From the IMG/VR virus record IMGVR_UViG_2545824714_000011, positions 1 to 17,579 of that record: DNA of 17,579 bases; one strand, 5' to 3'. The translations under genes were made by a program, and so were the position numbers. Source of the stretch: a virus (taxonomy: Duplodnaviria > Heunggongvirae > Uroviricota > Caudoviricetes). Within the stretch, counting starts at the first letter, position 1, and the number at the start of each line of letters is the position of its first letter. The notes under the pieces were generated by a model that had not been told where the DNA came from, ran no database searches, and worked only from the letters and a program-made list of their open reading frames with translations. Positions 1 through 17,579 of the stretch are shown here, piece by piece.

Positions 1-6123: not shown

Positions 6124-8781
6124 ATGAGCACGAAATTTAAAACCGTTATCACTACTGCCGGAGCCGCGAAGCTGGCAGCCGCCACTGTCCCCGGCGGGAA
6201 AAAAGTAACTCTGTCTGCAATGGCCGTGGGTGACGGTAATGGCAAATTGCCGGTGCCGGATGCCGGTCAGACGAAACTGGTGCATGAGGTCTGGCGTCAC
6301 GCTCTGAATAAAGTCAGCGTGGATAACAAGAATAAAAACTATATCGTGGCTGAACTGGTTGTACCGCCAGAAGTGGGCGGCTTCTGGATGCGTGAGCTGG
6401 GTCTGTATGACGATGCCGGAACACTGATTGCGGTCGCTAACATGGCGGAAAGCTATAAACCTGAACTCGCTGAAGGCTCCGGGCGCGCGCAGACCTGCCG
6501 CATGGTTATTATTGTCAGCAACGTGGCGTCCGTTGAGCTGAGTATTGATGCCAGCACAGTGATGGCGACGCAGGATTACGTCGATGACAAAATCGCAGAG
6601 CATGAGCAGTCCCGCCGCCATCCTGACGCCACGCTGACAGAAAAAGGTTTTACTCAGTTAAGTAGCGCAACAAACAGCACCAGTGAAGAGCTGGCGGCAA
6701 CGCCAAAGGCAGTAAAAGCAGCCTATGACAATGCTGAAAAACGTATGCAGAAAGACCAGAACGGTGACGATATTCCAGATAAGGGCGCTTTTCTGGACAA
6801 TGTTGGCGTTACCAGCCTGACGTTTATGAAAAACAATGGCGAAATGCCGCTTGATGCTGACTTGAATACATTTGGTCCCGTTAAGGCTTATCTTGGCATC
6901 TGGTCTAAAGCAACATCCACCAACGCAACACTGGAGAAAAATTTCCCGGAAGATAATGCTGTCGGTGTGCTTGAGGTTTTTGCAGCTGGCAATTTTGCAG
7001 GCACGCAACGTTTTATCACGAGAGACGGCAATGTATACATGCGTAAACTCGCCAATAAGTGGAATGGCACTGATGGTCCGTGGGGCGTATGGCGTCACAC
7101 TCAATCAGCTACCCGCCCTTTGAGTACGACTATAGACCTGAATACGCTTGGAGCCGCTGAGCATCTTGGTTTATGGCGTAACAGTAGCTCGGCTATAGCT
7201 TCATATGAACGCAATTATCCAGAGGAAGGCGGCTTTGCTCAGGGGACGCTTGAGATCCTCGAAGGCGGGAATTATGGAAGAACGCAACGTTATACCACTC
7301 GTCGTGGGAATATGTACGTTCGCTGCCTTGCGGCAAGCTGGGATGCATCAAATCCGCAGTGGGAACCGTGGTTAAGAGTCGGTCATCAGTCAGAGAGCCG
7401 TTATTACGAAGGTGATTTGAATGTTCTAACCGACCCCGGTATTTACAGTGTTACAGGAAAGGCGACAAACGGTCCGATGCTGGACGCTGCTGGGGCGACA
7501 TTGCTTGGGATACTGGAAGTAATCAGGCGTTTTGATGGTGTATCTGTCTGGCAGCGTTACACAACCACAGGGAAATCAGAAACCACACAGGGGCGCACTT
7601 TTGAGCGCGTCTACGCCGGGAGCACATGGACCGAATGGCGAGAAGTGTATAACTCCTTTTCGTTGCCCCTGAATATGGGGATCGGTGGCGCAGTGGCAAA
7701 ACTCACCAGCCTGGACTGGCAGACCTACGATTTTGTGCCGGGCAGTCTGATAACCGTTCGGCTTGATAACATGACCAATATTCCCGACGGTATGGACTGG
7801 GGCGTCATTGATGGCAACCTGATAAACATCGCAGTTGGTCCGAGTGATGATTTCGGTACGGGGCGCTCAATGCATGTATGGCGCAGCACTGCAAGTAAAG
7901 CGAATTACCGCTTTTTTATGGTTCGCATTTCAGGAAATCCGGGAAGCCGCACGATTACGACAAGACGTGTGCCAATTATCGACGAAGCTCAGACATGGGC
8001 GGCGAAACAGACATTCAGCGGTGGTCTTTCTGGCGAACTATCCGGCAATGCTGCTACAGCAACAAAGCTGAAAACGGCAAGGACAATTAACGGCGTAAAA
8101 TTTGACGGCTCGGCAAATATTGAAGCGTTTCCGCCAGGTGTTCCGCTGCCGTGGCCATCAGATACGCCACCTGCAGGTTATGCAATCATGCAGGGGCAGA
8201 CGTTTGATAAGGCAGCATATCCGAAACTGGCTATTGCCTATCCTTCTGGTGTTATTCCAGATATGCGCGGCTGGACAATCAAGGGCAAACCCGCCAGTGG
8301 TCGGGCCGTATTGTCTCAGGAACAGGATGGCATTAAATCGCACACCCACAGTGCCAGCGCATCCAGTACGGATTTGGGTACGAAAACCACATCGTCGTTT
8401 GATTACGGTACTAAATCAACGAATAACACTGGTGCACATACCCACAATGTATCTGGTACTGCAAATAGTGCTGGCGCACATACACATACCGTTCCATTAA
8501 GGAGACCAAACAGTGGAGGTATGAATTTCGACTGGCTTGATGGTGCATCAAGTGGCACGGTGGTGGGGAATGGAACTGTGCCTTCTTCTGGCGCACATAC
8601 CCACTCAGTATCAGGTACCGCTACAAGTGCTGGGGCACATGCACACACTGTTGGTATTGGCGCTCATACGCACTCTGTTGCGATTGGTTCACATGGACAC
8701 ACCATCACCGTTAACGCTGCTGGTAACGCGGAAAACACCGTTAAAAACATCGCATTTAATTATATTGTGAGGCTTGCATAA
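6124..8781 (+). CDS. H: Tail fibre protein gpH, mosaic with a His-rich (HxH) repeat C-terminal tip domain
   Basis: 885 aa. N-terminus is P2 gpH-like ([28 protein letters not shown]). C-terminal part has repeated GAHTHxVSGTAxSAGAHxHTV units of the type seen in T4 gp37-like fibre tips. Stop overlaps the G start (TAATG). Confidence 0.9.
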
Positions 8782-9398
8782 TGGCATTCAGAATGAGTGA
8801 ACAATCACGTACTGTAAAAATTTATAACCTGCTGGCCGGAACTAATGAGTTTATTGGTGAAGGTGACGCATATATTCCACCTCATACAGGGCTGCCAGCC
8901 AATTCTACAGATATCGCCCCACCGGAAATTCCTGCTGGCTTTGTGGCAGTTTTTAACAGTGAAAATGAATCGTGGAATATTGTTGAAGACCATCGTGGTA
9001 AAACGGTCTATGACGTGGCATCGGGGGACGCGTTGTTTATTTCTGAACCCGGACCGCTACCAGAGAATGTCACCTGGTTGTCGCCAGCAGGGGAGTATCA
9101 GAAGTGGGACGGCGTATCCTGGGTGAAGGATGAGGAAGCAGAAAAACTGTTTCGGATACGGGAAGCGGAAGAGAAAAAGGCAAGGTTGATCCAGGAAGCA
9201 ACAGATAACATCGCAATTCTGCAGGATGCAGTTAATCTTGAAATAGCAACAAACGAGGAAAATTCACAACTGGATTCCTGGAGAAAATACAGAGTATTAG
9301 TGAGTAGAATTGACACCAGTACAGCTCCGGATGTCGTATGGCCAGAGCTGATGAATCAGGGTTATGTGCGGGAGGACGAGCAGATAACTTCAGACTGA
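8781..9398 (+). CDS. G: Tail fibre assembly chaperone gpG (Tfa)
   Basis: 205 aa, directly coupled to H. Conserved Tfa-like C-terminal region ([21 protein letters not shown]). Its 3' end overlaps the convergent acetyltransferase gene by 37 nt. Confidence 0.85.
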
Positions 9399-9925
9399 AA
9401 TTTAGTGATGAATGTTGAATCATCTGGAATATCATGCAATACCAATGCATGAGCACCTATTGTGACATTGTTTCCTATACGCACTTTGCCACCAAGAATG
9501 GTGGCATTACAACCAATGGTCACATTATGTCCTATAACAATATCCATATCATTAAAATCACCACGCAGCCCAATAGTTACCCCTGGTTTTATTGAACAAT
9601 TTTCACCGATTGTTACTTTGTGACCGATAACAACACTGTTGAGATAAGAAATATCAAAGCCTTTCCCTATATTTACAGTTAAAGGGACTGTTACATTATA
9701 TTTATCAAGAATGAAACGTTCTATTTTCCCCGCAATCTTCCGACAGTATCCGCCTTTATCAAAAAGGTATTTGGCTATGCGCCACCAAAATAAATAACGA
9801 ACTCTTCTATGTTTTATTGCGCGAACAATTGCCTTTCGCCAGGAGAAAGGACGCTCGCTACCGATTACTTCATAGTGAATACAATCTTTAAGTTCATTAA
9901 TATTCATATCTCTATTATTCAGCAT
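9362..9925 (-). CDS. Hexapeptide-repeat (left-handed beta-helix) O-acetyltransferase, WcaB/CysE-like; moron
   Basis: 187 aa with tandem hexapeptide repeats ([75 protein letters not shown]). Layout parallels colanic-acid acetyltransferase WcaB and serine acetyltransferase. Visibly AT-rich compared with flanking tail genes. No clear Shine-Dalgarno. Confidence 0.8.
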
Positions 9926-10095
9926 AAGATAATCATGTGACCAATTATTGTAATAATTTTAATGGTATGTTTCTACTGGCTATCCAGCGTGTCTGATGTC
10001 CAGTAACAAATCGTTAACACTGGTGCAATCAAATGGTGAGTGTTAAGACTGGCCACTTATTACCAGGTATGAGGGTATGAGTGGCCAGCATTAAA

Positions 10096-10590
10096 TCAGA
10101 ACAGCCCTTTAACTGAACTGGCCGCGCTGTTAAGGGATGATGTCACTTTATCTTTGAAGCCGGACAGCATATCGCTGAACGATGAGGATTGCAGGCGCTC
10201 CCGCAAATCCTCATCACAGCGTTCAAGGGTCAGTGAAAATTCTATCTTTTTCGCCTTACCGTAGCGATCAAACTCGGAACGGGTCGTATTCGTTTCGGTC
10301 AGGACATACATGCCGTAAATCTGCCCGACGCCATCAATAAGAGGCCAGGGGCGTCCTGTATACGCCTGCGTGGTCAGCAGCGACAGCGACACTTCGCCAC
10401 CTGTAATTTCAGGATAAAGCACACCAGAAAGAACGATGCGATCATCACCTGCACCGATATACTGCCAGCTTGCTGAACGGTTAACGCGTTCATTTTTCAC
10501 ATGCCGCCAGCTTTTGTTTTGCTGTAACTGCTGATGCGGCAGCGTGCGCAGCTCAAAAACAAACATGCCGTAGATCATCATCATGGCCAT
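10096..10590 (-). CDS. U: Tail protein gpU
   Basis: 164 aa. MAMMMIYGMFVFELRTLP...GVLYPEITGG...GMYV resembles P2 gpU as recalled. Follows the tape-measure gene on the minus strand. Confidence 0.85.
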   Translation of the reverse strand: MAMMMIYGMFVFELRTLPHQQLQQNKSWRHVKNERVNRSASWQYIGAGDDRIVLSGVLYPEITGGEVSLSLLTTQAYTGRPWPLIDGVGQIYGMYVLTETNTTRSEFDRYGKAKKIEFSLTLERCDEDLRERLQSSSFSDMLSGFKDKVTSSLNSAASSVKGLF

Positions 10591-10596
10591 GACTCC

Positions 10597-13438
10597 TCAA
10601 TCTTTATCGTAAAAACTGCCACGCCCGGCACGGGCGCGCCGTTCCATTTCTGCCCTGACCATTTCACCGACCAGTTTCGCCAGTTCGCGGGGATTCTGCG
10701 TAACAACGTTATGCAGATGAACATGAATTTCACCACCAAATCCGGAGGCAACAGGCTCCCGGTTACGGGAAGTTACAGGAACTGATGCCACTGGAGATCG
10801 TATGGCCTCCGCCACCGGGCGGGAGCTGGCCGCAACAACAGGGACCAGCGCCGGAGGCAGCGGAGCCGGGACCACGGGTGTGATATTAATTGCGGGGGCA
10901 GGCTTACTGACCTGCGCAATCTTCCGCTCCTGCCACTCTCCACGAACAGCAAGTGCGCGGGGCAGGTTCTTAAAGACAATATCGCCGGGGCCAATGCGTT
11001 TTTTCGTCTCATCAACCAGCTTACCTGTGTTATCAGCAATTTTGCTGAGTCTGCGTAGCGTACCGGTATTGCTGTCTGTGAGCGGTTTGTTGTCTTTGGG
11101 TTTATTACCTCCGGTGCCATTGCCATTTTCCACAGGCTTCGGCGGATTGATTTTCGCAATGTCTCCCTGAAACAAGGCAACCTTGTCCTGAAGAATGGCC
11201 GCACGCTGTGCGTCTTCGATTTTCTTTCTCGCCCTTTCCGCTTCATCCGGAAGGACGCCAAGTTTTTCAAGTATCCACGCCAGCGTATCCAGCAACATTT
11301 TTGCGGGCGTCAGAACAAGCTGTAACGCACCGCCAAGAACGTTACCGAATATCTCGCCAGCACTGGTACATTTATCCAGCGTTTCCTTGCTGGACTCCAT
11401 CGGTGACAGCAGCGATTTAAACCAGTTAAACACCTGGCTGATCCCGCTTCCGATTGTGTCAAAAACAGGACCAAACCGTTCAAAGGTTTCGCGCAACGGG
11501 GCCAGCCGCTCCATAATCCCGCTGAACACCCCGGCATAAAACGCCTTGATGGGATCCCAGTATTTCCAGATAAGAACGGCAGCTCCGGCAAGCGCAGCCA
11601 CGATAAGACCAACCGGACTGAACAACGCCCCGATGGCGCCTCCCAGTAAAGAAACGGAACCCGTCACCATTCCCCACAGCGCAGGCAACACCCTGACGAC
11701 ATTCATTGACCGGGTAAGAATGTCAAAACCAAGACGCAGGGTGGCCAGCTTCCCGTAAAGCACCCCAATAACCAGCGACAACGAGCCAATCGTTGCAGTC
11801 ATTGCCAGCAACGCACCGCCTGCTATCAGTAGCTGGCGCGTCAGTACCGGATGGGCCTGCGCCAGCGCCGTCACCTTTGAGACCACCCGCGTGAGCCACT
11901 GCGTGACAGAACGCAGCGGACCATCAATCAGATCTGCAATGCGGATACGCAGCCCTTCCCATGCACTGCCGAGTGATTTCAGGTCGCCATCAAGGTTATT
12001 GGCCATAACCTTTGCCGTGCGTTCAGCCTCACCGCGTGCGCCCTCAAGTTCTTTTCTCAGTTTGGGCAGGGAGCCGTCCCCCGCCGCATCAACGAGAGCC
12101 ATAAACGACGTGAAAGCCTCTTCCCCGGCAATGTCCTTAAAGAACGATACCCGGTCAACTTCCCCGTATTTACGGGTGGCTTTATAAAGGTCGGCCAGCA
12201 CATCTTCCATCGGGCGCATTTTGCCGTTCGCATCAGAAACTGACACCCCCAGCTCTTTCAGCGCTTCTGCTGCCGCCTTTGGCGGTGATGCCAGACGAGC
12301 CAGGCTGGCACGCATGGCCGTACCAGCATCGCTTCCGCGAAGACCATTATTGGCAAGCACGCCCGCCATCGCTGCGGCCTGCTCAAGCGATACCAAGCTT
12401 ACCCGCAACCGGACCGGCATACTTCATGGTTTCGCCCAGCGCGCGAAAATCAGTATTAGTACGGGTAAACACTGCTGTAAGCGTGTCACCGACCCGGTCC
12501 ATCTGGTCAGCGGAGAGGCCGAACTGCGTCAGGATATTGGAGCCAATATCAGCCGTCTCGCCAAGGTCCACACCACCAGCCAGCGCCATATTAAGAACAC
12601 CGGGCAATGCGGCCTGAATGGCCTGCGGAGTAAAACCAGCCATTGCCAGAAAGCTCTGCCCACTGGCGGCATCACTCGCAGTAAACTGTGTTTCAGAGCC
12701 AAGTTTTAACGCCTGCTCACGCAGCGCCTTAAACTGCGGGCTGTTTTTGTCGATTCGCGTCAGTGCCTGAACGCGGGACATCTCTTTGCCGAACCCGATC
12801 GCAGGCTGCAAAAAACGCCCGGCAGCATAGCCGCCCGCCGTTGCCGCACCAATTGCCAGCGCACCACCTGTTTTCAGTTTTCCCGCTGTTTCCTGCGCGC
12901 GCGAATACCGCTCACGCGCCCGCGTTACACGCGCAAGCGCCTGCCGTTCGCGTTCAAGCTGATTGTTGTACTGTTCGGTGCGTCTGATGGCCTGCTGGAT
13001 GGTGTTATCGCTGCCTGTCAGGGAAATGCCGTGGCGTTTCAGCTCTCCGCCAAGCTCCCGCATTTTCTGAATTTCCCGCGTGCGCGATTCATTCAGGCGT
13101 TCAAGCCGGGTGCTTAACTGCTGCATCAGCTTTTGTTGTTTTTCGCTGAGCACTGTACCCGTGCGTTGTAACTGATTAAGGGCGTTAAGCTGGCGTCGTG
13201 CTTTCAATATGCCAGCATCCGCTTTACTGACAGCGTCACGGGCGCGCTCAAATGAACGCGCCTGACGCTCGAGATTTTTGATCGCCCCCTGCGTTCGCTG
13301 GATGGAGTCACCAAACTGCCCCATCAGGCGGCGGGCGTTTTCGGCAGGCTGGGTCAGCCTGTCAACGGCGCTGAAAGCGACCCGGATATCAAGAGTCTTC
13401 ATTGTCTGCATTCCCGCTGCGAAGTGCCGCCCGCTCAC
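10597..13438 (-). pseudogene. T: Tail tape-measure protein gpT, interrupted by a frameshift (two overlapping ORFs)
   Basis: N-terminal ORF 12383-13438 (351 aa, coiled-coil-rich) and C-terminal ORF 10597-12420 (607 aa, with glycine/alanine-rich membrane-like segment) lie in different frames and overlap at 12383-12420. Read across the junction they would give ...KYAGPVAGKLG / SLEQAAAMAGVLANNG..., a continuous tape-measure-like sequence. True start may be the ATG at 13411 or 13402 rather than the GTG at 13438. Confidence 0.75.
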
Positions 13439-13552
13439 GCCAGCTAACCACTTCGCCGGGCGTCATCATGAAGATTTCGGCGGGCGACCAGTTAAAAATG
13501 GCGGCGATATCTGCCACCAGATCTTCGATGTGCTCAAAGCACACCAGGGTGA

Positions 13553-13927
13553 TTACGCTGCCGTCTCCTGCACGCTCTTCGCGCCAGAGTCTGGCTCGCT
13601 CATAAAATTTACAGCCACAGCGCACAACTGAATAAAATCGCGTGACGACATTTTTTTAATCATCACTTCATCCAGTCGTGGCGAGGTCACGCGAGGCAAC
13701 AGCGTGAACATGGTATCCGCTTTCAGATTCAGCACATCAGACAGCGACAGACCACGCAGGGATCCAGCCTGTTCAATAGCCCCGGTGATCTCCACATACG
13801 TGATTTTTTCGCCACCACGCTCAATTGGTCGGGTCAGTTTTACGCCACGTTCGACAGCCATATCCTCACCTGCCGTCACATCATCCGCCACGGTGTTATT
13901 CCGGGTTTCAGTATCGATGTCTTTCAT
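13553..13927 (-). CDS. E: Tail assembly chaperone gpE, with probable -1 frameshift product E' extending to 13389
   Basis: 124-aa ORF between the tube and tape-measure genes. An A7 run (minus strand, 13651-13657) sits in-frame as AAA AAA A. The -1 frame is open from 13655 down to a stop at 13389-13391, as expected for the conserved chaperone frameshift. Confidence 0.75.
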   Translation of the reverse strand: MKDIDTETRNNTVADDVTAGEDMAVERGVKLTRPIERGGEKITYVEITGAIEQAGSLRGLSLSDVLNLKADTMFTLLPRVTSPRLDEVMIKKMSSRDFIQLCAVAVNFMSEPDSGAKSVQETAA

Positions 13928-13982
13928 CAGTTGTCTCCTTTTCAGTCAGAGGCGACGCACTGCGCCGCCTGCATATTACTTA

Positions 13983-14495
13983 TCAGCCAAGCCCAAGCGC
14001 GGAACGGATGCGATCGGGCACAATGTCCTTGCCGTCCTTCCGGTAAATGAAGTTCAGCAGGTCAATCTCCCACAACGGGCGATCGTTAACACTCAGCTTG
14101 TAGTAGGTGTTTTTAATGGCGTAAGTGTGTGATGTGGCTTCGCCCTGTTTGGCTTCCCCCATATCAATTTCCGTCACGCGTCCGCGCATTTCGACTTCAT
14201 ACAGGTCGCTTTCTGCATCGGTGTAGTATTCACCCGCAAAACGCAGTAGCGTGCCGTCAATCGTGCCGCCATACTTAAGGAACAGCTCACGAACTGCGCC
14301 CCCCATGACAAAGCTCGCATCAAGCGCGGAGTCGTCCAGACCGAGATCAATACTTACCGCACCCATCATGCCACCACCCCGGTAGCTGTCGGTTTTGCGC
14401 GTCAGTTTAGGCAGGGTGACGGACGTCACCTTACCCACTTCGTTTTCACCATCCACAAACAGCGTAAAAAAGCGAAGATGTTTTGGTACAGCCAT
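13983..14495 (-). CDS. FII: Tail tube protein gpFII
   Basis: 170 aa, similar to P2 FII as recalled (VTLPKLTRK...YRGGGM...DLGLDD). Start overlaps the sheath gene stop (TGATG). Confidence 0.9.
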   Translation of the reverse strand: MAVPKHLRFFTLFVDGENEVGKVTSVTLPKLTRKTDSYRGGGMMGAVSIDLGLDDSALDASFVMGGAVRELFLKYGGTIDGTLLRFAGEYYTDAESDLYEVEMRGRVTEIDMGEAKQGEATSHTYAIKNTYYKLSVNDRPLWEIDLLNFIYRKDGKDIVPDRIRSALGLG

Positions 14496-15679
14496 CAGGC
14501 ACCTCCCAGCACCGCAAATGCGGGACCAAAGAATTCATCAGTAAACGACTGGTAAAGCTCCATGTCTTCCAGCGGAGGAACGGGCGTATATTTGTAGCGA
14601 ATACGCACACGCCCCTGACGTAAATTCGTGGTGCTGTTATCCACCACGTCATACCAGCACGACGCCCCAATCAGTTTCCCGGCAGTCACCAGTGAATCCA
14701 GTTTTGCCCTGATGGCACTGATAACATCCTTCACGTTCGCAGGCGTCAGTGGACTATCGATGGTTTCAAACTGCGCTTCCGCAATTGAATCAGCCAGCAC
14801 CTGTGCGGTTCGGGTATACACCTCAAAGATGTAGGCGTTCGTTTCCGGTGTGCGGTTGCCCCAGAAGCGGAACCCGTTGCGACGAATAATGGTCGTGATT
14901 TCTTTGTTGTTGAGGCTGTTGGCATCACTGTCTTCGGCCTGCAACGACCAGAACACATGACTGGACATCCCCAGCACATTTTTAACCGGAACGTTGGACA
15001 GCGATTTGTGCCAACCCTGCTCATGGTCAATGTACGCACGAAGGCCGCACGCATAGGCAGGCGCGGGGAACGTTTCGTTTTTGCCACTTTTCGGGTTGTA
15101 GGCGATGAAGTCCGGCCATAAGAGCATCACCTCACGTTCGTTGAATTTCTGGCGGTAGGTAATCGCCTCAGCCATCGTGTTACAGCCGTGACATGAGGCA
15201 TACACAAACGCGCGCAGTTTACCCGCAATCACGCACAGGGATTTTGTTACCGCCTCCGTGTCCAGCTCCGGCGCGGCCAGAATACGCGGACGGTATCCGA
15301 TGCTTTCATCCTGCTCTGCAACAAGCAGCGCATACATCCCCGTATAGCTGCCGTCAGATTCAGAACCACCGATAACCAGTTGATCCTGCGTTTTTCCGTC
15401 TTCTTCTTTGTGTTCAGCCACGCGAACGACGATCACCTTTGTGCTCACCTGGTCTGCGATGGCCTTAAGCGCACGATAAAGCGTCCCCGTTGTCCCGCAT
15501 TTTCCCAGCACGTCATTGACGCGGGTCAGCAGTGTGGGCTTGTTCAGCGGGAACAGCTTCGCGTCCGCATCATCCGCCGTTGCCACGATACCGATAACAC
15601 TGGAATCAACATCATTAATCGCTGTTACCAGGTCGGTATTTTCCGTAACACGGGCACCATGAAAACGAGTTTCACTCAT
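14495..15679 (-). CDS. FI: Contractile tail sheath protein gpFI
   Basis: 394 aa, similar to P2 FI as recalled (FPLNKP...KLRAF...WPDF...DHEQGWHKSLSNV...IRRNGFRFWGNRT...YTRTAQV...YTPVPPLE). GGGG Shine-Dalgarno upstream. Confidence 0.9.
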   Translation of the reverse strand: MSETRFHGARVTENTDLVTAINDVDSSVIGIVATADDADAKLFPLNKPTLLTRVNDVLGKCGTTGTLYRALKAIADQVSTKVIVVRVAEHKEEDGKTQDQLVIGGSESDGSYTGMYALLVAEQDESIGYRPRILAAPELDTEAVTKSLCVIAGKLRAFVYASCHGCNTMAEAITYRQKFNEREVMLLWPDFIAYNPKSGKNETFPAPAYACGLRAYIDHEQGWHKSLSNVPVKNVLGMSSHVFWSLQAEDSDANSLNNKEITTIIRRNGFRFWGNRTPETNAYIFEVYTRTAQVLADSIAEAQFETIDSPLTPANVKDVISAIRAKLDSLVTAGKLIGASCWYDVVDNSTTNLRQGRVRIRYKYTPVPPLEDMELYQSFTDEFFGPAFAVLGGA

Positions 15680-15836
15680 AGCTTCAGCCCCTTGTATCCG
15701 TTAAATGATTCGGCAACAATCATCACCCACCACGCGCGTAATCTCACCCCTGCGCCGTTCTCTCGCCACGGCGACAACAAAAAGCAGTAACCCCCTCCGC
15801 ACGCACATGCGACCATGCCGCACAGGGAGGGAACAG

Positions 15837-17579: not shown

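What the first reader, a model, noticed from the sequence alone, without database searches (positions are those of the whole stretch)
9362..10095. AT-rich acetyltransferase moron at the tail-fibre junction (Z/fun-equivalent slot)
A hexapeptide-repeat acyltransferase of WcaB/CysE-like layout lies between the tail-fibre assembly gene and the gpU end of the sheath-to-U block. It is visibly more AT-rich than the flanking tail genes, lacks a clear Shine-Dalgarno and overlaps the 3' end of G by 37 nt, all marks of a recently acquired moron. In P2 this junction holds Z/fun and is a recognised variable hotspot for lysogenic-conversion and anti-phage genes. A soluble sugar O-acetyltransferase here could acetylate O-antigen, capsule or colanic acid to block adsorption of other phages, or modify another substrate.
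Basis: partly seen in the sequence, partly recalled or inferred. Interest (0 to 1): 0.6.

Follow-up and report, generated by a model that had tools for sequence, protein, structure and literature searches.

The report
Tail-fibre-linked prophage acetyltransferase-like gene
An AT-rich gene beside the tail-fibre genes of a defective P2-family E. coli prophage encodes a real, conserved acetyltransferase-fold protein that travels between unrelated phages together with a tail-fibre tip, but it has lost the usual catalytic residues, so its database name "serine acetyltransferase" is wrong and its chemistry is unknown.

Summary
The ORF on the minus strand is 9362..9925. Its conserved start is 9907, giving 181 aa. 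The stretch 9926..10095 is non-coding.

- **Position:** its 3' end overlaps the tail-fibre assembly gene by 37 nt, and it sits between that gene and gpU.
- **Composition:** it is the most AT-rich stretch of the window (GC 0.37, GC3 0.29).
- **Fold:** it has a CysE/WcaB-like layout, with N-terminal helices followed by a left-handed beta-helix.

- **It is not a lone insert.** Window 8149..~9995 is one cassette: fibre tip, Tfa, this gene and a conserved promoter-like site. The cassette recurs in a P2-like phage-plasmid, a P1-size plasmid and a prophage with a lambda-type side tail fibre. More distant relatives sit convergent to Tfa-type genes in other phages.
- **The catalytic Asp-His pair is gone.** It is Thr-Tyr in this small clade. 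Of 62 aligned representative homologues, 59 keep His.
- **The clade is under strong purifying selection** (dN/dS 0.02-0.12).

The nearest non-phage relatives lie in polysaccharide gene clusters. The best reading is a lysogenic-conversion acyltransferase acting on a conserved envelope glycan. That function is inferred, not shown. Serine acetyltransferase is excluded.

The parts
9362..9907 (-). Coding sequence of the LbH (hexapeptide-repeat) acyltransferase-like protein, 181 aa from the conserved start. An in-frame, non-conserved ATG at 9925 would give 187 aa. In 187-aa numbering Tyr94 and Thr79 replace the catalytic His and Asp of the family. In 181-aa numbering these are Tyr88 and Thr73.
   Evidence: ORF. 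RefSeq start in the near-identical E1739 copy. Pfam, NCBIfam and PHROG 2154. Structure. Active-site columns. dN/dS 0.02-0.12.
9947..9975 (-). Promoter-like site TAGAAA-17 nt-TACAAT, about 40 nt upstream of the start codon. The -10 element reads TATAAT in two other cassette copies.
   Evidence: Consensus scan. The number of such sites in the region is no higher than in shuffled sequence, so the scan alone is weak. The site is conserved in all four phage and plasmid copies, and sequence identity breaks down just upstream of it.
9926..10095 (-). Non-coding spacer between the gpU stop codon and the LbH gene. It holds the promoter-like site and an 8-bp inverted repeat, CTGGCCAC (10088..10081) and GTGGCCAG (10056..10049), directly after gpU.
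   Evidence: Sequence. RNA fold -40.6 kcal/mol, z = -2.8. Similarity to phage P88 ends at 10091, which is the right edge of the variable slot.
8149..9995 (.). Mobile tail-fibre-tip cassette. It comprises the C-terminal about 210 aa of the tail fibre (from the Collar domain), the Tfa-type assembly gene, the LbH gene and its promoter region.
   Evidence: blastn gives these matches: 8149..9995 at 93.6% in a 97.5-kb plasmid (L013); 8149..9976 at 82.4% in a prophage with a lambda-type side tail fibre next to dinI/prfC (L014); 6638..10186 at 94.3% in a P2-like phage-plasmid (L012). Annotations.
8781..9398 (+). Tail-fibre assembly gene (lambda Tfa type, 205 aa). Its last 37 nt overlap the 3' end of the LbH gene on the other strand.
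   Evidence: Pfam Caudo_TAP 3.8e-39. It is 78% identical to JL22 Tfa and 52% identical to the phiNP tail-fibre assembly protein. Both of those genes also have a convergent LbH neighbour.
6124..8781 (+). Tail-fibre gene (P2 gpH-like N-terminus). Its C-terminal tip, from about residue 676, belongs to the cassette.
   Evidence: Pfam Phage_tail_fib, Collar and Phage_fiber. Cassette boundary.
10096..10590 (-). gpU-like tail gene, the last gene of the inverted sheath-to-U block. It is the right flank of the slot.
   Evidence: Pfam Phage_P2_GpU 5.5e-39. 98-99% identical to phage P88.

Best explanation
The gene encodes a soluble protein with the fold of the CysE/WcaB branch of the hexapeptide (left-handed beta-helix) acyltransferases; by analogy with that family it is probably trimeric. 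It is a self-contained moron, probably with its own sigma-70-type promoter, transcribed against the late tail operon and therefore probably expressed in the lysogen. It travels as one cassette with a Tfa-type tail-fibre assembly gene and a tail-fibre tip, and this cassette is exchanged between P2-like, P1-size and lambda-fibre-type temperate elements of Enterobacterales.

The most likely role is lysogenic conversion. On this reading the protein uses acyl-CoA in the cytoplasm to modify a precursor of a conserved envelope glycan, such as LPS core, ECA, colanic acid or capsule. That would change a phage receptor or surface antigen, in the way prophage CUS-3 NeuO acetylates the K1 capsule.

Shown here:
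- gene, fold and composition;
- cassette linkage;
- purifying selection;
- polysaccharide-cluster ancestry;
- loss of the Asp-His pair.

Inferred:
- expression in the lysogen;
- acyl transfer;
- the glycan target;
- any effect on phage adsorption.

Because the general-base His is Tyr in this clade, the chemistry must differ from canonical O-acetyl transfer. It could be Tyr-assisted or base-independent, for example N-acylation of an amino sugar.
For: - **Fold and family:** Pfam Hexapep; the best NCBIfam hits are EpsC, CysE and WcaB. The AF2 model has pLDDT 89.5, and Foldseek places it with serine acetyltransferase structures.
- **Real, selected gene:** dN/dS is 0.02-0.12 across copies of 73-97% nucleotide identity. 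It is present in 316 of 5426 complete E. coli genomes.
- **Own promoter:** TAGAAA-17-TA(C/T)AAT is conserved in four contexts, and identity ends just upstream of it.
- **Cassette:** the same fibre tip + Tfa + LbH block occurs in three unrelated replicon types.
- **Recurrent architecture:** the convergent Tfa/LbH arrangement also occurs in Hafnia phage yong2 (53% identity), Citrobacter phiNP (39%) and the P1-like phage JL22 (37%). The JL22 authors call the gene's role unknown (PMC9603915).
- **Ancestry:** the three nearest non-phage relatives examined all lie among glycosyltransferase, flippase or nonulosonic-acid genes.
- **Acts without phage parts:** a stand-alone copy lies between rcdA and ybjL in E. 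coli O145. The ORF is also intact in this window, which is otherwise a decayed prophage.
- **Precedent:** NeuO is a prophage-borne LbH O-acetyltransferase (PMC3046976). Its capsule acetylation raises phage resistance (PMC13001214).
Against: - The catalytic His (E. coli CysE His158, N. gonorrhoeae His162) aligns with Tyr, and its Asp partner aligns with Thr, Lys or Val, in every member of this clade. 68 of 77 and 59 of 62 aligned homologues keep His. This family relies on that His for O-acetyl transfer (PMC8786284; PMC3046976).
- No substrate, expression or phenotype data exist.
- The cassette occurs in strains of several O-serogroups listed in the records (O6, O139, O145, O177). This argues against an O-antigen-specific target.
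- Linkage to the fibre module could reflect only a recombination-prone junction.
- Promoter-like sites in the region are no more frequent than in shuffled sequence.
Confidence: 0.4

Rival explanations
1. The protein is a non-catalytic or re-purposed LbH protein (a pseudoenzyme). It keeps the trimeric beta-helix and perhaps CoA or nucleotide-sugar binding, but it acts by binding. It could be a regulator, a decoy, an inhibitor of a host polysaccharide enzyme, or a sensor or effector in phage-phage conflict.
For: Both residues of the Asp-His dyad are lost together, and only in this clade. Strong purifying selection nevertheless persists. The gene lies in a hotspot that also carries defence-like cargo.
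Against: The hexapeptide and glycine positions and the C-terminal coils that bind CoA in relatives are well conserved. PADLOC gives no hit. It is a single gene with no partner. Sister phage copies next to Tfa genes keep the dyad (phiNP and JL22), so the ancestral role in this niche was probably enzymatic.
Confidence: 0.2
2. The protein is an active acyltransferase with a different acceptor class. It could be an N-acyltransferase of an amino sugar or another amine, or a modifier of a small molecule or xenobiotic, needing no histidine base.
For: From my own knowledge, LbH N-acetyltransferases such as QdtC and WlbB work without a catalytic base (Thoden et al. 2009; Thoden and Holden 2010). Those references are listed, but the papers could not be read here. 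All six aligned acceptor-site residues of serine acetyltransferase differ, which shows that the pocket has been remodelled (residue list from PMC8786284).
Against: The overall layout is of the CysE/WcaB O-acetyltransferase branch, not the PglD/QdtC branch. Matches to Vat, CatB and other xenobiotic families are weak and partial. No amino-sugar pathway genes lie nearby.
Confidence: 0.2
3. The protein is a true serine O-acetyltransferase (CysE), as many RefSeq and GenBank records name it, supplying O-acetylserine for cysteine synthesis.
For: Database names. The best structural matches are serine acetyltransferases.
Against: - TIGR01172 scores 70.5 bits against a cut-off of 210.65.
- PRK11132 scores 44.2 bits against a cut-off of 397.
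- The N. gonorrhoeae active-site residues Asp147, Asp161, His162, Glu170, Arg196 and His197 align with Thr, Ser, Tyr, His, Met and Asp (residues from PMC8786284).
- The N-terminal domain is half the size.
- The C-terminus is ...SSSRT, not the Ile-ended tail that binds CysK (that feature is from my own knowledge).
Confidence: 0.02
4. The protein is a phage morphogenesis accessory. It would work with Tfa on the tail fibre, for example by modifying or chaperoning it, rather than acting on the host.
For: It is linked tightly and repeatedly to Tfa and fibre tips, including a shared 37-nt overlap.
Against: - It is on the opposite strand to the late operon, with its own promoter-like site.
- Stand-alone chromosomal copies exist with no phage genes nearby.
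- Many closely related Tfa genes, such as tfaR and tfaQ types, lack it.
- It is interrupted by IS1 in one strain.
- P88 itself lacks it.
Confidence: 0.05

Closest known systems
NeuO, the polysialic-acid O-acetyltransferase of E. coli K1 prophage CUS-3 (PDB 3JQY family; PMC3046976)
   Same: Both are soluble LbH-family proteins encoded by a temperate prophage as single-gene morons. NeuO modifies a surface polysaccharide and thereby changes phage sensitivity (PMC13001214).
   Different: - NeuO keeps the catalytic His and Trp. Here the His is Tyr.
- NeuO belongs to a different LbH branch and is not among the 60 best PDB sequence matches listed. The related OatWY matches only at E = 0.0024, over the last coils.
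- NeuO is phase-variable through heptanucleotide repeats. No such repeats occur here.
- The substrate of NeuO is known. The substrate here is not.
CysE/EpsC/WcaB branch of hexapeptide O-acetyltransferases (TIGR01172, NF041874, TIGR04016)
   Same: The layout is the same: N-terminal helices, then a beta-helix, then a short tail. These are the best profile and structure matches. The nearest non-phage relatives are short 'CysE-like' enzymes inside polysaccharide gene clusters.
   Different: Scores are a third or less of every curated cut-off. The Asp/Glu-His dyad, present in CysE, WcaB and 59 of 62 representative homologues, is absent here. The gene is not in a biosynthetic cluster.
'Serine acetyltransferase' genes next to tfa in other temperate phages: sacF of P1-like phage JL22, sat of Citrobacter phiNP, and the Hafnia phage yong2 gene (PHROG 2154 and relatives)
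   Same: They belong to the same family (37-53% identity) and have the same arrangement, convergent with a Tfa-type gene at the end of the fibre module. Function is unknown in the literature (PMC9603915).
   Different: JL22 and phiNP keep Glu/Asp plus His. The window protein and yong2 belong to the Tyr clade.
P2 Z/fun locus and the invertible fibre segment of P88
   Same: The position is the same: the variable slot directly downstream of the tail-fibre assembly gene.
   Different: The resemblance is positional only. The cargo here is a different kind of protein. In P88-like phages the far flank is the gpU end of an inverted tail block, not FI as in P2 (the P2 gene order is from my own knowledge).
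Membrane O-antigen acetyltransferases of temperate phages (Sf6 Oac, OafA and GtrC type; Acyl_transf_3)
   Same: The proposed biological role is the same: lysogenic conversion of a surface glycan by acetylation. That these enzymes do this is from my own knowledge.
   Different: The fold and topology are unrelated. Those enzymes are integral membrane proteins that act on the periplasmic side. This protein gives only Hexapep-type Pfam hits, and its model is a soluble helical plus beta-helix protein.

Membership tests
Hexapeptide-repeat (LbH) acyltransferase superfamily | Tandem hexapeptide repeats scoring above the Pfam gathering threshold | tested here: met
   PF00132 scores 47.5 bits against a cut-off of 27.
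Hexapeptide-repeat (LbH) acyltransferase superfamily | Left-handed parallel beta-helix fold | tested here: met
   The AF2 model has pLDDT 89.5 and short strands with hexapeptide periodicity. Foldseek probability is 1.00 to many LbH structures.
Hexapeptide-repeat (LbH) acyltransferase superfamily | Conserved catalytic histidine (general base) at the subunit interface | tested here: not met
   Tyr94 occupies the His column. 68 of 77 and 59 of 62 homologues have His. The role of this His is described in PMC3046976 and PMC8786284.
Hexapeptide-repeat (LbH) acyltransferase superfamily | Trimer that binds acyl-CoA and transfers the acyl group | not testable with these tools
   This needs biochemistry or a multimer and ligand model.
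Serine O-acetyltransferase CysE | Score above the curated equivalog cut-off | tested here: not met
   TIGR01172 scores 70.5 against 210.65. NF008349 scores 44.2 against 397.
Serine O-acetyltransferase CysE | Asp-His catalytic dyad and serine-binding Asp, Arg and His residues | tested here: not met
   In N. gonorrhoeae numbering, D147, D161, H162, E170, R196 and H197 align with T, S, Y, H, M and D (alignment; residues).
Serine O-acetyltransferase CysE | C-terminal tail ending in Ile that docks into CysK (known from the literature, from my own knowledge) | tested here: not met
   The protein ends ...ICSSSRT. The tail is not conserved among homologues.
Colanic acid acetyltransferase WcaB | Equivalog score, conserved Glu-His pair, and location in the wca cluster | tested here: not met
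   Scores are 62.2 against 196 and 59.8 against 194.65. WcaB has E...H where this protein has T...Y. The gene is in a prophage tail region.
NeuO/OatWY polysialate O-acetyltransferases | Catalytic His plus Trp, and sequence relatedness | tested here: not met
   Only OatWY matches, at E = 0.0024 over residues 125-173. The His is absent.
NeuO/OatWY polysialate O-acetyltransferases | Phase variation through 5' heptanucleotide repeats (NeuO) | tested here: not met
   There is no tandem repeat in or before the ORF, apart from a two-copy 8-mer in the spacer.
Moron / lysogenic-conversion gene of a temperate phage | Composition distinct from the flanking phage genes | tested here: met
   GC is 0.371 and GC3 is 0.293, against 0.46-0.60 and 0.42-0.69.
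Moron / lysogenic-conversion gene of a temperate phage | Present or absent among otherwise similar phages, at a variable slot | tested here: met
   P88 and 12 other phage records share gpU but not this gene. Of 1396 E. coli genomes that match part of the 1.4-kb junction query, 136 carry it in full.
Moron / lysogenic-conversion gene of a temperate phage | Own promoter and terminator, and expression in the lysogen | tested here: inconclusive
   A conserved promoter-like site is present. No terminator-like site was found downstream of the stop codon. No expression data exist.
Known anti-phage defence systems (PADLOC-DB 2.0) | Match to a defence-system protein model | tested here: not met
   No families matched at E <= 1.

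The most novel reading that the evidence does not exclude
The Tyr-for-His clade is a functionally re-tooled LbH protein, either an enzyme with non-canonical chemistry or a pseudoenzyme. It co-evolves with Stf/Tfa-type tail-fibre tips and alters or masks the very receptor that the co-transferred fibre recognises. Each fibre cassette would then carry its own superinfection exclusion or debris-avoidance function as it moves between P2-, P1- and lambda-type phages.
Probability: 0.2. Interest if true: 0.65.

Novelty: new variant of a known kind. Interest (0 to 1): 0.42.

Why it matters
- **Annotation:** the family is in about 6% of complete E. coli genomes and in several phage genomes. It is routinely labelled "serine acetyltransferase", and the active-site evidence here contradicts that label.
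- **A new unit of exchange:** if the gene modifies a conserved envelope structure, the unit swapped between temperate phages would be a fibre-tip cassette with a built-in host-surface modifier, not a fibre alone. That bears on host-range prediction and on phage therapy against ETEC and other E. coli.
- **Enzymology:** a His-to-Tyr, Asp-to-Thr active site kept under strong purifying selection is a natural experiment on how LbH acyltransferases can work, or be re-purposed, without their general base.

Tried and rejected
- **Defence system:** PADLOC gave no hit. Rousset 2022, the 2026 NAR paper on P2/P4 hotspots and the Tai-system paper do not mention acetyltransferases.
- **Structured RNA in the spacer:** Rfam found nothing in 9926..10095. 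The only hit is a sub-threshold IS009 match inside the Tfa coding region. The spacer folds somewhat better than shuffled sequence (z = -2.8), but the 8-bp hairpin is not well conserved in L012.
- **Phase variation like NeuO:** no repeats were found.
- **The 187-aa reading:** the upstream ATG at 9925 is rejected as the start, because it is missing in L014 and homology begins at 9907.
- **Independent insertion into the slot:** rejected in favour of cassette transfer.
- **AT-richness as a sign of recent acquisition:** rejected.
- **Context of distant clade members:** P0014 and P0022 sit on contigs with no informative neighbours.
- **QdtC paper:** an attempt to read it for the base-independent mechanism failed because the paper is not held. 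That point rests on my own knowledge.
- **Literature:** searches for a characterised phage LbH gene next to tfa found only the JL22 remark that its role is unknown.
Full report
**What is in the sequence**

The window is the late region of a P88-like (Xuanwuvirus, Peduoviridae) prophage of E. coli.
- The 1.4-kb junction query (9000..10400) is 100% identical to E. coli E1739, and window 3743..16937 is 98.4% identical to that strain.
- The gpU side is 97-98% identical to phage P88 and its relatives.
- Pfam identifies 6124..8781(+) as a P2 gpH-type tail fibre and 8781..9398(+) as a Caudo_TAP assembly protein.
- On the minus strand Pfam identifies gpU (10096..10590), the tape measure, gpE, tube and sheath. 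gpD lies on the plus strand.

The finding's ORF is 9362..9925(-), 187 aa.
- The ATG at 9925 is not conserved, and homologues all start at the ATG at 9907. The product is therefore 181 aa, as RefSeq annotates it (WP_001447286, "LbetaH domain-containing protein").
- The 37-nt convergent overlap with the assembly gene is exact (9362..9398).
- Only GAG lies 2 nt before the start codon, so there is no usable Shine-Dalgarno sequence.

**Composition**

- The ORF has GC 0.371 and GC3 0.293. Thirteen tail genes have GC 0.46-0.60 and GC3 0.42-0.69.
- The windows covering it are the lowest-GC windows in the whole profile.
- All copies of the family have GC 0.36-0.41, including copies that have diverged to dS 0.3, 0.7 and saturation.
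- AT-richness is therefore a stable property of this gene family. It is not a sign of recent arrival.

**What the protein is**

- Pfam Hexapep passes its threshold.
- The best NCBIfam profiles are EpsC, CysE and WcaB, all at a third or less of their cut-offs.
- PHROGs places it in phrog_2154, function unknown, E = 4e-79.
- PADLOC has nothing.
- An AF2 model built on a 77-sequence alignment has pLDDT 89.5. It shows four N-terminal helices and a beta-helix.
- The first 50 Foldseek PDB matches are all serine acetyltransferases, with TMq 0.6-0.74.

**The active site is not that of the family**

The proposed mechanism for serine acetyltransferases uses a His-Asp dyad (E. coli His158 and Asp143; N. 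gonorrhoeae His162 and Asp147). Further Asp, Glu, Arg and His residues line the N. gonorrhoeae active site, and several of them bind the serine (PMC8786284). The NeuO structure paper notes that all LbH acyltransferases crystallised up to then share the catalytic His (PMC3046976).

| N. gonorrhoeae residue | Aligned residue here (HMMER alignment to 6WYE) |
|---|---|
| Asp147 | Thr79 |
| Asp161 | Ser93 |
| His162 | Tyr94 |
| Glu170 | His102 |
| Arg196 | Met127 |
| His197 | Asp128 |

- MAFFT alignments give the same result.
- The clade containing the window protein covers identities down to 53% and includes Hafnia phage yong2. It always has Tyr at the His column, with Thr, Lys or Val at the Asp column.
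- The next relatives all have Asp or Glu plus His. These are P0015, ESSI2_ev015, P0022, phiNP, JL22, WcaB and CysE.
- Among 77 family members, 68 have His, 8 have Tyr (all in this clade) and 1 has Asn.
- An exhaustive HMMER scan of 1.84 billion representatives found only 4 proteins at E <= 1e-30. Of the 62 top representatives aligned, 59 have His. Only the window protein and its own clade representative have Tyr.
- The clade is nevertheless under strong purifying selection, with dN/dS 0.02-0.12.
- So it is a functional protein, it is not a serine acetyltransferase, and its chemistry cannot be the canonical His-dependent O-acetyl transfer.

**Context: a cassette, not a lone insert**

The family occurs in 316 of 5426 complete E. 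coli genomes, in identity bands of about 100, 97, 92, 87 and 73%.

| Locus | Replicon | Window span matched | Identity |
|---|---|---|---|
| L013 | 97.5-kb (P1-size) plasmid carrying phage tail and lysis genes | 8149..9995 | 93.6% |
| L014 | prophage with a lambda-type side tail fibre, abutting dinI/prfC | 8149..9976 | 82.4% |
| L012 | 49-kb P2-like phage-plasmid | 6638..10186 | 94.3% |

- The left edge (8149) is the start of the Collar domain of the fibre.
- The right edge lies just upstream of a promoter-like TAGAAA-17-TACAAT site (9975..9947). This site is conserved in all four copies and reads TATAAT in two of them, while sequence beyond it is unrelated.
- More distant family members have the same convergent arrangement next to an assembly gene in Hafnia phage yong2, Citrobacter phiNP and the P1-like phage JL22.
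- The phiNP and JL22 assembly proteins are of the same lambda-Tfa type (52% and 78% identical), while the yong2 protein resembles it only over its C-terminal part.
- The JL22 authors noted that sacF plus tfa had replaced the P1 fibre module, and that the reason for a "serine acetyltransferase" there is unknown (PMC9603915).
- A 73.5%-identical copy stands alone between rcdA and ybjL in E. coli O145, so the protein does not need phage partners.
- Phage P88 itself carries an invertible fibre segment and an invertase in this slot.
- The literature describes the junction downstream of the fibre-assembly gene in P2-like phages as a mixed-purpose hotspot.

**Ancestry**

Three of the nearest non-phage relatives (30-34% identity, His retained) were looked up. 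All three are embedded in surface-polysaccharide clusters with glycosyltransferases, a Wzx-type flippase, NeuB and CMP-transferase, or a polysialyltransferase-like gene.

**Best explanation and rivals**

The most likely reading (confidence about 0.4) is as follows.
- It is a self-promoted lysogenic-conversion gene.
- Its product acts in the cytoplasm on a precursor of a conserved envelope glycan.
- It is carried as part of a mobile fibre-tip cassette, and is analogous in biology to CUS-3 NeuO.
- Its occurrence in strains of several O-serogroups suggests a conserved target rather than one O-antigen.

The rivals are these.
- A non-catalytic, re-purposed LbH protein (0.2).
- An acyltransferase with a different acceptor that needs no base, such as an amino sugar (0.2). 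The precedent of QdtC and WlbB is from my own knowledge.
- A fibre-assembly accessory (0.05). The opposite strand, the stand-alone copies and the many Tfa genes without it argue against this.
- A true CysE (0.02), which is excluded by the scores and the active site.

**Verdict**

- Three corrections are needed: the gene belongs to a tail-fibre cassette, its low GC is not evidence of recency, and it lacks the catalytic dyad on which the proposed O-acetyltransferase function depends.
- It is a new variant of a known kind and of moderate interest. A simple set of biochemical and adsorption experiments would settle the function.

**Side observations**

- The window is a decayed prophage. About 15 kb of replication, head and lysis genes are missing at 3743-3750.
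- The tape-measure gene carries a 2-nt deletion.
- The hxsABCD island found between D and ogr in E1739 is absent.

Noticed in passing
window 10597..13438 (-), break near 12383..12420: The tape-measure gene is split into two overlapping ORFs (351 aa and 607 aa). The cause is a 2-nt deletion relative to the intact genes of E. coli E1739 and phage P88 (GGTAT--CGCTTG against GGAATATCGCTGG). This is either a frameshifted pseudogene or a sequencing error.
   Followed up: partly
window 3743..3750 junction: Window 1..3750 matches the integrase, repressor and early region of the E1739 prophage. Window 3743 onward matches gpV, which lies about 15 kb further along in E1739. Replication, terminase, capsid, lysis and tail-completion genes are therefore deleted. 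The window is a defective prophage remnant in which the LbH ORF is still intact.
   Followed up: partly
window 16937..16948; L001 20108..23505: In E. coli E1739 a His-Xaa-Ser radical-SAM system (hxsABCD) sits between gpD and ogr. The window lacks this island, and identity drops to 95% beyond the junction. This is a second variable slot in this phage type.
   Followed up: no
window 9124..9322 (+): A sub-threshold Rfam match to IS009 (RF02111; 80.8 bits against a gathering score of 117; E = 1.6e-18) covers the full model and lies entirely inside the tail-fibre assembly coding sequence. It probably reflects similarity to tfa-like coding sequence rather than a separate RNA gene here.
   Followed up: partly
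L015 3956..4507 (E. coli O145 RM9154-C1): A 73.5%-identical copy of the Tyr-clade gene stands alone between the core genes rcdA and ybjL, with no phage genes nearby. The 60-80% identity band holds 72 records.
   Followed up: partly
L007 6001..7697 (Enterobacteriaceae bacterium BIT-l23 chromosome): Three hexapeptide-repeat genes lie in tandem (181, 193 and 195 aa). The first is a His-retaining relative with 49% identity. No phage genes are nearby.
   Followed up: no
E. coli E1648, hit H91: An IS1 element interrupts the LbH gene in an otherwise 99%-identical cassette. RefSeq annotates the two halves as separate 'DapH/DapD/GlmU-related' and 'WcaB domain' proteins.
   Followed up: no
window 10049..10088 (-): An 8-bp inverted repeat (CTGGCCAC ... 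GTGGCCAG, 24-nt loop) lies directly after the gpU stop codon, with no T-run after it. In L012 one arm has a mismatch and the loop has an 8-nt deletion. It may be a weak terminator or a recombination scar at the right edge of the variable slot.
   Followed up: partly
L003-L006 6001..6627 (E. coli): A His-retaining paralogue (P0020, 45% identity, 208 aa) lies at the end of a different prophage, between mntR-side chromosomal genes and a DUF4760 gene. It is a few genes away from a Tfa-type assembly gene and a tail fibre.
   Followed up: no

Follow-up and report, generated by a model that had tools for sequence, protein, structure and literature searches.

The window, a 17,579-nucleotide stretch of Caudoviricetes DNA (IMG/VR record IMGVR_UViG_2545824714_000011), contains homologues of V, W, J, I, H, G, FI, FII, E/E', T, U and D, together making up a P2-like (Peduoviridae) contractile-tail module (Table 1). 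ORF layout, PHROGs and Pfam all place V-W-J-I-H-G and D-ogr on the plus strand and the acetyltransferase, U, T, E/E', FII and FI on the minus strand, bearing out the strand split described in the first-pass annotation of this DNA. The V-G baseplate/tail-fibre set (3765-9398, plus strand) is collinear with that of intact prophages.

Organization and defects of the tail module

The P2 F operon, FI-FII-E-E'-T-U-D, consists of the same genes, likewise with E/E' as a frameshift pair and with ogr following D. By tblastn, FI, FII, U, D and V of P2 and the window are 42-49% identical. The annotated P2 record indeed carries V to G and FI-FII-E-T-U-D-ogr on a single strand, with D as the last gene of the F operon, whereas in the window FI-U lies inverted and D-ogr stands apart as a divergent unit of its own; D is no longer co-transcribed with FI-U. 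The intergenic region across which FI and D diverge measures 157 bp if D starts at the ATG at 15837, which is the start point of all homologues in tblastn. An in-frame upstream ATG at 15705 was considered as the D start and lacked homologue support. For E', a candidate slippery heptamer, A_AAT_TTT, lies near 13596-13602, and relatives of the window have a 'GpE family' CDS annotated separately. The window Ogr has 86 residues versus 72 in P2 Ogr and, when aligned to its counterparts in other phages, keeps the cysteine motif. No Rfam family matched the window.

Table 1 Features of the window, with strand and supporting evidence.
Feature	Position	Strand	Evidence or remark
Internal deletion junction	3743-3750		8 bp overlapping homology; blastn against P88_4B11
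V	3765-4346	+	ORF; Pfam match
W	4343-4693	+	ORF
J	4697-5593	+	ORF
I	5586-6113	+	ORF
H	6124-8781	+	ORF
G	8781-9398	+	ORF; PHROG match
Hexapeptide (left-handed beta-helix) acetyltransferase	9362-9925	-	Pfam Hexapep
Hairpin, 18-nt arms, 83% complementary	10043-10094		Repeat search; directly downstream of U stop codon
U, tail gene	10096-10590	-	phrog_76, E=5e-75; 99-100% identical to P88 U
T, tape-measure gene	10597-13402	-	PHROG tape-measure matches, both halves
E', -1 frame extension of E	frame open 13389-13625	-	Sequence and ORFs
E, tail chaperone gene	13553-13927	-	phrog_103; ORFs
FII, tail tube gene	13983-14495	-	phrog_55, E=8e-60; 'major tail tube protein' in relatives' annotation
FI, tail sheath gene	14495-15679	-	phrog_23, E=3e-125
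FI-D divergent intergenic region	15680-15836		157 bp; footprint alignments
Candidate -10 hexamer GATGAT, FI promoter (pF)	15719-15724	-	Centred 46 bp from box centre; predicted start ~15712
Ogr-type box variant TCTCTCGCCACGGCGACA (TCT-N12-ACA)	15759-15776		Centre 15767.5; aligns with relatives' exact boxes
Candidate -10 hexamer GACCAT (preceded by TGc), D-ogr promoter (pD)	15811-15816	+	Centred 46 bp from box centre; predicted start ~15823
D, tail gene (late control D / VgrG-like hub)	15837-16946	+	phrog_52, E=3e-167; 99-100% identical to P88 D
ogr, Ogr/Delta zinc-finger late-gene activator	16989-17249	+	PF04606

The window carries a defective P2-family prophage belonging to the P88-like (Xuanwuvirus) branch. 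Its order, G(+) / U-T-E-FII-FI(-) / D-ogr-hok(+), is that of Xuanwuvirus, and nucleotide identity to P88 amounts to 95-96% over 10091-17579, 96% at the S/V joint (3743-4400) and 92% in the early region, while H, G and the cargo gene differ and about half of the genome is deleted. In blastn comparison with P88_4B11 (L001), window 2618-3750 corresponds to 27128-28267 and window 3743-4400 to 6980-7637; the deletion thus fuses early-region DNA to S at its 3' end, immediately before V. This copy lacks the genes for replication, head and lysis as well as R/S, with R, S and X having gone in the internal deletion. In addition, T is broken by a 2-bp deletion at 12389/12390, as seen in alignment with P88 and the FDAARGOS_1303 prophage, and reads as two ORFs (12383-13438 and 10597-12420). 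The 2-bp deletion was absent from all 69 related copies examined and is private to the window. The tail module is therefore not fully intact, and with half of the phage genome deleted and T frameshifted, this copy cannot make particles, whereas P88 is complete and viable.

Gene order in related phages

Window positions 10091-17579 match Escherichia phages P88 and P88_4B11 and Citrobacter phage PhiSM at 95-96% identity as a single 7.5-kb collinear stretch, and the strands agree with the annotation of these phages, which likewise have U-T-E-FII-FI and D-ogr-hok on opposite strands, with a 157-bp FI-D gap and the same TCT-N12-ACA box. P88 and PhiSM are functional, viable phages that form plaques (PMC5285337; PMC6456863). 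The acetyltransferase layout recurs in an intact-looking prophage, and in 42 phage records the divergent FI/D junction was covered to at least 80% in one place. The divergent examples inspected come from five Peduoviridae genera (Xuanwuvirus, Novemvirus, Senquatrovirus, Reginaelenavirus and Reipivirus) and from Serratia KSP20. Salmonella phage SEN4 (Senquatrovirus), Enterobacter phage phiT5282H (Novemvirus), the Klebsiella phages Kp4871-3 (Reginaelenavirus) and Kp4845-1 (Reipivirus), and KSP20, whose record is partial, share both the G / U..FI(-) / D-ogr(+) order and a box in the FI-D gap with the window, although their FI and D proteins are just 55-77% identical to its own.

The FI-U block and D were divergent in 80 of 80 IMG/VR loci, with an FI-D gap of 156-157 bp in every one. 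Among species-genome loci, which like those behind the box counts below are related sequences and not independent samples, FI was divergent wherever D was nearer to that of the window (61/61), and U-D was collinear wherever D was nearer to that of P2 (19/19). Gene order thus follows the D phylogeny perfectly. P2, Ralstonia RsoM1USA and Burkholderia KS5 have the collinear order, which together with the clade-wide divergent order points to one old, fixed inversion. The inverted sheath-tube-tape-measure block is the normal, ancient order of a large P2-related group comprising P88, PhiSM, SEN4 and their relatives, and is not peculiar to the window. Explicit mention of an inversion is absent from the P88, PhiSM and SEN4 papers.

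The FI-D intergenic region

A pattern search confirmed the first-pass observation that the exact Ogr box, TGT-N12-ACA, is missing from the FI-D gap; in the whole window it occurs twice, at 8676 and 9810. The suggestion drawn from this, that regulation may differ from P2 for want of a box, is not supported, since a one-mismatch variant, TCT-N12-ACA, sits in the position orthologous to the exact boxes of relatives and aligns with those of SEN4, Kp4871-3 and KSP20, which carry the canonical TGT half-site. P2's own annotated pF and pP/pO sites, TGT-N12-CCA, are themselves one mismatch away. The half-sites of the box are invariant and 7 of the 12 spacer positions variable. A T[GC]T-N12-ACA match was present in the gap in 55 of 61 species-level loci and missing in six, an enrichment of about 15-fold given that 0.056 matches per 160 nt are the background. 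One-mismatch matches are frequent by chance, with six in the 157-bp gap once spacing is relaxed, and the Ogr box by itself is weak evidence.

The TCT variant is also found in the portal/scaffold gap of P88-type genomes, and in five of five lineages the P-O region of a genome has the same box type as its FI-D region. With its flanks, the motif is almost confined to these two regions in each genome. No third box was found upstream of V, the pattern giving only isolated matches outside the P-O and FI-D sites; as S and V abut in the divergent clade, the O promoter may also serve V-G. One feature of an Ogr/Delta-dependent late promoter is present in that the window encodes a cognate Ogr/Delta zinc-finger activator (PF04606, E=5e-14). 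Two further observations were set aside. A perfect dyad, CGCCGT-N9-ACGGCG (15753-15773), was considered as an operator and is not kept even within the genus (variants ATTCT... and ...CGACCCGGCG). The Ogr residue following the QCxN motif was examined for co-variation with box type; TCT goes with L in 16 of 17 loci, but L also occurs with nine TGT boxes, a weak and phylogeny-confounded association.

The layout of the gap resembles P2 pP/pO, where a single dyad box sits halfway between late genes that diverge from it; a divergent PP/PO pair with one shared box has been described for P2-like phages (PMC3931495). In P2, the mapped pP/pO starts lie 55.5 bp and the -10 hexamers 46 bp on each side of the box centre, and the predicted elements of the window share this geometry. 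The P2 promoters have been mapped experimentally, while those of the window are predicted from comparative sequence and its left half-site is TCT instead of TGT. The candidate pF has the geometry of the mapped P2 promoters pP, pO and pF; its -10 position is invariant in the genus and reads GATTAT, GAATAT or GATGAT in relatives. The box lies about 80-88 bp from the FI start codon (88.5 bp in the window), compared to 82.5 bp in P2. Both proposed -10 hexamers match TATAAT poorly, as do those of P2, and a sigma-70 consensus scan of the gap found nothing, as expected for activator-dependent promoters.

These comparisons show that an ancestor of this branch and of a much larger clade of P2-like phages of Enterobacterales inverted a segment containing the F promoter and FI-FII-E/E'-T-U, and that G(+) / U-T-E-FII-FI(-) / D-ogr(+) has been the normal working order from then on. 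The activator site of the F promoter was carried along with FI and set beside D. This site, about 55 bp from each predicted start, would now activate late promoters on both sides, pF upstream of FI-U and pD upstream of D-ogr. We infer that one Ogr site drives both units; where transcription starts, whether either promoter depends on Ogr and whether the site acts towards D are all predictions. In the P88 lineage, both late intergenic regions have TCT in place of TGT as the left half-site. We consider the chances about even that the inversion turned a one-directional F promoter into a bidirectional one, with ogr kept in positive feedback, and that a subset of the clade including P88 and the window shifted the half-site from TGT to TCT at all late promoters. 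If true, the latter shift would imply a natural change in the DNA specificity of Ogr.

An ancient inversion could also have left a box that serves only the FI promoter, with D-ogr read from an independent, Ogr-independent promoter. P2 ogr, with a promoter to itself, sets a precedent for activator-independent expression nearby; on the D side the -10 (GACCAT) is weak, and lineages differ in how far the box lies from the start codon of D. Against this, a conserved block on the D side (CGCGCGC-ATG-aACCAT) keeps a constant distance of 46 bp to the box centre from one lineage to another, the symmetric geometry is identical to that of P2 pP/pO, and D is a structural late gene needing late, high expression. 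We therefore regard an Ogr-independent D-ogr unit as unlikely, and favour the shared site.

Origin of the inversion and the G/U junction

The polarity of the event depends on few outgroups, and the divergent order might in principle be ancestral and the collinear order of P2 derived. Nothing speaks directly for this, and RsoM1USA and KS5, P2-like phages of betaproteobacteria, share the collinear order with P2, as do the R-type pyocin and phiCTX clusters, making it very improbable.

At the G/U junction, the acetyltransferase ORF shares 37 bp with the 3' end of G and has a GC content of 0.356. It resembles CysE/WcaB/EpsC-like NCBIfam profiles, with every match below the curated cut-offs, and serine acetyltransferases in the PDB (E=6e-12). 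Related IMG/VR loci carry a DNA invertase (n=22), neither gene (n=15) or an acetyltransferase (n=13) in this slot. In place of the window's acetyltransferase, P88 carries a DNA invertase together with an invertible fibre segment between G and U; the G-U junctions of SEN4 and phiT5282H, unlike that of the window, are without a cargo gene. The acetyltransferase is a swappable, low-GC cargo gene at a convergent junction, outside the ancestral inverted block. The first-pass reading of an inversion relative to P2 accordingly stands for the FI-U block, with breakpoints at the G/cargo and U/D junctions, and fails for the acetyltransferase as a member of that block. P88 homology stops at window position 10091, and the hairpin at the end of U, which lies in the cargo-specific spacer, is a possible terminator.

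The presence of an invertase right beside U in P88-type phages, as in those 22 loci, and of a neighbouring switchable fibre segment in P88 raises the idea that the FI-U block is itself a programmed segment flipped by a Gin/Cin/Hin-type enzyme. This has next to no probability: the window contains no invertase, no inverted-repeat crossover sites surround the block, and 141 of 141 divergent-clade loci have a single orientation, none being flipped. Equally negligible, and already refuted by the related intact phages, is an assembly error or a recent inversion specific to this genome. A rearrangement of this kind had been implied by the first-pass annotation, and the order does differ from that of the P2 textbook case; but the junctions are the same in isolated phage genomes, complete E. 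coli chromosomes and 80/80 IMG/VR contigs, the arrangement is common to many genera whose proteins are 55-80% identical, and no inverted repeats join the breakpoints (9900-10100 and 15680-15840), as expected for an old event.

Taken together, we place roughly 85% probability on a joint explanation in which the window is a defective P88-like prophage with an ancient fixed inversion, a single Ogr site for two divergent late promoters and a cargo slot at G/U. The main value of the finding is a correction, in that P2 is no universal template for P2-like prophages. Since a very large Enterobacterales clade carries the genes from sheath to U on the opposite strand, this layout does not warrant a rearrangement or misassembly flag. 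The late activator site, being a dyad, can work in both directions, which is seemingly why the operon inversion was tolerated, and the FI-D gap may offer a simple, testable case, of modest interest, of promoter re-use after genome rearrangement.

Gene order in the window and in related phages

Gene calls were made over the whole window from a six-frame ORF map with PHROG and Pfam assignments (see table). Together with the annotated P2 record, they bear out the genes and strands called in the first-pass annotation. FI and D diverge across a gap of 157 bp, whereas in P2 the same genes all lie on one strand and D closes the F operon.

Genes and candidate regulatory elements of the window
Feature	Position	Strand	Basis
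V	3765-4346	+	ORF map, PHROG/Pfam
W, J, I	between V and H	+	ORF map, PHROG/Pfam
H	6124-8781	+	ORF map, PHROG/Pfam
G	8781-9398	+	ORF map, PHROG/Pfam
Hexapeptide acetyltransferase	9362-9925	-	ORF map, PHROG/Pfam
U	10096-10590	-	ORF map, PHROG/Pfam
T (tape measure)	between U and E	-	ORF map, PHROG/Pfam
E, with E' frame	13553-13927	-	ORF map, PHROG/Pfam
FII	13983-14495	-	ORF map, PHROG/Pfam
FI	14495-15679	-	ORF map, PHROG/Pfam
Candidate -10, GATGAT	15724-15719	-	46 bp from box centre
Candidate Ogr box, TCT-N12-ACA, TCTCTCGCCACGGCGACA (next bases ACAAAAAGC)	15759-15776		FI-D gap alignment
Candidate -10, TGcGACCAT	hexamer 15811-15816	+	46 bp from box centre
D	15837-16946	+	ORF map, PHROG/Pfam
ogr	16989-17249	+	ORF map, PHROG/Pfam

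The first-pass annotation had read the block as an inversion relative to P2; related intact phages carry this order as their normal one. In a megablast search against phage genomes, window 10091-17579 gave a single collinear match at 95-96% identity to Escherichia phage P88, P88_4B11 and Citrobacter phage PhiSM, in whose annotation U, T, E', E, FII and FI share one strand and D, ogr and hok lie on the opposite one. P88 can be induced and grows lytically on new hosts (PMC5285337), and spontaneous release, plaque formation and lysogeny of K-12 are documented for PhiSM (PMC6456863). An intact-looking E. coli prophage, FDAARGOS_1303, is laid out exactly as the window, acetyltransferase included.

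When FI, the gap and D were used as one query in a sensitive blastn search of phage records, at least 80% of the query was covered in one place in 42 records. The records examined belong to Xuanwuvirus, Novemvirus (phiT5282H), Senquatrovirus (SEN4), Reginaelenavirus (Kp4871-3) and Reipivirus (Kp4845-1), plus Serratia phage KSP20, and strands were verified by tblastn in every one. A D query of IMG/VR fetched 80 loci, and FI was likewise divergent in every one, across a gap of 156-157 bp. In a scan of one genome per species, with loci split by D similarity, FI lay divergently upstream of D in 61/61 loci whose D is nearer that of the window (hosts: Salmonella, Serratia, Erwinia, Pantoea, Klebsiella, Xenorhabdus, Photorhabdus, Providencia, Yersinia, Morganella and others), while U lay directly upstream on the same strand in 19/19 loci whose D is nearer that of P2.

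The collinear order is ancestral, since P2 and the betaproteobacterial phages RsoM1USA and KS5 all have it. Given these outgroups and the clean split by D similarity, the divergent order is therefore the mark of one old, fixed inversion. The inverted repeats that the first-pass annotation had proposed to look for at the breakpoints were searched at both junctions, and none joins the two, as expected for so old an event. In loci L098, L100, L101, L105 and L107-L110, D is ~80% identical to that of the window and the adjoining divergent FI only 42-49%; the sheath module has been swapped between lineages with the divergent arrangement kept.

RefSeq D is cut to 801 nt and overlapped by a 'hypothetical protein' pseudogene in two E. 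coli chromosomes (L003, 21119-21972; L004, 24353-25206); the full 369-aa frame is intact in both, and in L004 100% identical to the window D; the short version seems to be an artefact of annotation. A candidate -1 slippery heptamer, A_AAT_TTT, was read by eye on the minus strand close to where E ends (approximately 13596-13602). A shift there would enter the E' frame (open 13389-13625), in keeping with the conserved tail-chaperone (E/E') frameshift known from P2. A Hok/Gef-family toxin gene, also present in P88 and E. coli prophages, starts at the window end (~17441-17579) and runs off it; no Sok-type RNA was found at Rfam threshold in a scan of the window.

A cargo slot and a defective prophage copy

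The acetyltransferase had been counted as a member of the inverted block, a grouping contradicted by the break in P88 homology 5 bp past the U stop codon (megablast) and by slot contents that vary among relatives. At the G|U junction P88 carries an invertible fibre segment and DNA invertase, unlike SEN4 and phiT5282H, where the slot is empty; among the IMG/VR loci, it contains an invertase in 22, the acetyltransferase in 13 and neither in 15. The gene is thus cargo separate from the block. Its cassette occupies the convergent junction (9362-10095), the gene has a low GC content (0.356) and overlaps the G 3' end by 37 bp, and its product is a CysE/WcaB/EpsC-like hexapeptide transferase that falls under all curated family cut-offs.

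btuC and ihfA flank the element, as they do in E. coli L2_E1649. Window 2618-3750 corresponds to the early region of P88 and 3743-4400 to the end of S together with V, so that the early region (DUF4761 and DUF4754 genes) is fused to the S end/V start at a deletion junction (3743-3750) where the two matches overlap by 8 bp. The genes for replication, partition, portal, terminase, capsid and lysis, as well as R and S, have therefore been lost; lacking replication, head, lysis and tail-completion genes, the element is a defective remnant keeping integrase and tail genes. Compared with P88 and the FDAARGOS_1303 prophage, both intact there, T shows a 2-bp deletion at 12389/12390 and is split into two ORFs that overlap (12383-13438 and 10597-12420). 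The deletion is shared by 0/69 related copies and represents a pseudogene private to this copy or else an error of sequencing.

A candidate Ogr box between FI and D

A pattern search agreed with the first-pass annotation that the FI-D gap holds no exact TGT-N12-ACA. The altered regulation suggested from this is not supported, as the missing exact box is weak evidence alone: the annotated pF and pP/pO sites of P2 themselves read TGT-N12-CCA. Aligning the gap across six diverged lineages revealed a conserved central block, with exact TGT-N12-ACA in SEN4, Kp4871-3 and KSP20 and TCT-N12-ACA in the window, P88, phiT5282H and Kp4845-1. The portal/terminase-scaffold (P-O) gaps of the same phages align to the experimentally defined shared activator site of P2, and their box type equals that of the FI-D gap in 5/5 lineages. 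TCT, ACA and the right flank do not vary across the genus, in contrast to 7 of the 12 spacer positions. T[GC]T-N12-ACA occurs ~80 bp from the FI start codon in 55/61 divergent gaps of the species scan, against a background rate of 0.056 per 160 nt. Genome-wide, a flank-inclusive pattern hit the P-O and FI-D regions and otherwise isolated extra matches, a result partly circular, as the pattern was built from those sites.

The geometry resembles that of P2, where two mapped start sites each lie 55.5 bp from the centre of the one P-O site, and the -10 hexamers have their centres 46 bp away on either side. In the window, -10-like hexamers flank 15767.5 at exactly 46 bp in each direction; neither varies within the genus, and relatives carry similar hexamers at equal distances. 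In other P2-like phages, divergent PP and PO promoters are described as sharing one box (PMC3931495). Together with the P-O match, the conservation and the 55/61 count, this leads us to infer from sequence that the F-promoter box travelled with FI during the inversion and would now serve both pF (FI-U) and a new pD (D-ogr).

The window Ogr has 86 aa against 72 in P2, the extra length being a C-terminal extension. Among related loci L095-L153, 16/17 TCT-box genomes have L directly after the QCxN motif, and TGT-box genomes have F (10), L (9), M (7), I (7) or V (1) there, an association with box type that is suggestive and confounded by phylogeny.

The divergent FI-U block is real but ordinary, the standard order in a large phage group that has been sequenced before and in part characterised; only the predicted bidirectional use of one Ogr site and the TCT half-site variant are mildly new. 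S adjoins or overlaps V in L004 (12023-12038) and at the S/V joints of P88-type genomes, a clade in which no activator box was found ahead of V; P2, in contrast, has a separate pV promoter. Transcription of V-G may come from the O promoter there, in which case only two bidirectional late control regions would remain.

Follow-up and report, generated by a model that had tools for sequence, protein, structure and literature searches.

The decay of cryptic and defective prophages into pseudogenes is a general phenomenon in Escherichia coli. In the tail operons of P2-type phages, a change of reading frame also belongs to the known expression of the tail genes, in the form of a programmed −1 shift in E/E+E′, between the tube and the tape-measure genes (PMC3091744). 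This −1 frameshift of P2 gpE/gpE+E′ is attributed to Christie et al. (2002) and Xu, Hendrix & Duda (2004) as they are cited in PMC3091744. It is a frame change in the FI-FII-E-T-U tail operon at a conserved site, located in the chaperone gene upstream of T, which has a slippery heptamer and leads to two functional proteins. Among the P2-like coliphages, P88 is inducible and infectious (PMC5285337).

We analyzed a stretch of 17,579 nt of viral DNA (IMG/VR record IMGVR_UViG_2545824714_000011), hereafter the window. It shares with P88 and with the btuC-ihfA prophage of E. coli E1739 the order sheath, tube, E, E′, T, U, as well as the convergence of the sheath-to-U strand with V-W-J-I-H-G. The tape-measure gene of these two elements (proteins AIZ95153.1 in P88 and WP_000853387.1 in E1739) is 2808 nt long, which is the length of the window gene once repaired, and has the same PF10145/TIGR01760 matches, while the DNA identity to the window is 90–100% outside a converted tract. 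Unlike those of P88 and E1739, the copy in the window is 2 nt short, is split into parts of 339 and approximately 590 aa, and is a recombinant of two alleles (A and B, see below), in a prophage that misses approximately 17 kb.

A gene of the same family is likewise divided into two CDSs by a frameshift in Escherichia phage 520873 (YP_009965319 and YP_009965318), a prophage that is also defective, with an IS100 in the sheath gene. However, this is an independent event, that is, a 1-nt deletion located 57 nt downstream of the lesion in the window and not at an A/B joint. The equivalent of the P2 E/E′ site in the window would be the heptamer A_AAT_TTT (Table 1), whereas the break in the T gene is present in one genome only, lacks a slippery motif, and truncates a conserved domain. 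As in the decay of other E. coli cryptic prophages, a large internal deletion and a point frameshift in a structural gene are found together in the window; here, on the other hand, the frameshift can probably be traced to a homeologous recombination joint and not to homopolymer slippage.

Organization of the prophage remnant

The window carries a defective P88-like (Xuanwuvirus, P2-like) E. coli prophage remnant. The gene order is that of Escherichia phage P88 (Xuanwuvirus, Peduoviridae) (Table 1), without the P88 coordinates ~3205–20186 (~17 kb), a region that holds replication gene A, portal, terminase, scaffold, capsid, head completion, gpX, holin/endolysin/Rz, gpR, and gpS. No other carrier of the junction of this internal deletion was found among 5426 complete E. 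coli genomes. The intact E1739 prophage could be aligned to the window over 13.2 kb with 98.4% identity, the deletion in the tape-measure gene being the sole indel, and the other 13 tail genes (V, W, J, I, H, G, LbH, U, E, E′, FII, FI, D) are full length, with 99–100% protein identity to E1739.

Table 1. Features of the window with their positions and strands (position 1 is the first letter of the window)
Feature	Position	Strand	Remarks
Integrase	878–1999		neighboring ORF
Junction of the ~17-kb internal deletion	3743–3750	+	GATT/CTGATT-type microhomology, 4–6 nt
Baseplate V/W/J/I and fiber assembly gene		+	convergent with the minus-strand tail genes
Tail fiber H	6124–8781	+	convergent with the minus-strand tail genes
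Hexapeptide acetyltransferase	9362–9925	−	neighboring ORF
gpU tail protein, intact	10096–10590	−	PF06995; 100% over 162 aa; immediately downstream of the tape-measure gene
Downstream ORF	10597–12420	−	607 aa
Tape-measure C-terminal coding part	10597–12392	−	PF10145 profile 112–201; tblastn residues 338–935, window 12393–10600
A-type backbone resumes	11860	−	informative sites
Solid B-type (L011-like) converted tract	11868–12237	−	94 consecutive B-type informative sites
Patchy A/B recombinant zone	12238–12578	−	~22 parental switches, tracts of 1–20 informative sites; holds the deletion
A-type	12860 to 12582	−	informative sites
Upstream ORF	12383–13438	−	GTG start; the ATG at 13402 is the start common to relatives and gives 339 aa
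Tape-measure (gpT) N-terminal fragment	12383–13402	−	339 aa, ends ...GKLGIA*; PF10145 profile 1–112
2-nt deletion site	12388–12393	−	reads CTT GG^TATC^G CTT GAG
E′ part (GpE family, PF06528)	13392–13544	−	51 aa; end overlaps the tape-measure start
gpE-like tail assembly chaperone	13553–13927	−	124 aa; weak PF10109; 100% identical to the E1739 protein
Candidate canonical −1 slippery heptamer A_AAT_TTT	13604–13610	−	3′ end of the gpE-like chaperone gene; read from sequence
Tube	13983–14495	−	neighboring ORF
Sheath	14495–15679	−	neighboring ORF
gpD	15705–16946	+	neighboring ORF

Over its left 900 nt, the window matches with 100% identity the int end of the E1739 prophage, which adjoins btuC. A search for the left flank by means of a 127-aa ORF returned other genomes only. 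To the right of the window, the source contig, APZM01000059.1, continues with hok, tRNA-Leu/Cys/Gly, pgsA, and uvrC. This is the leuZ attachment site, where the related prophage in strain 631 is integrated. With a btuC-side left end and a leuZ-side right end, the element is therefore a hybrid that combines prophages of two attachment sites. Such flanks imply either that prophages recombined with each other (a chromosomal inversion) or that the contig was misjoined. In both cases, two P88-like prophages must have been present together in the lineage, which offered the opportunity for the exchange between A and B in the tape-measure gene.

A tape-measure gene divided by a 2-nt deletion

A previous reading of the window, made from the sequence only, described two minus-strand tape-measure ORFs overlapping at 12383–12420 in different frames, with a continuous plausible sequence across their junction, and placed an indel of one or two nucleotides near 12386–12395. 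The ORF list agrees with the overlap, which is 38 nt long, and the frames of the two ORFs differ because 13438 − 12420 = 1018 = 3 × 339 + 1. The continuity across the junction is also confirmed, as the upstream ORF ends with ...MKYAGPVAGKLGIA* at an out-of-frame TGA (12385–12383), and the downstream frame reads ...SLEQAAAMAGVLANNG... over the same bases. The N-terminal fragment covers residues 1–339 of the E1739 protein with 97.3% identity (tblastn). In the +1 frame, which has its first ATG at 12420, homology picks up again at ~12392, and the ORF given by the gene caller for the C-terminal part is 10597–12369 (590 aa).

Both halves match PF10145 (phage minor tail/tape measure), one match ending and the other beginning at profile position 112 of 201, with scores (106.6 and 85.5 bits; cut-off 33.2) that assign them to the TP901 family. 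When two bases are put back between 12393 and 12392, an ORF of 2808 nt and 935 aa is obtained, equal in length to the intact relatives, and the repaired protein gives a single continuous PF10145 match (profile 1–201, 200.4 bits) and a TIGR01760 match of 294.5 bits (cut-off 28.8). Besides, the gene is found in the position of a gpT orthologue, between the E/E′ chaperone genes and gpU, and downstream of the sheath and tube genes. The two-ORF arrangement is not a chance ORF pattern, and the ORFs 12383–13402 and 10597–12420 are the halves of one P2 gpT/TP901-family tape-measure gene. In place of the single uninterrupted ORF of ~935 aa of this family (TIGR01760/PF10145), the window has an ORF broken by a 2-nt deletion, and the gene is therefore a pseudogene of the family and not a functional member.

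The comparison with intact tape-measure genes of related prophages that had been suggested along with that reading was done over the whole gene with five relatives, i.e., two E. coli chromosomes, P88, phage 520873, and the intact prophage of E. coli E1739. Exactly one indel came to light along the entire gene; it is a gap of 2 nt in the window, disrupts the frame with respect to the intact orthologues, and falls inside the range that had been proposed. The position of the deletion is ambiguous within 12388–12393 because the bases TATC are shared. The break, at residue 338/339, cuts through the center of the conserved core and lies within the motif K-L-G-I-S-L-E, which is invariant in the aligned relatives, and the longest run of a base at the site is 2 nt. 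Across 12380–12400, the deleted form in the window is GGTATCGCTTGAG. Undeleted in-frame forms at 12300–12500 would read GGNATHTCG, GGAATATCG, or GGTATCAGT.

In total, 168 related loci were gathered from IMG/VR, metagenomes, phages, and E. coli. None of them (0/168) has an indel at the deletion site of the window, and all are in frame there, while 1-nt frame-disrupting indels elsewhere in the same 1.4 kb were observed in five (~3%), phage 520873 among them. These counts suggest that broken tape-measure genes are not rare in prophage sequence, and that this site is neither a hotspot nor a conserved recoding signal. With a query of 801 nt, the spans in the 60 records listed were 801–803 nt, nearly all being 803 nt, and the 802 nt of phage 520873 result from its own separate 1-nt deletion. 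The extra two bases at the site are present in every E. coli and phage record among the matches listed.

The exact 339-aa product was detected in one contig only, APZM01000059.1, in a collection of 15 billion proteins, and this contig belongs to the draft assembly GCA_000356885.2 (a revised version). A gapped 55-nt pattern for the allele, either intact or deleted, had no matches in the genome, metagenome, and viral contig collections. Over ~1 kb inside the tape-measure gene, the best sampled allele is only 87–91% identical; megablast and blastn searches of the 5426 complete E. coli genomes gave no close allele of the junction region (best identity 87–89%), and a homologous-protein search with the repaired 190-aa segment returned short partial proteins only, none closer than 91–97% over part of the query. 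The 90% cluster of this product also contains many "partial" tape-measure proteins of ~340 aa, but these do not have the frameshift, all of them being in-frame truncations at contig ends (…GKLGISL…).

Two parental alleles and the origin of the deletion

The identity of the window to the E1739 prophage is 99–100%, but it drops to 81–89% over ~1 kb in the tape-measure gene. The allele of the E. coli E1739 prophage (L005) is here named A, and that of IMG/VR UViG_2721755712_000003 (L011) is named B. All of the ~1398 aligned bases are equal to either A or B, with the exception of one substitution (12079) and the deletion. Within the tract, 182 of 716 positions (25%) distinguish the two alleles. The number of A/B switches in the window amounts to 48, versus 31 at most in the 144 other alleles.

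A different reading of this mosaic is that the gene represents an old, independently evolved third lineage of tape-measure genes, in which the deletion arose as an unrelated spontaneous slip. It would explain why the best single-allele identity over the 171 nt around the site is only 87%, and why ~20 donor switches are needed even with 144 alleles. A third lineage, however, should have accumulated private substitutions. In a comparison with the 144 distinct alleles, only one private base was counted over 1400 nt of the window, and it lies outside the patchy zone; the two sampled parents account for every other base. We therefore reject a third lineage on the count of private sites and regard it as highly improbable.

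The motif K-L-G-I-S-L-E is encoded by AAA CTT GGT ATC AGT CTT GAA in the A type (84 loci) and by AAG CTG GGA ATA TCG CTG GAG in the B type (~84 loci), while the window reads AAG CTT GG-TATC-G CTT GAG. At Gly-Ile-Ser (GGT ATC AGT in A, GGA ATA TCG in B), the alleles in register show four consecutive mismatches (C AGT vs A TCG). The bases TATC are common to A (positions 6–9) and B (positions 8–11), but 2 nt out of register. Joining the left part of A (CTTGGTATC) to the right part of B (TATC|GCT.GAG) through the shifted TATC gives exactly the observed 16-mer, which replaces 18 nt. Close to this site, the codon TTT (12448–12446) is a hybrid built from TTA (Leu) of A and CTT (Leu) of B, and the otherwise unique Phe in ...TNTDF is thus explained. 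Overall, the tape-measure gene is a two-parent recombinant with the deletion located at an A-to-B joint.

We propose that ~710 nt of a B-type allele (11868–12578) were transferred into a backbone of the A type, which is identical with that of the btuC-ihfA prophage in E. coli E1739, and that the 5′ 340 nt of this tract became a fine patchwork of A and B. In this patchwork, A and B strands may have been joined or repaired in the shifted TATC register with a loss of 2 nt, as deduced from the product, or, equivalently, both 2-nt loops of a misaligned heteroduplex may have been removed. The same process would have made the hybrid TTT codon nearby. As a whole, the explanation that a genuine 2-bp deletion at a recombination joint inactivates the gpT homologue of a defective prophage is one that we consider likely.

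Some observations count against this proposal. The allele is known from one assembly, and no further copy of its junction was found in the genome, metagenome, and viral collections. The patchwork, with tracts of 1–4 sites, is unusually fine, and RecA-dependent recombination is normally inefficient at a divergence of 25%.

Programmed frameshifting

A −1 shift at the heptamer A_AAT_TTT would enter the frame of E′ (PF06528), and the E′-frame ORF spans 13389–13625; this E/E+E′ heptamer upstream of the tape-measure gene is intact. At the tape-measure break itself (GGT ATC GCT TGA), neither a slippery heptamer, nor a CUU_UGA-type site, nor an upstream Shine-Dalgarno-like stimulator was found, and the change of frame is not kept among the homologues. 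Programmed frameshifting at this break was rejected based on the absence of both conservation (0/168 loci) and a motif.

A related possibility is that a prfB-like +1 shift at ATC GCU UGA restores a near-full-length tape measure, in which case the gene would be functional as it is. The shift region is immediately followed by the 0-frame stop UGA, slipping by +1 on GCU_UGA would lead into the correct frame, and the correction of indels through frameshifting has been documented in general (PMC5009743). Against this, the arrangement is seen in none of the 168 related loci, nor in any E. coli record among the matches listed; re-pairing of the tRNA-Ala from GCU to CUU would be poor, and an upstream Shine-Dalgarno-like stimulator is absent; and the product would be GKLGIA-EQ, in which residues of the invariant K-L-G-I-S-L-E are gone. 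Moreover, the known programmed shift of P2-type phages is that of E/E+E′ and not of T (PMC3091744), and it is present upstream in the window. We thus find recoding at this position scarcely credible.

Real mutation or artefact

The sequence-only reading left two alternatives, a real inactivating mutation or an error of sequencing or assembly. Both are kept here, with the evidence in favor of a real lesion. The location of the lesion at a recombination joint, the remnant state of the prophage, and the exclusion of programmed frameshifting go beyond that reading. In the repaired frame, dN/dS is 0.05–0.2 on both sides of the break, and thus not close to 1 as under relaxed selection. As these values give no indication of decay after the break, the lesion is either recent or artefactual.

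If it were an artefact, the gene would be intact in the cell, and the 2-nt gap would have been introduced by sequencing, consensus calling, or assembly, for instance, when reads of two co-resident alleles were misregistered at TATC, the deletion being accepted and the compensating insertion dropped. Placing an A read on a B reference would in fact produce, at this site, a deletion of 2 nt accompanied by an insertion of 2 nt. The draft assembly GCA_000356885.2 is the sole carrier, and its combination of btuC-side and leuZ-side flanks could be a repeat-mediated misjoin, which would imply two copies of the prophage. The absence of decay since the break would also suit an artefact, although a very recent event fits equally well.

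On the other hand, the site has neither the homopolymer context nor the many indels in the contig expected of an artefact: there is no homopolymer longer than 2 nt, there are no further indels in 13.2 kb, and an A7 run at 13651–13657 is intact. The divergence of 25% between A and B is too high for reads of the two copies to pile together. Switches every 3–20 nt would be beyond de Bruijn assemblers, considering how these work, and an assembly based on k-mer graphs could hardly create such a mosaic because those k-mers must be in the reads. The homology of only 4–6 nt at the 17-kb junction is not that of an assembler-type join either. Based on this, an artefact is rather unlikely, and the 2-nt deletion is most likely a real mutation. 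There would be no selection against such a lesion because the element is already non-viable.

Consequences for the prophage and its annotation

In P2-type tails, the tape measure, together with E and E+E′, is required for the assembly of the tail tube and sheath. In the window, the N-terminal product would be 339 aa long and would stop three codons past the shift, while the C-terminal part of 590–600 aa would be left without a dedicated start signal. With the PF10145/TIGR01760 core halved, a functional tape measure is not to be expected, nor, as a consequence, a tail. The same element carries a further inactivating lesion in the form of the 17-kb deletion, and the remnant, without X, R, S, lysis, and head genes, therefore cannot yield phage. 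As the head, replication, lysis, and tail-completion genes had already been lost, the lesion would have been costless to the host and a further step in the decay of the prophage. It is an ordinary inactivating lesion in an already defective prophage.

The two CDSs should consequently be merged in annotations and flagged as one frameshifted tape-measure pseudogene, and not as two proteins or as a recoding site. Both the gene family and the kind of lesion, a frameshift pseudogene in a cryptic prophage, are well known, and the finding raises no new question. What is individual here is the allele, which was found nowhere else, and the indel, which is traceable to an out-of-register recombination joint between alleles that diverge in their synonymous codons. 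It is a small but unusually clean case in which the origin of a frameshift is legible from the sequence, and it shows that genes can be not only shuffled but also destroyed by mosaic recombination between prophages residing together.

The tail-only remnant (V W J I H G, U T E E′ FII FI, D, ogr) might also be regarded as a domesticated tailocin-like cassette with a working tape measure. In a tailocin, the tape measure would have to come either from a low level of +1 frameshifting at GCU_UGA or from two fragments that assemble together. Such a role is not supported for the cassette, and the broken T gene makes it still less likely, so that we consider it very doubtful. It is more likely than this that out-of-register homeologous recombination at synonymous codon-family differences (Ser AGY vs TCN) recurrently frameshifts mosaic phage genes.

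Deletion and hybrid flanks of the prophage

Compared with Escherichia phage P88, the P88-type genome in the window lacks about 17 kb between the early genes and the baseplate gene V, the missing functions being replication, portal, terminase, capsid, lysis, gpX, gpR and gpS. The deletion junction contains a microhomology of only 4–6 nt. Among 5426 complete E. coli genomes, no instance of this junction was found. The left flank of the prophage is the attachment region on the btuC side, while the right flank, in the extension of the source contig, carries hok, tRNA-Leu/Cys/Gly, pgsA and uvrC and corresponds to the leuZ site. The prophage thus combines two attachment sites and is a hybrid, implying either inter-prophage recombination (an inversion) or a misjoin of the contig. 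From K-12 map positions, we take the inversion needed for such a btuC/leuZ hybrid to be roughly 200 kb.

Tail-module remnants of this P88-like phage type are recurrent. A different prophage remnant was observed at the btuC site of another E. coli genome (CP043262.1), comprising D, sheath, tube, E, a 933-aa tape measure, U, invertase and fibre fragments; it has no integrase and directly abuts a 127-aa ORF beside btuC.

Variation in the tail genes

In the tape-measure gene, the window has a Phe codon where allele A (E1739-type) has TTA and allele B (L011-type) has CTT, both coding for Leu. It is a hybrid codon formed by recombination between A and B within the codon, and thus a non-synonymous change arising from two synonymous codons. 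Within the same 1.4 kb of the gene, but at other positions, 5 of the 168 related loci (phage 520873, L014, L033, L107 and L162) have independent 1-nt frame-disrupting indels. The sheath gene of phage 520873 is additionally interrupted by an IS100 insertion.

The gpE-like chaperone gene carries at its end a candidate −1 slippery heptamer of canonical form, which differs from the TTTTTTG of P2. From the heptamer in the window, the −1 frame runs on into a 51-aa piece of the GpE family (PF06528).

Cargo and accessory genes

At the position that in P88 is occupied by a DNA invertase together with an invertible fibre segment, the window carries a hexapeptide-repeat (LbH) acetyltransferase gene, which resembles a moron and possibly has a role in O-antigen or receptor modification. 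The E1739 prophage is otherwise near-identical to the window, but its gpD–ogr interval contains a His-Xaa-Ser (hxsABCD) radical-SAM cargo. The same spot holds a YecA-family gene in strain 631, a DUF3800 gene in L004 and no cargo in the window, so that it is a variable cargo hotspot.

Positions of the features discussed
Feature	Record	Position	Strand
Left flank	window	1-191	
Right flank	contig extension (L006)	1-3823	
Deletion junction	window	3743-3750	
Junction counterparts	P88 (L007)	3205 and 20186	
LbH acetyltransferase gene, between tail-fibre assembly gene and gpU	window	9362-9925	minus
Hybrid codon, TTT	window	12446-12448	minus
Candidate slippery site, A_AAT_TTT	window	13604-13610	minus
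ORFs at slippery site	window	13553-13927 and 13389-13625	minus
gpD-ogr spot	window	16937-16948	
hxsABCD cargo	E1739 prophage (L005)	17365-20762	
1-nt indel	phage 520873 (L003)	3544-3592	
btuC remnant	CP043262.1 (L198)	331-10384
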